Shown: positions 1 to 64,000 of the stretch, one piece after another
Layout: each line of letters begins with the position of its first letter
How positions within the stretch are numbered: the first letter of the stretch is position 1
Assembly (NCBI GenBank): GCA_051362555.1
Contig: CM120648.1
Coordinates: 10,164,587 to 10,228,586 of the forward strand
From: Lingula anatina
Taxonomy: Eukaryota; Animalia; Brachiopoda
Direction of reading: 5' to 3'
Length of the DNA: 64,000 bases
Position numbers and translations under genes: made by a program
Notes under the pieces: model-generated
What the model was told of the DNA's origin: nothing
Database searches by the model: none
What the model saw: the letters and a program-made list of their open reading frames with translations, nothing else

Positions 1-932
1 AGATAGATAGATAGATACATACATACATAGGTAGGTAGACAGATAAATAGAAATTTTGTTTATTGTGAACTTTGAGCAAAAACACTGGATCGAAAGAAAC
101 TTTTTTTTGCAATATTAGCAAGTGAAGCAGTTAAGATGCTGTTCTTTCAAATATTGCAACATAATGTCGACATAACTTCTAAGCCTATATCAAAACACCA
201 GAAATGCCTTTCCGTGGCATGCTTTAAAATCATGCACGCTATGTTAGCTACTGTAAATGTAACCTGTGAGGATACCAGTATGTTCAGCTTTACATCGACA
301 GCAAATCAAAATACAGTGCCGCCGGAATCTAACCTTATTTACCGTGCGGGTGCCTGCGAGTTATTCATACGGCCTGTCGCGGCAACCAAGGAAATAACGC
401 TGTCATCCATGCCGTGTTTACTTTCTTTTAACAAAAATACTCCGTCCCTGCCCCGTAGGATAATAATCGTGTCTTAACTTCTGCTAGCAAAAGAGCCAAC
501 TCCTAGCTTGCTGTGAAAAAGGTCGAAGCTGAGCATGGTCGCAATTTAGCGATCTCCCAAGCGTAAATTGACCGACATTGCGCGGTGGATTCAATTCACT
601 TTGATCACTCTACTCAGATCCTAACTTAATTAATCACCCTCTCCATACCAAGGAGAGTCAGCGAAATTTAATTGGAGTAGCTGAATCACAATCCCTCGGG
701 TCTGCATCAGTGTTTGACATGTGTCATCTCATCATACTTAACTATCAGTCCAGGTTAACTTTATACTTGCCGGGTAAACACTGTGATATAGCACTGACTA
801 CTACACAATCACAACTATGTGACATGCGTCGTCTTAAAATGATATCCTTTCTGTTCACATGGGTTTTAAATCAAACGCCTGCCTTTATAATATTTTTTTT
901 CAAATGATATCTAACAATGGGAATAAACTTAT

Positions 933-2665
933 GGCCCTGTCACACCTTGACGACACCTTCACAGCCAGCGAACGCCAACGTATAAAAAATTTGGCCAATA
1001 CGCTGGCGTATGTCGAATAAGTTACGGGTAAGTTTTGTATTAGTTAAAAGCACGCTGAAGCACGCCGGCTTACGTCGTAGTACGTCCAGGTAGTCCAAAA
1101 AAATTTGTGCATGCACAAAACTTTTCGACGTATGTCAACGTATGATTCATACGTCCAGCATAGGCGGGCAATAAGTTATGCGATTGTTGACACCAGTTCA
1201 CACACGTTAAGCTTCGGTCACAACCGGCCGTACGGGCTCTTACGGGCTGTTTGCGTCCAAATTTTGCGCAGAATCTCACGTCCCACGCAAGTCCTTCTTA
1301 CGGAATTTGGAGTTCGCAGACAGCCCATAAGCACGTACGGAGGATGTTGGACATGTCCAAAAGATTCTACGAATAGCTTGCGAACAGCGAGGCCGCAAGC
1401 GTAACTTGCTCCCCTCGCACGGAGTTAGCAAGAGTGTCGCGCGTTGTGCAAGACGCACGTCGCAAGCTATAAAGGAACAAGTGCCCTTTGCGTGTTGAGT
1501 AAAGCCTAGGTCCCAACTACGTTTTGGACGCACGGTTTTAGGTTCCTTGCGTCCGTCTAGGACGTAGCTAGATCGCAAGGAAGAAATCAAGTAAAGCCTA
1601 GGTCCCAACCGAACGTACGGGCTGCTGCGTGTGGTCTACGGCCAAAAAAAAAATGGGGAAAACGTGGGAGTTCGTACGTGAGGAGCACGTCCATCGTGCG
1701 ACTTTTGGAGGACGCAAACAGCACGTAGAAACTTTTCGACATGATCAACAGCGGCTACGTGCGATCTAGCTACGTCCTAGCCGGTGGGAACCAGAAAAAA
1801 CGTGCGTCCAAAACGTAGTCGGGACCTAGGCTTAAGGCGCACGCCCTCACAACTAACGAACAAAGTCGAGGGCACACCGGGAAAGCGTCGCACGTACGTC
1901 ACCCCCAAGCCTGGTGTATAAAAGGCGTGCTCACGACGCACGTTTGTGTCTTTACAATGAACGTCGACTGTGTAACGTGTGCAACAATTTTTAACATTTT
2001 CACATTTTTGCACAATTTAGTTTCTAATATGCCTCAAAAAGGCAATCTAAAGAAGCTGACAAAGTAGAAAAAGGGAGGAGGAAGAAGAAAGAAGAGGAGA
2101 ACAGGAAGCAAAACTGACGTACGCCGTCAGTACGTCACGACAAACGTGTGAGGCAAGTGTGAAGCAAAACTGACGGAAAAGGGCACTACTTTCGCCGTGC
2201 GTTGCATTCCCTTCGTAAGTGGTGAGTGTGTGCCACGTACACAGGAAGCAAGACAAACTCAAGAAATGAGTACAATTTCCACGGCCATCGCTCCTTGCAA
2301 TTAGCGTCCCTGCTTGAAAGGACATCTCATGTGGCCCTTGCGACTCGCAAGGCAGACTTTCCTCTACCTCTACGAACTCCACGGCCTCTGCAACACCCAA
2401 AAATCGCAGGGGACGTACGATCATGAAAGTCGTGCGTCTGGTTGTGACCGAGGCTTTATGTGTAAGTTACTCACAAGTCGTAATACGTCAAGATAATATC
2501 AAGCGTACCCAAGACGTTTGTTCAACCTATGATTAACGTGCATTGAACCGTGCATTGTGTAACTTATATCGAACTTACCTCTAACGCACATTGACATATG
2601 TAGACGTATTTGACACGTTCCGAACAACCCCAGAACTTATGAGCGTGCTACTAACGTTGAGGTAC
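933..2665. mobile_element. Truncated non-autonomous DNA transposon (PIF/Harbinger-like left terminus), interrupted by a nested element
   Basis: CpG-rich island starting GGCCCTGTCACACC at 933. It is absent from the paralogous intron (14001-14300). No matching right terminus seen; right boundary approximate. Confidence 0.5.
1210..2455. mobile_element. Non-autonomous PIF/Harbinger-type element (~1.25 kb), nested insertion
   Basis: TIRs AGCTTCGGTCACAACCGGCCGTACG / CGTGCGTCTGGTTGTGACCGAGGCT, with 3-bp TSD TTA at 1207-1209 and 2456-2458. No transposase ORF. Confidence 0.85.
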
Positions 2666-2762
2666 AATACTTTTTAACCCCCTATACTTACTCATATTCT
2701 CAAAGACAAGCAAAATTTCTTTGAAAGTCAAATGCAAGTTTTAACTGTTTTTGTGATTTCAG

Positions 2763-5700
2763 AATTGCTACAGCTTTGCTCTGCATGCTCCATTGCTCAT
2801 TGTATGTCACCCAGGAGTGTGATATCTTATCCGTAGAAAGTGTGGGTAGATGGACTTTTGTATTTCGTTTGAGTGGAATATGGACAGGGCTAGAAAAAAA
2901 CCTCACCAGATTTATGCAACATCATGCGTGTGCCGGGAGAACAGAGTGAGTACCATTAGTATGGCGCTCGGGTACCTTATTTTAACATTAAAGGTAAAGG
3001 AGGCTATTTTGTGAAATACTCATGGCAACAAATTATTGTCTTCACTGGTGAAAAAAATTGTCTAGTAGGACTATGACTAATGTAAATTAATATACCTATA
3101 TTTCAGTAATTACAAATAAGATGGAGAGTTGTATGTATAACTGAACATATTATATATCAACGTACAGCTGTAGCACGTTTACTTTTGAAGCAACCAGACC
3201 ATAGTTGAATTTGGAAGGGATGCTGTGAAATATTTTGGCGACCACTATGGAATAAATATGTCTGCTGTGACTGATTCTGATATACTAGATGGACGTGTCC
3301 TATTAGAGGACGGAAGGATGGTGTTTCACCCCTACCACCTTAACCCAAATGCAAAATGCAGTCTTGTTAGTGGTATGAACTGATTTATAATTTGAGAAGG
3401 GAAGTCTGGAGAAAAACTTTTGCTGGTGACTTTAAATTTATGTATCCGATTTTCGTAATCCGATCCTACTTAGATTTCGTAGCATACTTTTTCCCCATTT
3501 TATGTCATTCTGAGTAAGTTTGAGCGGATCATGGATTTTTGTATTACGGCGTTTTGTTTCCGAGGTCCTGCCTCATGTGGTACATCTTTTGTTAGTCAGA
3601 GACATACTGTATAATGCGGCCAATAGACCAAGATATCGAGCCATGAAGACATCCTTTACTTGTGTTTGAAGTCCAAACACCCTTAAATGAGTGAAGTCTT
3701 AGCAGTGGAAAGAGCATCTGTGGTAGAAACTGATATATAGGCTATTTATGTCATTTGAGTGGATAAAATTATCATTTGACAATTTGTTACATTACAGACA
3801 AGAGTGCTAGAGGGTTCGTTTCTAACGCGGGCTGGGTGATTGAGGTCATTAACAGCACTCAGGTTTACGGAACTGGGTATTCAGGAATACTTGATGAAAC
3901 CAACTCAATGTTTTATGGGGAATACATAATCGAGGTAAGTGACCTTGCATATAAGCTGTTTTGTCAATCTTAAAAGCCGTAAGTCATATTATAATTTATT
4001 CATTTGATTTCGAGTCTGTGCCCAAGTTTGGATAATTGGCATCAAAATTTGGGAAAAGTTTTGGAAACTAAAATTACAATCTACCTACAGCAAAATGTGT
4101 TTGTAGTCTAATTCTATACAAACTGTTCTTGTCCAAACTAATTTTTGGAACCTAGAATTTTATTATTTTTTCTGTTCTTAGGAAGTTTTTTCTCCTAGGT
4201 GAATATTCAACTTGCTTATCAAATTATGTTGGTCAACTGAAACTATACAAGGCTATATATAGCTAATTAAAATACACAGACAAAAATGTTGTCATACCTC
4301 CAATTCGATCCATGTATTTTTTTAACAAATGATCACCTCACAGTTGTAAATTGTTACAAACAGTGTTTTTATATTCAAGTCATCATAATCTTACTTGATT
4401 AATGGTACATAAAATACAAAATATGCACCGGAAATAAGATACTAATTCCTTTATTGTATGGAATCTTTTTAGTGTATTTTGATAAATCCATAGTGGTTGC
4501 TAACATTTTTCACTAATATTGGATAAAATCATTAATTCATTTCACTTTTTTAACATAATTCTGAGCTACCTGCAAAATTTTAATATAATAATTAATAATT
4601 ATCCAGATGTCAACAGATTTTGCAACAAGTGATGTTATTTTAAAACATTTAACACGCCTAACAGGGGCGTATCCAGGAATATTTGAAAGAAGGGTGGTCC
4701 ATTTTTTAGGAGTCACAGATGTAAAGCCGACCCTAACCCCATTGGCGAGACATTGGCATTTCAAAGGGTGAATGGTGCCATTTGGTTTGAGTTACAAACT
4801 ACAATTCAGCTAGTTCAGCTATTCAAAGTTCCAATTTTTTCAGAAACCGAAGGGGGGGGGGGAGGCAGCACCGTCTGACAACCCCCCCCCCCCACCTAAA
4901 TCCATCACTGACTGAGAACTAAGTACTAAAAGTATTCGTGTAACTTTATTTCACTGACAATGCTGCTGTTTCACACAGTGAAGCAGAACTTCAGATCCTT
5001 TTAGACTAGCTGTTCAGTGCATGTAAAGACTTGTATCAGTCTGAAGAACACACAAGTAATGCACCATGACTTTGACGCCTCACCCACTTTCTTTATCAGT
5101 GACGTCACTCTGGAAAACGTTCCACAGTTTATCCATCTAGGTTCTGTATCGCTGAATTGGAAAGCCTGCTTTCAACATGGCTAAGCTTTTACGTCAGAAA
5201 GGGAAAATGAGGAACTCACCAACCACACAAACATTGCATTGCATCGCGCGTGCATTGTGAGCTTCTTTGTATAAAAGCAAACCCTGGACAACCATGTTTT
5301 GCAAGAGAAGCTCATATACATCTTTTATATAGCTCTTGAGATATACTCAGATTAAGAAAGACCGGAGAGAGGCAGAAGTTGTTTCAGTGGATCACTGTTT
5401 ATTGCAAATCGGGAAATCATAGTACACGTGAAAAAAAAAAGAAAAAGAAAAAAAATTCTAATGATAATACATTATCAGTGAACATAAGCATAGGAAATTA
5501 GACGTCTCTAAATATATTATGGATATAAAATTGTTATTTATGATTATCAAACAAAGAGCAATACGCATGAAAATACGCCATATAGGTGTGGTACATTAGT
5601 TGGTTATTATGTGAAATGCCCTTACTCCACACGCCTTTCAAGTGAGTCTTGTATATTGAAACACAACGCCACCTTTTTTATCAATAGTAACAAACGCGCT

Positions 5701-6716
5701 TCTTTATTCCTAACCTATTCAACTAAAAGGTAGCCTCTAGCTCAACGTATCCTAACAAACATCTACCTTTCAAAATGTTTCCTCAAGCAATATAAACATA
5801 TTCCTTTTTTCTTAGAAACAATAGAAATAATATGGCTATGCCACCTTGTCAATAGCTCTGCCACTTTATTCAATAGGACCTCCAATTTTCTAAAGAACTA
5901 TTATGTTTTAGAACTACTCAGGTTCTGAATCAAATATAATATTTTAATGTTTTATTACTAAAAAGAAATACAATATATTTTCAGTTACACTTGTTGATAA
6001 TGAACATAATAATACTGCATTTTAAATATTATGTTACTGAATTTCTTTATATATCATTAATGATTTAAGCAATGTACATAGTTAACAAGATTTTACTAAA
6101 ACAGGCATTTATTTGATCTAAAAAGGATAGGAATGACATTTACAGTCAGGTGCAATTCTAATTTCAAAAGGGGAGCATTGGTGTGATTTTTTTCAGAAAT
6201 CGAAGGGGGGGTGGGTGGACAGAACCCCCCTGACAACACTACTACCACCCACCCCAAATCTGCCACTGCCTACAACAACCAAAGTGTGCAGTAGTCTAAA
6301 AACGCCGTCCGCTAGAAGTGGCGTGACACCTTTATCAACAACGTATCGCTTAGGGGAAGTTTGTGGTCTCCGTGACACAGTCTCCACTTCGTTCGACACC
6401 ACCTCCTCCCTCTCCAGCCCAATCAAATTAAATAAGTTATTGTTATTATTAGAGTTAGTTTTAATTTGTAAAACCGCTATTGATAATTCCATTTCAGCTA
6501 GGTAACATACTGTACTGGCAATTTCGGGAATCCTTAAAGTATAAAACACCAACGCCAGCCACACTTCTCAAATCAGGTTTGTACACGTACAAGACTATCG
6601 CATCCTGGGGTGGATTAAAAGGACAGTCATACGGTAGCTTTACCATAGATGGAAAAAAAAGGGAAATCGACGGAGCAGAGACATTCATTGTGTGCGCATT
6701 TAAAAAATGCAAATAA
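2763..6716 (+). CDS. Uncharacterised secreted protein, copy A (exons 2-6; exon 1 lies upstream of the window); functional only if micro-exon 3 is skipped, otherwise a pseudogene
   Basis: Phase-consistent exons 2763-2945, 3107-3130 (in-frame TAA at 3117-3119), 3191-3372 (AAG acceptor), 3798-3934, 6498-6716. Paralogous exon by exon to copy B. Confidence 0.7.
4662..4910. mobile_element. hAT-like MITE (CAGGGGCG.ATCC ... ATCC.[CT]CACTG family)
   Basis: Starts CAGGGGCGTATCCAGG and ends TAAATCCATCACTG. Paralogous copy at 16660-16870; related pieces at 6140-6268 and 18225-18460. Confidence 0.6.
4940..5345 (+). mobile_element. Degraded RTE-clade LINE reverse-transcriptase fragment
   Basis: Decayed translation LFxDNAAVSHSEAELQ ... 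FIHLGS matches the RT motifs L[FY]ADD and FxYLGS. Confidence 0.55.
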
Positions 6717-7702
6717 TGCACACACGATTAATCATATCGGATATAGAACTTCCGTAGAGCAAGAATAACAACGGCAACTAAACTACACAACTAAGGACGA
6801 ATAAATTTAATAAAATTTCCTAGCAGAATCTAGTAAATATAATTGTCATCTTTTTGTTTCAGTTAGATTAACTTCATTGATGTATTGCACTAAAAAATTA
6901 CTTGAGAACTTCAAAACGGATCATTTAGGAAACATGCAGCTTCAGCAAGTTGTTGGTTTTCATAACTTTCATGCATGCTCACAGGCAGCACTAGAAATAA
7001 CTAAAAAGGAATAAATGTCTAAACGTTTTTGTCTCATTGTTCTTGAAATGCAGGGGAAAAGAAAAGAAATTTTACTTGTCGGACAATCCTTGCTCTTGCT
7101 TAAAAAGACACCTTTGCCCGACTCCTCTGCCCCATAAAATATAAACGAACCTACGCACTAGAAAGGCAATAAAGATAGCCACCGTCTTTTGACTTACGCT
7201 GAGATTCTCGGTAATCTTATGAAAAATCGTGTTTGGATCAAATTGAATATTAAATTTTGCAGTAATATTTTAATCAATATAAGTAGGTAACATTCCTTTA
7301 TGGACAAACCGACTATACTGCTATCTACCAATAAGAACTAACAAATCTTTGTGAATGAGAACGCTATGGAAATTGATACTGTTAAGAGCAACATCGTTAA
7401 AGAAACATTTTTGCAACATGCATGACGGACCTGCTTCTTCACTTCCCTCGTTTAATTGTAAACAGTACGCCTGCCTCTAAGGAGTTAAGGCCGTATTTTT
7501 TTCACTGGGTGTACTAGCCTACAGTGTTGTGACAGATTTTTACTCAAACAAAATAATAAAATTAGTAAATAAACAGAATGTATTTTATGCATTTGTCTTT
7601 ACACAACGTTTCTTTATTTACAAATTTAACAACAGCGGTCTAGTGTTTGGAAAATTGATACATCAAGGGAATTGATGGGTGACAGAAGTGGTATCCATTC
7701 TA

Positions 7703-7823
7703 CCCTTTTGAAAAAACCTATAGGATCCTATAAGATCCTATAGGATTCTATAGGAAATTGGCCCAATGTCCTATAGGATCATATAGGATGTTATTGGATA
7801 CTATAGGAGTTTTTCATTAGGGT
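7703..7823. mobile_element. Small palindromic MITE with CCC...GGG termini, TA flanks and internal CCTATAGGAT repeats
   Basis: TA|CCCTTTTGAAAAAACCTATAGG ... CTATAGGAGTTTTTCATTAGGG|TA. Absent at the paralogous site near 19790. Confidence 0.75.
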
Positions 7824-8162
7824 AGTTTCAGTTCAAAATATTTTAATAAAATATACAAAGATTCACATTATGTCAAAACCAATATTATGTCTCCAAGATA
7901 TTCCATGTACAAATGATGTGTTCTCTCCTTCAAAACTGCATCAAATATTGTATTTTTATAAATATAAAAAACAACCCTGTATAACGAATGCTGGTCTTTT
8001 TTACAGGAAAGCATAACCAAGAACAATTATAGTTTTACTTTTTTACTTTTGAAATGATGGCTTTTATACGACTTATGCTCCATCTAATTTTCATGCCCTT
8101 GATAGATCTTTTCCGTGACCTAATATGACCTTGAATGTGACCTTTGACACGAGCTGTTCTGG

Positions 8163-9473
8163 TCACACGGTGACCTCAATGACTGTGCCACAAATCTTCA
8201 TGAACTCTACATTGTTCACACGGTGACCTCATTGACTGTGTCGCATATCTTCATGAACTCTACAATGGACTTCGACAGTTCGTCATCTGGATTACCCTCA
8301 CTGGTCGCCAATGCTTTCCGTCCATACTCTTTGGTCTGAAAACAAACACAACTATCATGACTGTATTTTCTTTCTTTCTTTTTCATTATTTACTTGCAAC
8401 ATACTTCGTGTTATTTAAAATGCTTTAAAAATAATGAAACATTAATCAAAATAATCCAAAAATGTTTGAACCAAAATGAAAACGTCCTAATATTTTCTTT
8501 GCAATTATTTCTTTACGGATTACATTAATTTTTCTAATCTAGGAAGAGATTTTTTACAGGAAGGGTAAGGAATAACGAAGTAAAATTTTATCAGCTGATT
8601 TTGTTACGTCACTAAAAAATACAAATTTTTCTGCCCCATTTATTAACTTTTCACTTTTCGTCTTTCTGAAACATACTTTCTCCACTTTATGTAGTATAAT
8701 AAACAGCACAGCCAAAGCATTTCAAATCTTGGTAACAATTTCAGGTTTTTTATTTGGCTGTTGATTTCTGATGTCATATATCGCATTTAGGACCTGTTTG
8801 GCTTCTGCTTCGTGTGCCTCGTCTAAAATATATGTTAAAAATTTTGGAATATAGGATAAATGGTTTGACAGTGTCATTCCAACTTACAGTCAGATAGGAT
8901 AAATGTAACTAAGTAATGTACCATTATATCCATTGAGAAAGGTAATAAGGCAATAATAAAAATTTCCAAATGAACAACAACAACAAAAAAAAAAAAATGA
9001 AAATTGGAAGTAAAATAAAATATAAATGGTATACTAATAGAAAACCTGTTCTTGTGCATTTGGTTAATCAATCAATACAAACTAAATGTTTTCCCAAAGC
9101 ACATTGCTGTAAGTCTTTGAAAATATCAACTTTTCAAAAATAAAATAATAAAAATGTAAGAATAAAACTAATGAAATATTAGAAATATTTAAGGATGTTA
9201 ACATTTTAAGATATTATGGCACATAAATATCATAATGGCAGGATGGCTTGGAGCAAGTTCATAGACATGCTTATGAAAGGAGGCCAACAGGCCGCCGATG
9301 GACAATGGCAAAATCCATATATTCCAATTTCCAGTCAGTTAAAAAACACTCACCAAGGCCCTCTTCTTCCTCTTTGTTTATCTCCATGGCAATGGCTCCT
9401 ATCCCTGTGGTATCTATGAGAGTGGCTTTTGGAAACCCTATTTTTGTAAGTGATTGTACCAGGTAGCTGTGAC
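8163..9473 (-). pseudogene. ZMYND12: Duplicated 3' fragment of ZMYND12 (last three exons)
   Basis: Copies of exons 6-8 (~9353-9473, ~8679-8823, ~8216-8335). Exon 6 copy reads VTATWYNHLQK* (indel and stop). Exons 1-5 are missing. Confidence 0.9.
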
Positions 9474-9544
9474 CTGGAATATACATAATACCACAACTAA
9501 AGCAATTGTCAGTGTTCATACCAGCTGCCTTTACCTGTAATATA

Positions 9545-10560
9545 CTTAATGTCACGACTAAAGCGATTGTCAATGATCTTACGTTGTCTATAACTTGAAT
9601 GTATGCAATGTCATTTTTTCTTTAATTTTGACTTGACGTTAATAAACGGAATCAGTATGTGAAGATACCTGTATATTTCGATGAAGAGTCTATGTGTAAA
9701 AGAAAATCAATGCAATGTTTTTGTTAGTATTTTTAAGAGTGTCACCTACACAGATACGTAGAAAAGGTCACCGGTATAAGTTCAAGCAACATAAAAAGGT
9801 AATTTATGCCAGAGCGTCGTTACCCTATAATTGACACACAAAGCTGTGAAGGTAAACAACAACAACAACAATAATAATAATAACAATATTAATAATAATA
9901 TAGGACTGTCAGTCCCATATGACGATGATCATGAGCACTGCTATATATGCACACGTACATTGTAAATGTACCTTGACAAGAAGCCAGTATTTTCAGTTTT
10001 AGATCTGCAACAAATAAAAATATATAGTTCTTACATTTGTAATGGTTTTATTTATTTTCAATGCAGGGTCATACGATTCGCTCAACATTATAATGTTAGG
10101 GTATCTGCGTGTTACGGGTACTTTGCAATATATTTGCAAATGCCTCTATATAGATGTTTAAATATTCCGCACAGCTGCTTATCCCTCCCCCCTCCCCATT
10201 CAGTTTTTTAGAAAAGATGTAGATATCTCCTTTTAAAATGCCAGAAAGACATATCGGTCTAAATGTTTATGTCATGTACTTGAATCGGTCTAAATGTTTA
10301 TGTCATGTACTTGAAAGGTACACAACATTAAATACTTTCTTGCTGAGACTTGTTAAGGAATGGTTTGCAAATAAGAAAAGCTTGTCTACTTTCTGGGGGA
10401 AATGAGATTACAATTGACAATGGGAGATACTTTTATACGCATAATATGAACATTGAGGCCGGTTGAGTTCAAGGGCGTCAGCTCCTGGGATCAGTTTTCC
10501 ATTTGTGGGTTTTATAATTTTCGAGAGTCGATCATAATTTACACTCTATATTTTCGTCTT
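9545..10560 (+). repeat. ~1-kb block duplicated at 12540-13540
   Basis: Colinear similarity, for example aatgtcac[ga]actaaagc[ga]attgtca, atacctgtatatttcgatgaag, aatattccgcacagctgct and caagggcgtcag in both. Confidence 0.9.
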
Positions 10561-11076
10561 CCGTGATTGCGCTCCGTTTACACTGGTGTGAGGTTGTATG
10601 CATCGAGCCCAACGTGTCACACTGCACTAAATTTATGAGGGTGCTTTTTAATAAGTTGACAGTTAAAAGTACCCCTATAATGTTGCAATACCAAACACCA
10701 TTTTGTATCCAGTAGGGGTGATGTTAGTATTGATTAGGTCGAGTGCATATCACTGATTCAAAGAAAACACTTTTAACAAGGCCTTCTAAGGAAGGTGCTT
10801 TCGTCGGTTTATCTAAAAAAAAGTATTTTGTTCTTTTGACAAGAAAAAAGCATTCAAAATAACTCTTACAGGGGTAACGTTCTCAAAATGTTTTTTTTTT
10901 ATAGTTTTTACACGGCCTTACTACCTGTACCCCCCCCCCCCCCCCCCCTCAACACACACAACCATCCCTAACTCTCCAGGTTAAATGAGTTTTAAAAACA
11001 TTTCGCTGACGATACAATCCCCAGATTGTGAGAAGAAGCATCGGACGTTCTTCACTAACGTAAAACCTGATACAAT

Positions 11077-12846
11077 ATGTTGAGGTAAGTCGTTATATTT
11101 ACCTGCGTTCCGAACCTTTAACCATGGAATTGTGGCGATTTCTGTATGCTTACTCTAAGCGGCATTTTGATGTATACGGTGAGGTAGACGATTCAGATAA
11201 ATGCTCGTGACCCGCATGGAATATATGACAATAAATAAATAAATAAATAAATAAATGTAAAACACATTGCAAGTTTATTGCTCTTGGAGCATTCAGATTT
11301 CAATCAACGTCGATCTGGTTTTTACAACATCTTCAGTCCCTGAAAAAGATACGTATTCAGTAATAAAGGTTGAAAATGATAATTAACTCGAGATAAGTTT
11401 ACAACTTTGAGGGAAACAGTTGCTCGCATAAATGCTGTCGTTGTAGAACAAAGCCCATTTGATAGGATGGCCTGTTATGTTATATGCTCTCAATAACCAG
11501 TTTTTCTCGTCAAATCTGACGTGCATAGTCAAGCCTTGGTGTCCCGAACCGTGCAATGAATAATAATCACAAACAGGTTTGAAATACTTTCACCGTTATA
11601 TAGGATATATCGGATAACGCATTAAGATTATTTTCCAGATTTGCGGTCAAAACATCAACGTGTAAATCGCTATGAGGAAATCTAGCGCTCACAACTATAA
11701 CCAGTTTCAATTATTAAATAGTCATTGGCGTTTTCATTTACATTCTGCAGATTGTGTGGAGTCCCACTCTTTAGAATCTTAAAAAAGCAAGGATCCTTAG
11801 AGTTAACTTCTTAATCAGATAAATTAATTATTAACAAGACTACTTTAGTTCTTGGTGTCCGGAATCCTTCAATGAATCAAAATTATTCATTAACTGAAGC
11901 ATTTATTTATAATATTACCAAGATAACGTCTCAAAATGAAACCAGTTTAAATCCACCAGAGCGTCCATTTTGTCATTCTGTACTGCTGGGTGAAATTAGA
12001 GTTTCGATCCTACGATTATATATATATAAGCACTTGATCGAAAGAAACATTTCTTCTTGCAATATCAGCAAGTGAAGCAGTCAAGATGCTGTTCCTTCAA
12101 ATATTGCAAAAATTACCTAATGCCGACATAACCTCCAAGGCTATATCAAAACACCAAAAATGCCTTTCCGCAGCGTGCTTTAAAATCATACACACTATGT
12201 TAGCTACTGTAAATGTAACCTGTGGGGATACCAGTATGTTCAGCTTTACATCGACAGCAATGTAAAATTTTTGTGCCGCTCGAATCTAACCTTAACTATC
12301 ACTTGGTATTTTTATTTCGATGATGTTTTTCAATCCAATCAATTTAAATGTGCATAATTATCAATAAGCTGACAAGTGTCAATAAGATTGTTTGCCTATC
12401 TGGGCTACTCGTAAAACATGAAAAGTTTATATCACTGATTTTTGTGTCATCGTGTCACCTGGCAAGCGAACGGAATACATCGCCTTCCAAATTTTGCAAA
12501 CCATAACCCAAGGATTTTTAAAAGATAATTACGACACAACTAATGTCACAACTAAAGCAATTGTCAGCGATCTTAGGTTGTCTATAACTTTGACTTGTGA
12601 AGTTGATAAACATTATCAGGATGTGAAAATACCTGTATATTTCGATGAAGGGTATATATGTGAGAGAATATTAATGCAATGTATATGTTAAGATTTTTAA
12701 TAGTGTCATCTATACTGATACAGAGAAAAGGTTAATGGTTTAAGTTCAAGCAAAATAAATCAAAGTAATTTATGCCCGAGTTGTGTAAATTAATACAATT
12801 GACACACAAAGTTGTACGGGTGAACAAGAACAAGAACAACAACAAC

Positions 12847-12877
<31 letters not shown>

Positions 12878-15800
12878 TTTCCCCGTATTGGGTTGTCGGT
12901 CACATATGACGATGAGCACTGCAATATAAATACACGTATATTGTAAATGTAAATTGACAGGATACCAGCATTTTTAGTTTTAGGTCTGCAACAAATAAAA
13001 ACAAATAGCTCTTACTTTTCTAATGGTTTATTCATTTTCAATGAGGGGGGGGGGGGTCAATCTATCCACTCAACATTAATGTTAGGGATCTGAGTGCTAG
13101 GGGTAATATGCAATATATTTGCAAATGCCTCCATATGTATGTCTAAATATTCCGCACAGCTGCTCATCCCCCCCAACCCCATCCAGTTCTTCACAAAATA
13201 TTTACACCTTGGAATAAAAGAACCTGATGTTGATATATCCTTTTGAAATGCCAGAAAGAGATGGCGGTCCGAATGCTTACAATTTATTTACGTTTACGTT
13301 ATGTAGGGCCTACTTGGCGATGGTACAAATCATCAAATACACTATTGCTGTGACTTTTTATGGAATGGTTCACAAGTAGGAAAATTACTCATATTTCTGG
13401 AAGAAATGAGGTTAAGTACAAATTAACCAAAGAAAAGAACAGTGAGGCCGGTCCAGTCAAGGGCGTCAGATGCTGTGTTCAGTTTTTCATTTGTGGGTAT
13501 TTTAGAGCGTCATTTACACTCCTCCATATTTTCGTCTTCCTTGGTTTATATATAATGTCTATAATGGTTATATGTGTCTCATACAAGGCCTTATTTGGAC
13601 ACCGTGTGTGTCAAACGGCAAATGAATTAAATTAAAGCATATAGCTCTTCCCTCTACAGACCTATATTTAAGCGGGTGGCACAGATTCAACCAACGTTAA
13701 TAACAGTCTCTTGCCTTGATATTCATAACCAGGGCTCCGTATCTCGAAAGGTTCGCTATGTTGCGCACGTGCGTTAGTGTCTCGATTCCATAACCGATTC
13801 TATTTCGAGATACGGGGCCATGGAATCGAGACACTTGCGCACGTGCAAGCGAACATAGCGAACATAGCGAACCTTTCGAGATACGGAGCCAAAGTCTCTC
13901 GATCAACATTCTCTCAGAGTTTTAATAATGAACAAATAACCGTCCTTACCACAAGTTTATTATTATTAAGTTTCAAGATCTGGTGGTCAATAAAATAGAT
14001 AGATAGATAGGTAGACAGAAAAATACAGATTTTGTTTATTTTGAATTTTGAGCAAAAACACTACATCGAAAGAAACATTTTTTCGCAATTTCAGCGGTGC
14101 AGTCTAGATGCTGTTCTATTCTTTTAAATATTGCAAATATTACCTAATGCCGACATAACTTCTAAGCCTATATCAAAACACCAGAAATGCCTTTCTTTGG
14201 CGTGCTTTAAAATCATGCACACTATCTTAGTTACTGTAAATGTAACCTGGAGCTTACTCATATTCTCAAAGACAAGTAATATTTCAAAGAAAGACAAATG
14301 CAAGTATTAAGTGTGGCTTTACATTCTGGAATTAACATAAAATTATTCAACAGATATAAAGACGCAGAATAGAATTTGAATAGTTTGCTACTTACTTATG
14401 TCGTGGAACGATAAAAAATATGTTTTTGTAATTTCAGAATTGCTACAGCATTGATCTGCGTGCTCCACTGCTCATTGTACGTTCCCTGTGTCACCCAGAA
14501 GTGTGCTTTCCCATCCGTAAAAAGCGAGGATAGCCTGACTTTCGTATTTCGTTTGAGTGGAATATGGACAGGGCTAGAAAAAAACCGCACCAGATTTATG
14601 CAACATCATGCCTGTGCCGGGAGAACAGAGTGAGTACCATTAGTATGGCGCTTGTGTACTTTATTTTATCATTAAAGGCAAGGAGGCTATTTTGTGAAAT
14701 ACTGTTGACAACAAATTATTGTCTTCACTGGTGAAAAGAATTGTCTACTAAGACTATTACTAATGTAAATTAATGTACTTATATTTCAGTACTTACAGCA
14801 CAGATGGAGAGTGGTGTGTGTGACTGAACATATAATATATCGACGTACAGCTGTAGCACATTTACTTTTGCAGCAACCAGACCATAGTTGAATTTGGAAG
14901 GGATGCAGTGAAATATTTTGGCGACCACTATGGAATAAATATGTCTGCCGTGACCGATTCTGATATACTAGATGGACGTGTCCTATTAGAGGACGGAAGG
15001 ATGGAGTTTCACCCCTACCACCTAAACCCAAATGCAAAATGCAGCCTTCTTAATGGTAGGAACAGATTTGTAATTTGAGAAGGGAAGTCTGATGAAAACG
15101 TTTTGCTGGTGACTAAAAATGTATGTATCCGATTTGAGTAATCTGATTCTACTAATATTTTGTATCAATGCACAGAGCATAATTTTTCCCCATTTTGTTA
15201 TTAGAAGGGAGGAAATTGAATATTTTTATGTCGTCTAAGTGAATAAAATGGTTATTTGACAATTTGTTACATTACAGACTGTACGGCAAGAGAGTTCCTT
15301 TCTAACGCGGGCTGGGTGATTGAGGTCATTAACAGCATTCAGGTTTATGGAACTGGGTATACAGGAACTCTTGATAAAACCAATTCAATGTTTTATGGGG
15401 AATACGTATTGGCGGTAAGTGACCTTGTATACAAGCTGTTTTGTTAATCTTAAAAATCCTAATTCATATTATAATTTATTTATTTGATTTCGAGTCTGTG
15501 CCCAGGTCTGGATAATTGGCATCAAAATTTGGTCAATGTTTTAGAGATTAAAATTACAACATACCTACACCAAAATGTGTTTGTAGTCTAAAATGATACA
15601 AATTGTTCTAGTCCAAGCTAAATTTTTGGAACCTAGAATTCTATGATTTTTTTCTGTTCTTACTAAGTTCTTTTCTCCTAGGGGCACTATTCAGCATGGT
15701 TATCAAATTATGTTGGTCAACTGAAACTATCCAAGGCTAGATATGGCCAATCCTCATTGAAATATACGGACAAACATGATGTCTCACCTCCAGTTCGATC

Positions 15801-18800
15801 CGTGTACTTTTTTACAAATGATCACCTCACAGTTGTAAATTGTTACAAACAGTGTATTTATATTCAAGTCATCATATCTTACTTGATTAATGGTACAGAT
15901 ATACAAAATATGCACCAGAAATAAGATACTAATTCCTTTACTGTATGATATCATTTCGGTGCAATTTGATAATTCCATAGTGGTTGCCATCATTTTTCAC
16001 TAGAAATGGATAAAGCCATTAGTTCATTTCACTTTTTATACATAACTGTGAGCTATCTACAAATTTTAATTACAATGTGCCTCGTTTATCCAGATGTCAA
16101 CACTTTTTGCAACAAGTGATATTATTTTAAAATATTGATTAAGATAGCCGCCGAATCAAAGAACGAAATACATATCATTGATAGGCATAACCTTTTTTCG
16201 TTATACATTTCGTAAAATATTGAGTTATATTTTTAGTCAATTTTGAACTAAGCACAAATTTTAGGTGTTATGTTGGTCTTCAGCCTCCGTGAATGAAATG
16301 AATATATTATTCTAGACATTTTTTACAAAATGCCCGCCAATGCCCAATGATAGGATTTCATTGATGTAACAAAGGCCTTTGACATGGTTGACAGAGAGGG
16401 ACGTTGGCCCTTACTGGTTGCCGACCAAACCTCCTGAATTTCACTATATCATTCCATGTCAACACACAAGGCACTGTACCATTTGATGGTGACTGATATA
16501 TTTAATTAACAGTGGTGTGAAGCAAGGATGTGTATCAGCACTACCACTCTTTAACATTCCCTTTTCCGTTTACTTGAAACACGCATTCAAATCAGGAGAT
16601 GAAGGCAACACATTACAATTGTATCTGACGGAAAGTTTTTTCAAATCTAACACGCCTTACAGGGGCGGATCCAGGATTATTAGAAAGGAGAGGGTAGTCG
16701 ATTTTTAGGAGTCACAAGCCTCGGATGTAAAGCCAACCCTAGCCCCCTTGGCGAGAAATTGGCGTTTTTAAGGGCGAATGGTTGGTAGGGTTATGAACTA
16801 CAATTCAGCTAGTTCAGCTAGTCAAAATTCTAATTTTTTCAGAAACCCAACCGCAGGGGGAAGGGGTCAGGACCACCATGTAAAGACTTCAAGCATTGTA
16901 TCAGTCTAAAGAACACACAAGTAATGCCTCATGGCTTTGACGACTCACCCACTTTCCTTATCAGTGACGTCACTCTGGGAAACGAGATATTTTCTGACAG
17001 TCTTCCAAATTATTTTTGTTGATCCATCCTCCATTTTTGGCCGTCTTCCGACAGAAAAAAAATTATACTCATCAAAGTAAACTTGGAAATCTGCCCGTCT
17101 TCCAAAGGACTCAGAAGACGACCTCTATCCGCACCTGCTACATGTATACACCTTTTATATAGCTCGAGAGGTCTATTCAGATAAAGAAAGACCGAAGAAA
17201 GGCAGAAGTTATTTCACTGGATCACTGTTTATTGCAAATCGGGAAATGAAAGCACACGTGAAAAAAAAAAAAAAAGAAAAAATACTAATTATAATACATT
17301 ACCAATTAACATAAGTATAGGAAATTAAATGTCTCGTAATATATTATGAATATAAACTTGTTATTTATGATTATCAAACAAAGAGCAATACGCATGAAAA
17401 AAAAAACGCCACATAGGTGTGGCTACATATACATAGATGCATAAACATAATTAAATTTACTCAAATAGAAAAAAAAACGATAAATTTAAATAATCACTAT
17501 TCGACTCTCACCATTTATGCCTTCCTTAGAAATTTAAAGTTAATGTTTAAAATGCAAAATAACAAGAATTTGAAGTTGGTCCTACTCGTAAGAAGACACT
17601 GAGTGGAATGAAATAATATGCGTACTCATGGGAGTATCCCTGAACGTAAAATGTTGTAAAGTATACAAGTGTTAAATGAGCTGTGCTGGATGCATCACCC
17701 AGATCCTCCAGCACAATCAAATGTAAAATGAACCATTACATCAGGTGCTTCCGTAGGATCTCCTCTATATCATGGACTGACAGGGTCACAAACATGCAAT
17801 GGGGTTTGAATTGGCAAAAAAAAAAAAAAAGGTAAAGATTATACCTGAAAGAGGCAAATACTGCAAGTTTACATTACTGTGCAAAGAACCCCTACAGATT
17901 CTAGAATTGTGATAGATGGAGACCCTGTTAAAATTCAGAATTTACATTCTTTGTGGCAACTTTTACAAACACTGTCGATGATTAACTTGAGATCAAGAGG
18001 AGAATTGCCATAGCAAAGAATGCAACAATTGCAATAAGCAGCATTTGGAAATACAGAAGTATTATCCTCAAAACAGGCTCCTCAAAACGCTGGTTTTCCC
18101 CCATCGCGTCCTACAATTCAGAATACTTTCCGGTCAGAAAAGGACTGAGAGCTTTAAACCCTGGTGCTTAAGAAGACTCCTCAGAATCAGCTGGAAGGAA
18201 AACAAAACCAAAGAAGTTCTACACAATCCAGGATTTTTTGAAGGGGGAGTCCTTTGATAAGAATCCGACCTCTCTCTCCTCCCTCCCCCCTTTGGCGTTG
18301 GGTTCGGACCCCAAAAATTTTTGGCATTTTCAAGGGCCAACGGTGCTATTTTGGTACGGTTTAGAACTATGACTCAGCTAGTCAAAATCCTAATTTCAAG
18401 AGGGGACCATCGGTGTGATTTTTTTTTCAGAAATCGAAAGTATTCAGATATCGGCCATTGCCTACAACAAGATAAGCGTAGTCTGTGAACGGCATCCGCT
18501 AAAAGTGGCGTGACAGGCGGGATGATGATTACACTGTACCTTTATCAACAACATATCGCTGATGGGGAAATTTGTGGTCTCCGTGACACAGTCTCCACTT
18601 CGTTCGACACCACCTCCTCCCACTCCAGTCCAATCTTATTAAATGAATTATTATTGTTGTAGATAGTTTTAATTTGTAATAACGCTACTGATAATTCCAT
18701 TTCAGCCAAGTGTTTTGGAATATTTGCAATATGCAGAAACCTTAGAGTATAAAACACCAACGCCAGCCACGCTCTTCAAATCAGGTCTGTACACGTACGA

Positions 18801-18903
18801 GACTATCGCATCAACGGGTGGATTAAAAGCACAGTCATACGGTCACTTTACCATAGATGCAAAAACAGGAGAAATCGACGGAATAGAGACATTCATTGTA
18901 TAA
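11077..18903 (+). CDS. Uncharacterised secreted protein, copy B (246 aa, intact)
   Basis: Exons 11077-11084 (ATGTTGAG|GTAAGT), 14438-14629, 14790-14813, 14874-15055, 15278-15414, 18706-18903 total 741 nt, open and phase-consistent. Protein MLRIATALICVLHCSLYVPCVTQ...KYFGDHYGINMS...FHPY...NAGWVIEV...FYGEY...DGIETFIV*. Hydrophobic signal-like N-terminus and N-glycosylation sequons NRT, NQT, NMS. Confidence 0.8.
12030..12300 (+). repeat. Third copy of the intronic block also at ~80-340 and ~14055-14250
   Basis: Shared gatcgaaagaaac...gcaagtgaagcagt...tatatcaaaacacca...gtaaatgtaacctg. Confidence 0.9.
13733..13890. mobile_element. Palindromic MITE (Harbinger/Tourist-like termini)
   Basis: Perfect 30-bp inverted repeat GGCTCCGTATCTCGAAAGGTTCGCTATGTT / AACATAGCGAACCTTTCGAGATACGGAGCC, plus inner inverted repeats with GCGCACGTGC. 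Confidence 0.85.
16350..16640 (+). mobile_element. Degraded RTE-clade LINE RT fragment
   Basis: Translates FIDVTKAFDMVDREG.W and SGVKQGCVSALPLFNI (RT motifs D.xKAFD and GVxQGC). Confidence 0.8.
16985..17137. mobile_element. Partial copy of the MITE at 50244-50411
   Basis: Shares agatattttctgacagtcttccaaattat...gtcttccgacagaaaa...agaagacg...atccgc.cctg. Confidence 0.85.
17790..18215 (+). mobile_element. Degraded RTE-clade LINE 3' fragment
   Basis: Translates EIKRRIAIAKNAT..IWK and WCLRRLLRISW, typical of the RTE ORF C-terminal region. Confidence 0.75.
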
Positions 18904-19928
18904 GGTGCGCGCATTTGAAAAATGCAAATAATGCACACACGATTAATGATATCGGATATAGAACTACCGTAAAGCAAGCACAACAACGGCAACTACACTA
19001 CACAACTAAGGACGAAGAAAATTAATCAAATTGCCATGCAGAATTTAGTAAATATTATTGTCACCCTTTTGTTTCAATTTGATTAATTTCATTGATGCAT
19101 TGCACTAAAAAATTCTTGAAACTTCAAAACTGATCATTTAAGGAAAGCGGTCATTCATTTTTACCTTCAAATGTTAAGGATACATGTAGCTTCAGCAAGT
19201 TGATGGTTTTCTTTACTTTTATACATGCTCACAAGCGGCACGACAAATAACGAAAAGGAATAAATGTCTAAACGTTTTTGTCTCATTATTCTTGAATGCG
19301 TTATACAAGTCTTATTTACAATGTACTTTAGCCCTGAGTGTCTAGGAATGGGATAGACAATGCTTCTGATTGCTTCTGAAGTAAGCAAAATTCATTTAGG
19401 GACAAACTGACTACTGATATCTACCAATATATATTAACAAATCTTTGTAAATGAGAACACTATGGAAATCATTATTTTTTTTTTAGAGCAACATCGTTAA
19501 AGAGACATTTTTGCAGCATGCACGGCGGGCCTGCTACTTCACTTCCCTCATTTAATTGTAAACAGCAAATTAACCTGCTTCTACAGGATTTGGCCAAGTA
19601 ATTCACTTGGTGTACAAGCCTACACTGTTGTGATAGTTTCTACTAAATATAATAAAATCAGTAAATAAACAAAATATTTTATACAATTTTATTATATACA
19701 ACGTTCTATTTACAAATTTGACAGCAGACGTCTTGTGTTTGGAAAATTGATACATCAGTGGAATTAAAGTGGAGACAGAAGTGGTATCCGTTCTCTTTTC
19801 AGCTTAAAAAATTAAAGATACAAAGATCTACATTTGATCAAAATCAATATTATGTCTCCCATAGGTCCCATGTATAAATGATGGTACAATGCTGTTACTC
19901 CCCTTCAATACTGCACCAAATATTGTAT

Positions 19929-19986
<58 letters not shown>

Positions 19987-20134
19987 CACAACCCACTATA
20001 TGCTGCTTTTACAGGGAAACATAACCAAGAACATTTATACAACTACACGCTTGATCTAATATTCATGCCCTTGATAGATCTTTTCCTTGACCTAATATGA
20101 CCTTGAATATGACCTATGACATGACCTCTCCTGG

Positions 20135-20450
20135 TCACATGGTGACCTCATTGACTGTGTCACAAAACTTCATGAACTCTAAAATGTTTACATGGTGACC
20201 TCATTGACTGAGCCACAAATCTTCATGAACTCTACAATGTTCACAAGGTGACCTCATTGACTGAGTCACAAATCTTCATGAACTCTACAGTGTTCACATG
20301 GTGACCTCATCGACTGTGTCACAAATCTTCATGAACTCTACAATGTTCACATGGTGACCTCATTGACTGTGTCACAAATCTTCATGAACTCTACAATGTT
20401 TACATGGTGACCTCATTGACTGAGTCACAAATCTTCATGAACTCTACAAT
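20135..20450. repeat. 53-bp minisatellite x6 spanning the ZMYND12 stop codon and proximal 3' UTR
   Basis: Unit tcacatggtgacctcattgactgtgtcacaaatcttcatgaactctacaatgt at 20135, 20188, 20241, 20294, 20347, 20400. Two units in the paralogue (8163, 8216). Confidence 0.95.
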
Positions 20451-23400
20451 GGATCGTGACAGTTCGTCATCAGGATTACCCTCACTCGTCACCACTGCTT
20501 TCCGTCCATACTCTTTGGCCTGAAAAAATAAAAGACAACATCGACTGCATTTTTTTTTCTTCTTTTTTTTTTCCATTATGCATCATGCATCATAATTTGT
20601 GTCATTTAAAATACTTTTATAACGATATAGGTCAAATTTGTAAAATATATAAATGTATATTTTTAAATATAATTGTCAAAATAATCCAAAAATGTTTGTA
20701 AAAAATGAAAACATCTTAATATTTTCTTTGCAATTATTGCTTCACAGATAACATTTTCTAATCAAGAAAGAGCTTTTTATAGGAAGTATTAGTAATACCA
20801 AAGTAAAATGTTGTTAAAGCATGTCAAGCATGAAAAAAAAAAACACATCACAGAATCATTGTGCCCCTTTTAAAAATTTTTATCCTTCTGAGCATACCTT
20901 CTCCACTTCATGTAGTATAAAATACAGCATAGCCAAAGCATGGCAAATTTTGGCAACAATTTCAGGTTTTTTATTTGACTGTTGATCTCTGATGTCATAT
21001 ATGGCATTTAGGACCTGTTTGGCTTCTGCTTCCTGGGCCTCATCTAAAATATATGTTAAAAATAATTAGAAAATATCATGATAAATGGTTGACAGTGTCA
21101 TTCCAACTGCCAGTCAGATAGGATAACTATAACTAAGTTATATACTATTATACCCCTACAGTACTTTAAATACCTTGAGAAAGATAATCAGGAAAAAATC
21201 TTTCCCAAAGTGCACTGCAGTAAGTATTTGAAAATAACAGATCTTAAAAAATAAATAGATAAATTATATATATAAAATAAAATAATGTAAAAAAAAAAAC
21301 TTATATTGGAAAATATAGGGTGTATGAAAATTTTAAGATATTACAGCACATAAATGTCAAAATGGCAGGATGGTGTAGAGCAAACTCACAGACATGCTTA
21401 TGAAAGGAGGCCAACAGGCCACTGATGGACAATGGCAAAATCTATTCATTCATATAAATGTCAAATACCACAGACACGAATTTCTAGTCAGTTAACAACC
21501 ACTCACCCAACCCCTCCTCTTCCTCTTGGTTTATCTCCATGGCAATGGCTCCAATTCCTGTTGTATCTATGGGTGTGGCTGTTCGAACACTGACTATCTT
21601 TTGTAAGTAGTCATACCAGCTATCTGTGACCTGGAATGTACACAATATCACAACTAAAGCAATTTTCAGTGATCACACCTGCCTAGCTATGGCCTGGAAT
21701 GTGCACAATATGACAACTGAAGTAGTAACTGTTGTATCTCGCTGACATGTAATGAGAGCCATTGTGTGAATGTAATAAAATTTTGGCAATGAGGGAAAAA
21801 AGCACAACTAAATATACTACCACAATTACTACTACTACTACAGTAATTGCAACCACTACATTACTACAGTAACTGCTACTACTGCTGCTTTTACTCCTAC
21901 TACTACTAATAATACTTCTACTAAAAAATAATGATAATATACAGAGAGTCTACTACTTCAGTTTGTATGAAAAAAAAAAAACAACTATATTTTTTAAGAC
22001 TTAATCTAGCATACATAGAGTGTGCTACTTCTGTTCTGTCTAAAGAAAACTTTCTATAGACTTACCCTAGCATATAGAGAGTCTGCTACTTCCATTCTGT
22101 TTTGTCTAAAGAAAACATTTGCCATGTGGAAATATCCGCCACTTGTCCTAATGTCATCTGGGGAAAACTCCATGGAGGCATGGAAAATCTGGAAAAAAAA
22201 AGGTGTAAATTGAGATCTAAAACAGTCCAATTTACTTGTTTGCTACTTACACTGCAATAAAATTGCAATGTTGTGTATAGCTGATGGCTGCAGAAACTGT
22301 ACATATAAGCAGCATATCTGATATGTTAAAGGTTTATTGCAATGTTGTGTATAGCTGATGGCTGCAGAAACTGTGCATATAAGCAGCATATCTGATATGT
22401 TAAACACCCTTTCAAATAATCCTCACAAAATTTAACACAACCTGCACTCACAACTCAGATCTTTTAAAAATCCTCAAACATAATTAGTGCATTCAGAACA
22501 ATGGACTTACAGATCTGCAGATCAAAAATTGCTGATCCACTTGAATGCTTGTTGCGTAAAACCCATGGGGAATCTGCCAGTGTCTGGCAGGAATTAAGTG
22601 GGAAGCTTTTTTAGTGTGTTGGCATATTTGATCCATGGATCTGTTAGTCTGCAGTTCTGAATGCGCTCAATGAGAAATCACAACCAGCACAATTGGAAAA
22701 TCTCAACTAACACAATTGGGAAAAAAACTCACATCATCAGCTAACTGCCTCAGAGACTCCTCATACTCCCCCTTGGCAGCATAGAGCAGTCCCAGGTTCC
22801 TGTACAGTTTGGACTTGATGGCATCTGAGCACTCTGGGGTCTTGACCACTGTCCACTGTGCCTGCATCAGGTATTCCTCTGCCTGGGATAGTCTACCTAA
22901 ACCTGGGGTGAGGGAAGGATTTTTGGAGATAATTGGATGTCCAGTTGTGATAACTTATACTAATAAATGTTTTTTTTTTTATTTATATCTATTAATACTT
23001 ACAATGTCATTCAAGAGAAGTTCACTATGGAGAAGTCCTCCTTGTGAAGACAATGTTGACCAGGAGGACTAGAGTTCTAGAGTTTCATCCAGTTCTATGC
23101 CAGCTAAACCATAAATTTCTATAGCAAATCACAGCACTCACCTATACTGGCCTCTCCCAGTATTAAATATGAAGGCACCAGTTCTATGCTAGCCAATCCA
23201 TGGACTTCTATAGCAAATCTCAGTGACTGCATTGCAGCTGGAACAGCTTGCTCATGTCTTCCCTCAAACAAAAGCTTCTGCCCTGTTGTTCTTGTCAGAT
23301 CTATCATGTGTCTCTGAAATTAAGATATTTTCTATGTTAAAACATGTCAAAAATACCACTCTGAATCACACCATTATTATTATTCTTTTAATTCCAAAAA

Positions 23401-23592
23401 ATGTAGTTACTACAGAAACTGACACTAGTACTATTACTTCCTTAAATAAAGAAAAGCAAATTACACTTTGCAATGAATTCAATCTACTGAAAAGGTATCA
23501 ATGTAATGACACTGATAATTTCTGTCACAGTCTCAGTACAGAGTATTAAGAAGCCAAGATGGATGAAGGTGATAACTGAACAAACAATCAAA

Positions 23593-23643
<51 letters not shown>

Positions 23644-24555
23644 ATGAACAAAGCCTCAATCAGTTTATTTTGAAAAAAAAAAAAACAAAAAAAAAAAAAA
23701 ACAAAAACAAAAAAAAAAATTATACTGTCTCTTTCTTACCATCAAACAAATGGACTTTTGGACAAATATCCTTTAGATTAAATAAGACAAATGTAAATCT
23801 CTTTAAGATTGTACCTGTCTCTGTAATAACTGGTCCTTTCTATGTTGTCTTTCTTCATCTGAAGCTAGGAAGGGGATGGGTGTTCTCAAAGGAATCAAGA
23901 GCTGGCAAATCTTTTCATGGATCCCTATCCAGTCGGCTTTCTGATGCTCTACACCACTGAAAAATTAATAACACACATAGAAATATCTTGGGTTAATTTC
24001 TGATTGACATTTGGTTTTATGTTGTCCATTGATGTACACACTTTCATAACAACCTTCTCAACAAAGAAATCTCCTTTGCATAATATACTTTGATGATAAA
24101 AATCACATTACTGGTATAAAATGAGATCCGCTATCATGTTGTCTTAATAACAACACCTTTACATCATTACATGAGTATATTAACTAGCTGATGCAGTGCA
24201 GAGGCCATTGGAGACATTTGCTTTAAATTTAAAGAAAATGAACCCAATCTATTAGGGGCCTTTGCTCTATGCAATATTGTTTGAATAAAACTAAAAATCT
24301 CATGATAAACAACGTGCTTTACTTCACTTAAAATGCATCAAAACCGGCACCCACATTAAGGTAACCTAAAACGAAAAACACAGACAAACTATCACAGTAT
24401 CAGGAAAACGCTTAGCCTTAGTTGAAAATGAGAGGCATTTTCACTTACCAATAATACGTAACTCTGCATTTTGTACACTGTATAAACGCTGGTTTCTGAC
24501 ACAGTTCACATACCAGCTTTACGCCTTTCGGGTTGGCGAGAGGATTTAGAGTCAT
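20400..24555 (-). CDS. ZMYND12: Zinc finger MYND domain-containing protein 12 (367 aa, 8 exons)
   Basis: Exons 24449-24555, 23815-23956, 23142-23313, 22733-22902, 22066-22188, 21507-21630, 20898-21043, 20400-20519. MTLNPLANPKGVKLVCELCQKPAFIQCTKCRVTYYCGVEHQKADWIGIHEKICQLL is a MYND finger, followed by TPR-like helices. Confidence 0.95.
22262..22404. repeat. Direct tandem duplication of ~69 bp (period 74) in a ZMYND12 intron
   Basis: attgcaatgttgtgtatagctgatggctgcagaaactgt.catataagcagcatatctgatatgttaaa occurs twice. Confidence 0.95.
22485..22668. mobile_element. ~180-bp MITE family, copy 1 of 4 (others 49323-49503, 50746-50933, 57366-57540)
   Basis: TIR approximately GAGYGCATTCAGAA..GGACTAACAGATC, with shared core CAACAAGCATTCAAGTGGAT (inverted in this copy). 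Confidence 0.85.
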
Positions 24556-24732
24556 ACTTGATAAAAAGGGGATTGAATCCCCGATATTGCCGGATTTTCT
24601 ATAGAATTGTTGTCGCTCTGTTGCTATCCTGTGCGAAAGCGAGGCTACACAAGTATCGCACATAATGTATTTTATAGCCAATCATTGATCACCAAAAGGT
24701 CAACTTCGTAGAACTAGGGCAAATTTGGAAAT
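24556..24732. promoter_or_regulatory. Compact bidirectional promoter ZMYND12/PPP1R7
   Basis: Divergent ATGs only 177 bp apart. CpG-enriched, with a CCAAT (~24678), an RFX half-site GTTGCTAT (~24620) and YY1-like AATATGGCGG overlapping the PPP1R7 ATG. Confidence 0.75.
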
Positions 24733-27219
24733 ATGGCGGACGGAGAGGGCGAGAGTGAGATGTTTTATTATTTCATTCGAAATGACAGTTTGTTTTCAGT
24801 ATTTAATGTGTTAGATGAAAACTGATAAATTCAGTTGCTGTTGTTATTCAAATTTTTTTATTAATTTTTTCTGGTGACGTAACTGATTCATTGTGATATT
24901 GTAACGCAAATGTATGAGGAAGACATTTTATTCACTATTTTTAGTCTTTGGACTACTTGTAGTGTACTTACAGTGACTTCAGCTGTTAATAATTAAATGT
25001 GAATGCACTAGAAGTGTCTCATAATACGCAGAAAAACCAATGTAATTGCCAAGCAATTTTATTTCAGTAGCAGAGACATTGATCAAATTCACAACATAAC
25101 TGAATCAAGGAAAACATTGAAATCAAAATTGTGTGTGTATGTGTGTGTGTGTTTTGGGGGATGCTGCTTCATCTGCATGAGTACCAATTTGGATTCGTTT
25201 TGTGTAAATAGAGTAATAACGATGCAAATTTCTCCTTGGTTTTCCAATCAGACCACATTGTCAGCATGTCCACAGATGAGGAAGAAGAAGACAGACAGCC
25301 TGAAGATGAAGAAGTCCAAGAAATGGTTCAGTTAGATCCCACAGCTGTAGATATAGACTTGAATCACAGCAGAATAGGAAGAATAGAGAACTTGGAAGTG
25401 CTTACTTGTGTAGAGGTGAGTTGGTCTTGTTGAATAAAGTGTTGGTTTTCACTAGGGTATTTTTGCTATCTACACCCATGACTGATGTCTATATTTCTTT
25501 CTTTGATGCACAAGTGACTATCTCTCATGAACTAAATTATTTAAGAAATTGTTTAAAACATTGAAACCACGTGCAGAGATTGGTCCTGCAATGGTTTATA
25601 AATGTGGGATAATGATTTTTTTGTGTGGAGAAAAATTCAGTCTGGTGGGAAAATTCCACATATGATACTGTTTCAGATTTTAATAATAACTAAATATGTA
25701 TGTTCATAGGAAATGTTCTGTTGTATGGAGAGAAGATAAATAAATTTGGTAATTAAATAACCCCCTTTTTTACATATTTCAGAGCATATGTTTCAGAAAT
25801 AATTTAATCAAAGCCATTGAGAATGTGGCCTGCGTGGCACAAACGCTCAGAGAGCTGGACCTCTACGACAACCAGATTACTAGAATTGAAAACTTAGATG
25901 CTTTGGTGAACTTAGAGTGAGTAGCCAGTGTGTACATTTTTATGCTTAAGTGGGAGAAACTGGGCCAGGCATATTCTTTTCAAACAAATGTTATTTTAAA
26001 TCTGTAATAGATTCACAAAGAATATAATGAATTTTTTTGTCTCACTCACTCTTTCTGTGTCTCTATTACTCTCTCTCTCTCTCTCTTGCCTATTTAAAAA
26101 ATAGATTAACTAATTAATTAATTATGTGTTCTTCTTGTATTAGATTTATTTTTTATTTAAATTGGCATTGTGGATGGATTGGCTAAACTGACTATCAAAC
26201 AGATTGTCTAGGTTTTACTCATGGTCTAAAAACGACAGCATAGAAAAGAAAGAGATTAAAATTTCAAGCAAAGCACATGTCAATTTGAATGAGCTAATGT
26301 TGCTTTTATGTTATTAAAAAAAGTTTTATCTGTTATTTCCAGAGTCCTTGACCTGTCCTTCAACAGAATACGGAAAATAGAAAACTTAGACAACCTTACA
26401 AAACTTAAGAAACTCTTCCTTGTACAGAACAAGATAGGAAAAATTGAAAACATATCTCAGCTAACAAGCCTTGAAATGTTAGAACTTGGGGCAAATAAGA
26501 TTAGGGTATGCTGTTTTACAATTCATTTGGACATTTTAGAATTACAGATATGTTTTTGAAAAAAATGACAATTTGCATACTATTATTTTTTTAATTAATT
26601 TTTGTGACAATTTATGCATTCCTGTATATCATTCACAATCTCAAGTCAGTAGAAAACATTATGAACTGGACTAGCCTGATTATAATAACTTGAAGCAATA
26701 TCAAATGTATTGCCTTGTTTTGTAATGAAAAACTTTTCCTTTAGCTTACAGTATGTGAAAAAAACTTCTTAGCTTTCTGAAATATGACAGTCCGTGAAAT
26801 TATGATATCACTGTTGACAACAAAGTACATGATTATTTATATCTTTTTTTAATCTCCGCAGGTCATAGAAAACCTAGGGTCCTTGGTGAAATTAGACAGT
26901 TTGTATATTGGCAAGAATAAAGTGACCAGAATCTCTGGACTGGACACTTTAGAGAACCTTACAGTCCTTAGTATGCAGGTAGGTGAAATGTTCTCCAAAG
27001 ATGATTTTTTTCCACATAAGTAACTTTGAGTGTGAGAACTCTTAGCAGTCTGTGCTAAAAAAAAAAAAAAATTAAACCTTATGGCCATTCAAGATAACAG
27101 GGTCTAAGAATCAGACCCAAAGCTAAAACATTTGTCCTCTGTCTGAATAAATGCACAAATTTTCACTGGCCAGGTTTCTGATTTACTGGCATTTGACATA
27201 GGGATAGTATTAATGTTGT

Positions 27220-27281
<62 letters not shown>

Positions 27282-28699
27282 GAGAGTGTCATGGTTGATG
27301 GAAGACTTGTGAAATGATGACAGTACTTCTGATGGAAATTAATTCAGAAAACAAGAAGTATTAGGTACTTTATTTGAATAAAGAATATTTGATTTCAGGA
27401 CCATTATAATGATAATAATAATGATTTGTTATTATATTTTTTTCAGAGCAATAGGGTAGTAAAAATGGAAGGAATGGAGAAACTTGTAAATCTAGATCAG
27501 CTTTACCTCAGCCACAATGGGATAGAAGATATAGAAGGTTTAGACAAAAATGTAAGTACTCATATTCTTTCAATGTTTCTTACAAAGTTTGGTATTTGTA
27601 ATATCAGTACTTGAGATTCTGTAATGTCCACCATTTCCCCTCTGTTCCGTCAAGCATAGATGTCTATAAAATCAATGTACTTGAATATCGTTATCTACAA
27701 TTATAGGACTACTGCCATATCTTTGCTTGACTGGGATAGCTACAACACTTGCCAATTTAGCCAAATGCTAAAACTGACTTAAATTGGCTAAATAAAATGG
27801 GCTTGATTTGACTGGTTTTAGTATAATTTAATCCATTTGGATAACAAATTGACAAAACAGTGATGATTTGGCTAAGCGAAAAAAAAAATTGCTAGCATTT
27901 CCCCAGCTTGAGATTTTATAATGTCCACATTTCATTCCAGACCAAACTGACCACGCTGGATCTGGCTGGGAACAGGATTAAGAGGCTACAGAACATCAGT
28001 CATCTTGTAAAACTTGAGGAGTTTTGGGTATATTATTGATTGTTTTTTATTTATATTTTAAGAGATGGTGTTATTATTGTGTAAATTGTATTTTGTATTA
28101 TTATGATCTTATAATACACAATTCTTTTTATATTATATGAAACTTGATTTTGTTTAAAGGATGCTTTTAGGACTAGTCTAGACTAGACCAATGCAACAAT
28201 TTAAATTTATGTAAATACGGACTGCTTTATCGCTCAGCCTCCTCTGGTTATATAAGCATTATATTCTTGCAGGCCCTGTACCACAGTCATGTTGTAATCC
28301 ACATATGCATAGGATTTTTGTAAATTTAACTTGTAAATTAACTCATTTTGTATATTGAGTATTGTTACAGTAGTGTTACTGTAGAAAGCCTTCAAATGTG
28401 AAAACCTATCATTTTGCCATTAATAAATTTTCATTTCGTTTATTTCATTTATTTTTAATAAATTTACTTATTTTAATTAATTTACTTATTTATCATTCCA
28501 GTTCAATGACAACCACCTGGAATCCTGGGAAGACTTGAACCAGCTGACCCCTCTGAAGAACCTGCAGACGGTTTATCTGGAAAGGAACCCCCTGTGGCGG
28601 AGTGCTGAGGACCCCAGATCACCTGATCCTAACTACCGCAGGAAGGTCATGCTCACGTTGCCATGGTTACAACAGATAGATGCGACCTTTGTGAGATAA
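24733..28699 (+). CDS. PPP1R7: Protein phosphatase 1 regulatory subunit 7 (Sds22), 329 aa, 8 exons
   Basis: Exons 24733-24754, 25252-25415, 25783-25916, 26343-26505, 26862-26978, 27447-27551, 27941-28027, 28502-28699. Acidic N-terminus, SDS22-type LRRs (LDLSFNRIRKIENL, LELGANKIR) and LRR cap YLERNPL...YRRKVMLTLPWLQQIDATFVR. Confidence 0.95.
27731..27906. mobile_element. Short degenerate MITE with 5-bp TSD CTTGA
   Basis: CTTGA|CTGGGATAGCTACAA...TTAGCCAAA ... TTTGGCTAA...TTGCTAGCATTTCCCCAG|CTTGA. Confidence 0.6.
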
Positions 28700-29315
28700 A
28701 ATTACTCTGGGTTACATGTTAATTTTGATAAACCATGCACAAATTTGCCAAAAAATGATTTGCTTCATGTGTAGGTATGATTTGGCTTGCCACAGGTGTG
28801 AAACTTTGAGAACTGTGACTGGCAATTATTCATCTTTTTCAAACCAAACTGATATTTCCTGTATTGAAAGCCGTGTTTGTTTGAGATTTCTAAAAGTTAT
28901 TATTTGTAAGTTCTAAAAGCTAAGGTGGGTTCGTTTTGAGTTACAACGAAATTGTCAATCTTGAAAGTATATTAGCAAAATTATTGAAGATGTCGCTGTG
29001 ATTTTAAAATTATTTTTTAACTTTTTAAATTACTACAAACTGGCCCTCCATGAATACTTCCCTCAGCATATGGAAAAATATCATAAGTACTAAGTAGTTT
29101 GAAATCCATGAATTATTTCCATACTACAGAAGCCCTTTGGAGTATGACTTTCTCAATATTAGTGAAATTGTTCAAGGAAAGTTAATATACCATTTTTTGA
29201 GTTGTTGGGAGATGATCACCTTCCCTGGCATCAACCAGAATAGTTAGCACATTGCATGGTGCAGCAGATTAGTGTTGTGAACATTATGTGCTTAATTATT
29301 TATTTATTTATTTAT

Positions 29316-29560
29316 TCTTATCTCTGCCAACAAAGGAAGTTATGTTTTGACGAAGTTGGTTTGTCTGTTTGTTAGTGGTGAGAAATTGCAAAAAAAAAAG
29401 ATTTCCAAGTTTTGATGAAATTTTTACAATTGACAGTAATTTAAGATGAAAAAGAAGTGGACAATTTCAACTTAATTTGGGTCTGCTGATTTTTTTTAAA
29501 TGGTCTTAAATGCCTTTTTCCATGTCCTTGGTAGATTTCTGTGCTTGTATAAATTGGTTT
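29316..29560 (+). mobile_element. Degenerate Helentron-type non-autonomous element in the PPP1R7 3' UTR
   Basis: ttatctctgccaacaaaggaagttatgtttt...gtttgtctgtttgtt...tttgatgaaattt resembles the better-preserved copy at 61681. Confidence 0.6.
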
Positions 29561-32191
29561 AGTAGCTCTGCACTTGTGTTTAGATATTTTTAATGCTATT
29601 TTCCACAGTACAGCAGTACTAGGTGTTAAAGTAAAAGCTTATTTGATTACATATTTATCTGACAAAGTTGTTATATGTATATATTTGTACATGTTATATC
29701 CTGCTAGGCAATTAAATTGCACCACTTGGTATTTTTAAGTGGAGATGACTGTAATAAAAGGGTACCTATTTTAGTCCTATGGTTTTGCTCCTTTTCAGAA
29801 ACCTTACAGATTTTCTTTTACCATTCATGAAACCATTCTTAAACAAACCAACAGGTATCTTCTGTCAATAATTATGATTTTATTCATTGTGTTGTTTGTT
29901 AGGTAGGGATTAGGTTTAAAGCTTATCTGAACCTTGGCCTTCTGTGAAGGTCATCTCAAAGGTCACCTCTTGATTCTTATTGTGTGCCATAGCATTAAGT
30001 GCATATGCTGAGTGTTATATTTTCAAGTAGGAGACGTGTAATTTTGTATCAGAACAAACTGAATGATAAATGTCTTAATGTTATTGTTATTTATCAGATT
30101 CTCTTGAACATTTGTTGTTGGTTTGGTAAATTTATTGGCCTTTGTGTAGTATTGGCCGTTTACCAATGTGTAAAGAAAATGTGGGATATGAGGTTGAAAA
30201 AGTTTTGGAACCTTTTGGGAGGAGGATGGGTGATAAAAAGTTTACATCTGAGGCACATCTTGTAATTCTTGCGACTAATCTTTACTCGATTTTGATCCTG
30301 TAGCCAAATCCTATATTGAAATGTTACGGTACCGTATCATTTATTTAAAATTTTTGGTTAAAGGAAAATGAAACATATTCCTTAAAATCATTTATTAACC
30401 TCAGGGCTGCATAACATAAATTCAAACGTGTACAATGTTGAAAATATACATAAACATATGTAAAAAAATGCCCATTAGCAAACAAGTAAACCTTGCCAGG
30501 GAATTTCTGAGTCAAAGGTAAAAACAATTTGTGAAAGACCAAGAAACTATCAATCCTAATCCATGCTACTTAGAAGATAATTTAATCTGAAAATATTCCA
30601 AGTGCTTTGCAATTTCAAATGCGAAAAAAACTACAAAATGGAAGCATATTTGTAAGTAAAAACAATCCAAGTGGGTAGTAATAAATACTAGATCTTCTAT
30701 AAATATTAAAGAGTTCATAATAAAAAGGCTGGTTTTGCCTACCCATTTTCTGTTTGTGTCCAATAGTACACAAAGTCCAGGAATTCTCAATTTAGGAAAC
30801 TGAATGTCAAGCACAAGTTTTTAAAACTAGTCTTGCAAAGAGCATAAAGTTCCAGTGAGGAGACTTGTCATTTCCCCCAGGTCTAGCAAAGAAAATGTTT
30901 CCAGCATTTAAAATGATGGCAATTTGTTTATTGAAACTTATATGGCTGGGCAGTACTACATTTTTTTTATCACAGGAAATGTCCCTTTTTCCCTTCCTTT
31001 TCTTCTGTATAAAAAATCCCACTGTGTCATTTCTTCTAACATTTCACAATAACTTAGTTTACCCAACTGAATACTCTTTGAGGACAGGTTGGAAACTGAT
31101 GGCAACTACAGTAACAGCAACAATACAGTGCCACAAAAGAAGCAAAACTGCCATAAGCATTTGAATACTACCTTCTTGGACCCATTCAATATTGTGGTGA
31201 CGCAGTGAAATAACAACAACAATCCTGATTTTACACACAACCATGTGACCATGGAACCCGACATATTTAGGTAAAAAACTTTTTTTTTTTAGTGTACAAA
31301 AACTGTGTATGATGATTTTAAACAATAACCCATTTGGTTTGAATAAAATGACCTATAAATATGACCCAACAGCATCAAGTTGACAATTACACTTTTCCAA
31401 CAAAATTTGCTGCACTTAGAAAGAAAAAAATACTGACCTAGAAATATTTCATGATGTCACTGTTCACAAATGCTTTAAAATCCACTTCATAATCCACAAT
31501 ATGTTGCCAATCTGTTAAACACAGGCATTCATGACCTAAATATTTCCATTTTTAGTTTTACCTTAAAAAAGTGTGCATTTTTAAACAAAAATATTTAAAA
31601 CTGCTCAATATACAGTTCATCACAAAATGCTCATAACTTTCTATCCAATTTGTTTACAACTATAACCCAAATATCTCAGTTTATAGCACAATACAACTCA
31701 GATGAAATATTTAGTTGTTCTTATAATAACTTAAACCAAGAGTTTTACTCTTTCAAATGTCTCATTTATACTGTCTAGTATTTTACATTAAAATTTCAAG
31801 ATTTATCATTTTTTACACACAAATACATAGTCTTACACAAAGCTCATTAACATTTAAAAACTTTTGAATCAGCATTTTTTTAAGTATTACTAAACAATTT
31901 TTCTTTAGGAAAAATCAATGAAACAGACTGTTCAAATATACTGTCAATGAGTAATTGCTTGTTTTGAACCTGGAAGTTTTGACACAAGATGACGCAATAG
32001 TTACCCCCCCCCCCCCCCTCCTCTATTCCCACTGATTACTCCAGGAGGTTTTGACAAAAGATGATGCACCACTTCCTCTGTTGAGATCACTTCAACCCTC
32101 TTTTCCCTCTGCGCCCCCCCCCCCCCCCCCATCCTTAATCCTCTATCCCTTCCCACCCCCACCCTCTACCGATTTCAGTCTTCATCTGATC

Positions 32192-35100
32192 TTATTCCCA
32201 TTCCGTTGTCCCCGAAGGTTTGGATGTGAGATCATACATGACCCTGGATATCCCGGGGACTGTGAGAATCTGTTCCACCATTTGATTCACCATCTGCAAC
32301 AGATAACATACAAAACATCTCAATATTGCTGGGTTGACCTTTTTGGTAAACAAAAAATATGCATTACCCCTCTCTTTCTCTGTTACTCTGTTTTCACTGT
32401 TACAACTTACAACTTATGACAAACATTAAAACAGTCAAAGAGCAGGAAATAGCTGAATACAAATTTGTCCGAAATGAACATTATACGATGAGTTGGATAA
32501 AAAATTCAACCTCTTTAGACAAATCTTGCCCTGGCACAGCCGCCACGCCAGTCATGAAGTCATTGGTGATGAACGTCCTTATGGCCACGGATCTTTGGCA
32601 AGATGGCACGGTCCCCATGGGGTCGCGGTCGAAGTGAAGCGGGACCAGAACCACGGGCATTTGACTGAGTTTGGGAGTGTAACCAGATTCATGAAGTACC
32701 TGATTTGTGGTGAAATGGATATTAATAGTTATAATCAATTTAAAAATGATAATTTGTTCATTTCAAAATTTCAAGCAAGATGTAAGGTTCATTCTGCATA
32801 TATACAAAAGAATATTCCGAAGACATATCAGAATTGACTAAATTTATTATGATTAAAAATTGTTAAGTATACTTAAAAGTATAAATTTCACCAATATTTT
32901 TTAAAGGCAAAAGGAGCATATAGTAAACATTCCATAAATTCTAGCAAATTACATTTTATTAAAAAATACTGAAGAGCAAGACAATTGGTTCTTATCAGAA
33001 AGTTAGATCTTTTGTTTATTACACTAAAAAGTATGACTTTTGTTTTTTCTTTCAATGATCCTTAAGCAATTATCATAACATAAATAGAATCTACTCCTGC
33101 ATCAGAAGTCAAGACAGTGAGAAGATTTTCACCTAAAAACAGTAATTCATTGATTGAGACAGCAAAAAGGAAGCAAAAGCTCTTTGGACAACTGAAATCA
33201 ATGAATAAGTTTTCAAATTATTAAATTAAATATGACCAGAACTCATAGGGACAAACCTTATGTGCTAGATAATCTGCCTGTCTTAGTGTCGCTAATACTC
33301 CTTCTGTCAGGAAAGTGGGCGTGACATCTTGTATCGGATAATGTAGGAGTCCTCCAAACACGTACACAACCCTGAAAGGAAGTGCAAGTTAGTTAAAATA
33401 ACAGTGACAATGTAAGTCTTGTCTAAAGGAATTAATTATTTTTTTTAATCAAAGAGGCCTAATGTCTGGACCCTTCATTTTGATCACTCTACTGACTTAT
33501 CGATGTGAGCCCTAAAAGTCATGACATACTTATTTTTCTGCGATTATTATGCAAGAAACATTAGAATACCTATTACATCACTGCCGTTTGTTTAATTACT
33601 TTGGGACCTTGTTCATAAAAGGCCCCATCTTAATACATCTTAAAAATTTACAAAGTAAGGGTACTACTTTAAATGTAATTGAAATGAAATGAAAACTGGA
33701 GATAGTAAACAAATATACTTCTTTCAGAATTCCTTGATACAAATAAGTTGCGACAGAATTACCAAATTAAAGTTTTACAAGGAGGAAAATATATTGCACA
33801 AAGTCCCATGAATTAAATGACACTAATGTCATATCTAAATATATGTCATCTCTTTTACCTATTTATATTATGGCATATTCTAGGTATAAGTTTGGCTAAG
33901 GTAAAGAGATTCTCCCAATTTGGCTCTGTATCACTAAAGAGGGCAGCAGGGTAGCTATACGTCCGGCAGTCCCCCTGCAAAATGCAAAGAGAAATAATTT
34001 AAAGCGCTTTCTTGAAAACAAAATACTGGACAAATTACTGACTCAGATGTAAATATTCAATGAAAAGACCTGTCATATAAAGCAAATTTGAAAGAATTTC
34101 AAACACTGAATATAAATCATAATTTTACTCAAACTCATATTACTCTCAAACTGCTGTACAAATTCCCCGATGGCATGATGGACAACTACCTGTACGCCCA
34201 CTGTCTGTATGGGTAATAGCGCCACTCCTAGTTTGTCCGTGGAACTGATCCGCGTTAATGCTTCCTGCTCCTGCTCTGATGTGGCACGTTTGATACGGTC
34301 TAAAAGTGCATGTGGCTGTGGAAAGTAATTCAAAAGCAAAATAGTGCCCATAATCATATTAAACATAGGCTAAAAAAATTTTACATTTGACTACATTTTA
34401 TTGTTCAAATAATTCAAATTAATATAATTATAATACGAGCGAAAAAATAAAATTCAAATTAAAGTAAGTTAGATCAAAATTTTTGGAACGAATCAATTTT
34501 GTGCAGACTGTATAATTTTTTCCTGATTACCTTTTTAATGGCAGTGCTGTATTCAATAATCAGTTTCAATATGATACTTGTCTCTCCAAAAGACTTATCT
34601 ATATACGGTTCTTCTGTACAAAGTACCCGTATTGCTAGACCAGGACCTAAATAAATAAATAAATAAATAAAAGTGAACTAATCAAATACACACAGATCTT
34701 CAGGAAGATCTTTCCAATGTTTTTAATGAATACATTTATGAAATGTTTTTGTAAGTTCTTTTACAACCCAAAAAGTAGCCTGGGAAAGGGTATCTCTGAT
34801 AATTCACAAAGAAAGAAAGACAGGCACATTTAATAAATTAAATTTTAATTTACTGTATGTACATTTGGTTCATATTACCTGGAAAAGGGTGTCTCTGTAC
34901 TATTTCAGCTGGTAGACCCAAGTCTTTGCCTATTATTCTTACTTCATCTTTGTGAAAGTCCACAAGGGGTTCTACAACTCTGCCCTGAAAGAAACAGAGG
35001 TATAATTGTAAAGAAAAAAACAGGATCGTAAAAAGACACATTCAACTTGATAAATGCATTGATCTTTTACATTTATTTCAGCTGAAACATTCTCATCACA

Positions 35101-38100
35101 TCCATGACACCTCCACTTATCATTGCAAGTGAACAGTTTGAAAATATTTCTAAAAATGTGGCCACTGTATCAGTGTTTTGACTCAAAAATCAAAACAGGA
35201 AAAATATGGCCATATTTATTTTCCTTTTTTATACGATTTGTCCTTTAAGACAAATCTTTCCCTGAAGGCGCCAATCCAATATTAGCCCACTGTAGAATTT
35301 GTCGAATGGTCTTCTCTGCTTCCTATCCTTGTCAAAGCAGTCTCCTAGCAAATAGCTGTATGTTGAAAAATTTTCATTGCCCATTTATAAAATAATGTCC
35401 CCATTTCAAACTTATTTCCAAAAAGGTAACCAATTTGTCGGTCAGTGATGAGACTGCCATCTAGTGAAAAAGTAAGAAAATATGATATGGGGTCCAGAAG
35501 GCTGCACAGGCCAATGATATTTCTGGCTCCCAAAAAAGTCAGAAGTCTGCCAATAGTTGGAAAAATCTCATCCATGATCAGTGTTCGGACACAAGATATA
35601 TTATTACTTTATTAGCTATTAATATAAAGCAAACTTCATCCATTACAGACTTAAGTAGTGGTCTCACCTGTTTCCTGAGCTCTCTGACCAGGTCTGTGTC
35701 ATTGTGGTGCGTCTTAATGGCGTCTGCTTTAGAACTTGCCAGCTCAGAGGCACTTTCTATCAGATCAGGACGGAGGGTGCCTGAAAGAATTTAATAGACG
35801 AGTGTTATTATTTTTCGATATAATGCATTAACAGTTATATATCTATATTTGCATTCACTGTGATTCCATTATGGACCTTGTTCTAAAAGATTAAAGACAA
35901 AGAATCAAACTTATTTTGCTAGATTTGAAAGCATGGAAGAAAAATGTGGTAAAGAAGACAATACTAATGTTCAAAAGGTCCAAAAATGAATAATAAATAC
36001 TAGAAATATCAAACACAATATAACCACAGTGTCATACCCCGAGATTCAGAGGTCACTAGAAACTGATGCCTCTGTCTTTGCTGATAGTAGAGAGAGGCCA
36101 GATCCCAGTGACCTCAGTAAACTCAGGGTGCATTGCCCTCACCTTGACCTAAATATACGTCTTCTGGTTTTAGGTCTAATTCATCAATAACTTCGTTGGC
36201 TACCTAGGAGAAAAATATTTCACAAATTACAGGGTGATATTAACCAGTGGTGGACAGGGGAAAAAATCCAGGCCAAATTGACACAAAAATTTACATTGTG
36301 TAATGACTAAAATATCCATTCAGTACACACCTCAGAGTATTTTGTCTTATTTATTTCTAACTCCAGAAAGAAAATTATATTGCTCCTTTTTAAACACTGA
36401 GCTCAAAAATTGGCAATTTTCAGGTAAAAGACCAAGCAAAATTGTACTGGTGTAAAAACACCTATTTTAGATACAAGTTCTATATCAGTAGATCTCATTT
36501 TCAAAGAAGTAAATTTGAATAAGGACCATTATTATTTCTATTTGTTGAAGTGACAGAGGCAAACTGTCCTACCCTCATAAACGTGTCGCCTATAATTTTC
36601 CTCTTCTCCTCTGGGTTGGTGGTTGTATTTAAGGTTTTTGTTTTACGTTTCCGTGAGTTGGGATCAGAGCTGTCAACTGGCAGTGACGTGTAGCCGCTGT
36701 AGAAAGTGTGACTGGCATTGACAACTAAAGAACAACGGTACCATTTTTTTTCAAATAAATAAAATGTACAATGGCAATCATGAGGGCTTTTTGTTACTTT
36801 ACTGAATACTAAATATACAATGTCTTATGAGTATAGATAGATAGTCAGGTAGGTAGGTAGGTAGGTAGGTAGGTAAATTATTTATTCTGAATTGTGCACT
36901 AGACTGCTTTGTGCTGCATTCTTGACAAAATGAATGTGTCTTTTGTTCTTCCTGGATGTTGAATTATGCAGTGGGGATTGCAAAGATAGAAATGATGAAA
37001 AGGGCAGAAAATATTCAATGTTGTAAAATATCACCATAATGTCAGTATTCCAAGAAACCTACATCAAGCTCATGGGAATTTCACCACTTTTATGGTCATA
37101 ATTTATTAAGTAACCGGGCACCTTACCTTTTAACTTGAGTCCTAGTCCTCTTAGAGATTCTTCAACTTTTTTGCTCTCGTTCTTTCTCATGAAACCATTG
37201 TCTATATGTACAGCTATCACCTGGTCTTCCTTCAGTGCTTTGTGAAGTAAAGCAGCACACACTGTGGAGTCCACACCTCCACTTACCAACATCTAAAAAT
37301 ACAATAAATTACAATTTCAGCAACAGTACAACAAGGGCTTTGTAGCAAGGCAACACTCAACATACCTACAGTAACCAACATCTGAAGAAAACATTTTTAA
37401 CAACGGTAACAATACAACAAACATCCAAAGTACAACAGAGTTACTGTTTATCCTTGTAAGTTTTCATCGAAAATTTTGAATATTACACTTTCAATACGAT
37501 GACATTTAATTTGATATTACAATTTATGACATAAAGCTCTGAAAACTCAATTTGGCACTCGTCAAAATTTCAGGGTACTGTAACAAAAAATAATGCATAA
37601 AAAACTAAATAAATATAAAAAAACATTCAAAATAAAAATACTGATAAAGTTTAGGCATTCAAAAGTCTACATAAACATTTCCAATTACTTACAAGTACTT
37701 TGTGATCACCCACAGTTTTTCTTATATATTCTATGCAAGCCGCCTCTCTCCCCTTCATGTTGTAAGTGCCCTTACACTCTGCTATGCCGTACAGGAAGTT
37801 CTTCAGCATAGTCTTCCCATGGGTTGTCAGGTCCACCTCGGGGTGAAACTGGACTGCGAACATCTTCAGTTTTTCATTGGCTATAGCTGAGGAGATAAAT
37901 GGGAATTATTGGTTATTAAGTATTTATAGCACCAATGTTAGCAAGGCAAGCGTAGGATGGGGTATGTGAATGTTCATTTGTAAGTATGTACGTGTGTAAG
38001 TGTGTGCACGTGTGTGGCATATTACATATATTCCACAAGTTTTAAACATACATGTTTACACACGCAAGCAAATTGCATTTGCTTGCATGTGCATGATAGC

Positions 38101-38656
38101 GAACTTTTTCTATAACTCAGTGATATCAACCAATGACATGAAACATGTGCGTGTGAGCATGTGGGTATGCATGCCTGTAACAAGCACGAGTTCTGACCTG
38201 CCACAATATTTCCAGAAAAGGCCACCTCTTTGAATCCATCTGCACAACTACCCACACTGTCTCCATGTGTGAGTAGCACTGGCTCCTCTGGGTCACAACC
38301 TCTGGAATTATAGATTTATAAGTATATTTTACACATACATTTCCCACATTCACTATCTGGAAACTTTGGATCCTGAAAATGTGTTTGTTTTGTATAAAGA
38401 TTTGAGTTAGGGTACTTACAGAAGTCTGACAGGTACTGCAAAAAAAATAACGTTCTCCAAGACATGTTGCAGATAAACAACAATTTGACAATTATTAACA
38501 GCTGAGTATGTAGAGTCTACTTTTAAATGTATTCATAAACTGTATATGAAGATTTGACTTAACATATACTACTTCACTCACCTTTTCACACCATTCCATG
38601 GTGTGCGTTAGGAGACCCAGTGGTATCTTAATGTGTATCTGTGTACAACCTTTGTG

Positions 38657-38720
<64 letters not shown>

Positions 38721-39633
38721 TCTCACTTGAAAAGAGAACATTCCAGATCCACTTTCACATTGAACTGTCCATCTTCTCTGGTTTCTTTCTTCTCCACTAC
38801 ACCCCCAAACTCCTTGTTCATCATCTGGAATATAGATATTACAGTCACTGTTAAAACTCACTGAATTCAAATAAATTTTTATTTTTTTGGCCAAAAAAGT
38901 CATTTTATACAAAATATCAAGAGAAAATGACGGGAAAACTTTGTAAATCGGGTGAAACAAAGGTATTGGGTAAAAAATCAATGAAGTTTTCACACCTCAT
39001 CAAAAATAAAATCATTGATAATCTGGACTATAAACAGATTTAACTGTAAATAAATGGAACATACATGCAAACCATAGCAAATTCCTAGGACTGGTAGTCC
39101 ACAGTGAAATATTTCTGGGTCATATTTAGGAGCATCTTCATCGTTGACAGAACTAGGGCCTCCAGATATGATGATGGCTCTGAAAAATAAAAATCCGATA
39201 TTTTAATTATTACTCCACAGTACAAGTAATTATTTTTGGATCACTGCAAGCCTTTTATCTGTCATTTTAACTTCTAATAATAATATAATATCATTATCAT
39301 ACATTATTAGATTTATCCAATACACCATTCTCATTATTCGTCAATAATTACTTTTGGATACTAGTAAATATTAGTCTGTTATTCTCACTTAATATAATAT
39401 TATGTTCATAACACATTCCTATTTTTAATTACCAGAAACATTTGATAGATGATAAAGAGAGAAAAACCTCACACAAAAGGTAAAAAGCTAACACACAAAC
39501 AAGTCAACAGGTAAAAATCCTTACTTGTATCCAGTCTCCTTCAGTGCAAAAGCTGGGGTATCCAGGGGTAGGATGACAGACTCCACACACAGTTCTCTCA
39601 CTTTACGGTCTATTACCTGGAAAGTGATTAACT

Positions 39634-39693
<60 letters not shown>

Positions 39694-39828
39694 GTGTCAT
39701 TACAATTTTACAATAATTATCATTAAGCATTACAGAAGTGAAACAGTTTATTCCTTGGAAATGAGTAATAAAATAAGTTATCATAATACTAACGGTTATC
39801 ACCGTCATTACATTGTTATATTTTTCAC

Positions 39829-39874
<46 letters not shown>

Positions 39875-40402
39875 CAGATGACTGAGATCTTTAGACTAGA
39901 AAGGGATTTAATACACAGTTTTTTAGCCACAAAATTTTCTCTTTAGCAAAAGACAAACATTTCAGCGCATCAAAAAATTATTTGTATTAGTAAGTGGTTC
40001 ATCTGTACAAACAACACTTCAGGTTAGTAACTGAATAAATAAACACAGCTCTATGGAACACCTGTTCTCTATCAGCTCTCGGGTTTCTAAAAATACTCCT
40101 ACAGGAAAAGCAGTTTATTAATAGCACAACTTCCAGCATTGTAAACAACATGCACTGGAAAGATCAATCACATGGGGCCTATTTTGCAAGAGAACTAGAG
40201 ATAACAATTTGGGCTGAAGATTTTTTTACTTAGACAGATATTCTAGTCAGCTTCTGTACTAGTAGAAATGTGTAGTGGTCAAGTAAAATGTTTCTCTTGT
40301 TATAAAACAGGTGTTATTTATTTCATCTTTAGAATCAGACCACCTCTGTGCTACTTACTTTAACACAACATATCTATGTGTACATGCATGCACGAGCACT
40401 GT

Positions 40403-40450
<48 letters not shown>

Positions 40451-40572
40451 TACATTAAGTTTAACCTCACCTTTCCATACTGAGCCCCAGCGTCCAGTAT
40501 TGCCACAGTGTCTGTATGCTGCTCAAGTAGATCTCCATTCACCTGAGCTGCAAGCACCTCCCCACCATTCAT
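32192..40572 (-). CDS. GMPS: GMP synthase (glutamine-hydrolysing), 17 coding exons plus a non-coding first exon near 41741-41790
   Basis: First coding exon 40471-40572 (MNGGEV...[10 protein letters not shown]). Motifs [85 protein letters not shown]. All junctions GT-AG and in phase. Confidence 0.98.
36036..36130. repeat. Imperfect hairpin / small MITE relic in a GMPS intron
   Basis: ACCCCGAG..AGAGGTCACT...GCCTCT pairs with AGAGGC...AGTGACCTC..CTCAGGGT. Confidence 0.6.
38659..38718. repeat. (GT)n(GA)n microsatellite; others: (AT)n 19933-19984 and 27223-27279, (AAAT)n 23590-23645, (AAT)n 39636-39693, (ATT)n 39829-39873, (CA)n 40404-40447, (GA)n 46446-46479, (CT)n 56572-56615
   Basis: Directly visible simple repeats. 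Confidence 0.95.
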
Positions 40573-41740
40573 TCTGCTACAGCACAATGTAGTACCAATT
40601 GTCCTACGTGATACATACAGAAACAATAGCATTAACAGTACAATGAATATACAGTGTATTTTTACAACTGTTTCACTGGCCCTGATTCTCAGGATTTCTT
40701 AGCCTGTCATTCTGCTATGTGCAGCACAATATGTGATAAACAATAACATTATTAACTATTTACAATGAATCTATATATACTGATGTTACTATGTCTCTCA
40801 GGCATTAGCATCTCTTTGCAGAATATATACAGTAATACAGCAATTGTTAATACTCTGTGATAAATACAATTTGTCAATGAATCTATAGTAGTGTTACAAT
40901 AATGACTTTGCTTATGCCATTCATTCTGCTACTGGTACAGTTTTTATAACATGGAGTCCCAATAATTGCCTGCATGTCTGATAAGCATCAAAGCAATTAC
41001 GATTTCTGTAATAATGCCGAATGCCAATAACACTAAACGGGTTATATCACTATTTGTAGGTCGTTAAGAGTACAATAAATATTTAGACTGCCCTAAGTAA
41101 GAGAGGCCTGATAGTAACAATGGTGTAACTAAAAAGAATTACATGGTTATTCCCATGTACATTAAAAGAACTTTTCAATTTTTTTTTTTGTTTCTGCCCA
41201 TCAGTGCTACTACGTACAGTACTAGTAAACAAGTTCCAGAATGCAATTGCATTGTGCGTAACTTAAGTACAAAAGTACTGCATAAGCTCATTATTTAGCA
41301 TAGGCATATCACAGACATACACACACACACACATACAAATACAGAGTATGAGGGGGGAGAGAGGGGGCGGTACTGTAATTTGGTTTGACATTGAAAGTGA
41401 AACTGCCTTTCATATCTTAATTTCCAATGCCAAAACTCACGTTAGCCAAAACATCGACGACCTCTGTAACAATCCGAGATGTAATTAGAAGTAATTATGA
41501 GTAATTTCACGCAATGGGAGCACTGTCGCTGCTTGCTGCAGTCGTGAAGATTGCACTGCACTCGTTGACATTAAACCAGCACACACACGTGAGAAACATG
41601 ATCAACAATAACAATGTCCATTTCTCCGCAGAACAACTAATCATTTTAAAAATAATGATGAAATTATCCTAGGATAATGCATTTCAACATAAATCAAACG
41701 TCACAGCATCAATGTGAGGAGGCGTAATTAAAAAACTTAC

Positions 41741-42094
41741 AAAATTTCACGAGACAGTCCTCACGCTTTTTCCGTCTTCTGTTCGCGGAGTTTGTAATGC
41801 GCATGCTCGATTATGGAACCGCGGCAAATCAGTTCCTGGCTGTTTTATCAAACTTATTATCATTTCATATGAGCAATTCAGTCAAAAATAACATAGAAAT
41901 AGTATACTGAAGATTTTTTTCTTAGAGTCATTACTAAAAATATAAATCTGAACATTTTTACACCTTGTCGGTGTAGAATGTAATCCCGCAGATGGGTAAC
42001 TAACGACGCTTCGTGACAACATAATACAACCCATGTGCTTGCAGGTGCCCCTGTCAACAACCACACTACCAGAAGGATAAGACGCTAAGAACAG
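41741..42094. promoter_or_regulatory. Bidirectional promoter with non-coding first exons of GMPS (-) and the uncharacterised gene (+)
   Basis: Minus-strand donor (aaaacttac, 41732-41740), NRF1-like TGCGCATGC at ~41798, local CpG enrichment, and plus-strand donor CAG|GTGAGT at 42095. Confidence 0.65.
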
Positions 42095-42674
42095 GTGAGT
42101 GAGGATTAAGTAAATCTCCAACTTGAGTTTGATATAGGATATATCGATAGGATGAAGGGTTGTATAATCATCTAATTGTAAATATGTTACGAGCTCAAGC
42201 ACCTGCTAATTTATATACGCGTATAATTTATAATCAAAGAGACAGCGAGATATTTGGCATGAATCACTAATAGTTTTTTCCTTTTTTAATGGTTAAAACC
42301 TATATGTACCATTACCGTAATTTCACACTGGTCGCACTTATTGCTATTGGGTTTTGCCATATTTTGTCCATGCTCAAAAATATAGTTGCACTGACACAGG
42401 CCTAGCTATATTTCTTCATAAATTATTTTGACTGAAAAAATATATATTTAATGTATATTTATTTCAGAGAAGATTAAAGATATAATAAATACATTATAAA
42501 ACTAAAGCAGTTTATTATCCAGCATATGCAAATATGCTATAAAGATGGTTTAATTTATGCATCATGCAACTGAAATGTATGGACCTATTATTGTATATAA
42601 CGATAATAAATACCAGTTTTTCATTTCTGTCTTGTAGAAAACAATAAAAAATCAAAAGAGAAATACTCAGCAAA

Positions 42675-45018
42675 ATGGAGCCTACCACAGGAGAAATAGA
42701 TGTGTACACCAAAAGACTGAGACAGCCCAATGACCAGTATACAGTCCTCACGGACACACAAATACAGAACAACCGCAAAGTAAGCAACATTTTCTTAATT
42801 TAAAAAAATTCAACGAACAATAGAATATCAAACTTGTGAACATTGTAAGTACAGTAACAATGTAATGGGGTAATGGTAAAGTGAAGTGTACATCAATATT
42901 CCCATGTAAAATATAACAGCTAAGGAATAAATTACAGTGATAGTTCACATGCTTGTGATGTATGCAGGGATAATCCATGCTTTAATTCTTAAATATCTCT
43001 CTTTAAAATTGGGGATTTGGTGTGTAATGTGAGTATAAATTTGCCCATGAAATTACACAAATATTTCCAAGCTGCATAAATCTTATAATTTATTTATTTA
43101 TTCAAACTAATGCACTGTTTTAGATAAATTGTTTTATCCAGCATCTAAATAATCAATATCATCAAACAAATTTAATAACGTAATCTGATATATTTTATAT
43201 TCTCTTTCAGCACCCTAGCATGCATTTCCATTTCTCACAGCCAAAGGTCGTACCAGATAAGCGATGGTGGGTGCCCCGCTACTGCAACCACTTCAGCCAG
43301 CATCTGGTCCGCGAAGTATCCCGCAACCAGCCGTACTGCTGGCTGGACTACCAGTGGGACCAGAACCCACACCCAGACCAGACTTCCTGTCGCCAGGGGG
43401 CGTTTGAGAAGTGGGGACCCAAGAGGAATGGTAGGAATCTTACTCATTTTTTTCAGAAGTTTCTGGTTCTGGGTTAAAATGTTAGTACTGTCTCTTGAAT
43501 GATGCAAAAAGGATGTTGTCATAGAAGTCACGTACGTTGTCATAGACCAGTCGTGCTCGTGCCTTTTTAAAATTAACTTAAACTTATCATTAACTTATCA
43601 TTTTTTAATGATGTTAATTAAAAAAATCAAAACTGAATTTGTTTTAGTCCCTACTGGACAATGCTTGGTATTACAAGCAAGGTCATTATTTAATGAGCTT
43701 AATCATCATAATACACATCGTATTTTTGTACTATTAGGTGAGAAGACATATCGCCATTTTGACGGAGAGCCCACCAGGAGTTTCCTCAATATTGATGTGT
43801 ACAGACCACCAGCCAGGTGTGAATACGGCCCCACGGTGATGGACTGCGGAAGACCTGGGGTGGGATACCACCAGCAGAAATATGCATGTAAGTGTAATAT
43901 GAAGCTTGACTGGGCCCTCTTTCACCAAAGAGACAAAATCCAAACCTGGTCTTCATTTTAAGACTGGAAAGATTTTAATTGTGTGCTCTGACAGGGGATA
44001 AATTAGTGGAAGTCCTTTGAAATGCTCGACAAGTATCTAGCTTAAATTTATTGCATTTGCTGTTAAACATTCTCTTTTGAACTGACTACTGATGAATAAA
44101 TTAGTATCAAAGTACATCAAAAAACATTTTCTGTTAACATCTCAAAGCAACTTGTATACAGGCTTAACTCACTACTTTCACTTTTAACCCACTTTCACTT
44201 TCTGTTTTCAGCTCAGAGCACCTGGTTTGGTTCCTCTGTCCCTCTGAATCGCACAGACATCCTGCAGACCATCAATCGTAAGACCACAGCTGAGTACAAG
44301 GCACTCCAGAGGCAGGAGCAGATAGATACACAGAGAGTGGACCAATGGCCAGAGTATTCTGAATATACCGATAAATTCATCATGAAAACAAAGCCTTCCC
44401 CCAGGTTGAATAAGTAAGTGAAGGAACTGTGATCATTACAGTATGATAACTTTTAAAGATATGTTGTTGTTGTTGTTTTTTTAATTTTTGATATTATTTT
44501 ATTTAGAAAACATAGTTTAAACTTAGTAATAACTACATAAGATAATCCAAAAATCCGAAAAGGTGAAAGTATTTTTTGTGAGAACATAATATTTAAATTA
44601 CTAAAAATGATAGTCTCTGAGTGTGAAATTAGAGTTATCTTCTTCAATATGCTTTGAAAATTGTTACTTATTATATGCAATAATATATTCAATTCTATCT
44701 TTAATTAATAATACATGGTTTTTGCAAACAAATTATCCTATTCTGTGATCAAGGGGTTTTCTAACATTGCTACTCCATCTTTCTATTTCCAGTCTAGAAG
44801 AAAGAAAACGATTTTTGGCTGAGTCCAGACACCAAGAGGAAATAGAGCGTGCAAAACTGGAAGCATCATGGCAACAGTCACAAATTCTGCCAACTCCAAA
44901 GGAAATGGAATTTACACCCTATGAGACAAATGTAGAACCAGTGAAAGTAGGCATTTACCCGCATTTACCTGAAATAACAAAAACACCAGGAGCACCTTTG
45001 ACGGACATATATGTATAA
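42675..45018 (+). CDS. Uncharacterised 300-aa protein (possible ciliary/sperm microtubule-associated protein)
   Basis: Exons 42675-42779, 43211-43430, 43738-43887, 44212-44413, 44793-45018 total 903 nt, fully phase-consistent: MEPTTGEIDVY...KRWWVPRYCNHF...YRHFDGEP...STWFGSSVPLNR...KTTAEYK...WPEYSEYTDKF...APLTDIYV*. Function is inference only. Confidence 0.85.
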
Positions 45019-46442
45019 AACAAACTAGGACTTATATACCATTTCCTCTCTTCTGAATACAATGGTTAGGATCTAGATCTGTTCATTTGGTCCCAGAATA
45101 AAAAGTGACTAAAGGTGAAGAGACAGCTTCGTTTGAGAGAAGGCTAAGGATGTTGGAACAAGACTTCGTCTGAGAACCATCATGAAGTCACAAAAAGGGA
45201 TAGAATTGCTGTGTACAAAAGCAAGGCATCTTTGTTAATCCATAGATGCCCAGCACATACAAGCAGGACGATGGAGGACTGATGATGACATTATGCCCAA
45301 ATATTCAATGAACTCAGTGTTCAGCAAGGGCATAAAGCAGGGAGTACTTAATTCCAGAGTCTGCAAAACAGGGGTGAAGAAGATAGGTTTTGATAAGCAC
45401 AGTGAAATGTAACTGATGGCAGTATTGCACACAGGAGCTTAGTATGAGGAATGCATGCACCTCAAAGCCATTATACTTCCATGACAAGCTATTTATAAAT
45501 GACTCCTTGTCGCTTAAATATATATACATATTGAGCCAAAATACTGGTCTTATATTATGTGCTGAAGTGCCATTGCATACTTGTACTTTCTTCATCATAC
45601 AGAGAATGACATTGTGGAATTGAAGTATTTAAATGGTATTAAAATTTAATGAAAGAAATTTACAAATTGAAATCCATATACTTTGAATGGCATTAAATAC
45701 ATTTTTCACCAATGTGAAACAAAAGTGACATGCCTTAAATCAAGATTAAAATATTTATTTATATAAGGCAAGGCATGAGATTGTTACAATATCTTTACAT
45801 AATTCATCATGTGCATTGTGAGAATGTAAAATTCACAGTAAACTAAATCATTTTTAAATTATTAAAATAACAATATCAAAAGGGTCCACTTCAGAACAAT
45901 CATTTATAAGTAATAAAAACTCTGGTTCAGTCCACATACAACATTCTGGAATAAAATATGGTCATCATCTTGAAACATTCACTTTGCTAACATTCGTCTA
46001 CCCATGCTGTGAAATTTTTATAATTCAGCCAGTATATATCAAGTCATGGCCTACAATATGTTTCTGAATACAGCACCCGCATCTTGATTTGACTAATTAA
46101 TAAGGAATGGATGATTTCCAGAGTTCAAAAACTAACCAGTGAACTTTTTATATATCACATACTACTCAGTGTATACTGAGGCATGAAGATTGTTATCATA
46201 TCAAATGGCCTCTTGTTGTAAGGTAATTAAAATGTTACCCAAAATTTAAAACTTTGATCATTTAATTTTTAATGATCCCAATTTTCTTTCATATTCCATT
46301 CAATAATTATTTTACTTACATGTTTTTAATTCTTTTTTATTGTATATAGTATAAGTATTGTATATATCATGAATAAATCAACATGTAATATATAAGTCTA
46401 ATCCCAGTTTTTATTTCATTGCTTTTTTTTTTTTTTTTTTTT

Positions 46443-46482
<40 letters not shown>

Positions 46483-46728
46483 TGGAATATTTATACCAAC
46501 AACCATCAAGAAATAAGTGCTCTTAAAAGTATGGAAATATCTGTGAACAAAATTGTAGTAAAGAAAAAATTTTTTTAACTAGAAGAGATGGGAGCACCCT
46601 GAATTTCAATCTCTTTAAGCAGAATGCTTCTGCATGCTGTCTGCAGCAAGCTCTGGTACTTGGGGTTGGCATAAGAAACATCTAAATAAATTCCTTTCCT
46701 CTGCAACTTGACAGCAAGAATTGCTACA

Positions 46729-46742
46729 GTAACCATGGTAAC
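46729..46742. promoter_or_regulatory. Consensus RFX X-box
   Basis: GTAACCATGGTAAC matches GTNRCC-AT-RGYAAC. Function untested. Confidence 0.4.
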
Positions 46743-47442
46743 AACATTATAAAGATTATAATAAAACAGCTGCTTATCAACATGAAAAATATGTATAATA
46801 TATAAGTAATTCTGATATAAAATTATATTAATTTATCATCAAGCATTATAAAATAGGAAATTGCAAATACAATTAATCAACAAATAATTTCATCAGCTGA
46901 GCTATGCAGTCAAAGTTACAACTGTTACAATAAATTTTTCCAACAGCTAAAAACCATAGTAGATGTAATCTGGTTATATTTTCTAACTGCACTCCAAGGT
47001 AGGGGCTACTATAAGAACACATACATTATGATAGCTTCATTCCCTGCTGATGGCATCTTGTCAGACATAGAAATATTGGAACAAAAACTGGCTGTAATTA
47101 TTGGAAAAATACAATACTGTAACATTCTAGGGTGAAACCAGCATCACTGCCACCAAATATAACATATTTAGCTGTGCTTTATTAAATAAAAGTGCTTTCC
47201 TTTTGCATTTAATTTTACGTATATATATAAATAATATAATAATTATAATACATTTGTAAAAATGTGACTAGAAATTAGAAGTATGAGTACAATATGAACA
47301 GGTTAGGAACATAAGTTTTTAAAGCAAAAGCAAATTTAAATAAATATTCTATCTAAATGGTTTCAAGTCACCACATGTATCAAATATCACATATGACCTT
47401 GTCACAGAAAACATCCATACTTGCCCTTTTCAGTCCTAGGAG

Positions 47443-47598
47443 CAGTGTTAGAAATTAAGGCTGGACTGTCTGCCCGGGGCTGACAACTTTCAGAACGGGC
47501 TGAGAAGTTTTCCCACCCGGCAGACATTTGAGCCAGCTACTTCTCAAGATGGCTGAACTTTCGGTCCAGCAACTAATTTTCCTAAGAGGCAAACACTG
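47443..47598. mobile_element. hAT-type MITE (156 bp) in the probable 3' UTR of the copine-like gene
   Basis: CAGTGTT...AACACTG termini with exact 8-bp TSD CCTAGGAG (47435-47442, 47599-47606). Confidence 0.9.
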
Positions 47599-48196
47599 CC
47601 TAGGAGCATTGGTTTTTTTTATCCCATTGGAAAATTAGTTTACTAGGTTCCAGAAAACTGCTGATTCCAATCAAAATATTATTATTTTTTATTAGTTCAA
47701 TTATGGAATATATAATATCATCTCTGGAAAAATAACCCAAAACCCAAAGCTAAAATAAAGCTAGTCACTTAATTTTTTTCCCATTAGTTACATGACACAT
47801 ATGCAATAATGTTATTCTACTGCTGCTGTCTTGCGACAAACATACTATCTATTATACAGTGTATTATAATCATTATAATCACATATAAAAATTGTTTTAA
47901 AGCCAAATAATATTTCAAACAAATACATACGATACATATTCCATCTTAAAGAAAAGAAAACATTTAATTGCCTAGGCATAGTAAATGCACCTGGTTAATA
48001 TTTATGATTGCTAAAAAATTTCCAAACACCACCGAGTCAGTCACCTTTTACTTATATTTATCATCACAAAACTTTTCCTTCTGGCACTAATTATAAGTCA
48101 TCTAACTTTTCTCAACTTTTGAGTCTACAATTTAGAGTATGACTTACAAAAATTGTCAATTCATTAGGTTTAAATTATTAAGTTATGGCCAAATGA

Positions 48197-51100
48197 TCAC
48201 ATTTCCAGTAAACCCAGCTGCTTAATTGCCTTAAATTGATCCGGAATTTCCATCAGAGCAGCCAGCGCAAAAGCAGCCTGTGGATTCCTTGCGTCCCTCA
48301 TGGCTAAATTAAAGTCAACAAACTGAAAGTTATCAAACCGTCTCTGTGGAATGCTGTCATCGAATTCTTTCATCATGTCCCACGGGCCATCCCCCACACC
48401 AATCATAATGATTGACAGTGGGTATTGTGCCGCCTCCACAATGGCGTGACGTGTTGCCTGCTCATTGGTTACTTGACCATCTGCCACAATGACCAGGATG
48501 TGGTACTACAAATAAATAAATTTTATATCCAATAAATAAATAAATAACGAATAAATAAATAAATAATTCATATCTAATGTATTCATATAATCAAAATCTT
48601 AAATTGCTTCATTTGCTTCGATGTATGTCTGATTCTTTAAGATGTAACATTTTTCATTTTTATAAAAGCAATTCTTCATCAATAACTGAAACTCTACATA
48701 GCATATATGCTCTCAGTAATAAGTTAAAACATCCATCAGACCCATACCATACCTAGTCAAAAATCATTGTCTTGAATGATCTATATATTTAATTTATTAA
48801 GAATGACTGAAGCAACAAATATGAAACAATATAAAAAAAAGTTATGACTGCAGTGCTATAATAGAAAGCCACCTACTGCTTTGGTTTGCCTGACAATCTC
48901 CAGCGCCCTGCGGATCAAGGGGGCAAAGTTAGTTGGTCCACTTAGCTTGACATTTGGGGTAATCTGGTTATATGCCTGGAGCGCATCATGGAAACCAGTG
49001 CAATATCCCTGAAACAGTTACAAATCACGTCAAAAATGTCCCAGATAAACATGGTTTTTACCATATCTAATCTCCGGGATACTGATCGAGTTTGATTCAT
49101 CTGACACAAACTGATAAATCCTTTGTAAAATAAAACTGTGAATATACACATGCATACACAAATAATAAATGCATAATTTAAAAAATGAAAATATTGTAAG
49201 ATAAGACAGTGAAAAGAGCAACATCTTTTTTCTTTAACCAATTTTCACCTTTCAGGTACAGAATGTCTTGTTTGACAAATCTAGTAACATCAATAATGTT
49301 GTCATTTCGATCACTTTCTATTAGCGCATTCAGATCAGTGGACAAACAGATCCGCGCATCAAATATGAAGACCCACTTAGAAGTTTGTGCTCTAATTTTC
49401 CTAAAGACAATGAATAGACTTCCTGCAGGGATTATGCAACAAGCATTTGAGTGGGTCAGTTATATTTGATCCGAGGACTAGTTAGTCCACTGTTGTGAAT
49501 GTGACTGCAATATTACCTCTGCTCTAAAAGGAAAAACTCCAGTTCCTCTGGTAGACTGGTCACCAAAACCAAACACTGGTATTATGCCATCTTCATCAAA
49601 TGGCTCTATGGTCTCTCCCAAGATACTGATCACCTGAAAGTACAGAGAACAATGCTGTCCTGTCTTGTATACAACACCACCTGGTGGTTAAAACCCTTAA
49701 GAGTTTCCATTAAAATCACAATAAATGAATAAATAGATGATTAAATAAGTTAGAAAAAAATCGTGAAAAATACAAGTATTATAACAGTCAAAATTATAGA
49801 GAAATCAAAAAAAAAAATCCAACCTCTAAAAGATAACATACATGTACATGTAGTTTTTACTTTATTTTATCTGGAAATGTGACGATAAGCATAATATCAC
49901 ATAAATAAAAGGTATTCCAGAAATATGAAAACTATCAGATTTGTGCAAGAAGAAAGGCTCATGGATGGATACGATAAGTTTCATAGTCCAAACTTCAAAA
50001 GAGAAGGATCTCATACTAAGAAATGCAAGTATCTGTACACAACACCCTATAGGCTTGTTTGTGGAACATGATAAAAGGAAGGCATAGCGAATAATGTGGC
50101 TGTGCAAATTGAAAATATACATGTGCATTTTATAGGTAAAATTTACTTTCTAGGGCTAAAGTGACATGATGGGAAGAATTCAAGCACGTATTGGTTGATT
50201 CATTAAGCATGACAGAAACACAATAATATATACAGCCACAAAGCAGGGGCAGATCCAGAGATATTTTCTGACAGTCTTCCAAATTATCTTCGTTGATCCA
50301 TCCTCCATTTTTGACCGTCTTCCGACAGAAAACATTATATGCCTGACAATGTAAACTTGAAAATCTGACCGTCTTCCGGAAGACCCAGAAGACGGCCTAA
50401 ATCCGCCCCTGACAAAGCACCCTTTATGTCCCATGTACTTCAAATGTGAGGGGGGTGGTAGTTTGCACTGTTTCTTAAAAGAACTTCAGCCCAAAATTTT
50501 GGTCAACTGCCATATATAAGAGTCCACCTAAATGAAGTTACCATAGGTCTGACTCATTTCTATCCACAGATAACTGTATGGGGTCAAATCAGACTTAAAT
50601 TTTAATCTTAAGATTCAGACCAATTTTTTTTGGCTAAAGCTCTTTTATCAAACAGGCTCAGGTTATGCATTGAATTAAACAACTATTATAATAATAAGCA
50701 AACCATAGCTTAAAAAACACAGTGGAAATTCCCTTTAACACATGGAGCACATTCAGAAAAGCGAACTAACAGATCTGGGGATCAAATATGGGGACTCGCT
50801 AAAAAGCTTGCCACTTAATTCCCAATTAGACACTGAACAGATTTCCCAAGAGGATTACACAACAAGCATTCAAGTGGATTGGCCATATTTGATCTGCGGA
50901 TCTGTTAGTCCACTGTAATTAATGAATGGGCTCTTAACTCTTCGTGATCGAAAAAGAGAAAGATGTGAAAGCACATCATGCAAAGCTCTACAAGTACCTG
51001 TTGATAAGGATTTACAGCACCCGGACCCATATAATGCAGACATCTCCCCCCAAATGTTCTCTGGCCTTGAATATTGTTACTAGCTGTGTAATCTACACCT

Positions 51101-52463
51101 GGAAAGATTACAGTAAGTGTTCTCTTAATCTGAACAAAATTTTTATAATGTCTTTTTTCCAAAATAAAAATGTTATGTTAGTACAATAATAACTGGAAAA
51201 AAGTGGCTTGGTAGTTCTGAAAATCAAGGATCACAGTAAATTTTGAAAAATGAATGAAATTAAATGAAAATTAATGGTGTTCAAATTTCTGAGTATTCAC
51301 TATACTGTAACCCAGACCCATATTGTAGATGTAAATCATAGAGAGCAAACTGAATTATATATGAAGAATTAAGAGGGACATGTGTCATGCAGAGAGAAGA
51401 CACACTACTGCAGATCAGGATTACAAGACATTTAGAAGTTAAGCGGATAAAACTCCCTCTCCTTTTTATGCTTCTTCTTGTTATCATTACTATTTTGAAA
51501 AGGGGGGGGGGGGGGGCGTGCAGTGCAAAGAAAATATCTGCCATAAATGGTTCTATTAGGAGCAATTTGCAGGCCTGACTATGTGGCACATGTGTGTGTG
51601 GGGCCTCATTCACTATGCATCTTTTCACCACTTTTGGAAAATAACCATGCCAGATCTGCATTTGACAAACTATGAAGTTTTTTTTTCACGTGGTCTCTAG
51701 ATAGGATGATCCAAGTTTTAACAACTAAGTCAAACTATAGCCACTTCAAAAAGACAATAACCCTGTTATATGTTTGACTTTTTAAAATAATGCATCCATC
51801 AATAAGCAGATGTGTGATCTTTATTACCAAAAAAAAAAAATGTCACCTTAATATTTACCTGTTGATAAGGGTTAAGAAGATCAGGGTACAGACCATGAAG
51901 AGCTCGACCTCCAAAACTTCTCTGTCCCTGGGCCAGGTTACTCAGGGTGTAATCAATACCTACCAAATATGGGCAAAGAATTCTTACTAACAGAACCTTA
52001 ACCCAAATATGGAAAAAGACCCCTTTCCAAATATAGCCAAACATCACAGTTATATAAAATTATCTATTTATAATATATTTATATTATATGAAAGAATGTT
52101 TAATATGAAAGGACAGTCTGAGGATGTAATACCTTTACAAGATGTGGGGGAATGAAGTGAGGAAATATGAAAATGAGGAGTCCTTACTACAGTACGTATA
52201 TGGGGCATGTATGGTACAGGCCAGTAAGACAAGTACACATATACTAGCTTTTTTGCTAAAACCAGCTCTTCACTATACTTCAGATGGAAGATGTCACACT
52301 GAGATCAAACATACCCTGTGACAATGCCTTTATCTAAATTTTAATAGTTTTACAAAATTTGCCCTCTAAAGTTTTGATATTTTAATAACAGGTAAAATGC
52401 CTACCATGGCTTGTTAATTAGCAGTGATGTTTTGTATATCTTTTTTTTTTTTTTTTTTATTTA

Positions 52464-52494
<31 letters not shown>

Positions 52495-53260
52495 GGGGGG
52501 GGTCTTTTTTAGTTGTGGGTTCTGACTTTTCAAAACAAGTTTTATATACACATTTTAAGACTGGTTTAGTAAAAACTGACCAAATAAAGTTGCAAACATA
52601 TGAGGTTAAATCACACAAAATACTACTGTCACAACAAACACAACTTCAAGGTTACTAGTACAACTACTAGCAGGTTTTAAAACTCTGTGAAAAAATTAGA
52701 ATGTGTTATTAAGTTAAGAGCCTTGAACACCAGCTTGGAACATGTATTTTTAAAGCAGAAAGACGTTCTTTAAAAAAAGCAGTGAATATTTTTTAATCAT
52801 TCTAAGCATAACCAAGCTGACGATAACTGAAATTTACTTGTTTCAACGACAAGTAACTTGTTACTGCTTGGGATTTAAAGAACCTCCTTTCTTAAAAAGG
52901 CTCACTTAAACACTCACCAAAAATCAAATTACAGGATTCCAGCCCTGCTTTCCTAATTGCCTCTGTGACTTCTTCCAGCGAGGTAAAGCGATCACGGATG
53001 AGTCTGATGTCATCCACTCCAAAATAGTTCAGCACAGAGTTCCGTCTAGTTTCCTGGTTAAGGTCAGGGTAGAGTCCTGACCCTGACCTTTGCTGATTTT
53101 CTCTTTTCCGGTTTCGCCTGTTGCGTGATCTACAGCAGAATACATAGACGAGTAATCCCACAGTGGCAAATATGAAGATGTTGCCAAGGTTAATGTGGTA
53201 TTTGTCTTCTACATAGTCCCTCAAGGAATCCATGGCTCCAACCAGACTGTGCCTCTTCAT
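48197..53260 (-). CDS. Copine-family vWA-domain protein with an N-terminal transmembrane helix and no C2 domains (CPNA/RGLG-like), ~333 aa, two isoforms
   Basis: Exons 52918-53260, [51859-51959 OR 50998-51098], 49517-49633, 48877-49008, 48197-48505. Motifs [10 protein letters not shown][IV][79 protein letters not shown] segment [16 protein letters not shown] is followed by a basic stretch. Start could be 53260 or 53233. Confidence 0.92.
50244..50411. mobile_element. hAT-like MITE (168 bp) with 6-bp TSD
   Basis: ACAAAG|CAGGGGCAGATCCAG ... CTAAATCCGCCCCTG|ACAAAG. Confidence 0.85.
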
Positions 53261-54184
53261 TTTAGAATGTGTCTTGCTCTCTCTTATAGGGATACTTCTG
53301 TTAAGTGTAATTCTGCTGTACAAGTACTCAGTATATAACACATAAATAATGGAATGATGCGGTGGTATGCCTACCGCTATACTGTATTACCAGTACAATG
53401 TGTGTGTCTTCTTAAAGTTTCACTGAATGCTCAGTCTGTCTTGCTTGCCCTTTCTTTAGTATTCTGTGCTTTAAAGCAATAATAACTCTTCGTTTCGGCC
53501 AAAAAATGAATTTTCCTGGAGTAAACAACAATTTTCCCATGCTTACCAATAGTTAATGAATCCATTTTTACATTCAAAGTTAGTCCCTGGTTTTTTTCTA
53601 AAAAGTTGGGTTTTTTGTTAAAATCTCTTAAGAGATTTTAACAGAGTATAGACATCAATGGAGGTCACGTGGTCTAAAGACAAGTTCAAATATCAGAATA
53701 AAAGCTATAACTGCTGTTTTTGTGGTAAAACAGAATATATTATATTTCTATGAGTTATTCACAAGGTTTTTATTGTGAAATATAGGTCTCATACAAAGAG
53801 TTATTATGCCTTTAACTTGGGTCCCTTCAATGGTAAAAGTGACCATTCCATAATAATTGATCATTTGCATTGAATTCGAAAGAATTATATTTTATCATAA
53901 AAGACATAAAAATACCATGACAAAGCCAACGACCATTGAAAAGGTACTTATTCAAGCAGCACTTCACAAGTCTATGATACCCAAAACATAAAGTGTAATT
54001 ATAATACTGATAAAAAGGCCTTAAATTTGAAAATGAAAGTGATAAATGCAACAGTTTGTGCATGAACGTGACTGGCCAAAGAAAAAGTTGCTTGCCTAGT
54101 CAGTTTACAAACATAAAATTCGATTTAGAACACGTTACCAAAATTAATGACAAAGTTATAACAATAACATATCTCTCAATTTAC

Positions 54185-54596
54185 CTGTTTCTCAAATCGA
54201 CTGATGTAAGAATTGCAAATCTTAGCTTTTGTACCCACCACTGAAACACACGTCAGCTAAACGCTTTCGAGTCTGAATCACGCCTATAGGACCCAACCAC
54301 ACTGGTAAATAATGTTCTAACGCCAATTTTCTCAAAAAAGAACATTTTTTCTAGATTTTCTGTCATTTAAGGATACCCAAAATGCACTTCAAATGATTGC
54401 TTAAAGTACATTCCGCCTTTTTTTTATTCCCATGTCTTCAGAGAAAGGTCTTAAATTTCATATAAATTGAAAAGCGCATTGATATTTGAGTTGTGATAAG
54501 ACGGGCCTCAATCTGAAACGTCCGTCTGTGTGTCGCTTTGCGTGTGCCGACAAAAATAGTAAACATTGCAGTTCACTTGTTCCTAAATTCACAATC
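54185..54596. promoter_or_regulatory. Bidirectional promoter copine-like/CSTF1, including a probable non-coding exon 1 of the copine-like gene (~54185-54260)
   Basis: Minus-strand donor CAG|GTAAAT at 54184 and acceptor at 53516-53517. CpG-enriched interval before the CSTF1 ATG. Confidence 0.6.
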
Positions 54597-56584
54597 ATGT
54601 CCAGTTCAGTGGACGTTAAGGACAGACAATATATGTATAGACTTGTCATCAGGTATGCTTTGAATGTCCTCTCCTAAAAAGTAACGAATTTATGTGGAAG
54701 GATGACAAGATGCAGCTCGCCGGTAGAAGCGTCAGGACTCCTAGCTGTTTTGATAATGATAGGCGTCATTGTTTTGGGCTTCATATTTTTGCATTGTGTT
54801 TGCGACTGTTCAGAAGCTGCATGCACTGCTATAAAGATGAACGTGCACTTCAAAATGTAGCATTTTTTAAATCTGCAACAGGAAAATAACCTACACTTGA
54901 CCTGGTTTTCTTTGACATTAAAACTGCAAATCTTAGCTTTTGTTTTGTCCTCACTAAGATGAACGGGGAAAATTTAGAGAAAGTGCAGGAAAATCGTAAA
55001 AAATGAATTTTTTTTTCCAGTCAGAAAATTTGAAAATAAGTTGCTCAAGTCAAGGGAAAATGCATTCATTGTTTGGCAGTTTCTTGAAGATGTTTTTAAA
55101 AAGCAAGAAATAGATTTTTTTAAAAATATATTATCCTGGAATTTTTAACTTCCACCAGGGAAAATCAAGAATTTTTCCTTATGAGTTGGTGGGAACACTA
55201 ATTTTCTAGCTGTGAGGACACTATTCCACCCTCAAAAGATTTCATATGTTCAGATGTCTTTTTTCAAAACGCTAAACAAAAATTTTTCAAATCCACATCT
55301 TCAGTCAATTGTTCTATGATGGCTATCAAAGTCTGGCGGTCAACTTGTCCAACTTGGTTAAAGCCACTCCAGCCTGTCCACCTTCTGACAAACTGATGCA
55401 TGTGGTCAAGCTTGGACTGCAGGCAGAGGAAGGTGAGTAATCTTGTTGTCATAACTTAGACCCCATTCCCATACCTAAAGCGATCCAGCAGGATCGGGCC
55501 ATCTCCAAGGGGATTCTTGCTAAATTGCATTTGGTTTCAGCGTATTACTATTAGATGTGTGGTGCACCTACCGAAGCAGCTAAAAGATAGATAACCCCTA
55601 ACAACTTCAGTAGGCATGCCAAACATCAGAGCGTCTTAAGCTGAATGTAATTTAGGGAGAAACTCCTAGGAGATTTGACATTAAATTTCAGAAAAATACT
55701 AGGTCTTAACATTTCATCCTAATGAGTAGTTTCCTCCATTTGTAGAGAACAGTGAGCAAGACAAGCTGAAGGGAGATGTGACAGCACCAGGGTCTGGCAT
55801 TGACCTAGAGTTTGAGACTGATGGTAAGAATGAAATATCTCAATTTGTATGCTAAAATACTTAGCATTGTTAATGTCCAAATATGTAGCAACCTTTGTCT
55901 TTCTATTTGCTCATCCATTAAGATTTAAAAGTGTCTATATTATTTTTGAAAAAAAAAAAAATGTTGCAGAATTTTGAATAAGAATATTATTTTAAAGCCT
56001 AGATTGAACATTTAAAATAAAAATGGTTTCTCCTGACTATTTGCACAATTGCTGTTAAATTGAACCATGATTATGATCTAGCAGCATATTAAAACTTTTA
56101 AGTGTTAAAACAGCTTTGATGAGTTTGCAGAATAATATTTGTAAGTCTTCAGGTGAATATTAGTGTTGGAAGAACAAAAAAGTACTAAAATATGTTGTTA
56201 AATCATAAATGAAAATTATCACATACAAGCCGAAATACGTTCAGCTTACGGCCAACCTGGACATAAACCATCAGACTGATGTGAGTAGATGTTGTGTCTC
56301 ACTGACTGCTAGGTGATGAGGGCATATATCCAGGCTGGCCGTAAGCTAATGGTATGAAAGTTTTTCAGCTTGTGTTTCATAATTTTCATGTACTGTATGA
56401 TCCAACTACCAAGCTAAATAACATTTTAGCTTACATTGTTGTTGTTTTCTTCCAGTCCAGAGGTTTGCCTCTGACATCTCCCAGTATGAGACATGCTATG
56501 TGACAGCACACAAAGCTCCCTGCAGGGCTGGCGTGTTTAATAAGACAGGTGATTCTTCTTTCCCTCCCTACTCTCTCTCTCTCT

Positions 56585-56621
<37 letters not shown>

Positions 56622-59600
56622 CTGAAAACCTACTAGTAGTGAGCTTGACTCATATTCACTTATTCAAAATCATGTTAGTCATGATTATTTCCCTGAAAAA
56701 AGAAGACAAAAAGAAGCTCATATATATCAAAGTAAAGAGCCTTTATTAACTAAAAAGATAATTGTGTACTTTTTTTACAGGTCAGCTTATAGCCACAGGA
56801 TCAGGAGATGCCTCAATAAAAGTAAGAAAACATGGCTTCAAAATGACAGAAATTATTTCTGATCCATATTTGTCCTTGACTGATCCCTCAGTAATTTTCC
56901 CATCTGCCTTAAGACATTTTTGTCTAGTTATATACAAAAGAGAAATGATATACCAACCAACTGCACCTAATCCTGAATCTCTTGAAATGAATTTGTGTGA
57001 GTTAAACAAGTTTTATATAAGGAAAAATATGATAAACAGGGAAAATTACATGGCCTGGGAGAAAAAGTTTGTTATCTGCTGCACAACAAAATGTTCAGTC
57101 AGTAAAGTAAAATGACACCTTGCATTTGTAACACTTGGCCCGTGGCAGCAGTCATAGATTTTTTCCCATGCATTATATGTAATTTTTTTCATTTCAAATG
57201 CAAAATTTTACTATTTTTCTTTTGAAACATGTGGCAGTAATTTCACTTAATTATTTAATAAGATATCCGCGCATAAAGTAGCTTAACAATAGAGTTAGAC
57301 AGTCAAGGGGGGAAATAAGAAGCGCCATATGAATGAATGCATTACTGTACCTTGTTGGTTTCTTTGAGTGCATTCAGAAAAGAGATCCAGGGATCATATA
57401 TGGCAACCCACTTAAAAGGTTGTTGCTTAATACTGGATTAATACTGAATAGATTCCACGCGGGGATTACGCAACAAGCATTCAAGTGGATTGCCTGTATT
57501 TGATCCTCAGATCTGTTAGTCCACTGTTGTGAACACGCTCTTTCTGTTAGATTCTAGATGTGGAACGTATGCTAGCCAAGAGTGCCATACCGGCTGACCA
57601 GATGGCGCAGGAGACCCCCCAACAACAGATGGAAAACCACCCTGTCATTAGAACTCTGTACGACCACACTGATGTGAGTAATACTGTCATGGTTTGTTAG
57701 ACTTTTTGATTGCCCTGTTTATGAAAGGTAAACTGGAAGTCACATTTGCCTATAGTGCACAGAGAGGATTTTTTGCTGAAAAGAGATAAAAGACTGTTTA
57801 TGTGTCTGTCTGTACATCTGTCTGATTTGTCTGTCTGTTTGTTTGTCTGCCTGTCTGTCCATCCATCCCTTTCAGTATCATCAATTTGTCTGTCTGTCTA
57901 AAGTGCATTTCTTTCTGTGTCTGTTACATTTCTGTTTGTCTGCCTATCTGATTTGTCTGCCTTTCTGTAGGTCCGATATTTGTTTTTTTTTTGTCTGCCT
58001 GATTTGCCTGTTTATATGCCTGTATGAATGTTTGATTTATCTATTCTCTGTCTGCCTGTTTGTGTGTCTTTCTGTTTGATTTGCCTGTTTGAACATTCTG
58101 TGAGCATTTGTTTCTGGTTATCATTCAGTTTGTCAGACATACATACAAACAAACATGCAGGAAGTACTGTATATTTAAATTTTACAGTGAATGACAATAT
58201 AAGATTCTCTCTTTTTTTCATTGTATTCAAAGAAATATAAAATATAAGTTTTATTTCCAAAAAGGTACACAAAACACATTATGTTCTTGTTAATTTTTGA
58301 AGACAAAAATTATTTTGTAATAACTTAATAAATTATATGTTATCCTAATCTGTAAACTTTTTAACTATTCAAGTTGATCTTATATTATTATTTAAATCAT
58401 TACAGGAGGTGACATGTGTAGATTTTCACCCCTATCGCCAAGTCCTGGTCTCGGGCAGCAAAGATTATGGTGTCAAATTCTTCGAATTTTCAAAGCCATC
58501 TGTGAAGAAGGCTTTCAAAAGTATCCAAGAGGCCTCTCCTGTACGATGTTTGAATTTTCATCCTTCTGGCGACTATCTAATTGTTGGAACCCAGCATCCG
58601 ACAGGTGATAACAAAAACGCACTAAACTCAGTACAGGCCACTTACTGGTATTCAAAAAAAAAAAAAAAACACAAAAAACAACTAAGATTAATAATTACTT
58701 TGTTAAATATGACATCTATATATTAATGTTAGAAATTTAATCTAAAACAAGGCTTCAAATTCCCCTTTTACTGTGTAATTATATAATTATATATGCAGAT
58801 GACAATATTAAACATGATTTTCAAAAAAATATGTAACAATATATTTTTTTTTTAATGTCCAGCTTGTGTATTTATTATATTCAATTTGGTGATCCTTGTC
58901 TTATATGTAAAGATTTAGAGCAGGCCTACCCAACTACCAGACTCGGCACCTAAGGATCCTGAATTAACCGGTATATCGGACCACACTACCCGTTTTCAAG
59001 GTGTGTGTCAGATCGCATTTCGGAGTATCAGCCAGAACACCGACAAGATGAGCCCTGACATGCTCGGCTGTCACCTTGATTGGATAGTGAACGATTGTCG
59101 TAAAATCGCTATATGATTTTAAAACCGGGTGCATAATTTTGAAAGCCACCTAGATGAACCTTAGACTGCCACATTAATCTAATACAATGCAAAAAAGCCC
59201 TATCAAAAGTGGTTAAAACATTCAAACCGAATGTCGTAAAGTCCCCATATACCCCCATAGAGACAATAAAATAGAGTACTCTAAAGTAAGAGTACAGTTT
59301 AAGGTTGTTCAGCCGAGCGTGGATGAGCCCGGCTACAAAATTTGCTCTGGGGGATGATACTCCGAAATGCGATCTGACACACACCTTGAAAACGGGTAGC
59401 GTGGTCCTATATACCGGTTAATTCAGGATCCTTAGGTGCCAAGTCTGGTAGTTGGGTAGGCCTGTAGAGGCTCAGTCACTTGATACTTGACATTACTTCA
59501 TAAATTGATATATCTTTAACCATGATAAATAGATTAAATAAATCAAATTTTCTGATTGGTTTGTCATCTGGAATTTGCCAGATGGATCCATGTGGTGCAC

Positions 59601-62097
59601 AAGTACATAATATTTATTATTTTTTAGTGCGCCTTTATGATGTGAATACATTCCAATGTTTTGTTGCCAGCAATCCCAAAGAACAACACACAGCACCTGT
59701 TACAAGTGTGAGTATGGATTATTTATTTATTTATTTATTTATTATTATTTAAACAGTCCTTTGCAGTGACTGACATAGAAGGTAAAATATTCAGCAAAAT
59801 AATTTTCAAACATATTTTAAAAAATAAAATATTTTAAAAAATAAAATATTTGAAAAAATATTTACTTTGACTGACAGTGAATTATGAAAAAAATCTATTA
59901 CCTCTTTAATGGCACTTTTGACTGTTTTCTTCAGGTCGTAGTGGCTAGTGGAGTCTTTGGACAATTTTTGTGAAAAAAAAATTGATGGTTTGTCCAGTGA
60001 TATCCTCAATAGATACACTGGTTTCTAAATTAAAGGATTCAGTGCATTTATTATATTGATATCAGTCTGAATTTGCTTATTACAGTATATTTATTTATTT
60101 ATTTATAATTCTTCATTACAGGTGAAGTGGAGTCCGTGTGCTAAAATGTATGTATCATCTTCTAAAGATGGAGATTTGAAGCTGTGGGATGGCGTCAGTA
60201 ATAAGTGCGTCAACACTTTCAAACGTGCCCATGACGGACATGAGGTGTGCTCTGCTGTCTTCTCAAGGAATTCTAAGGTGAGGAAAATGAAAAAAAAATC
60301 GGGGATTTTTTGCACTGGTCCATTTGACCAGTCATTTAAAAGGTATAAGCCTCAATGTTGTTATCTTTTATGTTTTATGTTTTTCACATGCAGTGCAAAG
60401 AAACATAGATTTTATATGATAATAAACATAGATTTTATCTTCTCCTAGCATTTTGCATACCAGGGTCATTTCTTCCACAGAAGGCGTGGACCTAAAGTTA
60501 CATATGAAGTACCATATGAAATACCAAAAGACAATGTTTAATATTACCTGAAAAATGATATTTGAACAGATTTTTCTTTTAGTTCTCTATGCTGTATATA
60601 AATGTGGCAAACAAGTAAGTCAGATGGATGGGTCAAATTTACAACCCAAAATCTAAAGAAAGGAGATGTTTAAGGCTCTTCTATGGCTGATCTAGTGATT
60701 CATTCAGTTTATCCATTGACATGTTGACTTTATTTGAGTCGTATAAGAAATTTAATTTAGTAGAAGAGGTTTATATGCATTACTAAGAATCCACTCTCTA
60801 TCAACTCTCCATTCTTATGTACTTTTAATATGTTTGTTTCAGTATGTATTAACTTGTGGTAAAGACTCCCTTGTGAAGCTCTGGGAGCTGTCTACCTCCA
60901 GGTGTCTTATAGCCTACACAGGGGCAGGGACAACAGGCAAAATGGAGCACAGGACACAAGCAGTCTTCAATCATACTGAGGATTATGGTGAGGGATATAC
61001 TGGTGTACATAGGGCGCTGTCATGTCTAACATTTTATCACCTGGAACACCCTGACTAAATGTCACCTGTAATACACTGTTATATCCAACGCACTGCCACA
61101 CCTAACACACTGTCACATCTCACCGTGTGTTACTTGCAACAAATTCTTATATACAACACACTCACACAGTACACAATATCACATAGAAATGCGCTTTTGC
61201 AACCAACATCCTGTAACACTTAATATCATTTTTACACTGTTTTGGTTATGTTTTGGATAGGTATCAGACATGCACACTCATGCACACACACATGCAAATG
61301 CATGCACAAACGGACAAGAATACAATATCTTGTATCTTTCCACAGTGTTATTCCCTGATGAGGCCACCACTAGTTTGTGTTGCTGGGACTCTAGAAATGC
61401 TGACAGGCAAAAGCTTCTTGCTCTCAGTGAGTTTTATTATTATTTTTATTATATATAATGCAAATATTGTTACCATCACTGGCCAAAATGTTTCTTTATC
61501 CTAGGGCTTTAACTACCAAACAGCATATTTGAGTACTTTCAATTTTTTGCTTCAATTTGGTATTAATGCAGAATAAATTTCTAATTTTTGTATCAATTTT
61601 AAAACCTTTTACCTGTCATGTAAAATTTGGTCAATTTGGCCTGGCAGTGATATGGAAATTATTATTATGCTTATTTTATTTTATTACCTCCGCCAAGGAG
61701 GTTATGTTTTCACCCCTGTTTGTCTGTCTGTCTGTTTGTTTGTCATCAACATAACTCAAAAAGTTATTGACTGATTTTGATGAAATTTTGTTACAAATAT
61801 GTTATCTTATAAGTGATTAGTTATTGGTGGTGATCCGGATCAATAATCAATCAATAATCAATCATAATCAAAATTGCTGACTTGGCGGAGGTTTGCGCTC
61901 TTGGAGTGCTTTTCTAGTTTTATTTTATTTTATTTATTTTATTTTTTATTCCTTTAAATTTATGATGCTCTCATCGATTATTTTCAGGTCATAACAATGT
62001 AATACCTTGTATCGTTCACTCCCCCACTGGCCCCGCCTTCCTGACATGCAGCGATGACTTCAGAGCAAGGTTCTGGTACAAGAAAGCTTTGGACTAG
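54597..62097 (+). CDS. CSTF1: Cleavage stimulation factor subunit 1 (CstF-50), 12 exons
   Basis: Exons 54597-54652, 55305-55432, 55746-55823, 56456-56548, 56781-56821, 57551-57673, 58406-58604, 59628-59707, 60122-60277, 60843-60987, 61346-61426, 61988-62097. [19 protein letters not shown] dimerisation domain, [22 protein letters not shown]40 repeats, [11 protein letters not shown]. Confidence 0.98.
56243..56347. repeat. Inverted-repeat hairpin / MITE relic in CSTF1 intron 3
   Basis: AGCTTACGGCCAACCTGGA ... TCCAGGCTGGCCGTAAGCT. Confidence 0.75.
57800..58140. repeat. Degenerate (GTCT/GTTT/GCCT)n tract
   Basis: Visible low-complexity repeat; explains the spurious Cys/Leu-rich ORFs here. Confidence 0.85.
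58921..59464. mobile_element. Young MITE (544 bp) with ~108-bp TIRs and 5-bp TSD in CSTF1 intron 7
   Basis: TAGAG|CAGGCCTACCCAACTACCAGACT...CGGAGTATCA ... TGATACTCCG...AGTCTGGTAGTTGGGTAGGCCTG|TAGAG. About 3 mismatches between arms. Confidence 0.95.
61681..61919 (+). mobile_element. Non-autonomous Helentron/DINE-like element
   Basis: TTATTACCTCCGCCAAGGAGG start, (GTCT)n tract, sub-terminal inverted repeat CTTGGCGGAGG, 3' hairpin GCGCTC-TTG-GAGTGC, then TTTTCTAGTT, inserted in a T-rich site. Confidence 0.85.
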
Positions 62098-63297
62098 CAC
62101 TGTCCTGGTTATGGATTGGGTTGTATTGATTGAGTAGCCATTTCCTGGCCAAGAGTGATCAGACGCAGTGGTTTTAGCCTCTTGGTTATAGCGCCATCTA
62201 TCAATCCTGTGATTTGGATGTTGTCCAATGGGACAGGAGGCCTGCTGTTGATGTTGAGTTTTCTTGACAAAAGAAATTGCAGAGAGTTTGCTGCATTTCT
62301 GTGGCTGGTTCAGAATTGGATTTTATGGTAACCTGGGGATTTTACAGTTATATATGTGGCCCATTGTCTTAAAACATAAGTGAGTGGGAAGATATGCTCA
62401 TGGCTGCAAAAACTTTGAAAGAAAATCACCCGTTGTGCTGGGCCAAGACTGAATTATACCACAGCCGGTTTACTGAAATTAGACTGAGAAAAGTTTGAAA
62501 AAAAACCCTGTTTTTACAGCGCTGACAAGGCAGTAGTCTTGAGGATTTGACTGTAAAGGGAGGGAGAAGAAAAAAGTAGGAGATAAAAAGTAGTTTAACG
62601 CCTTTGTAATTTTGCATGTATTTCTGTATCTGTATCGGTTAGAGCAAATAAAAATCACTTTATCAATTCCAAGGCGATGAACATTTTTGTTCAGGATACT
62701 GCCTCTGTCGCGCCATTCAGTGCTATAGATGCCAACATTATCATGAAATACTATAATAATCTATACCAGTAGTATAGAGAAAACGTGCTAGCGGTGTTAG
62801 CCCATATGGTCTGACCGGAAACTATGTTTAGATACGAGCATATGCTGTTCCATTTTTGCGAGTGTGAAATATGAACTCCAAATATCCCAAAGATATTACT
62901 TGTCCGTTAACGTCATATTCCTAACCAATGTGCCATGATTTAAATATTTAGACCGGAACATATTCTCTTTTGACTTTGACCGTTACTATCAAAGGAAAGG
63001 TAGAAGAGCGCGAGTGAGTACTGCTAAGCAACCAAGGCAGTCCCTTCAAAAACGCCAAGGTCAAATACCCTTGTTACCGGCAATATAGGCCTTTCTGTTG
63101 GTTAGAAGGTATAAATTATTCCGAAAGGGCAAAGTGTTGTCTTTTACTGACGACCTACTGAAAATTTGGCGCATTTAGTGCGGTTCACGACCTTTAATAT
63201 TTATTAATTGAAACTTCTTTTAGTAAAATATGTAAACAAAAGTTACCACGACGTACAACACGCTTCTACTTGGTCGGCCATTTCCTCGGTGGCCGTC

Positions 63298-63327
63298 ATG
63301 GATGCGCCATACGCGGAGAATTTACAG
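63298..63327 (+). CDS. Probable first coding exon of a downstream gene (MDAPYAENLQ)
   Basis: Strong Kozak GCCGTCATGG in a CpG-rich patch, donor CAG|GTACGT. Remaining exons not in the window. Confidence 0.5.
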
Positions 63328-64000
63328 GTACGTTTGTACGCCTTTAGACTATAAACTCATTTCGCAGTTCGATTTTCGAATTTTACTGTCACAAATGAAA
63401 TTCACCTGTCTCTATCTTCGTTACGATTGGCTCAAAACTAGATGAGGAATGGTACATTAGGGTAACTATTAAAAAAAAATTAATAGTCTCTAGTACGTTA
63501 ATAAAGCTTTTTATTTCTTCAAAATTAGTAAGCCAATCGATAGAGATGTAAGATAATGGTACAAAGAAAGACAAAATTACCAGAAAATGATAATGTTAAA
63601 GTTTATTTATTTGCCTGCTAAAAAGTAGTAACCGGGGGTGCAAATATGACACTGGTCTATTTCAATTCTGTCCAACCGCCACTCTCGAGTTTCGATGCCA
63701 AATTTTCTATTCTCATCGTATAAACACTAAGAGGCCTTTTTTCATTTGCTTTTGATCGAATCACCGGTTACGTGATTTTAAGCATCTACATGAAACCTGA
63801 ATAAGCAATTTTTCAGTCCTTGAAAGTGAACTTTATGATTCAAAGAGAATGCAACCTATACGCTGCTGGATTTTCTCCTTGGTCAACTGAAGAGATAAAT
63901 AGAATGATTTAAGATAACAAATCATCTCTTAACACAGTTCATACACTAGATATCGGTGCAAGTGACACATAAAATGCGCACTGAATTTTTCTGTGGTATA

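Follow-up and report, generated by a model that had tools for sequence, protein, structure and literature searches.

Duplicated alternative exons exchange residues around the metal site of a predicted membrane-anchored copine-type protein in Lingula anatina

Introduction

Partner recruitment by copine vWA domains is generally attributed to their MIDAS metal site, and what sets the specificity of this recruitment is little understood. A copine-type gene of the brachiopod Lingula anatina, located on the minus strand of the window (the whole 64-kb stretch of DNA that was analyzed), carries a pair of similar exons, A and B, in the region encoding such a domain. The question raised by this locus is whether both exons are used and what a choice between them would change in the protein. 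The original prediction proposed that the two exons are mutually exclusive and swap the MIDAS-containing segment of a membrane-anchored protein.

Results

The first coding exon (52918..53260, minus strand, as are all features of the gene) has its ATG at 53260, contains the beginning of the vWA domain, and ends in phase 1. It corresponds to residues 1-114 of the RefSeq protein, with the exception of residue 89, and exhibits RNA depth as well as joints from 52918. Exon A (51859..51959) encodes residues 115/116-148, including Ile116 and Leu120, and exon B (50998..51098), separated from A by a GT-AG intron of 760 nt (51099..51858), carries Val116 and Ala120. Constitutive exon 3 (49517..49633, 117 nt) carries D161 and D163, which correspond to the Ca site NCBS2 of RGLG1; constitutive exon 4 (48877..49008, 132 nt) carries the MIDAS residue T213; and the last coding exon (48197..48505, 309 nt including the stop) carries the MIDAS residue D240 and the NCBS1 equivalents D280, D289, Q292, and E317. 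The coding sequence with A alone or B alone comprises 1002 nt and 333 aa. RefSeq carries both forms, isoform X2 (XP_013388486.2) with A and isoform X1 (XP_023930422.1) with B, and the A/B splicing event is therefore already annotated; a second RefSeq locus for the gene, XP_023931723.1, was seen with exon A only.

Both coordinates and translations agreed with the prediction of two homologous 101-nt exons, each preceded by AG and followed by GT, with equal phases. A and B share 66 of 101 nt and, counted after the split first codon, 21 of 33 residues. When A was used as a tblastn query, B was retrieved at E 5.5e-12, whereas the next match within the 64-kb window had an E value of 0.21, indicating that the A-B likeness is beyond chance; no third copy of the exon was found in the window by this search. 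The introns flanking A and B exhibited no extended similarity, the best local match being 18 nt. A Nei-Gojobori comparison of the 33 codons yielded pS 0.60 and pN 0.27 (dN/dS ~0.29, Fisher p 0.004). These values support the proposed old duplication under purifying selection.

We examined RNA joints in Lingula anatina runs X1, X2, X4, and X7 (four of nine raw-read runs listed for the species), which are without tissue labels and of which 6-25% each was aligned; 15 of 31 joints were listed, with 2-11 reads per junction. The results revealed splicing of exon 1 to A and to B, and of A to exon 3. Joint 52918>51959 (exon 1 to A) had 10 reads in run X7, and joint 52918>51098 (exon 1 to B) had 2, 7, and 6 reads in runs X1, X2, and X4, giving A:B counts at the exon 1 junction of 10:0 in X7, 0:6 in X4, 0:7 in X2, and 0:2 in X1. 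Joint 51859>49633 (A to exon 3) had 11 reads in X7 and 2 in X1; this joint and that from exon 1 to B skip one exon each. Joint 49517>49008 was present in X2, X4, and X7. Three of the four junctions named in the original prediction were thus seen in the reads: 50998>49633 (B to exon 3) was absent among the 15 of 31 joints listed, and the RefSeq isoform X1 model has this join. No A-to-B joint was seen among the same 15 of 31, at low depth.

The use of A and B differs between the RNA samples. The exon-bin depth was 8.0 for A and 0 for B in X7, and 0 for A and 2.2 for B in X4. The difference in exon choice between these two runs had a Fisher p of 1.2e-4, or 1e-3 by distinct read starts; the two runs come from different studies, with reads several percent divergent from the window, and what looks like regulation could therefore reflect population differences or loss in mapping.

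The evidence supports A and B being tandem-duplicated exons that are probably mutually exclusive. As predicted, including both or neither disrupts the frame: with A and B together, a stop occurs at codon 150, 347 nt upstream of the last junction, and with both skipped, at codon 127, 214 nt upstream of it. Such transcripts would be removed by nonsense-mediated decay, in which case the frameshift would enforce one exon per mRNA. The choice itself is presumably regulated by tissue or stage. Steric exclusion of neighboring exons has a limit of roughly a 50-60 nt intron, and the 760-nt intron between A and B is too long for it; this mode was ruled out. U2/U12 incompatibility was also rejected, the donors GTAAATAT and GTACTTGT being unlike the U12 donor consensus. 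The best Dscam-type docking duplexes for A and B (-28.9 and -28.3 kcal/mol) were each equalled in 2 of 25 shuffles, so that the one upstream of A is not beyond chance, and the partner arm of the A duplex lies inside a repeat that folds locally into a stronger hairpin (-41.5). The 60 nt next to the acceptors of A, B, and the last constitutive exon contain no canonical YTRAY branch motif, and because the motif is missing at the constitutive acceptor too, its absence near A and B says little.

The predicted architecture of a transmembrane segment followed by a copine vWA domain was upheld by hydropathy, a modeled helix, and a Pfam match. The predicted transmembrane helix (53132..53188, about residues 25-43) has a Kyte-Doolittle 19-mer mean of 2.21 at residue 25, and this mean exceeds 1.8 in all 39 named animal homologues; the AlphaFold models of both isoforms place a helix at 25-46. 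According to the positive-inside rule, the basic side of a membrane helix is cytoplasmic. A Cys-Cys pair and a basic run follow the predicted helix, which suggests that the vWA domain faces the cytoplasm. Pfam Copine (PF07002) scored 214.8 and 221 bits in the two isoforms against a cut-off of 27 (E 1.4e-63), and the Pfam scan of both isoforms contained no C2 family. The protein begins MKRH, with no N-terminal glycine for myristoylation, and stops directly after the vWA domain, with no C-terminal RING. A LYPDL motif lies in the linker by sequence (53060..53074, residues 63-67), and LYPxL occurs in 16 of 39 named homologues. Another LYPDL lies in exon A; as a mechanism this copy was dropped because it is missing from every other species' exon and because the X7 reads alter its last codon (51879 G>C).

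The closest solved relatives are the vWA domains of Arabidopsis RGLG1, RGLG2, and RGLG5 (PDB 6K89, 8HMH, and 8XT5), with an E value of 3.5e-79 by sequence and 50-53% identity by fold. The isoform A model superposes on RGLG1, a Rossmann-type vWA fold, with an rmsd of 1.1 A, and by this model the domain is an RGLG-type vWA. The gene product is an RGLG-type copine vWA protein that lacks C2 and RING domains and has one predicted membrane anchor.

The two isoforms differ at 12 residues in the surroundings of the metal site, which itself does not change. The MIDAS of RGLG1 consists of DxTxS, in the beta1-alpha2 loop and alpha2, together with T258 and D286 (PMC7155146). The RGLG1 alignment likewise places DxTxS inside the alternative exon, in agreement with the original prediction. 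The corresponding ligands D117, T119, S121, T213, and D240 are present in 24 of 24 isoform sequences, and the NCBS1 equivalents are identical in all 24; D117, T119, and S121 are the same in A and B, whereas T213 and D240 lie in constitutive exons. The claim that the MIDAS-containing segment is swapped consequently holds for the surroundings of the ligands, which are exchanged, but not for the metal ligands themselves, which are invariant between the isoforms.

The exchange alters the residue between T119 and S121, the helix that comes next, and the loop after it. Across 12 species with both isoforms, positions 116, 120, 124, 139, and 142 differ between isoforms in every species, whereas D117, T119, S121, N122, G126, L135, H136, and N144-Y146 never do. 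In 12 of 12 species, one isoform has Ala at residue 120 and the other a larger residue. By sequence comparison, variation is greatest at 137-143, a loop in the AlphaFold model, and the models of the two isoforms have nearly equal secondary structure. In RGLG1, NCBS2 lies almost opposite the MIDAS (PMC7155146). Because D161 and D163 lie at the C-terminal end of helix 145-160, the N-terminus of this helix and loop 137-143 would be at the MIDAS face. Residue 120, the beginning of helix 121-129, and loop 137-143 would line the ligand face, in keeping with the original prediction that the changes lie beside the metal site.

Isoform pairs differing only in the 33-residue block were found in 12 of 32 species compared, from three phyla: a brachiopod, a nemertean (ribbon worm), a chiton, scallops, and mussels, the 11 species outside Lingula being represented by gene models. 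In cluster look-ups, which may overlook an isoform assigned to a different cluster (this is true of Lingula itself) and do not prove absence, no such pair was seen in the other 20: seven gastropods (Littorina, Babylonia, three Haliotis, Biomphalaria, and Bradybaena), four other bivalves (Mercenaria, Mya, Ruditapes, and Sinanodonta), and nine deuterostomes (two Lytechinus, Strongylocentrotus, two Diadema, Amphiura, two Asterias, and Branchiostoma lanceolatum). Many relatives thus appear to manage with one exon. A Dreissena paralogue pair without the swap, two Batillaria proteins that differ throughout, cross-species pairs, and pairs of unnamed records were kept outside the count of 32. In four scallops, 28-32 of 33 residues are the same within an exon type and 14-17 between types in one species; with mussels included, within-type conservation is 28-33 of 33. 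A contrast of Ile/non-Ala with Val-or-Met/Ala at 116/120 recurs in the three phyla; its chance, estimated from 33 single-isoform homologues, is ~0.11 per lineage and 0.0013 for three, calculated post hoc.

Brachiopods, nemerteans, and molluscs last shared an ancestor more than 500 million years ago. We consider it probable, on balance, that the pair arose from one duplication before these lineages split, with later loss or disuse of one of the two exons in some molluscs. The best tree of 18 paired exons (33 columns) separates the I and V types with support of 62/78, and within molluscs the chiton, mussel, and scallop exons form two groups (86/87 and 83/87). Separate duplications of this exon in all three phyla or a subset of them, with convergent likeness at 116/120, would be less parsimonious, and we regard this alternative, which bears on origin only, as the weaker one. 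It nevertheless has evidence on its side, because AU tests rejected none of six alternatives to the I|V tree (p 0.12-0.33), Lingula-only (0.23), Lineus-only (0.33), and mollusc-separate (0.30) duplications included. The exon order is also reversed relative to Lingula in the two Mytilus models that have both exons, where the Ala120 type comes first, and one sequence each came from four named records of annelids and one of a bryozoan, counted by record rather than by isoform. After removal of the two class-naming columns, the Lingula-Pecten (p 1.0) and Lingula-Mytilus (p 0.62) contrasts were null, whereas the Lingula-Liolophura contrast, which argues against separate duplications, remained positive (p 0.02, uncorrected, one of 10 comparisons).

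Discussion

The reading that we favor, with a rough probability of 0.55, is that the splice choice keeps the ligands and the predicted fold, exchanges their surroundings, and likely retunes cytoplasmic partner docking at the MIDAS face. Choosing one of the two duplicated exons exchanges the residues around an unchanged metal site, and by analogy a different cytoplasmic partner may then dock on that face. An RGLG1-type Ca-dependent open/closed gate would work in both isoforms because the gate residues lie in shared exons.

Alternatively, the swap may alter the behavior of the domain (its metal affinity, open/closed equilibrium, Ca sensitivity, or stability) toward the same partner, yielding high- and low-threshold isoforms. 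Residue 120, which differs in all 12 species, lies between two metal ligands, and in RGLG1 an open/closed change shifts the metal relative to S166 and T258 (PMC7155146). We nevertheless consider this reading unlikely, since the equivalents of the RGLG1 allosteric elements (NCBS1, W331, and G287) are outside the swapped exon, NCBS1 does not vary between isoforms, and the most variable stretch is a loop. It is likewise unlikely that the isoforms are near-equivalent and that the pair is kept for cell-specific exon recognition or because nonsense-mediated decay of mis-spliced products throttles expression. The shared predicted fold, the 20 of 32 species in which no pair was seen, and the early stops of both-or-neither products would fit near-equivalence, whereas the separate conservation of distinct types in scallops and mussels and the repeated 116/120 contrast (post hoc) argue against it.

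The idea that only one isoform is real, the other exon being a copy in decay or a product of misassembly, draws on the second RefSeq locus with A only and on the B-to-exon 3 joint being absent among the 15 of 31 joints listed. It is largely refuted, because junction reads enter both exons, as the original prediction required, both are open with a low dN/dS, and the same pairing is modeled in 11 other species. The outcome that the original prediction named as its refutation, splicing of a single exon or loss or decay of one exon in related species, was accordingly not obtained.

The favored reading, a retuning of partner docking, has parallels in known systems. By hand mapping from the alignment, the Lingula protein shares with the RGLG proteins the MIDAS (DxTxS...T...D) and the NCBS1 and NCBS2 Ca-site residues; in contrast to them, it has neither a RING nor a Gly2 for myristoylation and has a predicted N-terminal membrane helix instead. 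The available text of the RGLG1 paper makes no mention of an alternative exon (PMC7155146). The canonical C2-C2-vWA copines (CPNE1-9 and BON1) share PF07002, and BON1 is a structural match; however, the Lingula protein has no C2 domains, and BON1 is a more distant match than RGLG (E 1e-21 versus 1e-79). With its predicted N-terminal transmembrane segment, copine domain, and lack of C2, it falls under the definition of an atypical transmembrane copine, as does Caenorhabditis elegans CPNA-1, which also keeps the MIDAS (PMC3583664). UNC-89 is bound by the copine region of CPNA-1 and by none of the six further copine domains of the worm (PMC3583664). CPNA-1 has 1107 aa with a long spacer, compared with 333 aa in Lingula, and its isoforms keep or lose the copine domain, whereas the Lingula isoforms swap part of it (PMC3583664). 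Two other nematode proteins fall in the same broad bilaterian group as the Lingula protein (85/91, unstarred) in a tree without CPNA-1.

The alternative-exon region of the Drosophila integrin betaPS lies in the beta I-like vWA domain. The alternative fourth exons of betaPS encode 29 residues of a part of the protein that has been linked with ligand preference (PMC9218073), and one laminin binds the betaPS4A form only (PMC2148222). As in Lingula, one of two exons of about 30 residues is chosen; in betaPS, ligand binding is reported to be splice-form-specific (PMC9218073, PMC2148222). These papers describe conservation of 4A/4B among other insects (PMC9218073, PMC2148222; Graner et al. 1998 as cited there), whereas the Lingula-type pair occurs in three phyla. 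The betaPS region belongs to an extracellular integrin head, in contrast to the predicted cytoplasmic copine vWA of Lingula.

The original suggestion that such a switch was undescribed in this family stands insofar as no report of it was found in open-licence papers, judged by their listings, although genome-wide MXE tables could list it; it does not stand for annotation, given that both isoforms are in RefSeq. The mechanism is of a known kind, and the instance is new and unusually widely shared.

An extended version of the favored reading, which we put forward tentatively and consider doubtful as a whole, is that one ancestral duplication gave rise to a tissue-regulated two-state switch, since kept in three phyla, of the ligand face of a membrane-anchored, Ca-gated intracellular MIDAS adaptor, with residue 120 (Ala or larger) as the specificity key. 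If true, this would be the equivalent, inside the cell, of the betaPS4A/4B switch in integrins and among the few splicing events shared across animal phyla. A pair of isoforms that are 12 residues apart around an unchanged metal site is a natural experiment for comparing partners. If the single origin is true, a protein-changing splice choice would be common to three phyla, which bears on the lifespan of alternative splicing events.

The exon pair and its splicing

As the original prediction held, two paired 101-nt exons were present on the minus strand, each with AG before and GT after: exon A at 51859-51959 and exon B at 50998-51098. The first coding exon, E1, occupies 52918-53260, and the constitutive exons occupy 49517-49633 (E3), 48877-49008, and 48197-48505, the last of these being the last coding exon; all are on the same strand. 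Exons A and B shared 66 of 101 nt and matched each other at E 5.5e-12 by tblastn, whereas the next match in the 64-kb window had E 0.21 and no third copy was found there. Synonymous divergence exceeded replacement divergence in the proposed comparison of the two exons (pS 0.60, pN 0.27, dN/dS approximately 0.29, p 0.004). These exons are a tandem-duplicated, apparently mutually exclusive pair.

Conceptual splicing of A alone or B alone gave an open frame of 333 aa. The anticipated frameshift was also observed: including both exons produced a stop at codon 150, 347 nt upstream of the last junction, and skipping both produced one at codon 127, 214 nt upstream. Nonsense-mediated decay usually follows a 50-nt rule, and both stop positions fit this geometry.

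Nine same-species RNA-seq runs were listed, of which four (X1, X2, X4, and X7) were mapped, at 6-25% of each. The E1-to-A junction (52918>51959) was covered by 10 reads in X7, the A-to-E3 junction (51859>49633) by 11 in X7 and 2 in X1, and the E1-to-B junction (52918>51098) by 2 in X1, 7 in X2, and 6 in X4; neither B-to-E3 nor A-to-B was among the joints listed (15 of 31). Exon-bin depth was concordant, with only B in X4, only A in X7, and both in X1 and X2. Both exons are expressed, in agreement with their predicted alternative use, and exon use depends on the sample. Exon use differed between X7 and X4 on small counts (Fisher p 1.2e-4; 1e-3 counting distinct starts), the two runs being from different studies, lacking tissue labels, and carrying reads that diverge several percent from the window. 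We infer that exon choice is regulated by tissue.

Judged against the thresholds for steric and U12-type exclusion, both mechanisms are disfavored because the intron between A and B is 760 nt long and the GT donors are ordinary. Pairing between RNA arms could draw on a 27-nt complementarity joining the region upstream of A to sequence downstream of B; this match was no better than chance (2/25 shuffles), and its partner arm falls within a repeat that folds locally into a more stable hairpin. The likely route left would be regulated choice of one exon, filtered by decay of frameshifted products. The B-E3 intron holds a repeat with 42-nt inverted ends at 50750-50924, and copies related to it occur at 49323-49493, 22498-22672, and 57380-57527; this repeat and that at approximately 50244-50411 attract many RNA reads originating elsewhere.

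Protein identity and neighboring genes

A last-exon query retrieved two 333-aa L. anatina RefSeq proteins at 100% identity, isoform X2 (XP_013388486.2, the exon A form) and isoform X1 (XP_023930422.1, the exon B form). The spliced translations equaled these proteins except at residue 89 (R in the window, S in RefSeq). A second RefSeq locus, XP_023931723.1, differs by three residues from the window protein (48197-53260, minus strand) and may be an unmerged haplotype.

The Pfam Copine match, well over the cut-off in both isoforms, and a predicted N-terminal hydrophobic helix, found in all 39 named animal homologues, supported the predicted membrane-anchored copine vWA protein. The Pfam scan detected no C2 or RING domain in either isoform, ruling out a canonical C2 copine and an RGLG E3 ligase. 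The nearest solved structures were plant RGLG vWA domains (E 3.5e-79), with the copine BON1 only at 1e-21, and AlphaFold modelled isoform A with a mean pLDDT of 88.8, superposing on RGLG1 at 1.1 Å rmsd. The protein's layout is that of Caenorhabditis elegans CPNA-1, described as a copine without C2 and with a predicted transmembrane segment (PMC3583664). On sequence grounds, the Lingula gene is an atypical transmembrane copine. A constant-part tree (51 rows) placed the protein inside a broad bilaterian group of weak internal resolution.

The linker that joins the membrane helix to the vWA domain is variable apart from LYPDL (53060-53074, minus strand), which we take to resemble the ALIX-binding LYPxL motif; LYPxL occurred in 16 of the 39 named homologues, in animals as far apart as brachiopod, starfish, and amphioxus, and a link to ESCRT sorting is possible. 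Divergent from the copine gene lies a gene with a Pfam WD40 match (56762-61504, plus strand) that resembles CSTF1/CstF-50. Exon-like frames at 39521-40698 (minus strand) resemble a GMP synthase start, judging by motif; the one frame scanned had no Pfam match.

Effect of the swap at the metal site

The RGLG1 MIDAS comprises DxTxS (162-166; beta1-alpha2 loop and alpha2), T258, and D286 (PMC7155146). Separate from the MIDAS are two Ca sites: NCBS1, where Ca dictates the open versus closed state, and NCBS2, which is nearly opposite the MIDAS. Mapping by hand from the structure-search alignment gave the Lingula equivalents D117, T119, S121, T213, and D240 for the MIDAS, D280, D289, Q292, and E317 for NCBS1, and N111, D161, and D163 for NCBS2. 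These were identical in 24/24 isoform sequences, except that N111 was Ser in both chiton isoforms. The predicted swap of a MIDAS-containing segment held in that DxTxS lies inside the exon, but the ligands are unchanged and only their neighbors differ: D117, T119, and S121 are the only mapped residues in the exon and never differed between isoforms, whereas positions 116, 120, 124, 139, and 142 did so in 12/12 species. At residue 120, which is flanked by two metal ligands, one isoform of each pair had Ala and its counterpart had Leu, Ser, or Val.

In AlphaFold models of both isoforms, secondary structure was nearly identical, and the exon ran from the end of strand 110-117 through helix 121-129 and a long loop into the first turn of helix 145-160. 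Because NCBS2 is nearly opposite the MIDAS and lies at the distal end of helix 145-160, loop 137-143 probably lies on the MIDAS face.

Distribution and origin of the pair

Annotated isoform pairs were compared for 32 species, using protein models, a comparison that misses an isoform placed in a different cluster. Two equal-length proteins differing only within the swapped block (11 to 19 residues) were found in 12: Lingula, the nemertean Lineus longissimus, the chiton Liolophura sinensis, four scallops, and five Mytilus. No swap was seen among the annotated pairs of the other 20 (7 gastropods, 4 heterodont or unionid bivalves, and 9 deuterostomes). Judged from these models, the swap is common to three phyla. 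Between scallop species, 28-32 of 33 residues were kept within one exon type, whereas the two types inside one species had 14-17 in common, so each type is under its own constraint. Unionid records P0001, P0003, P0006, and P0134 carry two or three tandem copine domains, which probably reflects either a local expansion of the gene or the merging of models, and oyster models P0053 and P0279 include a fused short-chain dehydrogenase.

A tree built from 43 exon peptides divided the mollusc exons into two groups (86/87 and 83/87, unstarred), each containing chiton, mussel, and scallop; gastropods and clams joined the Ala120 type (exon B-like; Val116/Ala120 in Lingula), and oyster and ark-shell joined the other (exon A-like; Ile116/Leu120 in Lingula). 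With the 18 paired exons only, the best tree split the two types (support 62/78), and AU tests rejected none of six alternative topologies (p 0.12-0.33). The 116/120 contrast recurred in three phyla with a post hoc chance of approximately 0.0013, which common origin and convergence fit equally. Simple orthology is disfavored because exon order is reversed: the Ala120 type comes first in two Mytilus models (P0065 and P0077) that wrongly contain both exons in tandem, and second in Lingula. We lean toward a single origin of the pair as the likelier history.

Meaning of the exon switch

The exon pair is real and expressed, RefSeq already annotates it, and its mechanism class is familiar; listings of open-licence papers yielded no account of this gene, nor of a comparable switch in copines. 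The swap resembles that of Drosophila betaPS integrin exons 4A/4B, which encode alternative stretches of 29 residues within a region connected with ligand preference (PMC9218073) and for which laminin binding specific to splice form is reported (PMC2148222). By this analogy, the swap may alter partner specificity, at slightly better than even odds (roughly 0.55). What is new here is the recurrence of the switch in three phyla and the constancy of the metal ligands while neighboring residues switch.
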